Source: Kudoa neothunni
Taxonomy: Eukaryota; Animalia; Cnidaria
Direction: 5' to 3'
NCBI GenBank assembly: GCA_964304625.1
Contig: OZ199839.1
Location: forward strand, 9,857,072-9,921,071
Length of the DNA stretch: 64,000 nt
Within the stretch, counting starts at the first letter, position 1. Each line of letters opens with the position of its first letter. This document shows positions 1-64,000 of the stretch, piece by piece. The notes beneath the pieces are model-generated. The model was not told where the DNA came from, did no database searches, and was given only the letters and a program-made list of their open reading frames with translations. Both the position numbers and the translations under genes were made by a program.

Positions 1-19
1 ATTTTAATGATCAATATAG

Positions 20-226
20 GAGAAACTTCTAATCAATCAAAGTAAAATTGTAAAATGATAATATTAAATATGATTAATTTTTAGGGCGAGCACGTCAATG
101 TATTTTTTAGTTATTTGAGTATATTTGAATGAGATACCATTTAGGATAATTGGAATTATTGTTCCGATTGCTATCGTTGTAGTGGCGGCTGGATTGTACT
201 TTGGTTACAAGAAGAACAAATCATAA
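20..226 (+). CDS. 3' end (last three exons) of Cys/FN3-like type I membrane protein, copy A; gene starts upstream of the window
   Basis: Exons 20-41, 85-99 and 145-226 with GT-AG boundaries encode ...ETSNQSKASTSMIIGIIVPIAIVVVAAGLYFGYKKNKS*, nearly identical to the ends of copies B and C. Confidence 0.9.
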
Positions 227-1173
227 GGATCGATCTAAACATCAGCTTATTAGTCATAATAAAACAATATTATTATTTTTAAAGTTTAAATTTTAACATT
301 TTATATAGTTTTTTTATTTTTCAAATACTAAAGTGATATAAAGCCTATGGCATACTAATAATTTAGTCAAACTTATATTAGATTTATAGTTTTATTCAAT
401 CTTGTTCTACGTATTAATTCTTTTACTAAGTCTACTAAATTAAAATAATATTTTTGTATGTTTAAAAATTTGCTCCAAATATGTTCAATGTAATAAGTTT
501 TATTTTATTGAAAACTGAGGTTAGCTTATAGGTAGAAATCATAATTTCCGACGTTTATTTTAGAAAAGTCGACGTTTAGATAAAAAAGGAATTTATTAGT
601 GCAAATAATCAAAATTTTCCTAAAGAATAGATATATTTTAATATTAACTATGTAATATAAAATAAAAATATTATATTGAAAACATTTTTCATCATTCACT
701 TCTGAGATTGATGCATAAATTGGTTTAAAAAATTTTTATTTAGAAAAATTTGTTTCGATTACGATAATTAATGATGGTATGCACATCAAATCTTGATATT
801 GTACCGACAAAATAATGTATTTTAATTTTTTGAGTATAACTTATTTCTATCTATAATGTTACTTCTAGAGTAAAGTTACAATAATTCTTTTTACAATTTG
901 TCTTTTTCATTCGTATCTAGAAAATTCGAGATATCATATGTATTCAATTCTTCAATATTATTATATCTATTTACATTCGATTTCTTCATAATTTTCTGGG
1001 AATTTTCAATTGTGAAACAACGGTATGTTTGATTTTTTATTCTTCCCGATATTTCTAAACTTTAAAATCAACAAATTCTGACATCTTAATTAAAAAAAAT
1101 CTTTTGGAACAAAAGAAAAATCAACTTCTCATCTTTAAAACTACTTAATATGTTAGACTTGTGTATACTATAT

Positions 1174-4100
1174 CAGAGGTGGCCAAACTTGCCCAGAACG
1201 GGAGTCAATTATAAGGTTGCCTAAATTTTCATCAGCCACAAAGAATTAAAATCATTTATGTAACATTTCCTTATTCAACCCTTTCACGTTCTATTTTTTG
1301 GTTTTTCTAAAAAAATATATATTGATAATTGGATATTTTTTAGTAAAAATATATAATTTTAATTTGAAAAATAATTATATCATGAAGATTTTTTAAATTT
1401 TGTTCATGTGCATTTAATTACACATTGGGACTAAATGATAAATAAAAGTTGAAAATGAATAAAATGTTCAAAGTAACTATTCAAACATTAGATTTAATGA
1501 ATAATTATTTTAAATTTCAAAATTCATGAAACGTTATTAACAAATAACCCTAAAACAGCATGTCTCCCATGAACCATCTCCAAATTTTTTTCATTTTTCT
1601 TAGTAATAATATATAAATTTATTTATAATGTCAACATAATGTAATTTTTTATTTATAAATTTATTTTTTAACGCGTATTGGTTCGGTGTATTTAATTTCA
1701 CTAAGATTAGAAGAAAAAATGACATAATAATTTGCAAGAAAATAACACACAAAATAATAAACGTACGGATTAATTCAACTTAATTAATTTCATTTTTGAT
1801 GAAATTCGTAGAAACAATTCCTTTCTATAACCCGAAAACAATTCGTTTTGCATTTAATGCATTTGAATGACATAATTTTTTGGACAAACTTTGCATCTAT
1901 TACGTGTGGGCGTGCCTTCGGGGGAAGGCCCAACATTGTCGAATCAGATATCATCAGAAAGAGAGGGAACCACAATTTTCTGACTTATTGAATTCTTCAA
2001 TTCACTTTCTACTGATAATGATGATTTCCCTCGCTTTAACTTTACGTTTGTTTCCTTTTAAGAAACGTTAAAGACTCGTATTCTGAATAGGTGAAATTCA
2101 GTTAACCAAATATTTCGCTCTCTTCTATTTCTCTTTTATAATACCCAAGAGTCCACCAAAGCTGTATTTATTCCTCAATAAAATATCCTCAAGTTAACAT
2201 TTTAAACCGTTGTTTGGTTGGTTTTCCATGCACATGTTGCTTTGAACAGCACCTACCTTTAAATGATATCATCTGTTCATCTACAGGTAACTTCCTTTCG
2301 GGTTGAATCTTTAACCAATTTGATCTTAAATAGTCAAAAAATTGTCTTATTTTCAAAAACCTACAAAAAAAGGATTGGATTGTTGAGTGACTATTTCGTC
2401 ATTGTATTTTAAAATGAAGAAATCAACTCAAATCTACGGCGTATGAACACGTTAGCAATTGGCTCAAACTTAAAACATCTTTGCCAATAACAACGATATC
2501 TAGGCATCCTTATTATACCCATTAAAATGATAACTCCAATAAACTTTTCTATTTCATCACTATCAGTTTTGAAACATGAATTAGATCGGCTGAAATAAAG
2601 GTTTTTTTGTTCAACCATCGAATCTATGAAAGATTTATTCATAAATTGGTTGAAGTAATCGATAGGAATAAAAAGTCCATTTATTTCTTCAAAATATCAC
2701 TCTGAATTCTCATAATCAACATTATTATTTAATGTTAAAATCTATATAATCCAATTATATTTGAAGTTCGAGTTGTATTTTTCTTCGTCGGTAACCTCAT
2801 TATGGTTTTCTGAGTATTCATCGCATTTTTCAAAAATATCGATATTTTTATTTTCTAAACAGATCTCCGGTTCTAAAATATTAGGATCGGGCATATTGAC
2901 TACTTTTTGTCCTATTTCTCCACTTTTTGCAGATAAATCCGAAATATTGTAATTCATTTCTTCATCACGTGTGTTCCACGGAATCCCAATGTGCATTTAA
3001 ATGCACAAGCTCTAATACCCAAATAGCTATTTATTCTTAAAATCTTTTTATATATTTTATTATTTGTTATGGAAAATTCAAATTAATTTTTAAAGTTGAC
3101 GTTGATAATGAACACTGATCAATTCTATGTGTGTAATCTTTCACGTTTGGAGCATGCTCTATATATAGATGAAAAACATAATATTTTCTTACATTTTCAA
3201 GGAAAATTATTCATACTTTGAAATAGTGATGACAATTAAGTATTGATTATGATACATCGAACATATTGTATGAAACAGTAGTTAAGTGTATTAAAAGATT
3301 GCGTTTTTCTTATGTGCATTCAAATGCACACTAGACGCGAAAGGGTTAAACTTACATTTTTGGGAAGTTTTTGATAAATATTAAGATATATTTATGTAGA
3401 AATATAAATAAAGGTCTTTATTTCTTTCTTATTCAGTTACTCGCTGGAAAACTTTCATATAATTTTTATAGGTATAATTTATGATGGTTTTTCCAAAAAG
3501 GTTTATTAGGTGTTAATAATCCAAGAAACTTTTTATCCATGAAAAATATCGCAAAAAAAATTAAATTAATTACGTGCGAATTAAATAATAACACAAGAAT
3601 TTAATGCATTCGAACAAATTATTTTTAGAAATTGTTTCTAATGTTGCAAGTTTTTTACGCTTCAAAATTATCGGTGTGCTTGCGGTAATCTGCTTCGTAA
3701 GCTGTTAGTGCTGGATAAATTAGTTCCTGCAGGTGTTTGTTTGGGAGGGAGGGAACCGCGATGCTTCGATTTTGGAAACTTCATCATTGAAAAAATGCAG
3801 ACAACACTAAGTTTTTCCAATGAAAACAAAAAGTGTTTGAGGCAAATTTATTTTTATTTTTAATATTTATTTTCTGTAACATATTTCCAAAGATCGCTGG
3901 ATGAGTTTGAATTATGAATCATCCTAAAAACTTTAATGCGTGTTTTATTCTTTCGATATATATCACTTTGGTAATGGATAAACCCTAGTTTTAATTGCAT
4001 TTCATAATTTAACTAGTAATAATTCTAGTTTTTATCGAATATTAAAAATATTTGGTAGACTGTAACGATGTTTTCTAATCAAAAATATAATCTAGTTTAC

Positions 4101-4255
4101 GATTAAAGATTTAATTTCTTCACTGGATTACATAGTTTGAATTTTTCACTTTCCTGAGTCAACTCACGGGTTGAATAAAAAAAACGTGAACTCACAAAAT
4201 TTTTTTTCAAGAGTCTCACCATAACGTACAAAAAGCCACAGTTTGTCCACCCCTG
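1174..4255. mobile_element. hAT-superfamily DNA transposon (degenerate) with a nested piggyBac
   Basis: TIRs CAGAGGTGGCCAAACT and (revcomp) CAGGGGTGGACAAACT; perfect 8-bp TSD TACTATAT at 1166-1173 and 4256-4263. Confidence 0.9.
1279..3345 (-). mobile_element. piggyBac element with decayed transposase
   Basis: TIRs CCCTTTCACGTTCTA / CCCTTTCGCGTCTA flanked by TCAA and TTAA; subterminal palindromes TGTGCATTTAAATGCACA near 1407, 2990 and 3313; minus-strand fragments 'EIEKFIGVIILMGIIRMPRYRCYW', 'DEQMISFKGR' and a Cys-rich C-terminus (1790-1975). Confidence 0.88.
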
Positions 4256-7090
4256 TACTATATCCTGAATTTATCTAATCATTCAATATGTTTGGATAAA
4301 CCTATTGAAGAATTGGCCACTATTTTGGTGGATAATTTGTAAGCGAAAGCAAATTTTTTGGATAAATAAATTATATATTTATCAATTATTACAATAATCG
4401 AATAAAACGGCAAATTTGGTACTGATTCATGATGATTTTCCAAATAATTTCCCATAATAACCTTGGAATACTGTTGGCAACATAACGTGCAGTTGTACAA
4501 ATTATATCACCTAATATCCAGGACTTAGCATTTCTTTTTCTTATCATATACTATTTTTGAGTTCTATTTCATATTTTATACCATTTTTAGGAATGAGATA
4601 AAAAAATCCTTGACGGATCAATTTTTTAATAAAACAGCAGAAAGTTTTATACAGAACCGTTATTGTACAAAATTTCGCATCCACTACCTTTTGTTTTGCA
4701 TAATGGGTTAAATGCGTAAAGCATGTTATAGTTGTAATATTCTTATGAATCTTGTTTATTATTTTTTAATATTTTCTTTATGCAACGCGGAGTTCGGAAC
4801 GATGGAAACAAAATTTTGCCACATAACCCACTTTTTTAAATACTTCTGAAATGACGTTGGCCATTATGACAGAATTGAGTTCATTCACAATTCATATTAT
4901 AACATTAAAACATTTATTTCATTAGTGTTCAGATTGTAAAAACAAATCAATATGTATATTATTGGTCTGTTTTAAAGTTAAAGCTTTTGTCTATTATAAG
5001 GGAAAATGCATATTTGCATAACTGGATTTTAAAACTTTCAAAATTATTATCATAAAAAGATGGTAAATATTCGGCCAACTAATTGTGCCATTTAGCAATG
5101 ACCTATCTAAATATTAATACTTAATTATAACATCACGAAAAGTGTTTCTGTCGTCAGATGTCAATAGGAAAAACCATCAAAAGCAACAATAGACAATAAG
5201 ACCATTTTATGATCATTATCCCGTTTATATCTAAAAAATATTTGGAATGGGAGAGAAATTTTCAAATGAGACTTTAAGAACAGATGTTTTTCGAACAAGT
5301 GTGTTTCATGACCCTCTTCTTTTAAATAGAAAGAAAAAGTTTGCGGACCTGAAAATTAAATGTGCCATTTACATTTTCTATATCAGTTCATTCAAGTAGA
5401 AAATTTTTGATTTTTCTCCCTCTTCTGCCTATAATGAAGAAATTTAATAGAAAATGAGAGTTTAAAAAGGAAATAAAATTCTAGGAATAGAAAACTAACG
5501 TTTACCGATTATAATCGATAATTACGGTTTCTGAACATAACATTTTCTAATTCCTTGTTTTTCACCGCCGCAGGGATTTTTTTAATTTATTATTTTTCTT
5601 AATAAATACATGTAATACCTAATATTCCTAGTATCAAAATTTATACTAATTTCTGAAAATAATATATAATTTAATTTCTGTCATTACTTTATAATTTTAA
5701 AAATAATTTATAGATTATTTTCTAAACTTTTTTTTATAAATAAATTAATTGTTAAATATGAATTGATTCTATAAAAAGTTTTCACACAATAAAATTTGTA
5801 TAAATTCGATGGATTTAGTATATTAGACGTTTTTGACTAATGTGTCGTCCGAAGAAACAAAGATTATTCAACCAAAGTATGGCCGTTACTTATAAAGATG
5901 AAAAATATTAATTTTCTCTATTAGTAAAGAAACGACAAAATATAAAATTTTACTTTGAGAATTTTGATTAAAAAATTAACTTAGATACTGATTTTCTAGC
6001 AATGAGATATTGCGAAAGATAATAAGGTTTTTTTTAATTGTCATAAAATATCGGAAAAGTCTAAGTTCATATTTAGGAATTAATATTTTTAAATTTATCT
6101 CCAGAAATTATATTAAAAACCTCTTATTTCGATTTATTATTCAAGTTATTAATTTTATTGAGAAGTATATTTTCATCAGATACAAATTCTTATCGGAGAC
6201 TACTCAAACTTCACTGATTTCCTCAAATATTTTTCTTTAATTTATAATTTGGCATAATAAAACGAGCGTATATAATTTAATAAGTAATTTTTTACATATT
6301 GAAATTGAACATATAATTTTCTACATTTAATTATTAACAAAATCAACGTTTAACTTTAAATGTAATCGGTACTTAAGACTATTAAAATCTACATCATTAT
6401 AATGGTTATAAAAAGGTAAAATGAGTATATATTGATGTTAGTCACTCCGAATGATTTACAATATTGGTAGATAAAATATAACAAATAACTTTGGTGGGCA
6501 TTTTTATTAATGTGAGTCTTCCGAAAGCCGAATTGATAAATTTACAATCAAAATTTCAAAAAATGGCCAATGTTTCAGAGAGATGATTCGATGAAAATAA
6601 AATTTTATGAAGACAGAATTATCCAAGTAGCAAGAGTTCTTACTGACACATTAAGATCTCATTTACTGTCAATATAACCTATTCTACATGAAATATCAAA
6701 ATTAGTTCCAATTGATTTAGTACATTTTGTGCAACATATTTTCTAGAGAATAATGAGAAACGTGAATTAATTTCAAGCCAGCTGCTACACCAAATATTGC
6801 GTTGATCTTGTTGATAGAAAATCCAAAGTTTTCTTAGACAAATTACTCTTAATAGTTGTTTTTTCATTATAACGACGGAGAGCCATTAGTTCAACTTTTT
6901 ATTCTAATCAGCCCTTTTTTAACTGTTTCAGCCAGATATTGCATACACTATCCCAAAGAAAGCCAAATGATAATTATTCCATATCTTTATTTAACATTAA
7001 GTTTTCGTAAAGGATTACATAAAATACATGCTGAGGTAGTCTTGTAAAGATTGTAAAATTCTAATAACTTTAAATAACTTAAATAATCCG

Positions 7091-7145
7091 ATTAGTCATA
7101 ATTTTTAGATGGTATTATCTCTTTCATGAATAGTTATTGTTTATT
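7091..7145 (+). promoter_or_regulatory. Conserved upstream motifs of the membrane-protein genes (ATTAGTCATA; TGAATAGTTATTGTTTATT)
   Basis: Both motifs recur in the same order upstream of copy C (11534-11543, 11611-11629) within otherwise diverged flanks. Confidence 0.5.
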
Positions 7146-7190
7146 GGTACTATAAAATAAATAATCTGATATATATTCTACTTAATATAA

Positions 7191-10157
7191 ATGAAGACAA
7201 ACATGGTCTCATTTACCTTGATTGTTGCATTATTTTGTAATAAATTAAAATTCTAGATTCTTTTTAAACCATTTTAGGCATTAAGAAAGTTTTTGTGCTT
7301 GGAGCCACAGGTGCGACTACTGAACCTGCCAAAGTTCTCACCTATCGCATAGCAGATAGTAACAAAGTACATCTGACTTTATCTGGAACAATTTATGCTA
7401 CTTCGGAGAAAAAATGCCTTATAAGAAAAGAAAAGGAAGGTACGGTCGAATTTGACCATATAAATACATGTCCTAGCAATGATAGTACACATGGAGGTGG
7501 AAAATGTCTTCGTGCTTGCTCTGGAGAAAACATTAAATTGGATTTTAATGTGTTATCACCCAAAACGAAATATATTTATGTATATTCTGGGGGTGAATAT
7601 GCAGAAATACATAATAAGAATAATGGAGGAGATGTGTTTGGATTGTCCATTCGTAATTTTTATTAATTTGTTTTTAAAAATAATTAAATATAGCTCTCTT
7701 GGTGAATCCAACAGTCACAATTTCTACAGACACTTCAGGGAAACTGAAACTTGCAACCAAAACATGTCCTAAAGTCGCTTGTCCCATTTATTACAAAGGT
7801 GTCCAATACGCCGTCGGTACAGCTGGTGCTACTTGTGAAGCTAATATTGAAAATACGGTTGATTATGACGTGCTGATACCTCACTATGAAATGAAATGTA
7901 AGAATTTACCAAGCTTTTTCTACCATATGCCAAATACATACATGAGAAAAAACATTGCTACATATAAACCACAGTACTATGTTACATATAAGGAAAATGA
8001 TAATGACAAGTTAAAATATCTTCTTAAGTTTACAAATGCTTTCCCATCAGAAATTTGTTTTTTTAATGTAAAAGATGCAGCGACTAACGCACCGACAAAC
8101 ACGAATAAATATGAATCATCGTGTGGCGGTGAGGCTGGAAAAAAATGTTATGCACCCTGCAATAATGTTGAATTGGCAGTTACTGCAACCAAACAGATCG
8201 TGAAAATATTAATTAAAACTAGGCACCATCAATTAGAAGTAGATGGAGCCTACGTTGATGGTTATGAAGAGAAAAAATTTGGTAATATTTCTTTAAATTT
8301 TAACTAGTTATCATTAGTATTAGCTATTGTTGAGGCCGCAAAAGCAAACGCTCTTTTAACGGCACATTCTGCTACTGGAGTTACAATTAATAGATCCCTG
8401 TATAGTCCAGGGAATAATAACGTTAAATTTACGACTTGCGCTTTAAAATACTTTCCAGCTGATATACCAAGAACAACAGTGAGAACCGCGGCAAATTGTC
8501 CAAGTGCTGATTGTGGAAGCGAATGCACAACCAGTTCCACTATTGGTTCTTTGATTTCAGGAAAAGCATATATAATTGAAATAACTTCTACTACCCCTAT
8601 AACGAATTATGATGGTTTTAAAGAATATTTGTTTTTCAGAACTAGTAATTATACTGATGTTTCATATTATATATTTTTTAGCTCGAAAACAGGGTTCAAA
8701 CTTCGTCACTTCCGCACCTACCACAACTGACATAACAGCTACATTAAAGGCAGTTGACGGTGATATGGAAAATAAACCGGCTGAACCAACATGTGAATAT
8801 TACATCAGTAAAGCAGGTAAAAACATGTTTGTAGAAGCAGAATGTGAAGATAGTTATCCATGCAGAGGATTTTGTAAGGAACCAAAGAAATTGATAAATT
8901 TAAGCCTTAAAACAAATTATGATATTAAAGCTGTTTCAAATAAAGACTATGGGATAAAAATATTTGAAAACGTCTCAACAAGTAAAAATATGGCATTGCC
9001 ATTTCATTTAATTTACGGTTGATAGCTTATTCGACCCTCACTCTATCCCACAATTTCCTCGATAAAGGATTTCGAGTTGTTGGAAGATTAACAACTGCAT
9101 ATCCAGAAGCAATATGTCACTATAAACTTAAAGTTAAAAATGGAACTAGTTCAGATGTAGTTTATTCCTGCCCAACAATTGCCCCTTCTCCTCCACAAGC
9201 CAACCCACCCAATACTAATGCTGTTCAATCTTCCACGAATCAAAATTTAGAACAATCTAATTTGATCAGTCATATAAATTCTTACAATAATAGAGTAGCA
9301 AGAGCGAGTGGCGCAGCTGTTATAACTCCAAGTTCATCTACGAACACCCAAACTGTAATTTCTCCTACCACGACAACTCAGTCTAAGTTCCCACCATGCA
9401 ATAAACCACCACTATGCAACAACATAATAATCAGCGAGGGTTACGAGGCTGATAAAGAATACCAAGTATTGGTCACAGCTGTGGACAGATCGGAAGAAAT
9501 TACCATCAATATTCCTAAAAGTATAATATTTATTTATCAAACTATAGAAAGTTCTAATATATCACACACAAATAGATGCTCTCCCTGAGAATCCTGAGGA
9601 AGTAGATAAACAAATCACAGTGATTATCGAAAGAGTTGGCGATACTTTAAAAATCACATCATTGCTTCCAAAAGAAAAGAATGAAAATTCATTGTGTCGA
9701 TGGATATTGAAAGATATGAACGATCCTTCTTTACCAATAGTGAAAAAGTGTGACACTGTTGGAAGTAGTAGGTGTGCACTTCCAACATGTAAATCATTCA
9801 CAATTGAGCGCGTAAGCGATATCAGTGATTATCATTTAACGGTTATTCACTCCCAAGACCCTACAATAAAAGGCGTTGGGAGAATTAAACAAGGTAGTTA
9901 ACAATAAATAATAATAATTATTATTATTATTATTTTAATGATCAATATAGGAGAAACTTCTAATCAATCAAAGTAAAATTGTAAAATGATAATATTAAAT
10001 TTGATTTAATTTTAGGGCGAGCACTTCAATGTATTATTAAATTATTTGAGTATATTTGAATGAGATACCATTTAGGATAATTGGAATTATTGTTCCGATT
10101 GTTATCGTTGTAGTAGCAGTTGGATTGTACTTTGGTTACAAGAAGAATAAATCCTAG
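7191..10157 (+). CDS. Type I membrane protein with seven Cys-containing FN3-like repeats, copy B (10 exons, 853 aa)
   Basis: Exons 7191-7236, 7278-7652, 7694-8281, 8324-8644, 8682-8981, 9026-9520, 9576-9893, 9951-9972, 10016-10030 and 10076-10157 splice into one open frame (2562 nt). Signal peptide MKTNMVSFTLIVALFC; FN3-like motifs (LSPKTKY, LISGKAYIIEI, LSLKTNYDIKAV, YEADKEYQVLV); TM IIGIIVPIVIVVVAVGLYFGY followed by KKNKS. The gene model is solid; the fold call is inference. Confidence 0.88.
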
Positions 10158-11673
10158 GGACCGATCTAAATATTAACTAATAAGTTTCTTTGAAAACATA
10201 TTATTTCTTAAAGATTATGAATTTCAATATTTTATATAGTTTTTTTATTTTTCAAATATTAAAGTGATATAAAGCCTATGGCATATTAATAATTTATTCA
10301 AACTTAGAATCATATCAGATTTATAGTTTGATTCAATAATTGCCTTCATACTAATTTTTAATTAAACCCAATAAATAAAAATTAATATTTTTTAAAATTT
10401 AAAATGTTCCTATCAAATATATTAAATCAAAAAAATTTTATTTTTTTAAATTATGACTTAAATAAATTTGAGGCCGTAATTTTCGACGTTTATTTTTGAA
10501 AAATTCGGCGCTTTAATAAAAAGGTGTGCAATCGTGTAAAAATCAAAATGTTCCTAGAGAATAGATATATTGAGATATTAATTATTTAGTTTTAATTTAA
10601 AATATAATATTAAAATCATTTTTCATCGTTTATTTGAGAGATTGATCCAGTAAACTGAGGGAATGATAGTTGTATACACATCAAATTTTGGCATATTGCC
10701 GACAAAATAGGATATTTTAATTTGATTGATTAAAAGACTTAATTCTGTCTATAATGTTACTCTCGGGAGAAGAGAATGAAATAGCTTACGTTATAATTTT
10801 TCATTTGTATTCGTATCAAGAGAATTTGAATTACCATTTGGATCCACGTCTTTATTATTTTCACGTCTCTTTACATCAACATTCATCTTAATTTCTAGAG
10901 AATTTTCATATAAAAAACAATTTTATGTATGATTTATGCTTGTTTCCGATAATTTTAAAATTAAAATATCAATAAATCTTCGTATCAATTAAATTTTTTT
11001 TATTTTAATACAAAATATTACGTGCTTAAATTATTGAATATTTAATAGCTACCTCAAATATTTTTAAATTTAACTTTTATTCTAAATAATTTTCTACCGA
11101 CTAAATATTTGGATGCAACTAAGGTATTTTTAACATCTCTCTTCTTGATTTAAAAAAGTATAACTGCTGACTTATAAAAAATATCATGAAATAGAAACTA
11201 ACATGATAAAATTGGATTGTAGGAAGTTTATAATAATTTTTTTTAAGTTTATCTAAACTCCGTAAATACTGATATTTTTAAATTTATATGTAAATTTAAA
11301 TAATTTTAATTAGGCATGAATCCAATGCAAACAGGTCATTATTACCTCTAAATTTGTTGGATAATAATCTTTTTGAATAAAAAGTTATGAATAAATTACA
11401 ATAAAATCATGAGAATTCTTTCATTAATCGTAGTATCACTGATATTAACTGTGAGTAAAAAATTTAGTTATATCTTGGCTAAGATAAAAAAATAGAGAAT
11501 CTAAGTAAAGATACCTAATATTAATTTAGTAAAATTAGTCATATCCATATAATTATAAATGTCTTCAATAAATTAGATTTTTATTCATGAAAAGAACGTT
11601 ATTTTTGTCTTGAATAGTTATTGTTTATTCATCGCATAAAAATATAATCAGATTTATTCATTATTTCATAACA

Positions 11674-14664
11674 ATGAGAGCATTATTGGCTTTATTAGGA
11701 TTGCTAATAACTTTTTTTAGTATTTTTCTATTTTTGAAACCCTTATTATACTCCAATTAGATAGGGTTAAGTATTCGGTTAATGCAGCTGAAGTAACGAC
11801 TACCGAACCTGCCAAAGTTCTCACCTATCGCATAGCAGACAGTGACAAAGTACATCTGACTTTATCTGGAACAACATATGCCACATCGGGGAAAAAATGC
11901 CTTATAAGAAAGGAAAAGGAAGGTACAGTTGAATTTGACCAGATCAATACATGTCCTAGCAGTGATAGTACACATGGAGGTGGAAAATGTCTTCGTGCTT
12001 GCTCTGGAGATGACATCAAATTGTCGTTTGATAAGCTATCACCCAGAACAAAATATGTCTATGTATTTTCGGGTACTGATGCTAGCACAATGGAAGATAA
12101 AAATAATGGAGGAGATGTGTTTGGGTTGTCTACACGTATTTTACGTAGAATTTACATATAGATTAATTGAGTTTAGCGTTATTGGTGAATCCAATCGTCA
12201 CAATATCCTTACACGATTCAAGTAGATTGAAACTTGCAACTAAAACATGTCCAAAGGTTAATTGTCCTATTTATTACAATGGTGTTAAATACGCCGAAGG
12301 AGGAGCTGCAAGTAATTGTATAACTGATATTGATAATACGGTTGATTTTGACGTGTTGATACCTTATTATGAAATGAAATGTGTAAATTATCCAAGCTTC
12401 TTCTACCATATGCCAAATACATACATGAAAAAAAACACTGATATATATAAACCACAATACTATGTGACCTATAAAGAGGGTGACAACGCAAAGACGAAAT
12501 ATCTCTTAAAGTTTAAAAATGCTTTCCCATCAGAAATTTGTCTTTTTAATGTTAAAGATGCAGCGACTAACGCACCGACAAACACGAATAAATATGAATC
12601 ATCGTGTGGCGGTGAGGTCGGAAAAAAATGTTATGCACCATGTGATAATGTTGAATTGGCGCTTGCTACATCCAAGCCGATCGTGAAAATATTAATTCAA
12701 ACTAGAAACCATAAATTTGGAGTGGATGGGACAAGCGATGATGGTTATGTAGAGAAAAAATTTGGTGAGATTTCAGTGAATTTTAAGTAATCATCACTGA
12801 AGTTTAGCTATCGTTGAGTCTACAAGCGCGAGCACTCTCTTAACAACACATTCTGAGACCGGAGTAACAATTAACAGATCTCTCTATAATCCAACTGTGA
12901 ATAATAACAATGTGAAATTTACGACGTGCGATTTAAAATACTTTCTGGCTGATAAACCAAGAACAACAGCGGGGATGGCCGCCCAATGCCCAAGTGAAGC
13001 TTGTCAAAATGGTTGTTCAGCAAGCACCACTATTGGTGGATTGACTGCAGGAAAAGCATATATAATTGAAATAGCCTCTTCACCTGCTATAAATGATTAT
13101 GCTGAATTTAAAGAATATTTATTTTTCAGAACTAGTAATTTAGCGAAGTTTATTATTATTATTAAAAATAATTTTCAGGTAAAGCTAGCGCGTCAAATTA
13201 CGTTACCATCACTCCCACAACAACCGACATAACGGCTACGTTAAAGGCGATTGACGGTAATGTGGGAACAGCATCAACCGAACCAACATGTGCATATTAT
13301 TTCAGTGAACAAGGAAAAGGAACATTTGTGGAAGCAGAATGTGAAGATAGTAAACCATGCAGAGGATTTTGTAGGGACATCAAGAAATTGATAAATCTAA
13401 ATCCCAAAACAAATTATGATATTAAGGTTGTTTCAAATAAAGACTATGGAATAAAAATATTTGAAAACGTCTCAACAAGTAAAAATATGATATTAAAATC
13501 TCATTTAATCTAATTTACGTTTGATAGCTTTTTCAACCCTCACTCTATCCCACAAGTTTCTCGATAAAGGATTTCGAGTTGTTGGAAGATTAACAACTGC
13601 ATATCCAGAAGCAATATGTCATTATAAACTTAAAGTTAAAAATGGAACTAGTTCAGATGTAGTTTATTCCTGCCCAACAATTGCCCCTTCTCCTCCACAA
13701 GCCAACCCACCCAATACTAATGCTGTTCAATCTTCCACGAATCAAAATTTAGAACAATCTAATTTGATCAGTCATATAAATTCTTCCAATAATAGAGTAG
13801 CAAGAGCGAGTGGCGTAGCTGATATAACTCCAAGTTCATCTACGAACACTCCAACTATAATTTCTCCTACCACGACAACTCAGTCTAAGTTCCCACCATG
13901 CAATAAACCACCTCTATGCAGCAGCATAATAATCAGCGAGGGTTACGAGGCCGATAAAGAATACCAATTATTGGTTACAGCTGTAGACAGATCGGAAGAA
14001 ATTACCATCAATATTCCCAAAAGTACGATATTTATTTATCAAACTATATAAAGTTCTAATATATCACACACAAATAGATGCTCTCCCTGAGAATCCTGAG
14101 GAAGTAGATAAACAAATCACAGTGATTATCGAAAGAGTTGGCGATACTTTAAAAATCACATCATTGCTTCCAAAAGAAAAGAATGAAAATTCATTGTGTC
14201 GATGGATATTGAAAGATATGAACGATCCTTCTTTACCAATAGTGAAAAAGTGTGACACTGTTGGAAGTAGTAGGTGTGCACTTCCAACATGTAAATCATT
14301 CACAATTGAGCGCGTAAGCGATATCAGTGATTATCATTTAACGGTTATTCACTCCCAAGACCCTACAATAAAAGGCGTTGGGAGAATTAAACAAGGTAGT
14401 TAACAATAAATAATAATAATTATTATTATTATTATTTTAATGATCAATATAGGAGAAACTTCTAATCAATCAAAGTAAAATTGTAAAATGATAATATTAA
14501 ATTTGATTTAATTTTAGGGCGAGTACGTCAATGTATTTTTTAATTATTTGAGTATATTTTAATGAGATACCATACATTTTAGGATAATTGGAATTATTGT
14601 TCCGATTGTTATCGTTGTAGTAGCAGTTGGATTGTACTTTGGTTACAAGAAGAATAAATCCTAG
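11674..14664 (+). CDS. Type I membrane protein with Cys-containing FN3-like repeats, copy C
   Basis: Same exon structure as copy B; signal peptide MRALLALLGLLITFF; motifs LINLNPKTNYDIKVVS and IGGLTAGKAYIIEIAS; identical TM and tail; stop TAG at 14662-14664. Confidence 0.88.
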
Positions 14665-15644
14665 GGATCGATCTAAACATCAACTTATTAGTCTTAATAA
14701 AACAATATTATTATTTTTAAAGTTTAAATTTTAGCCTTTCATATAATTCAATTTTTTCAAATAAATACATTATTTATATTCTATTTTGATTTATATAATA
14801 ACTTTTCTGTTAATCTAAGTTAACTCTCAATTTGAAATACTAATAGCAGTTTATCAAAAATATTCCATCCAAAGCATTTCGTATAAAACTGTTATAAAGG
14901 TTTTGAAAATTAATAACCCAATTATATATCAATGATATATTAAAAGAATTCTTTAATTTAGACATGAGAATATTTATCACAGTAAAAAAATCCTTAAAAT
15001 ATATTCCATTCACTATAGACAAATTATATATAATTAATATAATATCGTTATCTCCACATATTTAAAATTAATCATTTCTTGATTTATTGTAATTAATAAA
15101 CAATTCCTACATCATCCAATATTAACTATTATCAGAATATTTTATTTATGGGCACAATAAATAGGACATTCATAGGATACATGACAACAATAGACTAAAC
15201 ATGAAGATTTTTTGTCTTATTATAATGAATGATCTCGCATACGTCAACTTCGGTCACATTCCTTATATAACCAATCATTACAATTATATATAACATAAGC
15301 TGTAAGTAACTTTATATTACAATCTTTCATTCTATTTAAAAACCAAACAATTATTTTTTGAAAAAAACCAATCTTCAATAATTAATTTAACTTATTATAA
15401 AAATAATTTTTTAACATTTATTTTAATCTCATTGCCTTAAATGTCATTGTAACAACCAAATCACATAAAAACAATAATTTACCTACCTAAATAATAAATA
15501 GAATATTGTAATCCCAATTAAAAAATCCAGTAAACATTTTAATCATTAATTTTAAATATAAAATTAAAACATTATGCATTTATATATGAGTTAAATAGCA
15601 CAGTTACCGTTAAACAGTGATCGATGCATCGTGCGTACGCATCT

Positions 15645-16270
15645 ATGGGGGAATCAACGGAGGACTTTCGAAAATCTGTGGACCAACTTAAACAGCTACT
15701 TCTGGAATATAAAAAGGAGATAAATGTAAAGGGCTAAACTAAAACTCTCAATTTTCTTACATCTCGCCCTTTTATATCTCCAATTTTTACCATATAAAAA
15801 TCCATCTTTATTAAATCCCTCCCTAGTTTAACTAAAAATACATTAAATTTGATTTTCTTCGTACAGTAGAACGAAGAATCAAACTAATACAATCAAATTT
15901 TTTTAGAACTACTTCAAAATGATAGTTTCAACGTTGAAGAAGCCTAAAGACGATTTAATGTGGTTTTTATAAGAAATTAACGAATTTAATAATTTATTAT
16001 TTAGTGAAAATAAAGATCAAATAATGAAATCCATATCGAATTCGTTCGATTGTCTTCAACTATTGTACATTCATTATTTGGACACATTGGTATTTAATTT
16101 TATGAGATGATACATTTTTTGTCATATAACAATAGAAAAAGATTCGGAACGAATATCGCCTGCTTAAAATATACAACGACATTGATCACAATGAAATCAT
16201 TGAAAGAAATCAACACATTGAGAAAATAAAAAGTCTAATGAATAACTTATCGCATAATTATACGCAATAA
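15645..16270 (+). CDS. MED22: Mediator subunit 22 (Surfeit-5)-like protein, 4 exons, divergent
   Basis: Exons 15645-15725, 15907-15959, 16005-16089 and 16136-16270 give MGESTEDFRKSVDQLKQLL...LDTLKKIRNEYRLLKIYNDIDHNEIIERNQHIEKIK, resembling the MED22 motif [33 protein letters not shown]. An in-frame upstream ATG exists at 15624. Not in the ORF track. Confidence 0.55.
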
Positions 16271-16291
16271 AAATGAATTTTTGTATAAATA

Positions 16292-16974
16292 TTATTTTTT
16301 GTTATGGAAACGTTCTTTGTTCGCCTGAATATTTTTCCATAATACCGGGAATTGTTGAGGTGCGTGATCTAGCGGCACATCGACGCTCGCGCATCTTTCA
16401 ACCAGATATTTCCGTTTAAACACTATATCATCTACCAATTCGAATCCGAGAACTCTAATAAGATATTTTGAGAGGGTGTCTGTGGTTAGATTGTAATGGA
16501 GCAATTCCAGTTGGTCGTCTTTAGTAATCTAAGTGTGCGCATGCGTATATTTAAAATTCATTTAATACTCAATAGAAATACCACAGTTCGATAATCTTGA
16601 GCAATTCTTCCATTAAGTAATATTCTACCCTCATAGTAGGCAATATGAGCCAATCTATCACCATGGAAATATCAAATAAAAACAAACAACCGAAATAAAA
16701 ATCACAGTCGATGTGTACAAAAGCATCTATCGATAATATCAATTGGTCCATGGTATTGAGTTAAAAATTCGATAGTTCCCTGGTAGGGTGTAAGATTGGG
16801 ATGAAACGCGGTGTCGAAATTTGGAAATAAATAATAAGCCCTAGCCATTCGCTTGGGTTCATGAAAATTTAAATATGCATGTTCTTTGTAGATTTTTTTG
16901 TAGTCGAAAAGAGTTTCTCTATGGAGAAAGCGTTTTGATTGGTTGAATATAGGCGTTAAGCTAATGCGTGACAT
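16292..16974 (-). CDS. MTRES1: Mitochondrial transcription rescue factor 1 (C6orf203)-like S4-domain protein, 3 exons
   Basis: Presequence-like MSRISLTPIFNQSKRFLH; spliced core HRLLAHIAYYEGRILLNGRIAQDYRTVITKDDQLELL...LIRVLGF...KYLVERCASVDVP matches the MTRES1 pattern RNKVEDAFYKGELRLNEEKLWKKSRTVKVGDTLDLL...RWKSLKLP. Confidence 0.72.
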
Positions 16975-16990
16975 ACTTAAAATTATATGA

Positions 16991-17006
16991 ATACGCATGC
17001 GCACAC
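16991..17006. promoter_or_regulatory. NRF1-like palindrome (TACGCATGCGCA) in the 71-bp divergent promoter of MTRES1-like and TOM20
   Basis: One mismatch to the NRF1 consensus TGCGCATGCGCA; a GC-rich motif in very AT-rich DNA; exact inverted 16-bp copy at 16533-16548. Confidence 0.55.
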
Positions 17007-17045
17007 AACCCTATTTAGATTTGCAGTCAACGTGCTAACTCAACT

Positions 17046-17704
17046 ATGATCAAAAAAATCCTACTGACACTAACATTTGGATCGTTGGTTGGGTTTGTGT
17101 CGTATTGTATAGCATTTGATAGAAAAAGGCGATCGGATCCTGATTATAAAAAGAAAGTGCGCGAACGTACATCAAATGACACTCCTTTGAAAACGCTAAC
17201 GTTGGTTTTTAGGAAGAAATAAGAAAAATCAACCAACAAACCCTTTCTCCGAATTCAACGTATGCAAAAATTTCACGTTGTTATCAGCAAATAATTTGGA
17301 CCTGTGTGTAGATCTCATTGAGAGATAATATGGAAAAGAAACGAGAATTTTTCTTCCAACAAATGCAACTTGGTGAAGAATGCTTGTCGATTGGTAGTTG
17401 AATTGTTCATTTGTGATTGTTATCGTTTGGTATAGGAAAATTTGAGGAAGCTGCCGATCACTTTAGTAACGCGGTGATTTTTTCCAATCAACCACAATCT
17501 ATTCTCAGTTTTGTTGGTTCACGTCTACCACCTGTTATTGCCAATATGATCTACGAATTGTTTGAGGAGAAAACAAGACAAAATGCTGTTTACGAAAAAT
17601 TCATGACTGCCCAAGAGAAAAAAAATTCCACCAATAACAACAACATTAATGACACTCCTATTGAATCATCTACTATAGATAACATTATAATAGATATTGA
17701 TTAA
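17046..17704 (+). CDS. TOMM20: Mitochondrial import receptor TOM20, 4 exons
   Basis: N-terminal anchor followed by SYCIAFDRKRRSDPDYKKKVRE, FFFQQMQLGEECL and EEAADHFSNAVIFSNQPQSIL...LPP, all diagnostic TOM20 motifs. Confidence 0.96.
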
Positions 17705-19179
17705 ATTTATCTTTGGGTATTAATAAATAGTTGAATTTTTATTTAATTATTTTCCCTAATATTTTCTAAATGTCTCTTTGATGTTTCAACTCGTCGTTTT
17801 AAACAATAAAAGTTATCGTATTTAGTTTTTAAGATAAAAATTTTTGCGTTGCAAAATGGCACGTTTTCAATAGTTTATGTTAACGTTAGGATGTCGCTGT
17901 CGAATTTTGATATATTGTTTATTTAATTATTTTTAATGGTTTAAAATTGACTGTATTATTATCAGTAACGTTAGACTTTCACTGTAATAAGATTGCTGTA
18001 GCTAATATTCATAAAACAAGTAATCTGCTTAAAGATAAGAGTAATTTGTGTGTATGAAGATGTAATTTATTATTATCTTGGGGATTTCAATAAAATAAAG
18101 TATTACCCTTTAATCATCACTTATTATAGTCCCTCAAGTATTTTCTAACTGTAACGTTTTTAAGATGTATTTTATTCATCAGGGAAATATCACGTGATTT
18201 TATATAAGTTGAATGGTTGCATACAAATATTAAATTGTACGAATTATGCTTTATGCATGTATGTATGTATACAAAAATTTTAAAAATATGTATCATTGTT
18301 TTTAGGAGTTTAACAATATTAGAAAAGTTTTATATATTAAATCCATTTTGGCGAGATAAAAATATGTAATGAAATTTGTAGAAATAAATATTTTTTAATC
18401 CTTAAATAATATCAAATTCTAAATAATCTCTTGAAGTTTATAATCCATATTTTCATAATGTAAAAACTCGTTGTTGTGTGCGTGCGCGCATATTTGTACA
18501 ATACCCCAAATTACTAATTTTTAAAATGTTAAAATATTATAAAACATTCGTAATTTCTATATGTTGTTTAACTTATCCAATTTATCAGTATAAAAATCCA
18601 CCTTTCATGCATTATTTAGGAAATTCAGGGGCCATTTACGACTTATTTGATTAATTTTTTAAATAAAGTGAATAGATTAGAATGAGCTAGCTAGATCAAA
18701 CTTCGAATTTAAAGGCAAATTCCACATTTTTACTGCATTCAATATCAGATCAATTATTTTAATGTTTATAATGCACCTGAGTTTGTTTCAATTTATTGAA
18801 TTCTCAAGTCATATGATCTAAGGGTAGAAAACCAAGGATGTCAAAAATTTCATATATAAATGAAAATAAATTTTTTACTCTTTTTTGTCAATCATAATTT
18901 GTCAATCTCCGCAAAATGACTTAAATTAAAGGGACAACGAATTAATGTCATTCAGAAACTTTGTATAGGATTGATATGATTGATAGTCCAAAATTTTAAT
19001 AATAGTATCTAGCAAAAAAAGTTTTTTTTATAATTATAGACATTTATTGTAACCCTCTTAATTTTATACAATCCTCAGTTTATAGTTTATAGTTTAATGG
19101 AATATTTATTCACAGATTTTTTTTGATATTTTAAAAATATATTATTATTTATATTAATTTCTAAATGGAAGTTTGATTT

Positions 19180-20029
19180 CAACCTATTTTACATACCAAA
19201 ATCTAACAAATAATTTTGCGCCGCATATGCGTCCGTGTGCAAGTTTCTATTGTGTAAGCATGCATTCCTTTGTGAAAAGTAGCGAGGATAGAATTGACAC
19301 TCATGAAAATTAAACATCCGGCCTAGTGTACTTGAAGGAGATTGGCAGCGATGAGAATGATGAAAATCTCATGTGTGGTGAAATTGACGATTCGCTTGTA
19401 GACAAAAATAACAATTTATCGAGTGCAATCAAACCAAAGAAAACCAAGGCAACGTGGCGGAAGAAAATAAAATCAATCCTCTTCAAGGTGTGACTATGTA
19501 CGCCACAAAAAGGATCTTTAGTATTGCAGAGTGTTTTCATCATTTCTTCCCAATGGAAATAATGGAACGAACATTTAATATACCATCAATGCGATAAGAA
19601 TTATTATGAAAATAACTGGAAGATGTTTATGTTGATGAAATGTTTGGGTGCGACGAAGGTAGGAGTATATACAAAGATCTTTTTTCCTTGTACAAATTCA
19701 AGCAGCTAAACGATAAATTTTCCCCAATTAGAGAAATATGGGACATTAGGGTTAATGTGGCGAGTAAAAATGATTACCACGGAGAAAATATACGTCGTAA
19801 TGAACAATTTGGTTTCTTTTAGGCATTATATAAAATAATCGGTCGTCCTATTTATATTGGAACAGTGCATATAGGTACATACGTTAGGAAAAACAAAACG
19901 AACAATTATAATTTTGTAGATTAATAGAAAACACTATTATTAAACAAAGTCACCAAAAAAACTCTGGGGTCCAAATGGGCCCCAGTTATATTCCGAGGGG
20001 ACCTGATCAATCGTTACGTAGAAGGTTAA
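19180..20029 (+). mobile_element. piggyBac remnant (internally deleted)
   Basis: Fragment DKFSPIREIWD...YHGENIRRNEQFGFF resembles the piggyBac DEQLV.F.G region; the end reads ...GAAGG-TTAA with subterminal palindrome CTGGGGTCCAAATGGGCCCCAG. Left boundary is approximate. Confidence 0.65.
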
Positions 20030-22162
20030 GAAAAAATACAATTATTTTGTCCATTGAACGAGAACGAGAATTTTACTAATAAAATTTTTTCAGTCTAAAA
20101 GTTAAAATGGCAGACTCAATCAGAGATATTTTTAGTAATTTTTTCTACTTTCTTATTTTTATTATATTATTTATATTCCCTCAAAATCCGCCTTTCATAC
20201 TATTTTAGCTCTGATGAGCATGCGATAAAAATGATTTCCCATTTACAAATATTTACTGGCTACTTTATCATGTTATTTCCTGAAGGTGTTCTACGTCAAG
20301 AAAAATGCGAGGATTATAATAATTAATGTAAACGTATTGAGGAGAATTTTTTTTCTTCAAATACTTTCGCGCATCCTATAATTTAGATGGGTTCATAATT
20401 ATATTGTAAAGTGAGAAAAATCGGTTACCTACTGTACTCTTATTTATTATATGCGAAATTATAAGCGCCATGTTATCAATACTATCATTCTCATTGATCA
20501 TCATCATCATCATCATGTGTGCGCGTAGTTCTAAAAGCTAACGAACGTTTGCATTACATTATTACACTATACTCTTAACTTTTTGGACTATATTTCACGT
20601 AAAAGTCGTCATATTTCATTACTTAAAAAATTAAAACATTTTTATCTATCAATTGTCAATATTTTTGTGTAGTAATTTATTAACCTGCTACAAAAATTTA
20701 GTATAGATTTATCATCTAAAGCAGCGCTTCCCGATTCATTTCAGTTTCCGTACCTCCTACCACTTACGAGGACAACCTCAGACTCCATCTCAAAAAAGAG
20801 ATTTAAAATGGATTTATTTTTATATGGGGAAATATTTTTAAATTACATTAAAAAGAAAACAAATGTGAATAAACCATAATTTCTAAGTGAACTGGACATG
20901 TTAAAATTTTGCATGTTTGTCTTTAATTATAAATTTAAATTACTTAAGCTTGACATTAGTAAGATTTTAATTCTTACTTGCCTATGGTTTTCTTAAAAAT
21001 AATAAATAATACAATTAATAGTGATTCAACTCATTTAAAAACACCCTACAAGTAGTTTATATTCCCCAGTAATAAGTAAATATTTCATAATTTTTTACGC
21101 TGTACTATTTAAAATGTCAACTAAACAATTTATTTACGAATAAATAAAAAATAGTGGATATAAAACATAAATTAATTTTCAGTAAAATTCATCAAATGAC
21201 TATTTGTTTATCAGGCTTATTTCAGCTTCGATCACGCATGAATCGCACATGATATATTTTATCATATACTTCAATTTCAATAGTAGTAGTTCTTGAAAAC
21301 TTAGATCGCATTTTTAACAATAATCAACGAATCCACTTATTAAAATATTGAATTAACAACACAAACCTATTTTTATTAGTAAAATATAAAGTTTTAGTTT
21401 ATAAATTTTTTTTAACCTATTTGACGTTTTGTTTATAGAGTTATATCTTTTTTATTGTAAAGGATTACATCATGATATTTTAAATTAGTTCATTTTGATA
21501 TTTTATTTGACTAAGCATGTTATGAAACTTATAAAAAAATTAATTTTACTATATTTGTTAGATTTAAATAATAAACAACTATCAAAATAAGTAATAATAT
21601 TTTTAGCCCGAAATTTATCTATAGCATTATTGTCAATAAATAAACATAGAGTACATGCGACTAAAATTATTGTAAGTTTAATATTTAAATCTTTATTAGA
21701 CAATGATTAAACTTTATTTTCCCTTTAAAAAATATTTTTCAACAAAATTTAAGCAAAATTAATAATGTTTTGAACCAATAATTACACACATGAACAACCT
21801 ACGTTTATTTTCTGTGTCTGTCATAGTTGCATCATTAAATGTCTATAATTGGGAAAAATCAGTTATTTAATTTCAAAGTTCTTAGATATTAGTTGAAGGC
21901 GCATGTTGAGTATTAACGACTCCTAAATCAATTACACGATCTACGATCGTACACGCACGTGTTTTTGAGTTGCAATTCGGCGTTATCTAGGCGTACACAA
22001 AAATACACCACGGTGCTTATAACAAATTCTGAAAAATGACCCTAAAATAGTACATTTGTGCTATCTATTAAAATTAAAACGTCGAGACACATTACTATAA
22101 GTAAGTGACTATGGCACTGGATCATAATGTTCGGTTTTTTGTAGTTCTTTTATGTTTAATTA

Positions 22163-22823
22163 CTAGCGCGAACTGTCCAGCGTTGCTTGGGAAGATTTCG
22201 CGTATAGATGTTTTTATTAGCATTCAAAGAATATACTGAAGTTTCGAATTAACTAATAGAAACAAAATAACTAAAAATTTTTAAGCATCATATTTTCAAC
22301 CATTTAAAATAGCGAAATTGAAATTCTGGTCATTCGGTGTGCAGGCAGGGAAGTTCTAATCCCAGCGTTCATTTAGAAATTTTGAGGCCCGTCACCAAAA
22401 CTAAGTAATTTAACGTCAATTGTCATATTTAATTTGCATCCCAAAAGTATTTCAATTCCCTTAAACTGCTATTTAAAACGCGATTTTTCAAAGTCGCATT
22501 CTGATCCGACTCAGAAAACTCGAGCACAACTATTCAGGCGAGATAAAAAAATATATAGAGATAGAAGAAAACATAAGAAAATTAATTTTTATTGTTAAAT
22601 AAATATCCTTTTGCTGGGGGATAAACATTAATGCGCGTTTTCCCACAAACGACCACAAATCGTGTCAATATCAACACAATTAATTTAAATAATTGGGTGA
22701 AATAAAAGTACAACCATCCGCATTGAATTTTTGAATTAGATCGATGTAATTTTAACGCTCTCCACAAAATACGTTATTCATGAAACATATAAAGATTTTT
22801 TATCATATCTTAAACCATTAATA
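22163..22823 (-). mobile_element. Non-autonomous Helitron, 3' portion (same family as 27100-28062)
   Basis: Reverse complement ends CCCAAGCAACGCTGGACAGTTCGCGCTAG followed by T; long homology to 27380-28062. Confidence 0.75.
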
Positions 22824-22930
22824 CAGTGTTTCCAACGTGGGGCGTGGAAAATCCTGAGTATTGTTGTGACACGGATAATAGTGGGATAATTGGGCATTAT
22901 GATGTATTTTGATGTCAATATCGCTTATTT
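22824..22930 (+). mobile_element. hAT-type MITE end fragment truncating the Helitron
   Basis: CAGTGTTTCCAACGTGGGGCGTGGAAAATCCTGA matches the ends at 38991 and 45360 in reverse orientation. Confidence 0.6.
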
Positions 22931-23756
22931 ATGAATGATTATTAACATTTTAAAAACAAAAAAGCAATGAATTATTATAAAAAAATTAATAACAATATTT
23001 AACGTGCCCCTTACCCGAATAGAATCAGAGTGGTTTGATCTTATTCTTGTTTCATTTAGACTAGTTTAATCCTTTTTTTGATTAAACCGATGTAATGTTG
23101 ATTAATTTTGTAGTTATACTCTTTATTTTCAGCTAGTTTAGCCCCGTATACGCTAAAGTCTTTCCTAATGAAGATTGGATTACCACGAGGTTTCATTGGA
23201 CGCTGTCTTTGTCGGAATGAAAAACTAAAGATGTTAATTTTTAAGGTATTTTGACAAATTAAGTTAATAAAGTCAATATTTTTGAAAAAGTGTGTGAACA
23301 CTGCATTAAGTAAAACCTTCAAAAGGTGTGTATTAACTCAAATACGTTCAAAACTCCACAAATAAGGAGTGTATTTGCACAAGCATCCAAATAGAAACGT
23401 CAACCTTATACATAAGGATAGGTGGCATCGCTTAATTTAAATTTGATAAAACATTGTGATTTTTAAACAATTTTCATAAATGTTTTATACGTTATATATG
23501 TAGTAGAAGTAGATAGTAAATATTGTCTATTTCAACGAGATCTGACATAGTGTTATAATTCGTAGCTCCAAAACTAATTGATTTCGTATCAGAATATTTA
23601 ATAATACAGCAAAAAACTTTAAAAAATGTATGCATATAGATCAATTCAATATACATTTCAAATAGAAATTTTGATTTGCGACAGAATGCGAAAAAATAAA
23701 CAAAATTATAACCGTGAATTGTGAACAATTCCGAAAAGGATAACAAATTAAAAATA

Positions 23757-25053
23757 TTAAAGTTTAGCATGCTTAGCATCAGCTTTTGATTTGAGTATCA
23801 TCAAACACTCATCTAAGACCTTTTCTTTCTATAACAATTCCAGTGAGTAAACAGAAAAAAGGGAAAAAAGCGATCGTACCACATCAGGGGTGATAGCTTT
23901 CTCAACTTGAGGGAATAACCATGTGCGCAACAACAACGAACTATAATATTTTTTCAATTGGGTTATTTCCTCTTGGTAACGAAGTCGTTTCATGAATTCA
24001 ACATATTTGGTGTTAAGATGATTTCTATATTTGATCTCAGTTTTCATAGCTTCGAGGTCCTAGATAAAAATCGATTAAATAAACCCCCCAAAAAGCAATT
24101 AATGATAACATTTTCATAGTTGGCCAGCATCAGTCGAACATATTGGTAATCAAGTTGGCTTTTGAGAGAGTCCATAATTTTTTTGTAAGCTTCGGCAGGT
24201 TCATCAAGAATCTTCTGCGTCATATTAGAACGATGTATTTCTTTATTTGTAAAGTAGTTGACGATTTTATCTCCCGCCAACCTTCTGGCGGCTTCAATGA
24301 GAAACATAATCACATAGAAAGCTTGGAACTAAATTTTGTAGGTAAAACAATTAACTAGAAAGTACAAAAAACAATTTACTCCATCGAAAGAGACAAACTC
24401 TTTACTACAGACAGTAGCAAGGGCACCCAACACCCATGCATAAGGTGCGAATTCGCCTCCCACTTTACGATACTCATTCACAACTTGCGGTATTCCATAG
24501 GCCCAATACTGTAAAGAATCGTTGTTGTCATAGTAGTTTCTCCAATATTCGGAAACGAAATCGCTTTTGGAGATGTGTGTGAACAGAATTTCACATTGAT
24601 TGCCATTCATGAGCATGGGTTTGAGCAGTTGATCAGTTTGTGGTGTGTAATCTACATTGCACGATGAGAAACGAACATTTTGATAAGAAATAACCAAATT
24701 TAAGAAACTCTTCTTCATCTTCTTTGATAACATCTTCAAAAGGTCTAAAACGGTGATTTAATTAATTGTATAAGTTCAAAAAGTGGGAATTCGCAACAAA
24801 ATACTTCACATATAGAGATCTAAATAATAAAAATTAGATTATAAATGCATCAATATTCCAACACGAAAATCACGAAAATCACAAAATTCCCAAAATTCCC
24901 CAAAATGGTGGGTAAATTTGAATTTAAAATGAAAATATCACTCATTTAATTTCGGATTTAACAAAAATTAATCTTCTACCTTTTGGGAATGACATATTTT
25001 ATGGCTGATGCTGTGGGTGTAATGCATCTCACTTTATTGATCGACGACAACAT
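23757..25053 (-). CDS. ATP5PB: Mitochondrial ATP synthase Fo subunit b (peripheral stalk), multi-exon
   Basis: Presequence MLSSINKVRCITPTASAIKYVIPKR; conserved blocks YRKVGGEFAPYAWVLGALATVCSKEFVSFD, EAMKTEIKYRNHLNTKYVEFMKRLRYQ and TWLFPQVEKAITPDVKEKVLDECLMILK; includes a 15-nt exon 2. Confidence 0.92.
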
Positions 25054-25121
25054 CACCACACTGGTCGATTTCAACGAAGACGGATAGTTTCGGTTATTCT
25101 CGGTACAACATATCTGTAGCG

Positions 25122-28100
25122 ATGGATTGGACTCCACAAATTCTACATGACAGAATAAAGCAGTCGGCGGCGATCCAAGCTCAACAACCGACAGCATGGG
25201 ACTGGATTGATGCATTCAAACAGGAAGTATATGTTTTAACACATTTCAATTGGAACTATTCAATCAATAAGTTTTTACATTGTGCCAAGTTGATTCCCTT
25301 GGAAAATAAAATCAAACATAATCGATTTTTTAATGATAAGATATCATTTGATATATATGTGAATCCGGTTTTTATTCGATATTTTTAGAAAAATGCTATT
25401 TTGTTGGTTTTTGATGTTCTGAGGAGTTGTACAGATATAGACACATTTCGACTTACTGTTATGCTTCTAAAAAAGATTGTAATAATGATAGAAATTGACT
25501 GATTAGAAATGATGTATGTTTTAGATTAACGGTTTGATTTCGGTACTTCAAAATCAAGATATTCTTGTAATTTGAATAAAAAATACATTTGTTGTGTTGG
25601 TGGGATGGTGTATAATTGTTTTTGCGTAGGCTTTCATTGAATTATTAATGAATATAACCACTAAGGTGGTAATTACCGATAAACCAACACTAAACAACGT
25701 AAATTCTTTTTTGTTTTTATGCTGCTTCACCAAATCAATTAGTTGTGTTATATACTGGCCAAATTGGCTACTAGATCCGAAAACAATATGTTGATTGCAT
25801 TGTTTAATCACTTCAAAAAAAATAGCGCATCCGCTGAAATGAACGAATTCAATCAATATTATACTGTTTATCTGCTCAATTTTCTATACGAATCGTTGAC
25901 AATTCTCGATGAAAAACAGTCGGACGCTGAAAATCTACTCAACCAATTCCGAACAATATCTCAAGAGCTGCTTGTTTATTTGGTGAGTTTTATTATTGGT
26001 GGTGGTTACAGTTATGGAGCTGATTTGTTGTTATAGATAGAGAATAGAAACAATAATTTTAATTCCGTTATAATCTGCTTCAGACTGGGGATCAAACTTG
26101 ATCTTTTCCATCTGTCCAACAACAATCTGTATTCCAATAAAATATTCTTGATGATGTTCGAAGCTTTGTTGAATCCCTCCCTTATCAATAGCTCAGAATT
26201 GGCATCGTTACCGGTCAATATAGAGATTATTTTGAATGTAGTATTCAATTAAATAGTCCTGCTAATCATTACTTTTGTATTTTTGTATACGATAGAAATT
26301 GAAAAGAAGAGGAAATATTAGCAATTACGCATTCTACAATAGTTTCTATGCGAATTTTTTAAGTGTACTCCAAAATGGAACTCAATCTGCGTATTGTACC
26401 CACTTAGATGACGACGAGTAGCTATTTGGTCTTGTGTGTGTGTGTTATTTACGATCAATTTTCCAATAGGTTTATTCTCAACCTATACTATATGGCCTAC
26501 TCCGTGGTTAATATTCACGAAGAGGAAATATCTCAATTATTGTGTAAATTTTTAATCTGCCTTTGCCTATCTAATACATTTGTATATAAACCAGTTTCAA
26601 AATATTTTAATTTGGAAAATAATAACGTTTCGAATTGATTAAGCAGGATAATAATTAACTAAAAATAATGCAGTAATTCGAGTTATTACAACGCAAACTT
26701 AAAAATTTTTTTATTAGTTGATATTTCTAATTAGTCCTGATCTCTAAGGAAGAAGCAGAAGCGGCTGGTCAGAAATAATTAATATATGACAAAACTAATG
26801 ATACTTTAACATTATTTATTATTCAAATAGCCGCTTTCTTTAATTATAATAATAAATGAATTATATTAATTGAAATGAAGATAATCGATTAAAAATCAAT
26901 TCCTTATTATATCAAAGAAGGCAGTGTCTATTGCAACGGATATTGTTACTCCTAAATGACATTTATACATCTATGCATGTGCGATGTTTATTTTTTAAAC
27001 ATAACGTTTCCTATTTATGGTTGATGTATGAAGTTTATTTTTTAGAATTTTCTGTATTTAATTATTTCTGGCCCTTCGCTACCACTCTTAGGGGAAAAAT
27101 CTACTATATATATATATAAAGCTGAAGTGTGTGTCAAAATTTTTTCATGATGTTTCACACCAATAATTGTTCCCAAAAGTGTTTAGAAAATGGTGATTTT
27201 GTCGATTCAAAGTTTGATTATCGGATTTCTTGAGTTCAACAATAAGATTAACACCTACTTATGACCTGCCGATGGTCGGTTGAAGTTAACTTTCCTCCCT
27301 ATTTACTCTATCAAATTTAAATTAAACAATGACACCAATCTTGATTGTATAGTGTTGGTGTGTATATTTTAAAAATTATATTAATGATTTAAATATGTTA
27401 AAAAATCTACATATGTTTCATGAATAACAATTTTGTGGAGAAAGTTAGAATCATATAGATTGAAGCTTTATAATGGAAATATTGCTTCCGTATATTTCAT
27501 TGAAACCGTCCGCTATGTTGAACTTGTTGAACTTTCAATGGTTAAATTCAATTCAGATGGTTGTACTTTTACATCATCTTATTATTTGAATTGTTTATGT
27601 TGATATTGAATGGATCTGAAACTGTTTGTGAGAAATAGTGCGTTTATGTTCATGCCAGGACAAGGGATAATATTTTCAGCTTTAAAAATCAACAATCGTA
27701 ATTTCTCTTCTATTTCTTTATCTTGTTTTACCTCCCCAGAAAAACATGACAAAAACTTTCTGAGTCAGGCCAGAATCGGCTTTGAAATATCCAGGGGCCA
27801 AAAGTAACATTTTAGATAACACTTTAAGGTAATTTGAATAATTCAAGATGCAGAAAAAAATAACGCGAACCTTAAATTATTTAGCGTTGGCGTCGGGACA
27901 TGAACTTTTTAAGTTTCATAATCCAAATTATTAAATTGCTTAAAATTTTTTAGTTATCTTGTTTCTATGGGTTAATTCGAAACTTCATTATATTTTTTGA
28001 ATGCTATTAAAAACGTCCATAGGCGAAATCTTCCTCAAGCAACGCTGGACAGTTCTCGCTAGTAATTAAATAAAGTCAATATTACATTCACCCGGATACC

Positions 28101-31100
28101 ATGATCCCTATCCTAATAAAATATTTGTCTAAACTAAACTTAGGCTGCTATATTTTCAAAGTTAAATAGATACTGCTTCAAATTTAAGTGAATACAGAGG
28201 ATATAAACAAATGGGAATTAGATTTTAAAAGAAGGCTGTGGCTATTTCACAGGCAATTAATATCTCTAAAACAAACCAGTCAAATTTTTTGAAAACTTAT
28301 ATATTTTCATAATACATAAAGATCAAATGATTGATAAATTTTTCTACATATACAGACATCTTATATAGATGACCTTAAAATAAAGCACGTGATTGAATAT
28401 GAACAAGTTTATTAATTTTAGACCCGGAGTAATTACGAATTTTTTTTCATGAATGTATTAAAATATTTTAAAAATATCTAACGACAATTATCCATTAATT
28501 TGTGCACTAGAGTGATGAATCAAAGTTTATTTAACGTTGTTATGAAGTTTAATTCTTTTGGTGAATTAGACAATGCCATAAAGATTTATGAAAAGACATT
28601 ATATTGTAACTTGTATAAATGCCGGGAAAGAATCCTCGCAAATATTAAAAGCGGAATAAATAAGTCAACCCATCCACTTTTCGACACCACGAAATTACAT
28701 ATTGACATTTTTTCGGTGGTACTAATAGACACACAAAGAATGGATAATAAAATAAAAGAACCTCCAAAAATAATTTCTCTCTCTGTCAAACTTGCATTGA
28801 TAGTTTTCGAGGGTTGATTTTCTATTGAATTGAGTACATTTATTTTGGATATAAACACAATCATATCACCTCAAATATATAATGTATGCCTTGACGTAAA
28901 TATTTTTAAACAATTATATTCATTAAAATTATTTTAATGTTAAAAATTTCAATAAATTCTATCAGTTACTTTTAGAGATATTGATTGCCTGTGAAATAGC
29001 TACTGCCTTAAAAGAATTGAGAAACATTTAAATAAATTGATGAGATTAATTTTTTGAAGTACAATAGAAATATGATTAATAATAATAAAGAAAGATCAAT
29101 TAATAAACATAGTTTTGAGAAAATCATAAAATTATTTTTAATATAATTATGTGATCTCACATAAAGTATTACTTGTATTTTGTAGTACAACAAGTGAACT
29201 CATTCGAAGCTATCCCTTTGATAGAAATGACCATTTTCTGTATTCATAAAATCAGCATTTCCAAGATGATGTCATGTTTATCGATATGGCGAGATTTGTT
29301 GTATCTCTGCAGGCTGAAGATCACTTCTCAGAAATTGGAAGAATGGGGTGCTCTTCGACCGAGCCTATTAATTTCCCATTACTATATTTATTACGTGAAA
29401 AATATATTGTCTGTTGTGTACAATCTGGCTGACGATAGTGACAATTTGGGGAAGGGATTCTATCGTTTGCATCAATCTTTTCTAGCATTTTATGACCGGC
29501 CACCTCTCCAAGATGAGGTGATTTCATCCTACATTGTAGAGAATCACATTAAACCTAACGCTATCACCATACCTACCAACAATAATTCCAACCCAATCAC
29601 CATGCTTTCTATCAAGGGGTTTCTTGGTGTCGTGTTTATGAAACCCACTACCAGATACGAATTTTTGCCGCTGATGAAGGTGATGATTGACAACCAACTG
29701 TATCTATTGGACAAAATCTATGCTAATGACCCTTTCCTACATATGGCTTTGATTGATCTGATTAGTCAATCGATTGAATTGCAGTTGGAGCAAAAATCTG
29801 AATCCAGCCGATCATCTAATGTATCAGTTGAAAGTTTCCAATTGTCCACAGCCAATACAATGACCTATTTGTTGTATTTGTATGGCTGTTGCGCCAAGTT
29901 TAGTCATTCGTTGTATGGAAGGTTGATTCGATGTGTGAATCGTCTTTTCACACTGGATCCTAACAGTTTTCAGTTGTATTTGCCGGAATTTTTAGTGGTA
30001 AGCATCTTAGAAATAAAATTGTTTTGTTTATTCTAAAATTATACCTAAAGATTATCAACAATGCATACACTAATGCGAACAAAAAAATTACCGATGCTGC
30101 TATCGATATACTGGATCAAGCCGTAGATTTTACTTGCGTAAATTTGGCTACCAAATGCGATATCAGTCCAATTCTTTCGTCTTTGTTCACTCCGCACATA
30201 GATATTATTGCTACGGTAATAATTTCAATTAATTATCTTTATTTATTAAAGATTTTTCTTGGATTATCATGCCGATTTTTTGTTGATAAATCGTGTAACT
30301 GAATGTTGTGTAGGCAATCAGCAGAGGAAAAATTAATAAAACTGCGCTCTACTTTTTAAAGACCGCATTAGAGTAATAAAAAATAGTTTCACACCGCTAA
30401 CTGCTACATAGAGCTTTGGATGTGAACAATGCAAGACAATTTTATGTTCAACTAGTGGACAAAATGTTACCCATATTTTTGACTATACTCACCAGCAATG
30501 TGAATGAACATGAGATTATTGAAAATACTTGCAGGTTGATTTTTTTGTTCACTAAATAAAAATTAACGATGGTAATTATATTTTTAGTTGCCTGCGACGA
30601 ATAATTAGAGATTTGGGAACCTATTTCGCACCCTACCTAGAGGCCCTTATTGTTTCGGTATTTGCTTTGGATTTTTGATAAAAATATTCCTAATTATCAC
30701 ACTTTTTGGTTAATTATTAGATTAAAAAAGCATTCGAAGTCAATTTCCACCCCACCTATCTTTATATATCCAGCGTAGTGGTGGATGAGTTTGGACAGTT
30801 CGCCAACACCGACCCGATGGTAGCCAACAACATTAACAGTCTCGTAACTGCAATGTTCGATCTATCATTGCCGCGCATATGTCGCTTCGACAATGTACTT
30901 ACAGGTGACACCCAACTACAGGATCATATCGATCAGAGTATTGAAGATTTTTTTGTTCTTATCAAAAGGTACTAGTTTTGTTGGAGATTATTGTGCATAA
31001 CACGAAACCTAACTACTATGACTCTTCTAGATTGCTAAGATTGTATCCAACCCCATTTTTTAACCATTCAAAAATTGAAACAATCTGCGATGTTGCAATC

Positions 31101-31599
31101 AAATTCCTCTCTCGAAAAGACAGTTACACAGTTTCGTCGGTTGTATCTTTCTGGTCGGTTCTCATGGAAATTGCCCTCAAATCTACTAACAGCACCCACA
31201 AAGACACTGCATCTAAAATTCTTGTTCTCTACATGCCTAAAATTGTTTATACTATCATGGGCGAAATGGTTCATCATCCAATCTATTCGATTCTTGATGC
31301 CTATTGTGATTTGTTGTACGATATAAAAAAATGCGATCCCAATGTAACATTTTATATGTGATTTAAAATTGATTGGTTTAGCTTTATGTTCAATCACTCA
31401 ATCTAACCATTACTCAAATACGAAATAACGATCATATTCCTGCCCATATTGCCATTGTTGAAGAAATTAGTAAAGAATCATTGACGTACTTTGCATTTGT
31501 TTATTGACAGAAAAATTTTGTAACTTTATCATTTTTAGCCTGAACAATCGGGACAGTCTGGTCGATATTTGCGAAAGAACTTTTGTCAAACATGCCTAA
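25122..31599 (+). CDS. TNPO3: Transportin-3 (transportin-SR/Mtr10; importin-13 family) karyopherin, multi-exon
   Basis: C-terminal exons IIENTCSCLRRIIRDLGTYFAPYLEAL, FHPTYLYISSVVVDEFG, LQDHIDQSIEDFF and LRLYPTPFF align to TNPO3 IVERCCRCLRFAVRCVG / HSCFLYLGSILVDEYG / LQNHPDTVDDLF. HEAT-like helical exons throughout; one ~2.6-kb TE-filled intron (~26545-29185). The 5' exon boundaries are not all resolved. Confidence 0.8.
27100..28062 (+). mobile_element. Non-autonomous Helitron in the TNPO3 intron
   Basis: Starts TC (TCTACTATATATATATAAAGCTG) after A; ends with an imperfect hairpin (CAAGCAACGCTGG) plus CTAG before T; no TSD. Confidence 0.82.
28234..29007 (+). mobile_element. Mutator-like (MULE) deletion derivative in the TNPO3 intron
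   Basis: ~38-bp TIRs GGCTGTGGCTATTTCACAGGCAAT... with a perfect 9-bp TSD TTAAAAGAA; internal fragment KFNSFGELDNAIKIYEK resembles a MULE transposase N-terminus. Confidence 0.9.
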
Positions 31600-33779
31600 T
31601 TTCTATCTGCCCTCCAACATTTCCATTATACAAATATTTAACAGTTGATATTGTAGATTTTAAAATATTGGTTTTTTTGTTTCACAAACAAAAACTCCTA
31701 ATCCTGTTGGGTATTGGGTCGTCGTTTTTTCATCGTAAAATTGATTAGAATAAGTAACTAATTTTCTTAAAAATCTATATCGATTTTAAATATTAAATAC
31801 TTTGTATTTTTAATTTTACAATATATTGGTGGATTGTAAGTAAATCGGAATTAAAATTAGAAATAATTATATCGCTGATCAACATATAATAATATTCAAT
31901 AGCTGTCCTTTGTAAGAGGCGAAAACTACTACTCTTTTGGCAATTAACTTTTAAAATTAATATGTACAATGGAATTTTAAAAAATTATGAATATTAATTG
32001 GTTTATTTGTTCGAATCAATTTAATTAACGGAAATATTTATTTGTGAAATGGATAAAAATTTTAAATGGTGTACATATAAAAAATACTACTAAAAAAAAT
32101 ATGTTAAACTCTAATGAATTTGTCTTATTTAACTTAAAAAGAATAAAATATATGGCGAATAAATTTTGTTTAAACGATACTAATGTTATACAACCTATTA
32201 TTACTTTTAATTGGAGATCTCAACCAAGTATATGAAGGATTTTCTGCCAATTGTATATACCGTATTATTGAATCCGCTTTATTCTGTTGGCAACACGGTA
32301 AAAAAAATTATAATTTCCAACACCAAAGATATGTTATACAATTATAGGAAAAAGTTATGTAGAAACAAATTAAACCCCATTAAAGATTCTAAGTTTCGTA
32401 AAAAAAGTTTTGATATCGGAACCTATACAAATTTTATTTCCTTTATATGATTTTTTGAATTATTTGAATGGCCAATAACTAAATAATATTCATAGAATGA
32501 TAAATATAGAACCCAGTTTGTTTTCACCGGTGTAAAACTGTAAAACTGTAACATCGATTGAGTGACTAGTTTTACGAATTTTTTCCTATCCTATTAAAGT
32601 ATTGCTTAAAAAATGGGTGATTAATTCATTATTTTATGTTTTTTTTGTGTATGTGATTAAATGCGTTAATATTCATTTTAAAATTAATCAATCAATCAAT
32701 TATTTATTTATAAAATTATTATTTAAATAATGGTTGAAAATTAACCGTTATTGGTGTAATTAAAGAAAGATTGAAAATTATTACATTGGTTTTTAACAAA
32801 TGTTTATTCAAATTATCAATATAGCATTTTCAACTGTTCAATTAATAACATGAAGATATATTTAGCAGCAAATTTTATGGATTTAATCATCACCGATTGC
32901 ATTAATATTGAATTATTTTGCACCTAACCATGAGTTTTAAATCACATTCCACGAAAAATGATGGTTTAACCCCCCTAATAAACATAAAAAACGGTGAATG
33001 TGTAATGGTGTTTAGGATAAATTTTAACTCATATTATTGTTGTTGTTTTATAATATCTAATAATAAAAATTTTAAAATAATTTTTACTTCCTATAGATGA
33101 AACGTTAGCTAGTGCATATAAAAATATAACGCTTTCTTTGTTTTAATCGAGATTTCATCAACAATGTGATTGTGCTTATGAAGTCGGATTAAGTATTTTG
33201 CTCCAGCTCTAACTACAAAATAAAACGTACGAAAAATTATTGAAGTTAGGGCAGTTAAAAAACTTTTGTTGATTTGGAGGAGAAAATAAATTTATAAGAA
33301 CTTTCTCGCCATTTTTGGATAATTCTATCATTTTGTTATCGCATATTAGCATCTTACTTGTTTAATTCGAAATTAGGCTTCTTTTTCGCCAATAATAAGT
33401 TTTATAATTGTTCAACAATTTCTGAAAATAATTTCATTTAATCTTCTTGAAATTAGCAAATTTATCCTTTAATGATGCAAACGCACCAATTAACGATAAT
33501 TCCACCGCACTGAAGAAGGATAGAACAGGAAGCCAACTTCGAAAATATCGGTAAACATAGACTGATGATGGTATCAGCTTTATGACGATCTTTTCAGCTC
33601 CACATTTAGTTTGATTAAGACTAACGTTATTTGAGGTTTTAATTTAGATGATACCTCTGTAGTAGAGTTATCAACATTGCCAGTTTTCGGCAAGTTCCAA
33701 GTTGTAAATTTTTATAACAACTTAAATTACCAACATATACCTTTCATTGATAAATGCTGCTTATAAAATCTTCTTTTAG

Positions 33780-34200
33780 TGATAAATTGAACATTGAGAT
33801 ATTTCGTTTATTTTTTTGTACAACATCCCCATTATGGTCAATTTTTCAACAAGAAAAATACAAGAAAGAAATTTCCCGCTACAATATTTCTTTCAGGGTG
33901 AAAACGATGAATTTTCATGGATAAAAACAACATTTAACTAAAATTCTATTGTCTCAACGTTTCAGAATTATTCTTTCCAATATATATACGTATGCTCGTT
34001 TATTAGGCATATATCGGCGAAAAGTATATCTTGCTGGGAATGACATTAATCTCCCATCCATAAAGATGAAGATATATTGATTTTAATCACAATTTTTGGT
34101 GGTGAAAAAACCCACTTATCCAAAAGTACATGGGATGTGGTGGAATTTATAAAAATCTTTACGCAATTATCATGTACTATAATCGTTAAAATATAATTTT
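33780..34200 (-). mobile_element. Highly decayed piggyBac transposase fragment
   Basis: Minus strand near 33985-34080 reads FMDGRLMSFPARYTFRRYMPNKRAY, similar to the piggyBac DE.M..F.GR..FRQY.P.K motif; limits are approximate. Confidence 0.5.
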
Positions 34201-34755
34201 ATTGAGAGTTGTTTGAATCATTATATTATTTTATGAACATTGATTCCGATATTATTTTGAAAGATAGTTTAATATATACATTAGATATATTATCAAACAA
34301 ACTGATTTTTGTGAGTGTGAGATAATTCAATGTAAAAACAAAATAAATAATCATAATTGACTAAAGTTTTCTTTTTTAAAATAATGATTGAATGTTCTAA
34401 TATGGCGTTTTTATAAATATTTTATATTTTATGGCGATAAGATTTAAGTTTGCGTAAACACGGAATATACAAAATAATAAAATGTCTTTCCACTACTTTA
34501 TTATTTGCTTTAAACCAAGGTTTTTCCTCGCTTTCATTATTCTTAGAGCCTTTTATTGAGAAAAAAGATGAAAAATCTAGTTTAGGAATGTATAATTTGA
34601 TGGTTTCACTAAAATCCAAACCAACATAAAAATATGAGGAATTTAGCATTCATTCTATATTGAAATTTTTCTGATTTTTTTAAGAAAAATTAAGAAAAAA
34701 TTAATAGATACACTATTTAATATTGTATCTACCCTTCCATAAAAAATAATTTGAA

Positions 34756-36497
34756 GGCGAGTGTCTGTTTTTTTTCGGACGCGCTTTTCTCCTAAAATAA
34801 TATTTCAATCGTTATTATTGTTTCCAAAAAAATATCTTTTATAAATGCATTGAGGATATTTTCAATTCTCATATAAGTATTCATACATAATACTTCAAGT
34901 TTTCGATGAATCAGTGTATATTTCTATAATAAAAGTAATTTTATGTAGTGTAACGCTATAAAAGAGTAGAATGACCTTTAGAATGCATCTGTAACGTCGA
35001 TAATACCGAGTTCAATCATTATGGAAGGTGTGTCTGATCCAACACTACTTATTCGAGATATTATACCAGACATAGAGGTCGGCGATACATTCTTGAACCT
35101 TTGAAGGACTAAAGAATCAATGAATACATACTCAAAGTAGGAACGCTTTTGGTTGTTGGATCGGATATCCTTGAAAAAATTTTTAATAATAAAGGTTTTG
35201 TCAGTGGATTCGCTAATTTATTTAACAAATGTGAAGGTTGAGCAGGAGGATATATTAGTGTAAAGGCTAACAACTCAAATTAATGAAAAATTAAACTTAG
35301 ACTTTAACATACGATATAACACATCATTAACATCATATGCATACAATAATACGTAAGTTGAAATAAATAATTAAATCGAAACTTATTTCAATATTTGCAC
35401 ATTTTTTTTTCTACATACGTATGAAGTTACCATGCAGAAATATAAACTCTACTAGAAAGAAAACGAATATGGATTTATATGACAAAAAAATTCATATTCA
35501 GAATCATTTGTGTAATGTGCCACCAGATATTACATAAATTTCGAATCAATGGTCTGCACCGAATTCTACATTTAATCGATATTTGAACTTTAAATTCTTT
35601 TCAAAAAATAGCACACTGAGGGTCTCAACAAACAAAGACTCAATAGGATTTACTAAAAAAGATTTTTGGATGGGTTAATCTCGCTTGTTTTCAATGAGGA
35701 TTCTGTGGATAAGGTAGGTAGCTCATTTTTTCCACTTTTCATATATCAACTTAGTTTAGTTACAATTAACGTCTGAACTTATTATCAGCAACAATCAAGA
35801 AATTTCAGATCCAAAATGTAATGAGAGTCCCTTTAATAACATTTTTATTCTGCACTTCGTTACTGAGGAATCATGAAAAGAGAGGATGGATATGGAAATA
35901 TAATAAGCAGTTCGAGATAATGACACATCATAAATAACTAATATGAAAATCATAGATATTGTGAATGATTCTACAGTTAAATATCCATTTTTGATAGCTA
36001 TGTGGAATTTTATCCATGTTGCGAAATTCCACGAAATTATAGGAATGAAGTTGAGAGGTAGACCAAACGTTGTATTTACAAAGCAGGTAGATTTTAAGAA
36101 ATAATTTTTTATGTTGATAATAATTAATAATAATAATGTAACAAAAAAATAGATATATAGGATTCAAACATAATTTTATGTAGTTACACAGTACCATTTA
36201 ATTAAAAACTAAAAAGTTGAATATTCTATTAAATTTTTATGTTGTATAAATCATTTCTGTAGGAATATTTATCTAATTGTAAGAGTTTTATAAAGTAAAT
36301 GAGTCAAATAGTCATACTACATTTCTTGGTTTTAATTGGATTTTGTTGATAAAAATTTGATATGTTAACGTACGTCCCTGAATTAATGAAACTAAATTAT
36401 TATCCTGCATTTATAAAAAATATTGTTGGAAAAAAATAATAACGATTGAATTATTATTTTAGGAGAAAATTGCGCGTCCGGAAAAATAGACACAGCC
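34756..36497. mobile_element. Mutator-like element, non-autonomous
   Basis: ~90-bp imperfect TIRs (GGC..GTGTCT.TTTTT.CGGACGCGC...TTTTCTCCTAAAATAAT) with a perfect 9-bp TSD TAATTTGAA. Confidence 0.88.
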
Positions 36498-36679
36498 TAA
36501 TTTGAATTATATATTTTCTGGAAGTAAACATCAATAAGATAATTTTTGTTGTTCGGTATATTAACTTAATATATTCATATGTAATGAATCATGTCGTGAG
36601 TGAAATATACATTCAATAGCATTGTTTACATACACGTCGTCAAAAAACGTTTATAATAGCTAAGTACATTTTAATTGAC

Positions 36680-38055
36680 ATGTTGGTTTCTTTAATATGG
36701 TTTCGCTTTATTAAAAATAGTATTTTTAGGTAAAATAAGGTTAATATCAAATGTTAATTTAAATAAACAATAGAAAAGGGCATTGGATTCTTATGAAAAA
36801 GATGTCGGAGCGCCTCCGTCTTGGATGACTCCAGAGCAGCGACTAGCAGCTGTAGTTGACAGATGGTAATGTCGACAAAGCTACCGCTACGTGCAAAAAA
36901 TTCCAATATTTGGGTTCTCTAGGAAATTTTAACACTTCGTGTCAAAAGCCGTTTGCCAATATCATTGTAAATCATGATGTAAACTTTTTAACATTATTAA
37001 TAAGTAAAATTCACACCTGAAGAACAATCCAAAGCATGCGATTTCTCCATTGAAAGTAGGTGTTTGCGAAGTGCCCGAGGCGAATCGACAAGAGCGGTGG
37101 TATTTTAAAAAGACAGGGACTAATTCACCCTTTACCTACTCATGCGAAAAGTTTAAATATTCTGGGTGTGGAGGAAACGCCAATAATTTTATGAGTGAAC
37201 AAGAATGCAAAAATGCTTGTAACAGTAATTAAGTTTGAATAAATATGTTTATGATATAATGTCATTAAATAAATTAACTTAATTTAGATAAAAAGAATGG
37301 AAAAGTAGATAATGGTGTTGCAGATACCGCTCTTACTGCAATACCTAATAAGTTTGACTGCCTTTTTGCTGCTGAAGTAGATACCGATCAACCCAAAATG
37401 GGAGTTGTACTACATAAAGACAAAAAAAGATGTGTATATGCTGCTGTTGGTAAATTGTCAGATAGAGGATTTTTTGAGGAACTACCAAAATGCGTAGATA
37501 CATGCATAAGTATTAAATTGCGTCGATAAGTATATGATGATAATAATAATTAGCGGATTTGGTTGATGCTTGCGATGCAACTGAACCATACCAAGTACCG
37601 TCTGATGCAGAAACTAATGGGGCTGATGGTTCAGTTAAAGAATATTTTTATTTTGACAAAAAAGGCAAAGTATGTCGTCCCTTCTTTTCAAAAACTCCAG
37701 ACGGAGTGTCAGTTAAACTTGACGATGGCTCAAAAAAATATATTTAGTTCTGCCGAGATGTGTGCGAGCTTTTGTCCCGCCAGTACTTTATATTAAAATA
37801 AATTTTCAATTATATATCTAATCGAATTTAGCTGGCCATCTTGGTGATCTGAAAGCGGTTGATGTGTGTAAACAACAAAAAGTTGGTGTGCATAAAGAGG
37901 GCGAGAAATACAAATTAAATAGATATCATTATAATTCCGCTTCAACAAATTGCGATCAATTTGATTTTAATGGAAAAGAGATGAATTTGAATAACTTTGT
38001 GTCTACAGACGCATGTCGAGCTATTTGCAAGACACCTTTAACTACTGGCCATTGA
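36680..38055 (+). pseudogene. Five-Kunitz-domain secreted protein, copy K1 (frameshifted; pseudogene or sequencing indels)
   Basis: Six-exon structure as in K3, with single-base indels at ~36701, ~36868 (creates TAA), ~36934 and ~37735; canonical Kunitz FKYSGCGGNANNFMSEQECKNAC. Confidence 0.75.
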
Positions 38056-38362
38056 TGATTCGAAGAGATCTCTTTGTTTCAAACCATAAATTTAATGTTC
38101 AAAATACGTAATAAATAGAATTTGGTAGGTTTTAATTTATTACATCTTCTCTTTTTGTATTTAAGTACGTAATGGGACCGATTTTCTATCATGCCCTTGA
38201 GGTCACGGAGAAGTTAGTGAAAATGCGTTACTAACATATTTTTCGTAGGCATGCACGCGCAAAAAATATGAATGAAGCTATTATAAAGATATTAATTTAT
38301 TTGTCTAATTTTTAACAAGAATTTTGTAATTATATGGCCTAAGCTCAATATTTCGAGTAGAA

Positions 38363-38991
38363 AAATGATTCCCAACCTTATTTCTATCGCGTCCCATCTT
38401 TTTCAGATGTGTTGATTTTTTAATTTAAAACTGCGTATAACATTGAAAAAATTTCCCAATCACATCAAAATTTGAAAAAAGTTAATATATATTTCTTTCA
38501 TCATTAAAATTAAAATATGTTCGATCAGACCTAATTTAATTTATCTATGAGTATTAAAAATTAACATCTTTAGTTCTTCATTCCGTCAAAAACAGCGTCA
38601 AATGAAACTTGTGGTAATCCAACTTTAATCAGGGAAGACTTTTGTGTATACGGGGCGAATGAACGGATAAAAAACTATATAAATACAAAATGAATCAATA
38701 TTATATTAGATTTAAAAAAAGGGGACAAACGATTATAAATGCGACAACATTGGTATTATAACCATTCCGATTCCATTGGGTAAAAATCATTAAATGTTAT
38801 TATTCGTTTTAATATACATTAGTAAGTGCGTTTAATATTTTTTTTATAATATTCATATTCTTTTACTAGTAAATAAGATCAAAAATCGTTGTATTGATTT
38901 CCATGTGCGTCACACTGCCCAATTATCTCACCATTATCAATGTCGCATCACTAGTCAGGATTTTCCACGCCCTCACGTTGGGGAAACACTG
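38363..38991 (-). mobile_element. hAT-type MITE (CAGTGTTTCCC family)
   Basis: End GTTGGGGAAACACTG; degenerate opposite end TGATTCCCAACCT; ~300 bp shared with 45030-45360. No TSD found. Confidence 0.6.
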
Positions 38992-40029
38992 ATCTAACCC
39001 CCCCTAGGTTCAATTAAAAATTAACAAAAACTTAGCTAAGGTTTTATGTAGGAATGTCATGTGGAGTGTGAGCACCAATACACCAATATAGCAGATAAAC
39101 AGTTAAGTCTCGATATTGAGTGCTAAATCGTGGCACGAGCTTTTACTGCTTAATGAGAAGTCACTCATCGATATCGAGTTCTGATGTATGCACACTATGG
39201 TTAAATTATTATTTTTAACTATAAAATGATCTATTTTATTTCAATTATTTGAATAAGAATATGTAGGACCAATCTAATAGTATAAGAAATTTTCATTTTT
39301 AATCTGCTAACTTTTTATCAGGAGTTTTTAAAATATGAAAATGATTGGACATTCAACCATTACTTTGATCGTAGTATTTAACAGAAAAATCATTAATTCC
39401 TTTAAAAACAGTGGATTTCTTTGGATTTATCAATAACTCTATGTGGAAGATTTTTTCCTGTAAATTAAACAGTCTATAAAGTGATTACGAGTTTTTCGGT
39501 TGTTTTATTTCCTTTTTATTTTACTGATTATTTATTGCATATGTTTGTTGAGTCCGTCGTTCATAAAAAAGGAGCGGTCTCGTCAAGATTTAATATCTAC
39601 ATGTTCCTGCCAAAAGTTTGTTTACCGAACCATGAACAATATTATCATTGGCGCTCCCTGCACACCCGCGAATAATGAATTTTTAAACCAAAAGCAACAC
39701 TTAAAAGTTTCAAACAAACCTTCTCTTCCACTAAAGCCGGTGATTTTACGATCAACAGCAGAAAGCCTTGCTTTCTCGATAATCAAAATTTTTTAAATAT
39801 TTTTATTTTATGGTGTTCTGACACTATCCGGTCATATAACTCAATTTAAAGTTGGAATCCTTTTACTAATAAAAACAACATAGTGTTAGGTTTGCTCAAA
39901 TAAGATACCGGTGAAAACGTACCAATATGCACAGACAAAACTAATGCGTGAAATGGGTGGCGTGTATGACACCCCTCTCCACTTTAAGTAGAAGAATATC
40001 TATTTAGAGTTTTAATTTCTCTTCTAACC

Positions 40030-42455
40030 CTTCTAGCAGATGTTTTTTCTTGTTTCTTTTTTTTACGATTATTTGTAATAAAATAAAAGAATAGTGAGTG
40101 AAAAAATTCCTTGACAACAAATAACATCTAACTTTTCACATAATCTTAGGTCGACAACAATCGTTGTTCTCTTAATCTTTTTTGCATTACCCAAACACTC
40201 AATTATTCATATATCTTAAGTATATTGACTTTTTTCATTTTATTCAACTGTCAAAAATAATTTGAAAGTTTATAAATAAAATTTCACTCATATTCAGTAT
40301 TGTCTTATTTATTATGTCATAAAAACGATTTGTGTAATCTAAACCCATTAACTATATGTAATTATAAATACTTTAGTTTACAAATTTTTATAAAAAGCTT
40401 TTACATTTAAATAAATGAGATATGCAATTATATTCTTAATAAAGTAGGACATCATTTTTAAAAAATAATATTATTGAAAATGTTGTTTCTTCATTGTATT
40501 TGTAATATCTAACAAAAAATTATAATTCAGTTATTACTGTTTATAGTACCATTTATATATAATAAACACGAAAATATATAATCTATAAATTTTACAAAAT
40601 AAACAAAATTATGTACTATAAGTACATATATGTTTTATTCACTGTTTACATAACTATATGTTAAAAATATGTTTTTTCATAAAAACAATTTTTAACCATT
40701 TTATAATGATCGCGTCATATTTCTGAATTAATCTCAATTTTTTAACTTACTCGAAATATTACTAATAACATATTAATCTCACGGGCATCCATATTTATGA
40801 AAGTGTTTATCTAATTCATTATAATGTGATTAAATATTGAACATAGAAACAGAAATGCGAAATTGGTTAAGATTCTTCACAAGTATGTAGCTATGATAAC
40901 AAGTAAAGGTAATTCTGTAAATATGAAAATACAATTGCGAATATAATAGACAGACATATATTTTAAATAAAGGAACATTTGATTTCTTTAAAAATATTAT
41001 TTAATAATTCAACATTGGACCAAATTTTTAGCCGACACTCCTCTTCTTATTGGGAGAATTTTTGTTTTTAGACGACCCCAACAAACTTCGATCATATTGA
41101 TGTGGGTTCCGTCTCTTACGTATTCCTTGGGGTGGTTTATTGCAGTGTGCCTATACCTCAATGATCCCAAATTATTGTAGGCTGCCCATTCGTCGCTGTA
41201 GATCGCTGGACCAGGAATTACTTCTGTTTGGGTAATTTGGGTTAACGTCTCCATATCTCGTCGCTGGACGATTAAATACCGAACCTCTTTCAAGGATCTC
41301 TTACCTTTTTCGTCAATTTTGCAGTGATAGTCCAAATATCCAGGAACCATCAACACGATTCCCGTATCTTCCTCTCCGGTTCGCACGTATATTTAATAAA
41401 TAAATATATATATATATATATATGATGATTTATTACAGGAGTTTTCAGATGTTTCGTCATCAGAAGGACAATATTCGTTCTCATTCATATTCTCCATAGC
41501 TACTCCATTAAAGCCATAATATTTAATCTATTTCAAATCAAAATTATAATTACTTGGCTCAATTAATTATTTGTTTACTGAGACTTTCCATTTATCTCCC
41601 CCTAGATAATGCCCTCTGTTATTTTTTCACTTCCCATGTAGAAGACTTTCGGTGACCAAAATTAGAGGCATAAATAGTCCTGATTTTCTCGAACCAATAC
41701 GATGTGGTTGGTTTGCTAGTCTTCACCAAAACTACAGTAGACAATATCGTATTATCCATAACCCAATAATAGATAATCTTAAGAATTTTTTTATCATTAT
41801 TTTCGCTGATGAGCCTACGCTATTGGTGAAAAATGTGCCATTTCGTAGAGAATACTTAATTTTACAACTAAACGAAATTTACATATAAGAATCATTAAAA
41901 GATTAACTTATTGTAGACATAAGTAAAAATACAATCCACTCCATTACGTTCATATAGTGACAATAATGTTATTGGTCGCTGAATATTCAATTTTCTCTTT
42001 GTTAGATAAAAACAGTCGAAATTATGGCAATTTGAACATCTTTCTGGGGAACTTTCGAGGTATCCTTGTATAATTAACACGTTAAATAAAACATCGTGAT
42101 TGTTAATTAATGTAAAAAACGAATCCTCAACAATGAAACTAGGAAACTCCACTTAAAGCAGAACGAGGTAAGTTCAATCCATTTAAGACATATGTTCCGT
42201 CACATTCAAGTAACATACGAATAAAAATATTTTAAAATAAATTCGAACACTTAAAAATTAGTATTTATTAAAATAAAAATACAACATAAACCTGATTTCT
42301 TTATAATTATCGAACCAAATTAGAGATTAGTTGAATGTTTGGATAATGCAAAAAAAGATTAAGAATATGATTGTTGTCGATGAATTTTTAAATTCACTAT
42401 TCTTTAATTTTATTATAAACAATCGTAAAACAAGAAAAAACATGTGCAAGGAGGT
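40030..42455 (-). mobile_element. Merlin (IS1016/IS1595-like DDE) transposon remnant
   Basis: ORF 41009-41386 has IYSDEWAAYNNL...HTAINHPKEYVRDGTHINMIEVCWGRLK; N-terminal CxxC fragment at 41895-42152; inverted repeats at ~40030-40150 and ~42340-42455. Confidence 0.78.
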
Positions 42456-43365
42456 GTTTTTCAGGTCACGCCACTTTACCATTACCCCCAAATGATCGTT
42501 AGAGGACTAAGTGATTTAGTATAACGAATGTGTTAAAATAAGTGACAAATAATGAAACTGACAAGTTTTTGTAAACCAAAAAGGGGTTACACGTGGGGAC
42601 GATGTTTCTCGAAGTGGGATTTGGTTAAAATTTAAAAGTTAATTCTTAGGGCTGAATTTTGACTCACTATATTTATTTTATTAATGAGCCGTAAAAAAAT
42701 TATCTACAAAAAGATGCGAAAAGGGGTGTTTTCAGGCGTCACAGGCTTTACAATTACCAAAAAAATTTTTTGAATTTATAGGTAGCAATAAAAAATATTC
42801 CCCATGCCAAGTGCACGCGTGAAAAGTGTGCAGAACCAGACGTGATTAGTTTTACGCACTTTTTCCCGGTCCCCGAAGGAATGCGTGAACTGGTCACTTA
42901 CTATATATCTTTTTTGACATTAAGAATAGATTTTTTATGTTTATTTAATTAAATAACGGGTCTGATTGTATATATATATATATCTGCATATGCAAGTATG
43001 CCATTTACTTCGAGAAGATTACGCTGGTATTATCATTGTTTAACTTTACGATTTTATATAATTCAAATCCAAATCCAAATACTATAATATTATTGTTATA
43101 TTCAGAATAAAAATCGTCGCAATATAAAAACAAAATTAATTCATTTTGCTGAATGTTATGCCTTTAGGCTGCGTCAAGACTTACAAAATTCACAGATTGA
43201 ATATTGATTCATATTATATTATGGTTGTTTTGCTTATGGTCACTATTGATACCACATATTCGTATTTAATAAATCACATCGTTTATGAACTATAAATATA
43301 ATTTTAATATTAATTCAGACATCGTAAATATACGATTTTATTAGCCTGTTGCAATACTTATTGGA

Positions 43366-44734
43366 ATGTTGACTTCCTTAATTTTATTTGTTTTTTTAGG
43401 AACAGTTTCTCTAGGTACATTTATATTATTTCGTCTTATCTTTATTTAAATGAAAAATAGAAAGGGCTTTGGATTCGTATGCATTAGATGTTGGAGCACC
43501 TCCAATTTGGATGTCTGAAACGGAGAAAAAAGCGGCTGTAGTTGACAGATGGTATGTCGACATAAAAACCGCTACGTGCAAAAAATTCAAATACTTGGGT
43601 TCCCTAGGAAATTTTAATAACTTTGTGTCAAAAGCTGTTTGTCAATATCATCGTAAATCATACGATTTAAATATTTGTAACTTTATTATTAGTAAAATTT
43701 ACACCCGAAGAGCAGTCTAATGCGTGTGCATTACCTAAAGTAGTTGGTCCCTGCGAAGTACCCTTGGCGGATCAACGAGATAGATGGTATTTCTCAGTAG
43801 CATCTGTTTCTGGTAGTCTACCTAACTTGTGTCACGAGTTTAAATACTCTGGGTGTGGAGGAAACGCCAACAATTTTATGAGTGAAGAAGAATGCAAAAA
43901 TGCTTGTCAAAGTAAATAACTATGAAACATTTTGTTATAATATAGTACCATCGAATAAATTAACTTGTTTTAGACAAAAAGAATGGAAAAGTAACTACTA
44001 GTGATGAAAGCACTCTTACTGCAGTACCTAATAAATTTGACTGCCTTTTCGCTGCTGAAGTAGATACCGATCAACCCAAAATGGGAGTTGTACTACACAA
44101 GGACAAAAAAAGATGCGTTTATGCTGCTGTTGGTACAGGGGCAGAGAGAGGATTTTTTGAGGAACTACCAAAATGCGTAGATACATGCATAAGTAAGTAT
44201 TAAATTGAGTTGAGAAGTATGTGATGCTAGTAGTAATTAGCGGATTTTGTTGCTGCTTGCGACGCAAACTGAACCATACCAAGAACCATCTGATGCAGAA
44301 ATAAGCACTGAAGGAAACGTAAAGGAATACTTTTATTTTGACAAAAAAGGCAAAGTATGTCGTCCCTTCTACTCAAAAAAAATACCTGCAGCCACGTTTA
44401 AACTTGACGATGGCTCAAAAAATATATTTAGTTCTGCGGAGATATGTGCGAGTTTTTGTCCCGCCAGTACTTTATATTAAATAAATTTTCAATATTATAT
44501 ATCTAATCGAATTTAGCTGGTCATCTTGGTGATCTCAAAGCGGTTGAGGCGTGCAAACAACCAAAAGTTGGTGTGCATAAAGTGGGCGAGAAATACAAAT
44601 TAGCAAGATATTACTATAATCATGTATCAAAAGCTTGCGAAAATTTTGATTTTAACGGGAAAGAGATGAATTTGAATAATTTTAAGTCCTCCGATGCCTG
44701 CGAAAAAATTTGCAAGGAACCCTTAACTCCCTAG
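43366..44734 (+). CDS. Five-Kunitz-domain secreted protein, copy K2 (one apparent +1 frameshift at ~44267)
   Basis: Signal peptide MLTSLILFVFLGTVSL, five domain-encoding exons with phase-1 introns, stop TAG at 44732-44734; GCAAACT here versus GCAACT in the other copies. Confidence 0.8.
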
Positions 44735-45029
44735 AGTTAGATGCAACATGACATCTTCGCCCACAGGCGAAAAATATAAAAAAATTAAAATATACGAAAT
44801 AATTAGAATTTAGATATTTATAGCTTTATATTTTATCTATTTTTCGTTATATAATATTTTATTTAAAAGTAGTTGAGTGTTAATACTAATTTAAAAATTG
44901 ATATCCATAGTTTTAACAAAGTAAAACAGTTTAGGGCACTGGTGGCGGAGTGTGGACCGTGTATAATCCGTGTTTAGTCGTTAATCCTCAATTTGCGAAA
45001 ATAAATAATATGGATACAAAATTAATCAC

Positions 45030-45360
45030 TATTATATTAGGTTTTTAAACAAATGGGACATACGATTATAAATGCGACAACATTGGAATTTAACCATTCC
45101 GATTGTATTGGGGAAAATCATGTTAAATGTTTTTATTTATTTTTATATAAATTAGTAAGCGCATTTAGTATTTTTTGTAATATTCATATTCGCTTGTAAA
45201 TAAACAAGATCAAAAATCGAGGTATTGATTTCCATGTGCGCCACACTGCCCAATTATCTCACCATTATCCATTTCGCATCAATGATCAGAATTTTCTACG
45301 CCCTACAAGAGTCCTTCATTAAACGTCTAAAGATTTCCACGCCCCACGCTGGGAAACACA
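45030..45360 (-). mobile_element. hAT-type MITE fragment
   Basis: Homologous to 38680-38991; ends CCCCACGCTGGGAAACAC. Confidence 0.6.
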
Positions 45361-45695
45361 GTGCTAGAGAATATTTAGATTGCGGCAAGGAATTAACAAC
45401 AGGTGAAATTATTACTGAGGAAGGAATTATTGAAATTTTAAAAGATGATGATAATAACTCTATATCATCTGAAAATTCTGAAATAGAAACCCCAGTTATT
45501 AGCGTTCGAGATGTCATTACAGTTATTACCATTACCATAAAATATTTTGAACAACCCAGAGTTCATGACTTGGACAATGAGAGAAAATTAAAAGACGAAT
45601 TAGTAACACTACTGACTCGGTTCAAACGAAATGTGGAAAGGTCTAATTTCGAAAAAATGAAACAAACACTTATAGCTGATTATCTAAATAAATAA
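45361..45695 (+). mobile_element. Tigger/pogo transposase C-terminal remnant
   Basis: EYLDCGKELTTGEIITEEGII followed by an acidic stretch, IKYFEQ and terminal KQTLIADYL, typical of Tigger/TIGD C-termini. Confidence 0.65.
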
Positions 45696-45959
45696 ATTAT
45701 CATGTGTAATCATCTATAAATTAATCTGTCACAATTTCTCGACATCTGATTGGTTCTGCATTATTACTTGTGTATTTTATTAATTTTATTTAAAATCTTT
45801 ATTTCTTCAGAATAAATAAAAGTTTGCAGAATCGATTAATGTAGTTTTACAAACGAAATAATATTTAAGTTATGAGCATGACTACTCATCAAACCTCGTT
45901 TAACCAAAATTTGTGTATCCGAAAGGAAAATGCAAAGTCTCCAGATTTCCGGATAAACG

Positions 45960-47963
45960 GGATTCGACTGTATTACTGAAAAAGTAGGGTTCTCCATAGC
46001 GTTAGCAAGGTTGGATTTTTGCATTCTTATGAATTCTTCAACTTCGTTTCTTAAGGTGAATAATCTAGCCAAGACTTTACAATGAGAAAGTCATCTTACT
46101 TCTTTATGAAATAACAAAACTGAGAACTCACTTCTAAGTTCATTACAAAACGCCTCAAACAAACGATGATTCAATGCTCTTGAGGGAATAAAATTAATTA
46201 TTTTAACACATGCATCCATGACGTTTTTTAGAGGTCCTGGCAAAATCTTCGACATTAAGGTCTGTTGGTGTAGGATACAATGCGTGACCATTACATCAGG
46301 CACTTCGTTTTTCATGGGACCAACGAGTCCCGATTTAACACCCAGCATCGCAGGAGCACCATCCGTACGAATGGATCCGACAATAGTTAATGGAATCTCC
46401 ATATTAGTAAAAAAAGATTTGATTACATTAAATATATACTTTTTTTGTTTACAAGGTAAAAACCCAGGAGCAACTTATTAGGTTGTGGAATCCTGGTTGG
46501 TCAGACCTCTTCCATTAACGCTTTAGGCACCGCAGGACGTAACATGAAACCCCCTGGCTTATCTTTATGCGGTAATGTGGGACTTTAATCCACTAAACAT
46601 CCTCGTCTCAGGGCGACCACCATCCCAAACCTTATCCCTTTAAGGACGTTGGCTTTGTGGAAACTGCAAATTACTTTGCCTTTCGATGGGTTCCGGAGAT
46701 TCAAACTCCTATTCACGCTCAACCAACATCACGCAAATCTGACTGCCAGTGCATCCCACTCCACAGTGGGCGTATACTTTAACCACAACTTCCAAATATG
46801 GTATAGACACCCACCGACACGAAAGCAGTGGTCTGACCACCGGCGGAATCGAACCCATTACCTCAAGATTCTGAGTCCAAGTGTCACACCAATGTGCTAT
46901 CTGTCCACGAGTTTAAATGTATACTCTGCAGTTGTCGTTGTGTTCAGAGGCTTGCAACAAAGAAATTCTACACGAATGATGTATTCTTAACGAAGCGAAC
47001 AAACGCTATTAGCTGGATGCAATTGGCTACATCCGTCGATTCATCCAGTTGAATTTGTAACTTCGGAGGAGATTCTTTGATATCAAAAATAAGTTAGCCA
47101 AGAATAGCATCACCAATGGCAACTATTCTGTTCCTTATAACATTGTTGGACATAGGGATCCTTTGAAGTTTTTTTGCAGTCTCTTCACCCAATATAATTT
47201 TTGCAGATTCAACGATGCAAGTTTTTATCATTCCTTCGCGATTATATGGGCTTTTTTCTTTTTTGCAATTTCATAGGCCCTTGGAGGAAGCCAAAAGTGA
47301 AGGTTTCTCCTCATTAACAAATCCATAACTCGCAAGTGTTCCTTTCATGCCGTATAGAATTCTCTTGGCTTTCAGCGAATCGAAATCGTTTCCAGTTTTG
47401 GAACTACCACCATGAATAGCTCGAAAATGTTCACCGAGCTTTGATGGTTTTAGGTTAGCATTGGACAATGTTGAGTTGCAAAGAATACAACGAGTACGGT
47501 CAATTCCTTCAATGGTAACTCTTGTGAAGCCATACCGAGTATAATCCACATTCCGTTTTCCAACCTTTTGGGGTAGCAACCATGATGATGCGTGGGCGAT
47601 GTTAATTCGATCATTAAATACACAACATTAAGTTGAAATCTGTTAACCTCTTCATACTCTAAAATAAATGTTGACAATATGTTATTAATAATTAATAAGT
47701 TTTTTGTAAATGAGTAACGATTTCTGAATTATAAATTTATATGATTTTAAATGATAGAATGATTTTAGTGGAAAGTACGCTATATAAATCTGATATTATT
47801 AGATTATTTCATTAACAAAATATTCTATTATATGATATTTAATTAAATACGGTAGTTCCAAACTGAATTTCTGAATTCTAATTTTTTCTTTCAGTCATAT
47901 AATCAGGCTTAAATTTTTAATTCATCATAGTGTGCTCCCACACCCCCTATAGGGAAACCCCTG
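45960..47963 (-). mobile_element. hAT (Buster/Charlie, ZBED8/SCAND3-like) transposon, decayed and 3'-truncated, interrupted by a SINE
   Basis: BED-like YTRYGF...CILCNSTLSNANLKPSKLGEHF; TDGAPAMLG...THCILHQ; TIR CAGGGGTTTCCC at 47963. Confidence 0.88.
46441..46912 (-). mobile_element. tRNA-derived SINE, apparently full length (~470 bp)
   Basis: Minus-strand head with A box TAGCACATTGG and B box GGTTCGATTCC; A-rich tail; 13-bp TSD TTAAAT(A/G)TATACT at 46428-46440 and 46913-46925; it interrupts the hAT transposase frame. Confidence 0.88.
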
Positions 47964-47971
47964 ATCTAGAG

Positions 47972-48160
47972 TATGGTTGGTTGTTTGTTGCCCCGAAATG
48001 AGGATGTTTAGTGGGTTAAAATCCCACATTACTGAATAAATGTAAGTCGCCTTAATATGACGCTATGATGCCTAAAGCGTAAATGGAGAAAGCCCAACCA
48101 ACCCCAGCTTCACAATCCAACAAGTTGTACCAGGGGTTTGACCTTGGAAACAAAAAACAA
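47972..48160 (+). mobile_element. 3' fragment of the same SINE family, upstream of K3
   Basis: GAGGATGTTTAGTGGG...TCCCACATTAC...GCCTAAAGCG...ACCTTGGAAACAAAAAA matches the revcomp of 46441-46630. Confidence 0.8.
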
Positions 48161-48339
48161 CTAATTGAATATTGGTTCATAATATAACATTATGGTAGTT
48201 TTTCTTATGGTCACTATTGATACTATACATTCGTATTAGATTAATCGCATCGTGTATAAGCTATAAATATGATAATTCAAATATTAATTCAGACATCGTA
48301 AATATACGATTTTAATAGCTTGTTACAATACTTATTGGA

Positions 48340-49704
48340 ATGTTAGTTTCCTTAATTTTATTTGTTCTTTTAGGAACAGTTTCTCTAGGTACATTTATAT
48401 TGTTTCGTCTAACTTTATTTAAATGAAAAATAGAAAGGGCTTTGGATTCCTATGAAAAAGATATCGGAGCTGCTCCGGCGTGGATGAATCCAGACCAACA
48501 AAAAGCAGCTATAGTTGATAGATGGTATGTCGACAAAGCTACCGCTACGTGCAAACCATTCCGATATTTGGGTTCCCTAGGAAATTTTAACAACTTTGTG
48601 TCGAAAGCCGTTTGTCAATATCATTGTAAATCGTGATATGTAGACGGTTATAACTTTATTATTAGTAACATTCACACCCGAAGAGCAGTCCAAAGCGTGT
48701 GCATTACCTAAAGCAGTAGGCTCTTGCACAGTGCCCGAGGCGAATCAACAAGAGAGATGGTATTTTTCAACGACTGGGACTGATGCAAGTGCTACAGCCT
48801 CATGCCAAATGTTCAAATACACTGGATGCGGAGGAAACGCCAATAATTTTATGAGTGAAGAAGATTGCAAAAATGCTTGTCAAAGCAATTAATTTTGAAT
48901 AAATTTGTTTATATTAATATATCATAAAATAACCCAATTTAGATAAAAAGAATGGAAAAGTACCTGCAGATGTTTCAGATAACAAACTTACTGCAATTCC
49001 TAACAAATTCGATTGCCTTTTCGCTGCTGAAGTAGATAGTGATGATCCTAAAATGGGAGTTGTACTACATAAAGACAAAAAAAGATGTGTATACGCTGCT
49101 GTTGGTAAAGATTCAGATAGAGGATTTTTTAGGGAACTACCAACATGCGTAGATACATGCATAAGTATTAAATTTTGATGAGAAACGTGTGATAATAGTA
49201 ATAATTAGCGGATTTTGTTGCTGCTTGCAGTGCAACTGAACCATACCAAGAACAACCTGATCAACAAATATCTCAAGAGGCTAATGTTAAAGAATACTTC
49301 TATTTTGACAATGCAAACAAAGTATGCCGTCCCTTCTACTCAAAAATTTCACCCGGAGCCTCAGTTAAACTTGACGACGGCTCACATAATATATTTAGTT
49401 CTGCAGAGATATGTGCGAGTTTTTGTCCCGCCAGTATTCTTTTTTAATTACATTTTCAGAATTATATATTTTGTCTAATTTAGCTGGTCACCTTGGTGAT
49501 CTGAAAGCAGTTGAAGCGTGTAAACAAATAAAAGCTGGAGAGTGGGAAAATGGCGATATGTACAAATTAACTAGACACCGCTATGATATTTCTTCAAAAG
49601 CTTGCGTAGAATTCTATTTCAACGGGAAAAAGACGAATTTGAATAACTTCGTGTCTAAAGAAGCCTGTGATGAAATTTGCAAGAAACCTCTAGAAACTGC
49701 TTAG
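48340..49704 (+). CDS. Five-Kunitz-domain secreted protein, copy K3 (intact frame; intron 3 has a GC donor)
   Basis: Signal peptide MLVSLILFVLLGTVSL plus five Kunitz-type exons splice into one open frame with all phase-1 introns. Domain 2 is canonical with 6 Cys; domain 1 has 2 Cys; domains 3-5 have 4 Cys. Confidence 0.9.
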
Positions 49705-50585
49705 AGCTAGGTGTGAAACGACGCCTTAGCCCACAAGCATAAATATGAAGAAATTAAGATAAATGAAATAATTAAAATTTAGATATTTGTAACTTTATTT
49801 ATTATTCGTTATATCGTGTGTTATTTAAAGAATTTGACTATTAATACTAATTTAAAAATAATAAAATAATTAGATTATATTAAATTTGGAGTTGATTTTC
49901 ATATATCAATATTTAGAATTATTCTACAATTCGTAAATTTTCTACCCAAAACCTAGGAGAACACTTATTATAAAAAATATATTTTAACATGAAACAGTTT
50001 GCATAATAAATAATGTGTGGTGCGAGCTTGAGATTAATTGGACTTCCAAGGGGCAGAATCATACTTCCTTAATACCAAATAATTATATAATTTCATTAGT
50101 TACAATAATTACATAGGATATGAATTCATTGACCGCACTAAAGATTTTGAGTTGTGTTTGACCTCTATTATTTCATATTAGTATGATTGTATAAACGTAA
50201 TTGTCTTTAAATTAAAAACTAAATTTTTTTATCAGAATCTACAAGAAGCTTAATTAGAGTATTATTTGGTAAGAAAAATTTAAAAAATTATCCTCTTAAG
50301 ATTTTTGATGTGGAATTACATTAATGTAGATTTAATAAATTTCTAAATCATAATTTTCCATCGTATTATATTATTCCTGTTTAAAATGATGTTATTAACT
50401 TATATTAATAAGAGAAATAATCAAGAGTTACCATTAAAAATCAATGATAAGGGATGTATTTTATGAATCTATAGAAAAATACACAGGCTTTTAACTGATT
50501 AAGAAAACTTCAATTGGTGATGGGTAATACCCAGTTTCGCTTGTTCATATAGAATTTACTACTTACTGAAGACATTATTTCAGTT

Positions 50586-51721
50586 TAGGGGTTAGGATCG
50601 ATTCGGTTTTTACCGAAACCGAAACAGATTTTAAAAATCTACTTTTTAATTAATACGGCATTTCCAAATTTAAATGCAACTGTGTAAAACCAAAATACAA
50701 CTTTCTTAGAAATGAATTATTTTAATTATTTATTATTTTTCTCCATATTAGAACATCTTTGAAAATAGGAATCAGCATGGTTTGAATAATTAAGACAGTT
50801 TTGTGAGGTAACTTCTACAAGACTCTCCATAATGGTGTTTAGTAGTTCTCCTTAATTTTTTGGAGATTTATTCGTTACAATCGTTATTAATTGATGAGAA
50901 AACTTCTTGATAGGATTAAGAAATTGCGAATATGGTGGCAAAAATAGAAGCTTATGATTGCTTGTCTGAATTAGTTCTATAAGTAAATTTGTTTTATAAA
51001 ATCTAACATTGTCTATAACAAGCATAATTCTTTCGATTTCTTCATTTTCCAGACTATTGAATAACTCATTGGTGAAAACGAGAAATATATGTTGGTTTAC
51101 AGATCCACATTAAGAATTCAGACTCTCTCAGTTCAGGGCTGAAATTAATGTTATATTGTTAGATTGGACTTTTTAAATTTTTAAAGTCGCATTAATCTTA
51201 AAACTCGTTCTACCAAGTGATTTATTCGTTGAATGGAAAACCCTGATTCACCTACACATAAACGACAGAAATATAAAGTGGTTTATTTTGGAGAAATTTT
51301 AGTACATACATTTGATATAAAAAATATGCTAATTATTGAAAAAATGGATCAGCTTTTATGCTGAATTTTTTAAGTTTGTCTCAATTATACATTTTTAGGA
51401 TGGCATCTTTAATTTCACCATTAATTATAACATTTAACAAAAAAATTTGCGACATAACTCAATTAGTTCTTCCTCCGCTAAGGATGTTTGCATTTTGGTT
51501 TTACCTAGTTGCATTCAGATCTTGAAATACTGTATACTATAGTTTCTATTATTATTTGATGCAGGATTTTAAACGAAGAATGACTAAAATAAGTTTTCAA
51601 TCTATCATATTTTTACATATTTTTTTGCGTGCAAAGGACTTAAAATTGATGGTTGAAAAAATCATTTGCAAAACCAAAAACCGTCTTCAAAATAACCAAA
51701 ACCGAACCGTTCTAATCCTTG
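50586..51721. mobile_element. Degenerate TIR element, probably hAT
   Basis: Inverted ends TAGGGGTTAGGATCGATTCGGTTTT and (revcomp) CAAGGATTAGAACGGTTCGGTTTT with AAACCG subterminal repeats; no convincing TSD. Confidence 0.5.
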
Positions 51722-52673
51722 CTTAAGTTGGCGTTTAAAGATACAATGTGGTTGAGTTCTTACACCTGAAAAATAATTTTCAGACAAAAATTCAATAAAA
51801 TATTGTAATTAAAGGCATTGTTTGGTAATACGCACCTATTTCCCCGAGATTAATCCTAAAATCGCTCTCAGGTACTATTTGATTTGTGTGTAATGGTTGA
51901 CAAAAAACTTCATGATATGATTATAATAGATGAAAGGTGGTAACGTAGGAGCATATGGTTCCAAAAATGAACTATGTTGCGCGTGCCCTACATTTCCCAT
52001 TTAATTTAATTAAACTTAATATATTTTTCAAATATTGATTCATAAGGAACCAATGCTAAAAAAGCTAAATTAAAGAATTACAATTTTCACGAGTCGGGAG
52101 TAGTTAGAGATGCTAAAAACATAGAGCGCATGATTGTTTTTCTTATATAACTGTGTATTTGTAATACAATTACGCCTCGACATAGGAAGGTTTTTGGGGA
52201 ATGCAATTTACCGCGCAATAGCAAGACCCCTTTAAATATCAGGGGCTCCTGTATGCGCACACAATCCTTTATTTCAATTTTTTGACGAATTTGCTATCTA
52301 TTTTAATTTTTTCGCCTTTTAAATATCTTTTTTATAAAAGATCCATAACAGGATGTTGAGAAAGATAGAGAGTAAGGCTGAAGGGTTTTCTAATTGCGTT
52401 GGTCGAAATTTTTAGTTGTTAAATTGAAAATGTTTGTTTTCGAAACGAAAGTCGGGGTCTTCATTAAACACACAAATTTTTAGGTTACTTATATCATAGA
52501 TCTCAGATAAATTATCATGTACAATTTCGGTTTCTTCGATGTCATAAACATCATCAATGTCATCCAAAATAATCGAAACAAACAACTGGTACCCCCAAAG
52601 CGAACTTTTGCCGGAAATTAAAGATTCACGACGTGTGTGCGGCGATAAAAAAACAATAAATACTGTCTTAACC

Positions 52674-55244
52674 CAGGGGTGGGCAATTATATTTTGAAAT
52701 GGGACGGATTATAGTAAAGTCAATATACTTGACCAAATAAATACATAAGATATTATTTCTAGTACTTCAATATTAAAATAAGATAGACTGACATTAGCCA
52801 AATGTGAAAAACCACTTGAATATTATTTTTTAAGCATAAAAAGTTTACATCATAAAATTGGGAAAAATAAATAATAATCAATGAGCTAGGTGTAATTTCC
52901 CACAATTGTTAACTAATTTTTCAAAATTTGGATCTAGGTTGCTTGTATTGATTCTTAGGACAGCCTGGAGGTTTGATTCAGTCAATAGATACTTATTCTT
53001 TGATTTGTTGATAAACATAACGGAAAAAGCTTGTTCACATATATAGGTAGATGCGAACAAAACAAAATGCTTTCTTAAAAAGTTTTTTAGATTGAAAATT
53101 TTTTCTTGGTTCAATGTTCGATAGAAATCATCTAGGCTTTTATTTTCAAATATAGACTTTATCATAATGTCTGATTGTAGATCTATAATTTCAAAATTGT
53201 AATTCATCAGTAGCTTTTTCGAAGTCATATGAAGATGGAGACTTTAACAAGTTGAATTAAAGCTCCATTTTTTTTAAATCTAAAAATTTCCTTCCAAATT
53301 TTTCTTTTAAACTTAGCATTTGCTCACTGTATCTCTTTCATATGTGGCGTTCCAACAATGAGTTTTCAAACAAACTGACTTCCACATACATGTCGTGTGC
53401 GAAAACACCCCTTCCTTGAAGTTTGGAGTTTAAATCATTTAGATTTCCTATGATATCTGTTGCTAAAGCAAAATCACCTATACGTTCATTATCCCTCGTT
53501 TTTTCCGTGAAATTACAATTAATACTCTTATTTTCAAAAAACATTATAATTTCATCTTTAAGTTCCCAAAACCTTCTTAAAACTTTTCCAAGACTTAGCC
53601 ATTGTACATTTGTACGATACGAAACACTAGAATAGCCAGATTCCATATATTCCAAAAAAACTAAGGAATTGCCTGTGATTCAGTCCCTTCGACCTTATTA
53701 TATTCACAGCATTTGTGACCGAATTAACGACATTGTTTAGGTCTAATTTTGATTTGTAGAGACTCTCTTGGTGAATTATACAATGCAAAGAAAGTAGATT
53801 GTGGTGCGGGTAGCTTTGTTTAATCTTTTGACTCATTAGCCTAACAAGGTCGTGATGTCTCCCAATTAATGCATGTGCTCCGTCAGTTAATATACATACA
53901 AATTTATCAAGGCATAATCAAGATTTATCCAAACTATTCATAACACTCTCCTAAACGTCTTGCGCAGCAGTAGTATTTTTAAGATTTTCCATTGATTGAA
54001 GCTTCTCTGTGATGTTAAAATCTTCATCAATGCCACGAATAAAAATAAGCAATTGCGATGTATCGCGTATGTCTGTACATTCGTCTAACGCTAACGAATA
54101 CTATTGGAAGGATTCTGCCATGTCCAATAGCTTTTCTTTTAAGCTGGCAGCAATAGCGTCCACCCTGCGTACAATAGTTCTCCTTGACAGTGGAATTGAT
54201 TCAAATTTTTTTTACTTCAGGACTAACAGTTTCAGCTGTTTCAACCAAACATGATTTTACAAACTCAAAATCAGCGAATGGTTTGTTACACTTTGCAATC
54301 TTCTTTGCTATAGAGAAGCTAGCTTCTGTTGCACAATTTTGTATGCAAGTTGACTTCACAAATGTACTTTGCTGCTGTTTCATTTTATGGGCCATTTCAG
54401 CTTCCTTACTTTTTAGCTCTATTTCAGAAAGATTTTGACCAAAGTTAGTGTGAATCGCTTTGAAATGTCTTTTTAAATTATATTCTTTGAACACGTCACA
54501 GTTATGATGGAAAATGAGACGAATAACTTTTGTATCACTTTCATTTAAAAAATACTTTTCTATCCATTCTTTTTTAAATACATGGTATTCATTATCAATT
54601 TTTCGTTTTGCAGAACTCGTAATTTCGGACGTGGATGCCTCGCAACTGCATTGCTCGCAAGCATGATTTTAAGTTACTCGTGAAATTATTGTGTAAAAAT
54701 GCAGTAGTTAATGTTTACTAATTTGAACGAATTTCTATGAATTTATCTTAAAATTAAGCGGTTCATTATCTTATTGAATTTTTATACTTCTAATTAAACT
54801 TGATTATTCGGTACGGTCTGCTCTCATTTCTTACTGTAGGATAGTTCTTTAAGAAAAGTGACTTCAAAAAATACAATTAAGAGTTTATTTTGTTTTGAAA
54901 TTTGTTTCATTCGTTAATTTGTATGGCGTGGTATGGCTGCAAATCTCACCGTCAATATTCATATGATGAGTCACTCTCAAATAATCCTAATATTCATCCC
55001 ATAATATTATACATTTTCGGAATTCAACTTTTAAGTTTAAAACCACGATTGCTATTAAAGCGTGTTATAAAAAATATGTGAGCTTGGTTTAAAAAAGTTG
55101 AAGAATATTTGTCTTCAACCAAAACCTTCTTAGAGAGAAACTAATTGCAAAATGTATCAAAGACTGGTGAATTAACAAAAAGCTTTCTATCAAACTTTGG
55201 TAGTGTTTTTAAACAATATGGCGGGCCGTAGTTTGCTCTCCCTG
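52674..55244 (-). mobile_element. hAT (SPIN/GTF2IRD2-like) transposon with near-complete frameshifted transposase
   Basis: Fragments FKEYNLKRHF, HCIIHQESL, WLSLGKVLRRF and FASTYICEQAFS over 52878-54610; ends CAGGGGTGGGCAA and GCGGGCCGTAGTTTGCTCTCCCTG. Confidence 0.9.
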
Positions 55245-56601
55245 CATTACTGTATATCCATCCTCTCACTAAAGCTTTGAAGTTCTGCTAAATGTTTTTA
55301 TACATCTTAATTTACAGCCATTAATGTATGGGTCTCTAATTAACGATTCAAATCATTATCATCGATATGTCCAAGCTTATTTGTAATGAAATTTCCATTT
55401 AAAATTAGATTATATCATTATTTTTTCGCTTATTCCACGCAGCTGATTTATGTCCGTTAAGAGAATCCATGGTATTTTCAATTATCAGTATTCAATGGAT
55501 TGAGATTAGTTGAACCCCAAATAATTTCATCTTTAGTGTTAAAAGAATCAGAAATATTAACATCTATAAAGTCACCTAAAATCTCTAAATATTTGAACCT
55601 AAAGTAATCTTAATCGGTTAAAAACTGGCGTATTTGTCCACAGATTCATAAAACTCACCCCTTATTATCGCTTTTTAAAGAGTAACTATCGGTTATTTCT
55701 ATTTTTAGGAAAGTTAATAACATCATTATAAACGGAGAAGAATGTATTACAATAGAAAGTTGTGTTTTAGAAAGTTATAAAATCTGAATTAACATAATTT
55801 CGCATCAAAAATTTTTGGAGAATAGTTTTTGTTTTTCTTACCTAATAGTACTTTAATTAAAATTTTTGTAGATTTTTGTTAGGGCTTCCAGATGGTTCTA
55901 GTTTAACCTAGAATACACTGAAAGTTTCCATAATAACCTATCATCGGCCTAGATGTTTTTAGAACACTCTGGATCTTAAAGACCATTATAAAAACAGCTT
56001 TATAGATTACATATAGTGATATTGATCACAATGGTGTCTTGTCGTAACAATTTCGACGAATAAATGTAATTCTAAGTTCAAAAGAAAATACGTTACACAA
56101 TTTGATTAAAATGAAATTAAATTGGACAAACGCAATCCAAAACCTTTAGTGCTGAAAATAAATCCATATCCTATGTAATTATTGTAACTAATGAAATTAA
56201 ACAATTATTTGATATTAAGGAAATATGATTCTACCTCTTGGAAGTCCAATTAATCTCAAGCTCGCATCACGCATTATTTATTATGCAACCTGTTTCATGT
56301 TAAATATTTTTAAAATAAAATATCTCCAAGGTTTTAGGAAAAAGAATTATAAACTGTAAAATAATTTAAATATTGATGTATAAAAATCAATTTTAAAATT
56401 AAAATAACTTAATTATTTTACTTTTTTAAAACTATCCATGTAGATAAATTTTTAAATTACTAATACACACATCATTTTCAATAAAACACGAAATAACGAA
56501 AACTAGATAAAATGTAAAATTATAAATATCTAAATTCTAATTTAGTCGCATATTTCAGTTTCATGGTGCGTGTTCACGTCGACAAAGATGTAATTTTGCA
56601 T

Positions 56602-57990
56602 CTAATTCGAAGTACTTAAAGGGTTCTTGCAAATAGCCTGGCAGGCTGAGTCGGACGCAAAGTTATTCAAATTCATCTCTTTCCCGTTAAAATAAAATTC
56701 TTTGCATTTTTTTTTGATCACTGCCTGTAGGAGTAGGATCATAGTAATATCTCGTAAATTTGTATTTCTCGTCCTCTTTCCACACACCAACTGTTGATTG
56801 TTTACACGCTTCAACCGCCTTGAGATCACCAAGATGACCAGCTAAATTGGATCAAATAAATAATAAATATTTCATTAGAATGGAGTACTGGCGGGACAAA
56901 AACTCGCACATATCTCTGCGGAACTAAATATATTTTTTGAGCCATCGTCAACTTTAACTGAGGCGCCGGGTGTTTTTTTTGAGTAGAAGGGACGGCATGT
57001 TTTGTCTTTTATGTCAAAATAAAAGTATTCACTAACTTCTGAAAAAGTAGTAATTAGATTATCTGATGGTTCTTGATACGGTTCAGTTGCACTGCAAGCA
57101 GCAACAAAATTCGCTAATTATTACTATTATTGCATGCCTATCATCGAAATTTAATACTTATGCATGTATCTACACATTTTGGTAGTTCGTCAAAAAACCT
57201 CTCTTTGCATCAGCACCAACAGCAGCATATACGCATCTATTTTTATCTTTGTGTAATACAACTCCCATTTTGGGTTGAGCGCTATCTACTTCAGCAGCGA
57301 AAAGACAGTCAAACTTGTTAGGGGTTGCAGTAAGAGTGCTAATGTTGGCACTTGTATCTACACCACCATTTTTTTTTATCTTAATAAAATTAATTTATTT
57401 AATGATATAATATTATAAAAAAATATATTCAAACTTAATTACTGTTACAAGCATTTTTGCATTCTTGTTCAGTCATAAAATTATTGGCGTTTCCTCCGCA
57501 TCCAGTGTATTTAAACATTTGGCATGAGGCTGTAGCACTTTCACCAGTCCCAGTCGTTGAAAAATACCACCTCTCTTGTTGATTCGCCTCGAGCACCGTG
57601 CAAGAGCCTACTGCTTTATCTAATCCACACGCTTTAGACTGCTCTTCGGGTGTGAATTGTACTTATAATAAAATTTTAAAAAAATTTAAATATCATGATT
57701 TACAATGATATTGACAAACGGCTTTCGACACAAAGTTGTTAAAATTTCCTAGAGAACCCAAATACTGGAATTTTTTGCACGTGGCGGTAGCTTTCTCGAC
57801 ATACCATCTATCAACTACAGCTTTTTTTTTCTCCTCCGCAGTCATCCAAGTCGGAGCTTCTCCATGATCTAATTCATAAGAATCCAATGCTCTTTCTATT
57901 TTTCATTTAAATAAAGATAAGACGAAACAATATGAATATACCTAGGGAGGCCGTTCCTAATAAAACAGAGAAAATTAAAGAAAACAACAT
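56602..57990 (-). CDS. Five-Kunitz-domain secreted protein, copy K4 (inverted; homopolymer frameshifts at ~57373, ~57195 and ~56710)
   Basis: Signal peptide MLFSLIFSVLLGTASL; same six exons; all indels lie in A/T runs. Confidence 0.8.
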
Positions 57991-58473
57991 TTCAATAAGT
58001 ATTGTAACAAGCTCTTAAAATTGTATATTTACGATGTTTAAATTAATATTATAAATACCATATTTATAGAACACACACGATTCGATTCATTAAATACGAA
58101 TGTATAGTATCAATAGTGATCATAAGTAAAATAACCATAATGTTGTATTACGAATCAATATTCAATCGGCGAATATTTTTTGTGCTGACGCAGCCTAAAG
58201 GGATAACATTCAACATGAAGAATTAAATATATTTTTATATTGTGATAGTTTTTATTTTGAGTATAATCATAATATTTTAGTATTTCTTTTGTTATTTGAA
58301 TTGTATAAAATTCGAAATTTACCCTATAATAAAACCATCGTAATCTTCTTGCAATAAATGGCATATTTTTATATATATATATATATATATATAGATGCAT
58401 TTACAATCAGTTCCATTATTTAATAAAATAAGAAAAAATTCTACACATAGTATCAAACAAGGTATATAATATA

Positions 58474-60315
58474 CTAGCCATAATATCCGGCTACGCTCGA
58501 GGTGTTGGGAATATCTAATACGGAACAAAAGTGAAATGAAAATGTATAAATTAAATTTCGTAATATAACAAAATTTTACTTAATAATGCAAGTAGTTACT
58601 ATATTTAAGAAGAACCAGAAAAAACCTAGTATAAATAAATTAAAATAATTATAATACTAACAAATGAACCTCATTTCGTTTAAATCTCATCACCATAATT
58701 TGATGCATCCGTGGTTTTAAGAAGCGAACAAATGCAAATAGAAATCGACGTATACGTGAGGTATTACAACGGAATACAACTATAATACAGTTAACACATA
58801 AAGGTGTATAGAATCCGAAATTGAATTCTCACCTCAAATCTATTATAGACCTGTTCAGTTGAATCATACCTATAACAATGTGGTAAATTAAATTTTTAAC
58901 GTGAAATCTGATAAACGCTTCTCAAAGAAATTTTGTCACACGCAAAATCTTGAAAAATGCGGACAAAAAACTTCCAAATACTTCCACCAGCATATTTAAA
59001 AATATAATAACACAATACAAAGCCACTTTTAAAACTAACGCATTCGTTTAATCAGGATTTGTGGTTACTTTAAGATATGAGGTCAGATTGTTCGTGGAAT
59101 TGGATCGTAGTAGCTTTAAGACGACGGCGAAACGACATTTTACAAAATGTATTTCTTGGAACATTTGCATATACAAGCTTATAATTGATCAGAAACACGT
59201 TTTCAGAAAAAGTACGTATTTCTCTAACACCCAATATATGTTTAACTGGCAAAATAGCTATACCTACCATTTTATGTTTGTTTTGGAAATCCACCCAACT
59301 TCTGATCCTATTACAATGAAAGATACTGACGGCATTCTTAAGAAGAAAACAGGGGTTGATATATCACTCCAACTCACGATTAATGGACCCGATAAAGTTA
59401 GATCAGCAGCATGAAATATAAGATTTTTTTTTGTGAAATTAACACAACACACATCAAACAGTAAAAGAAGAACATAAATCGCATAACCTACTGCTACATC
59501 AAAAAATAAATGTCGGGGTGAAGGTTGTTATCAGTTTCACACTCTAAAAATTGAAAAACAAAAGTGTTCCATATAAAGTTTCTACTCTTATCGCTGAATT
59601 GTAATAGAATAGTGTTTGAACATGCTGCAAAGAATTGGAATAATGTTCCACATAACATTGTAGATATATTCCCAAACATGAAATCAAAGAGACATTGTTT
59701 CATATAAATAAATTTGAATGAAATTTATATAAACATTGAATTAAAATAAGCGAGTAAGATCCATAAAGATAAGAAAATGATAGCATAATCAGTTACTGTA
59801 ATACCTCCCTATAAACTATATTTTTGGTGAGACCATTTGGAAGAAAGCGTATAAATTGTGTTTGGAACCTATCCTTGAGAGGGCGACACACAACTGCCCA
59901 TGAGAAAAACACGGTTCCTCCAAGTTTAAACCAGAAACTTTGAAGGTTTGCGCTGGGTCTTATTTATGGACATTGCAAAGCATGGTTTGATGAGAAATAA
60001 CAGTCTTCTAAAATTAAAGGTGTTGTCTGGAGGAATTATCGGAATATTTACACCTCCCCCTCTGGCACAACCTGTTACGATAGTGGCCTCAATAAGATAA
60101 GATATTAACGATTTTACCATTAATCGAGTGCCATTACACAACCTTGGTGAATCCAAATTTCTTAGCAATATAATTGAATTGCCTACCTTTAGGAGAATCT
60201 TGTGCGAAGGGACCTTCGACAGCTCTAGAATCTAGACTGTTGAGGAATTCAACAGGGAAATGGACACATTGCTTTTTGTCCATAACGGTATCATATGATT
60301 TATACGGCTAAATTA
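58474..60315 (-). mobile_element. Helitron remnant with PIF1-type helicase C-terminus
   Basis: LRNLDSPRLCNGTRL, FAMSINKTQ and FSHGQLCVALSR at 59860-60170; minus-strand 3' end hairpin CGAGCGTAGCCGG plus CTAG/T at 58474. Confidence 0.85.
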
Positions 60316-60317
60316 CA

Positions 60318-61300
60318 GTGACCGTGCATCCAATGGGGAAAAATGAAACACCTCGTAAAATGTCAGAAAAATAAATTTTTATTACTTAAAAACCATTATA
60401 TATTTAAATAAAGTCGATAATTCTTTTCCACTATATTTTCTTCGAAACATGAAATCAACAACATAGTTAAGAAGTGTTCCTGGGGTTTTATTTGTGGCGT
60501 TTCTATATTTTCTTTTAAAAGCCCCCATGTAACTCCTATTTTGTTAGTGTGGACCCCCTCAATGGAAACAAACCTTCTTTTATGGATCATGGTACCGTGA
60601 ACAACAAAACCTAGATCCTTCAAACTGTTGTAACCTTTCCGACCATCGGTCCAAATAGTTGACTTTTCCATTACATTCTCAATAATTGTTCTTTCCAGAA
60701 TATCCCTATTTCTTTTTTGTGTTATTTTAAAAAAGAAATTTACGTCTTCGTCTATTCCTCCCACCATCCAATACTGTTGATTCCGAAGAATTCTTCGAAC
60801 GTTGGACTTCATTTTTGATGTGGCGGTCTCATCTATTTGTACTACAACACCCTTCCCGCCTATTTTAGAAAATTCCTCATCTAGTTTAGATGCCAAAAAA
60901 TCTGTAATGACGTTTTTCCAATCATTTATGGTGGGGTTTGAAGAAATTCTAATGTGTTTACGAATATCATCGTACGTCATTGTTGGATGTTGGATTACCG
61001 TTACTATAAAAATAAAAATTTTCCACAAAGGAATTCGAGAAATTTCTAAAATAGTTCCTTTTCGTATCAACGTTTTTTTGTTGCATGAAATACATTTGTA
61101 TTGATAACCATCATCAGCGTCTTTTCTCTTAACTAGAAACATTTGACCGCCACAAAAACATTTTGAATAACTTTTCGTAAGACCCAGATTTTGCATTGTT
61201 TTTATTGTATATTCAAGGTCATCGCGAAAATAACCATAATCCAAGTTTGTAATCTCATCAATATTCTCTAACGTACATTTTTTTTGTTTGAATGCGTCGT
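60318..61300 (-). mobile_element. Merlin (IS1595/ISXO2-like) transposon, 282-aa transposase ORF with a frameshifted end
   Basis: ORF 60396-61244: zinc-ribbon cysteines, IGGKGVVVQIDET, WMVGGID, IWTDGRKGY, GVHTNKIGVTW; it abuts and truncates the Helitron helicase. Confidence 0.88.
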
Positions 61301-61499
61301 GTTAGAAAGAATCGAGACCCCCCAAAATCGCCGATTTACACTCTGTAGAGTCGCCTGGAATATGGTTGATGAATCTAACATTGATTTTTTGTTCACCTAA
61401 TTATTTAAATTGTTTATGTTAAAGTTGACGCAATTTGTGGCTGTTTATGGGCAAAAGTGCGTTACGCTCTTGCCGGGCCAAAGGATATTAATTTGAGAA

Positions 61500-63813
61500 A
61501 TAAAAATTAATTTTCGTCTATTTTCTTCTAACTGTATATTTTTTTCTGTTTATTTGTTTCCCGTGAATAGTGGTGCACAAACTTCTGGAGCCGGGCCCAA
61601 AATAACGTTTAGAGTAACATTTAACGGGATTTAAATAATTCGGGAATGCAAAAAAAATGCGACACTGACAATAAATCATTTGGCGTTGATGCCGGGCCAC
61701 GAAGTTTTAAAATGAACGCCGGGATTAATGCTTTCCTTCACAGATATGATCGTATTTTAAATTTCGCTAATCCAAATCGTTGAAAGTATGCCACTTAAAA
61801 ATACTTAGTTATTTTGCATGTATGGGAATATCTCCTGGAATATGTGAGATAAAAATTTTATTTTATAATTACAATAGGCTATATTTTTCCTAAAAAAATT
61901 TATAAAATTTTCTTAATAATTTTAAATGGAGAATTTATCTATTGAAATCATACTTTAACCATCTCTTATGCATAAAAATCGTACTTTTCTTGAGTTAATA
62001 ACAGTATTCAAAGTTTATTTAAGGTATTCAGTTCAATTAATTCAGATTATCTACCAAATCCTACGTTACAAACTCGAATGAGGCATGCGTACGAGGAAAA
62101 TTTTCACACTTAATTCCGGTGGCTAAAAATAATAGAAAAGACTGGGGCTACCAAAATTCGCCATATTTTTTTAATGAAACGACGTTTTTATCAGTTGGTT
62201 ATTATTATCTTTTTAATGTTTTAATTCTATGCTTTTGGACTTGAAAATAATTTTATCGATTTCTTGAAATACTAGTTTTATTAAATTAACTGAGCGACAA
62301 ATTTTTTAAATCAATAATAAATCAAAATTTTATTTTCAAAAAATTTAATTCAATTCTTGATAATTTTTTTCGGGAGCTCAATAGCAGACACTACTCATTT
62401 TCCTCCTCCTTATAATTTTTATTTTGGATACTTCCTCCATAATAATATTAGATCATTAAAGTGCCAGGCGAATATAATATTTCTGGGAAGTTTCGTTGTT
62501 ACTTATAGTATCATATGACTGTAAATATTTAGTAAACATTATATATTTTCTTTCAATTCTGATGGATTTCAGGTAACAGAACGATATGAAGAATTCTTGC
62601 AGAGTTGAAAATTTTTTAAAAACGCTGTCGATCTTTCATTTGCACAGTTTTTAAAATAATTTTCAGCATAACTTAACCGACGATCCATTCACTTACGATT
62701 AGTTTCCATCTTTTATCAAAATAAATATAGAGATTGTAAAATCCGTGCCCATATAGTTCATCACATATGGAAGCAACATGATCGTTGCTAATACTAAAAA
62801 TTATTTCATCGAAATTTTTCATATTAGATCTCCACTTCTCTGAATTTATTCCATACTTTCCTATTTTATCTTCGCGTTGGAATATTTGACAGAGATGAAA
62901 CCTACATATCAAAAGAGAGCAAACTCAAATGTCATCTTAAGGCACTTTCTAAGGCATTCGTATTTATCTGCTATTATTTTTGTTCATATTTTTGTCTTCA
63001 ACCAAGAGGCAACAACAACTAATTATTTTAATAACCATTTGATCGAGTGTTCAGGTTCGTCACACGATACATGCACTTGTTATGAGTCAAGTTAAACGAA
63101 TCTCGTATAGTCGTTACGAAGAAAGATGCGCTAGAAATAAATATAGATACATCTGACATATTTTAATTTAAACAAAACGTGAGTTAAATAGTACAGTTCT
63201 CAAAAAGGTATTCCCGGAGATTCACATTTTAAATTCACCGCATAGATTCAACGTAACCAAATGGTTTAGCTTATAAAATTATTTAACATTATAATAAAAT
63301 CTATGAGTTTTATGATACGGCTTGGATCAGATGAGAATTAGCGCTCAATGTACAACAATTATTAAAATTGTGAGACAATGCGAGGCATGTAGCCAATGGT
63401 TGGTTCGTGTGTGCAACGTCTAACATGACAATAATCAATTTTATTGTAGACAATAGAACCTAATTCGCTAACATATTGTGTATAAACATTTAATAATGTT
63501 ATTAAACCATGGAAAGTGCGATTTTGGTAAACGAGAGATGGTTAAAGTATGGTTTTAATGGACAAATACTCCATTTAAAATTAAAAAACAAAATTATAAA
63601 ATTTTGTAGGAAAAATATAGCCTATTGTAATTGTGAAATCAAATTTTAAATATCTCACATATTCTAGGAGATATTCCCATCCATGCAAATAGCCAGTCCC
63701 GAGAAGGGATTAATGGATCCATGCAAATAGCTACTGCCTATATTTTTTGAATATTATCAAGAAACGTACCTATGCGAAATCTTCTCCAAACAACGCTGGG
63801 AAGTTCCAACTAG
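61500..63813 (+). mobile_element. Third copy of the non-autonomous Helitron, split by a Mutator insertion
   Basis: 61680-61815 and 63740-63813 match consecutive parts of the 22163 and 28062 copies; ends CAACGCTGGG...CTAG/T. Left limit is approximate. Confidence 0.7.
61815..63739 (-). mobile_element. Mutator-like element with long TIRs and decayed transposase
   Basis: ~155-bp inverted repeats (61815-61970 and 63530-63688); terminus AAATAGCTACTGCC identical to that at 29007; ICRFHLCQIFQRE...YFDKRWK...EW fragment. Confidence 0.82.
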
Positions 63814-63839
63814 TAGTAGAGAGATAAAAACTGTCACAA

Positions 63840-64000
63840 TATAAAAATATATTTAATTCTTCGTGTTGAATGTTATCCCTTTAGGTTGCGTCAGCACAAA
63901 AAAATTCACTGATTGAATATTGATTCGTAATACAACATTCTAGTTGTTTTTCATATGTTCACCATTGATACTATACATTCGTATTTAATGAATCGAATCG
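63840..64000 (+). repeat. Conserved upstream block of the Kunitz family, implying a fifth copy beyond the window
   Basis: Matches the revcomp of 58080-58240 (upstream of K4) and 43120-43280 (upstream of K2). Confidence 0.8.

What the first reader, a model, noticed from the sequence alone, without database searches (positions are those of the whole stretch)
1..14664. Tandem array of an unfamiliar surface protein built from seven 4-Cys FN3-like repeats
Seen: at least 3 head-to-tail genes; copy B splices to 853 aa with a signal peptide, seven ~100-aa beta-rich repeats separated mostly by phase-1 introns, a TM helix and only KKNKS inside the cell. Six repeats share C-x(~16-21)-C-x(~5-11)-C-x(3-5)-C (the second gap is expanded in repeat 6), most followed by an FN3-type L-x-P-x-T-x-Y-x-(I/V)-x-V motif. 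Established: classical FN3 domains usually lack such a Cys cluster, and tailless Cys-rich type I proteins in tandem arrays are the design of parasite surface coats (e.g. Giardia VSPs). Inference: a lineage-specific adhesin, decoy or variant surface antigen family that I do not recognise.
Basis: partly seen in the sequence, partly recalled or inferred. Interest (0 to 1): 0.85.

Follow-up and report, generated by a model that had tools for sequence, protein, structure and literature searches.

The report
Kudoa's giant FN3-like surface-protein family
The window holds two complete genes and one remnant of an unnamed family, several hundred copies strong, in the tuna-muscle parasite Kudoa neothunni; each gene encodes a membrane-anchored rod of seven disulfide-braced FN3-like domains with almost no cytoplasmic tail, which makes it a candidate for this parasite group's variable surface coat.

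Summary

**Gene models.** Copy B (7191-10157) and copy C (11674-14664) are eight-exon genes. All seven introns are phase 1 and 36-171 nt long. Each encodes a signal peptide, seven beta-rich domains with exactly four conserved Cys each, a TM helix and the tail KKNKS. Summed by exon, B is about 851 aa. "Copy A" is only a TM-exon remnant.

**Organism.** The genome matches the published Kudoa neothunni assembly (a myxozoan cnidarian parasite of tuna).

**Family size.** B and C are the last members of a 12-gene head-to-tail array. The superfamily has at least 150 strongly scored loci per query and 449-501 first-look candidates on all three chromosomes.

**Fold.** AlphaFold models of three domains are Ig-like sandwiches. 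R1 and R3 match FN3 domains (Z 6-7).

**Homology.** Pfam, PDB sequences and the ESM Atlas give nothing. Among 1.84 billion proteins there are only 15 credible relatives, all unnamed fragments.

**Evolution.** Framework residues are under purifying selection and loops evolve almost neutrally. The membrane-proximal half is homogenised (low dS at unchanged dN/dS).

**Reading.** Most likely a lineage-specific variable surface or adhesin family. Expression, localisation and function are untested. The scan had flagged the same superfamily elsewhere on this chromosome (s1-695904).

The parts
122..226 (+). Remnant 'copy A': TM exon plus stop only (hydrophobic helix, tail KKNKS)
   Evidence: tblastn with copy B exons finds only the TM exon here and no E1-E5 in the 6.5 kb upstream. 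The exact TM-motif pattern hits G000:C2:9857211.
7191..7236 (+). Copy B exon 1: start codon and signal peptide (15 codons plus 1 base, phase 1)
   Evidence: ATG followed by a hydrophobic stretch, then a GTAATA donor at 7237 and a TTTTAG acceptor ending at 7277. The same 'type' of signal exon occurs in paralogues L057 and L064.
7278..7652 (+). Copy B exon 2: repeat 1 (R1), the membrane-distal 4-Cys FN3-like domain
   Evidence: AF2 pLDDT 70.9. Most of the 50 listed VIA matches are FN3 domains, best Z 7.0 with 84 residues aligned at rmsd 2.7. Four Cys are invariant in 29/29 paralogues.
7694..8281 (+). Copy B exon 3: repeats 2 and 3 (R2 with a deviant Cys spacing; R3 canonical 4-Cys)
   Evidence: AF2 pLDDT 82 with two beta-sandwich domains. 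Domain 1 matches Ig-like domains at Z 7.3; domain 2 matches gp130 FnIII at Z 6.5. The relative P0002 reads straight across the E1/E2 junction.
8318..8644 (+). Copy B exon 4: repeat 4 (R4)
   Evidence: Open frame with phase-1 GTAATA/AG borders. Four Cys conserved in 28-29/29. This is the most divergent exon in the array (dS 0.70).
8682..8981 (+). Copy B exon 5: repeat 5 (R5)
   Evidence: Used as a query it gives 150 scored genome hits, all E<4e-21, from 449 first-look candidates. Four Cys conserved in 30/30.
9026..9520 (+). Copy B exon 6: repeat 6 (R6) with a 59-75-residue P/S/T/N-rich insert between Cys2 and Cys3
   Evidence: Cys positions and insert lengths come from 28 paralogues. A conserved (R/K)-(V/I)-A-R motif sits inside the insert at 9292-9303. 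dS across the array is only 0.10.
9576..9893 (+). Copy B exon 7: repeat 7 (R7), membrane-proximal
   Evidence: 92-100% identical across the 12-gene array with dS 0.055. An alternative acceptor at 9551 is possible.
10051..10157 (+). Copy B exon 8: TM helix, tail KKNKS, TAG stop
   Evidence: An open TM-plus-short-tail exon was found in 29 of 30 paralogous loci, with consensus FRI(I/V)GI(I/V)VP..VG(L/F)YFGY(K/M/W)KN(K/R)(S/G). The exact motif has 32 genome matches against 0 for the control. The join to exon 7 is inferred, not shown by RNA.
11674..14664 (+). Copy C: complete paralogue with the same eight exons. Exons: 11674-11719, 11761-12135, 12177-12764, 12808-13134, 13179-13478, 13528-14022, 14078-14395, 14567-14664.
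   Evidence: Splice-site search constrained by open frames; all introns are phase 1 and 41-171 nt. Exon identities to B are 66-77% for E1-E4, 94% for E5 and 100% for E6. It has a second type of signal peptide.

Best explanation
These genes belong to a lineage-specific multigene family of the myxozoan parasite Kudoa neothunni. Each gene encodes a type I membrane protein. It has a cleavable signal peptide, a rod of seven Ig-like beta-sandwich domains with four structural cysteines each (those modelled look FN3-like), a mucin-like loop in domain 6, one conserved TM helix and a 4-5-residue basic tail that cannot signal on its own.

Shown: the gene structure, the fold of three domains, the size and dispersal of the family, purifying selection on the framework, near-neutral loops, and homogenisation of the membrane-proximal half.

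Inferred: the proteins sit on the parasite's outer membrane. The conserved stalk and anchor present variable distal domains to the host, as an adhesin or variable-coat repertoire. Tandem duplication and segmental gene conversion create and reshuffle the variants.
For: Organism.
- The assembly has three chromosomes plus an 18.2 kb contig, 40.26 Mb in total.
- A (TAAACC)n telomere sits at one chromosome end.
- These figures match the K. neothunni assembly in PMC12239612: 40.2 Mb, N50 12.0 Mb, GC 30.4%, median intron 49 bp.

Architecture.
- The same E1-E6 order is found in 30/30 near loci and 10/10 distant loci.
- The TM exon and short tail are present in 29/30 near loci.

Fold.
- AF2 gives pLDDT 82 and 71.
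- VIA gives Z 6.0-7.3 to Ig-like and FN3 domains.
- Foldseek's best hits for exon 3 are tandem-FN3 cytokine receptors.

Real genes, not dead repeats.
- dN/dS is 0.25-0.43 in every exon and 0.04-0.3 in strands and the Cys framework.
- All 28 Cys are conserved.
- Only 2-4 of 150 exon copies carry stops when compared with a close query.

Variable head, uniform stalk.
- E1-E4 are 54-98% identical within the array, against 89-100% for E5-E6.
- dS is 0.27-0.70 for E1-E4, against 0.10 and 0.055 for E5 and E6, at unchanged dN/dS.

Scale.
- First-look candidates number 501, 486 and 449 for three queries, with 150 scored each, all E<1e-21.
- The C(Y/F)APC(N/D) motif has 144 matches against 1 for the control.

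Orphan status.
- Pfam, PDB sequences and the ESM Atlas give nothing.
- Only 16 hits appear among 1.84 billion proteins: one is spurious low complexity, and none of the eight looked up carries a name.

Context. A 2026 preprint states that antigenic variation has been seen in myxozoans, including Kudoa thyrsites, with the mechanism unknown.
Against:
- The exon 7 to TM exon join is therefore inferred from conservation only.
- No window shows convincing dN/dS above 1. The few such windows have near-zero dS.
- Kudoa plasmodia grow inside muscle fibres, where antibody pressure is indirect.
The exact TM motif occurs only 32 times.
- The fold matches are middling (Z below 8) and carry no functional information.
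Confidence: 0.55

Rival explanations
1. The family serves the parasite's own cell biology: cell-cell adhesion or recognition between the nested cells of plasmodia and developing spores, or self/non-self recognition as with cnidarian Alr proteins. It would not be a host-facing coat.
For: - Myxozoans are cnidarians, and Hydractinia has a clustered family of sequence-aberrant Ig/Fn3-like type I proteins with extra invariant cysteines, used for allorecognition (PMC9546547).
- Rods of tandem Ig-like or FN3 domains are a common design of animal adhesion molecules (established knowledge).
- The overall dN/dS of 0.25-0.43 fits ordinary constraint.
Against: - Several hundred paralogues in a genome with about 5,300 predicted genes is far more than housekeeping adhesion needs.
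- There are no cytoplasmic signalling motifs; the tail is 4-5 residues.
- The family is dispersed over all chromosomes rather than held in one complex.
- No homologue was found among proteins of free-living cnidarians in 1.84 billion sequences.
Confidence: 0.2
2. The ectodomains act as decoys or receptor mimics. After shedding, or after intron retention, a soluble stack of FN3-like domains would bind host cytokines or other host ligands.
For: - The best Foldseek and VIA matches are FN3 modules of cytokine receptors: IL-7Ra, common gamma chain, IFNAR1, IL-9Ra, gp130.
- Some of these receptor domains also carry four cysteines (established knowledge).
- Reading through the exon 7 donor meets a stop after two codons, which would give a soluble form.
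- A conserved (R/K)-x-A-R motif lies in the R6 insert.
Against: - The matches are generic (Z 5-7, E 1e-4 at best, 6-14% identity).
- No WSXWS motif is present, and the Cys spacing differs from cytokine-receptor D1.
- Hundreds of diverging copies are not expected for mimicry of a few conserved host ligands.
- The TM exon is conserved.
Confidence: 0.1
3. The copies are a repeated DNA unit, or genes decaying after a burst of duplication, with no present function. The open frames would simply be young.
For: - 45.6% of the genome is called repeats, mostly unclassified.
- Two neighbouring copies (G000:C2:9842815 and 9847196) give identical scores for E1-E5.
- A truncated remnant and a copy lacking half of E2 exist.
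Against: - Paralogues as low as 31-56% identical keep all exons open and in order.
- dS reaches 0.4-0.7 while dN/dS stays at 0.25-0.43, and falls to 0.04-0.1 in core strands.
- All 28 Cys and the phase-1 splice sites are conserved.
- Relatives exist in other sequencing samples.
Confidence: 0.04

Closest known systems
Fibronectin type III domains, especially the tandem FN3 modules of class I/II cytokine receptors
   Same: A seven-strand beta-sandwich is predicted for R1 and R3. Most of the 50 listed structural matches for R1 are FN3 domains. An EF-loop Leu plus strand-F Tyr motif is present in several repeats. Domains are encoded by phase 1-1 exons. Extra disulfides occur in some receptor FN3 domains (established knowledge).
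   Different: There is no Pfam fn3 hit, even at E<=1, and no PDB sequence hit with a profile. No strand-B Trp is seen by eye and no WSXWS. The four-Cys spacing (about 17, 4-11, 3-5) is its own. There is no signalling tail.
Hydractinia Alr family (unusual IgSF genes of the cnidarian allorecognition complex, PMC9546547)
   Same: Both are cnidarian-lineage clustered families of type I membrane proteins. Their Ig-like or Fn3-like domains escape Pfam and were recognised by structure prediction. Both have invariant non-canonical cysteines and highly diverse sequences.
   Different: [quoted passage not shown] Its Fn3-like fold lacks the tyrosine corner. Here there are seven domains with four Cys each, a Tyr-corner-like motif retained, a 4-5-residue tail, and hundreds of copies on three chromosomes. 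Sequence homology between the two was not tested.
Giardia/diplomonad variant-specific surface proteins (VSPs), and the VSP-like genes reported in Sphaerospora molnari
   Same: Signal peptide, large ectodomain, single conserved TM helix, a very short conserved basic tail, and a large multigene family in a parasite. The definition used is the one quoted in the preprint.
   Different: VSPs have more than 10% Cys with many CXXC motifs and are not Ig-like. Here Cys is about 3.3% (28 in about 851 residues), with no CXXC (each repeat's last Cys pair is spaced CxxxC to Cx5C), and the domains modelled are beta-sandwiches. The tail is KKNKS rather than CRGKA. One-at-a-time expression is unknown.
Other parasite multigene surface families with variable heads and conserved anchors
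   Same: Tandem and partly chromosome-end clusters, a variable distal region with a homogenised proximal region, and signs of gene conversion.
   Different: There is no sequence or fold relationship, the host is an animal (a cnidarian) rather than a protist, and no evidence exists for switching or for positive selection.

Membership tests
Fibronectin type III (Pfam PF00041) | Match to the Pfam fn3 profile | tested here: not met
   hmmscan of all seven exon translations at E<=1 gave no fn3 hit. The A1 profile found nothing in PDB sequences at E<=10.
Fibronectin type III (Pfam PF00041) | Seven-strand Ig-like sandwich resembling solved FN3 domains | tested here: met
   R1: Z 7.0 to IFNAR1 and 6.5 to IL-9Ra and IL-12R FN3 domains, with about 84 of 107 residues aligned at rmsd 2.7-2.9. 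R3: Z 6.5 to gp130 FnIII. The Z values are middling. R2 matches generic Ig-like domains instead.
Fibronectin type III (Pfam PF00041) | Conserved EF-loop Leu and strand-F tyrosine corner; Trp in strand B | tested here: inconclusive
   By inspection, the Leu-x-Pro-x-Thr-x-Tyr-x-(I/V) type motif is present in R1 and R5 and partly in R4, R6 and R7, but absent in R2 and R3. I saw no strand-B Trp; the only Trp noticed in the ectodomain follows Cys1 of R7 (sequences).
Class I cytokine receptor homology module | WSXWS motif and the receptor-type cysteine spacing in D1 | tested here: not met
   No WSXWS was seen by eye in the exon translations. The Cys spacing is 16-21 / 4-11 / 3-5. Structural similarity alone is E 1e-4 and TM 0.3-0.4.
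Diplomonad-type VSP | More than 10% Cys with at least five CXC/CXXC motifs | tested here: not met
   28 Cys in about 851 residues, four per domain, no CXXC. Definition as quoted.
Diplomonad-type VSP | Signal peptide, one TM helix, short conserved C-terminal motif, multigene family | tested here: met
   The tail consensus is (K/M/W)KN(K/R)(S/G), which differs from CRGKA.
Hydractinia Alr IgSF family | V-set/I-set domains, ITAM/ITIM tails, single gene complex | tested here: not met
   The tail has 4-5 residues. The loci lie on all three chromosomes. R1 and R3 match FN3 domains and R2 generic Ig-like domains; no V-set or I-set assignment emerged. Sequence comparison with Alr proteins was not done.
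Variant surface antigen system (functional class) | Large clustered family with variable exposed part, conserved anchor and recombination between copies | tested here: met
   dS is 0.27-0.70 distally against 0.055-0.10 proximally, at equal dN/dS.
Variant surface antigen system (functional class) | Surface location and exclusive or switching expression | not testable with these tools
The genome paper reports very few parasite RNA reads.
Variant surface antigen system (functional class) | Diversifying selection on exposed residues | tested here: inconclusive
   Sliding-window dN/dS peaks at 0.8-0.96 in loops. Values above 1 occur only where dS is near zero. No site-model test was run.

The most novel reading that the evidence does not exclude
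This family is the myxozoan counterpart of a variant-surface-antigen system. It would comprise several hundred genes, possibly several per cent of the gene complement and perhaps partly masked as 'unclassified repeats'. One or a few would be displayed at a time on the plasmodium or on migrating stages. New variants would be made by segmental gene conversion onto a constant stalk. This would supply the missing molecular basis for the antigenic variation reported in myxozoans.
Probability: 0.2. Interest if true: 0.85.

Novelty: new variant of a known kind. Interest (0 to 1): 0.64.

Why it matters
Myxozoans are economically important fish parasites, and their host-interface molecules are almost unknown. 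The K. neothunni genome paper predicts only 5,316 proteins and, in the term searches I ran on it, does not mention this family. Yet several hundred intact copies exist, so it is plausibly one of the largest gene families in the genome.

If the proteins are surface-exposed, they are obvious candidates for immune evasion, tissue tropism, diagnostics and vaccines. They would also be an animal example of a design known mainly from protist parasites.

Independently of function, the family adds a sequence-orphan, four-cysteine version of the FN3-like fold. It is also a clean case of polar homogenisation within a tandem array.

Tried and rejected
- **Pfam on every exon:** only sub-threshold chance hits.
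- **PDB sequence search with a 41-sequence profile:** nothing at E<=10.
- **ESM Atlas:** the search by features gave no usable hit. The search by shape gave only generic fn3/Ig-like clusters at TM 0.4-0.54.
- **Repeat-to-repeat homology by hhalign:** tried with 11 and then about 30 sequences per repeat. Best P was 0.016-0.06 and probability below 5%, so common descent of the seven repeats is plausible (shared Cys frame, phase-1 exons) but unproven.
- **ZP-N domain:** one VIA hit at Z 6.0. Rejected because it does not stand out from the FN3 hits and, from memory, ZP-N Cys spacing is much wider.
- **Dilysine ER-retrieval signal:** rejected. The tail KKNKS has Asn, not Lys, at position -3 (established motif rule).
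- **GPI anchor:** unlikely, because basic residues follow the hydrophobic stretch.
- **Transposon-borne gene:** rejected. Copies are head-to-tail with homologous spacers, and the nearby piggyBac and ISXO2-like pieces are separate fragments.
- **Further genome DNA:** The TM exon of distant subfamilies therefore stays unchecked.
- **Joined protein:** All searches and folds were exon by exon, by reference.

Full report
**What is in the window.**
- The first 15 kb is AT-rich (24-36% GC).
- Self-comparison shows two direct copies, 7314-10258 and 11797-14763, at 86% nucleotide identity. Window 1-327 matches the 3' end of such a copy at 91%.
- Open-frame pieces on the + strand line up into the same series in both copies.
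- Using open frames and GT/AG signals I obtained an eight-exon model for copy B:
  - signal exon 7191-7236;
  - E1 7278-7652, E2 7694-8281, E3 8318-8644, E4 8682-8981, E5 9026-9520, E6 9576-9893;
  - TM exon 10051-10157.
- Copy C gives an equivalent model, 11674-14664.
- All seven introns are phase 1. In copy B they start GTA and are 36-157 nt long (median 41); copy C's are 41-171 nt.
- Summed exon by exon, the product is about 851 residues.
- Everything below was done exon by exon, by reference.

**Independent support for one splice junction.** An unnamed relative (P0002, from a Logan contig) reads without interruption from R1 into R2. Copy B's E1 residue 124 aligns to its residue 145 and E2 residue 1 to its residue 147. 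That leaves exactly the one split codon the model predicts.

**Copy A is a remnant.** Only the TM exon is present (122-226). There are no E1-E5 matches in the 6.5 kb upstream. The 401 bases just before the window are withheld as N, so an E6 could hide there.

**Whose genome.**
- The assembly has three large contigs (17.15, 12.04 and 11.05 Mb) and one of 18.2 kb, 40.26 Mb in all.
- 85 overlapping matches to five tandem TAAACC units run to the very end of contig 2.
- The published Kudoa neothunni assembly has a 40.2 Mb span, N50 12.0 Mb, three chromosomes, a circular mitochondrial genome and a (TAAACC)n telomere at one chromosome end. It also has GC 30.4% and a median intron of 49 bp (PMC12239612).
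- The first 10 kb of the small contig has no tRNA and no Rfam rRNA match. Its 18.2 kb length lies within the 15.9-19.4 kb reported for Kudoa mitochondrial genomes.
- I therefore take the organism to be K. neothunni, a myxozoan (parasitic cnidarian) of tuna muscle. An earlier follow-up in this scan reached the same identification.

**Scale of the family.**
- The two genes are the last of a 12-gene head-to-tail array at G000:C2:9785217-9871700. One member lacks half of E2.
- Genome-wide searches gave the following:

| Query | First-look candidates | Scored | Weakest scored hit |
|---|---|---|---|
| 207-aa exon of copy B | 501 | 150 | E<1e-59 |
| Same exon from a distant paralogue | 486 | 150 | E<1e-53 |
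| 99-aa E4 | 449 | 150 | E<4e-21 |

- The three lists overlap only partly. Reading them side by side, I estimate well over 150 distinct loci were individually scored.
- A strict DNA pattern for C(Y/F)APC(N/D) has 144 matches against 1 for the control.
- Loci lie in many clusters on all three chromosomes. Several are near chromosome ends, for example C1 16.3-16.9 of 17.15 Mb, C3 0.05-0.46 Mb and C3 10.8-11.03 of 11.05 Mb.
- The E1-E6 order and exon sizes are kept in 30/30 nearer loci and in 10/10 loci of a distant subfamily. In the distant subfamily E1 is only 31-37% identical to copy B.
- A TM exon ending in a 4-5-residue basic tail was found in 29 of 30 nearer loci. Its exact motif occurs 32 times in the genome.

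**Are these working genes?** Yes, as far as sequence can tell.
- Within the array, dN/dS is 0.25-0.43 for every exon.
- In sliding windows it falls to 0.04-0.3 in predicted strands and around the cysteines. It rises to 0.8-0.96 in loops: the R1 N-terminal linker, the Cys2-Cys3 loop, and the segments after the strand-F motif in R1 and R4.
- Values above 1 appear only where dS is almost zero.
- All 28 ectodomain cysteines are conserved in 89-100% of about 30 paralogues, and no other column is Cys-rich.
- With a close query, only 2-4 of 150 exon copies contain stops.

**Polarity along the gene.**
- E1-E4 are 54-98% identical among array members. E5 and E6 are 89-100% identical.
- dS is 0.44, 0.48, 0.70 and 0.27 for E1-E4, but 0.10 and 0.055 for E5 and E6. 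dN/dS stays the same.
- The membrane-proximal half is therefore homogenised (gene conversion or repeated crossover), not more strongly constrained.
- This agrees with another first-stage note on the same stretch.

**Fold.**
- With 41 paralogues and relatives, AlphaFold2 models exon E2 as two beta-sandwich domains (pLDDT 82).
- Foldseek's best PDB matches are tandem-FN3 cytokine receptors and NCAM Ig-FN3 (E 1e-4).
- The Foldseek-independent aligner gives Z 7.3 for domain 1 against Ig-like domains. It gives Z 6.5 and 6.0 for domain 2 against gp130 and IL-21R FN3 domains.
- R1 alone (28 sequences, pLDDT 71) gives a top-50 list made up mostly of FN3 domains. The best is Z 7.0 with 84 residues aligned at rmsd 2.7. 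Foldseek is weak for it.
- In both modelled canonical repeats the cysteines sit in equivalent places. Cys1 is in the long central strand, Cys2 in the following loop, and Cys3 and Cys4 are at either end of a short strand just before the strand carrying the Tyr motif.
- These Z values are middling and show a shared fold only.
- Profile-profile comparison does not detect homology between the seven repeats. 'Repeat' here rests on the shared Cys frame, the strand-F motif, the fold and the phase-1 exon structure.

**Relatives and names.**
- No Pfam family matches. No PDB sequence matches. The ESM Atlas search by features gave no hit.
- An exhaustive HMMER pass over 1.84 billion representatives found 16 proteins. 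One is spurious low complexity. The others are mostly fragments of 123-479 residues. The eight I looked up are unnamed singletons from ENA and Logan assemblies. The three whose contigs I fetched lie on AT-rich contigs (25-35% GC), presumably other myxozoans.
- The genome paper and a 2026 Sphaerospora molnari genome preprint do not describe this family. The preprint reports different, VSP-like and RIFIN-like genes. It also states that the mechanism of myxozoan antigenic variation is unknown.
- Two further literature searches found nothing relevant.

**Interpretation.**
- The structural statement is well supported. This is a type I membrane protein with seven disulfide-braced Ig-like domains (the modelled R1 and R3 matching FN3) and a tail too short to signal. 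It belongs to a very large, intact, fast-diversifying, lineage-restricted family.
- The functional statement is inference from design and from the parasitic lifestyle: a host-facing variable coat or adhesin repertoire, with a constant stalk and variable head, diversified by duplication and conversion.
- It competes with three other readings: a role in the parasite's own cell-cell recognition, soluble decoys, and (very unlikely) non-functional repeats.

**Verdict.** This is a new, sequence-orphan family within a known kind of system.

Noticed in passing
window 9292-9303 (in exon E5): Inside the low-complexity P/S/T/N-rich insert of repeat 6, a basic (R/K)-(V/I)-A-R motif is conserved in 26 of 28 paralogues while its surroundings vary. 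It is RVAR in this array and (K/R)IAR in other clusters. It looks like a proprotein-convertase-type site lying between Cys2 and Cys3.
   Followed up: partly
window 9893-9902 and 14395-14404: Reading through the exon 7 donor meets a TAA after two codons (..QGS stop) in both copies. Intron retention would therefore give a soluble ectodomain without the TM helix.
   Followed up: no
window 2412-2642 (-): A fragment of a piggyBac-type transposase (Pfam PF13843, E 5e-14) lies in the spacer between the copy A remnant and copy B.
   Followed up: partly
window 41012-41386 (-) and 60399-61244 (-): Two ISXO2-like (IS1595-type) transposase remnants (Pfam PF12762, E 8e-15 and 4e-7).
   Followed up: partly
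G000:C2:9842815-9846000 and 9847196-9850043 (L052, L053): Two adjacent array members give identical scores for E1-E5 and differ only in E6 and the TM exon. This points to a very recent 4.4 kb duplication, or a crossover, with a different 3' end.
   Followed up: no
L037 (G000:C4:1-10000): The first 10 kb of the 18.2 kb fourth contig has no tRNA gene and no Rfam rRNA match. This fits the extremely divergent mitochondrial genomes reported for Kudoa.
   Followed up: partly
L014 and L015 (Logan run SRR33849685): Relatives from another sample lack introns where K. neothunni has them. P0002 runs through R1-R3, and P0015 is a 479-residue uninterrupted open frame that appears to span several repeats. 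The source organism could not be identified.
   Followed up: partly
window 7191-7236 versus 11674-11719; loci L046-L075: Two unrelated signal-peptide exons (MKTNMVSF.. and MRA(I/L)LALL..) alternate among array members on otherwise similar genes.
   Followed up: no
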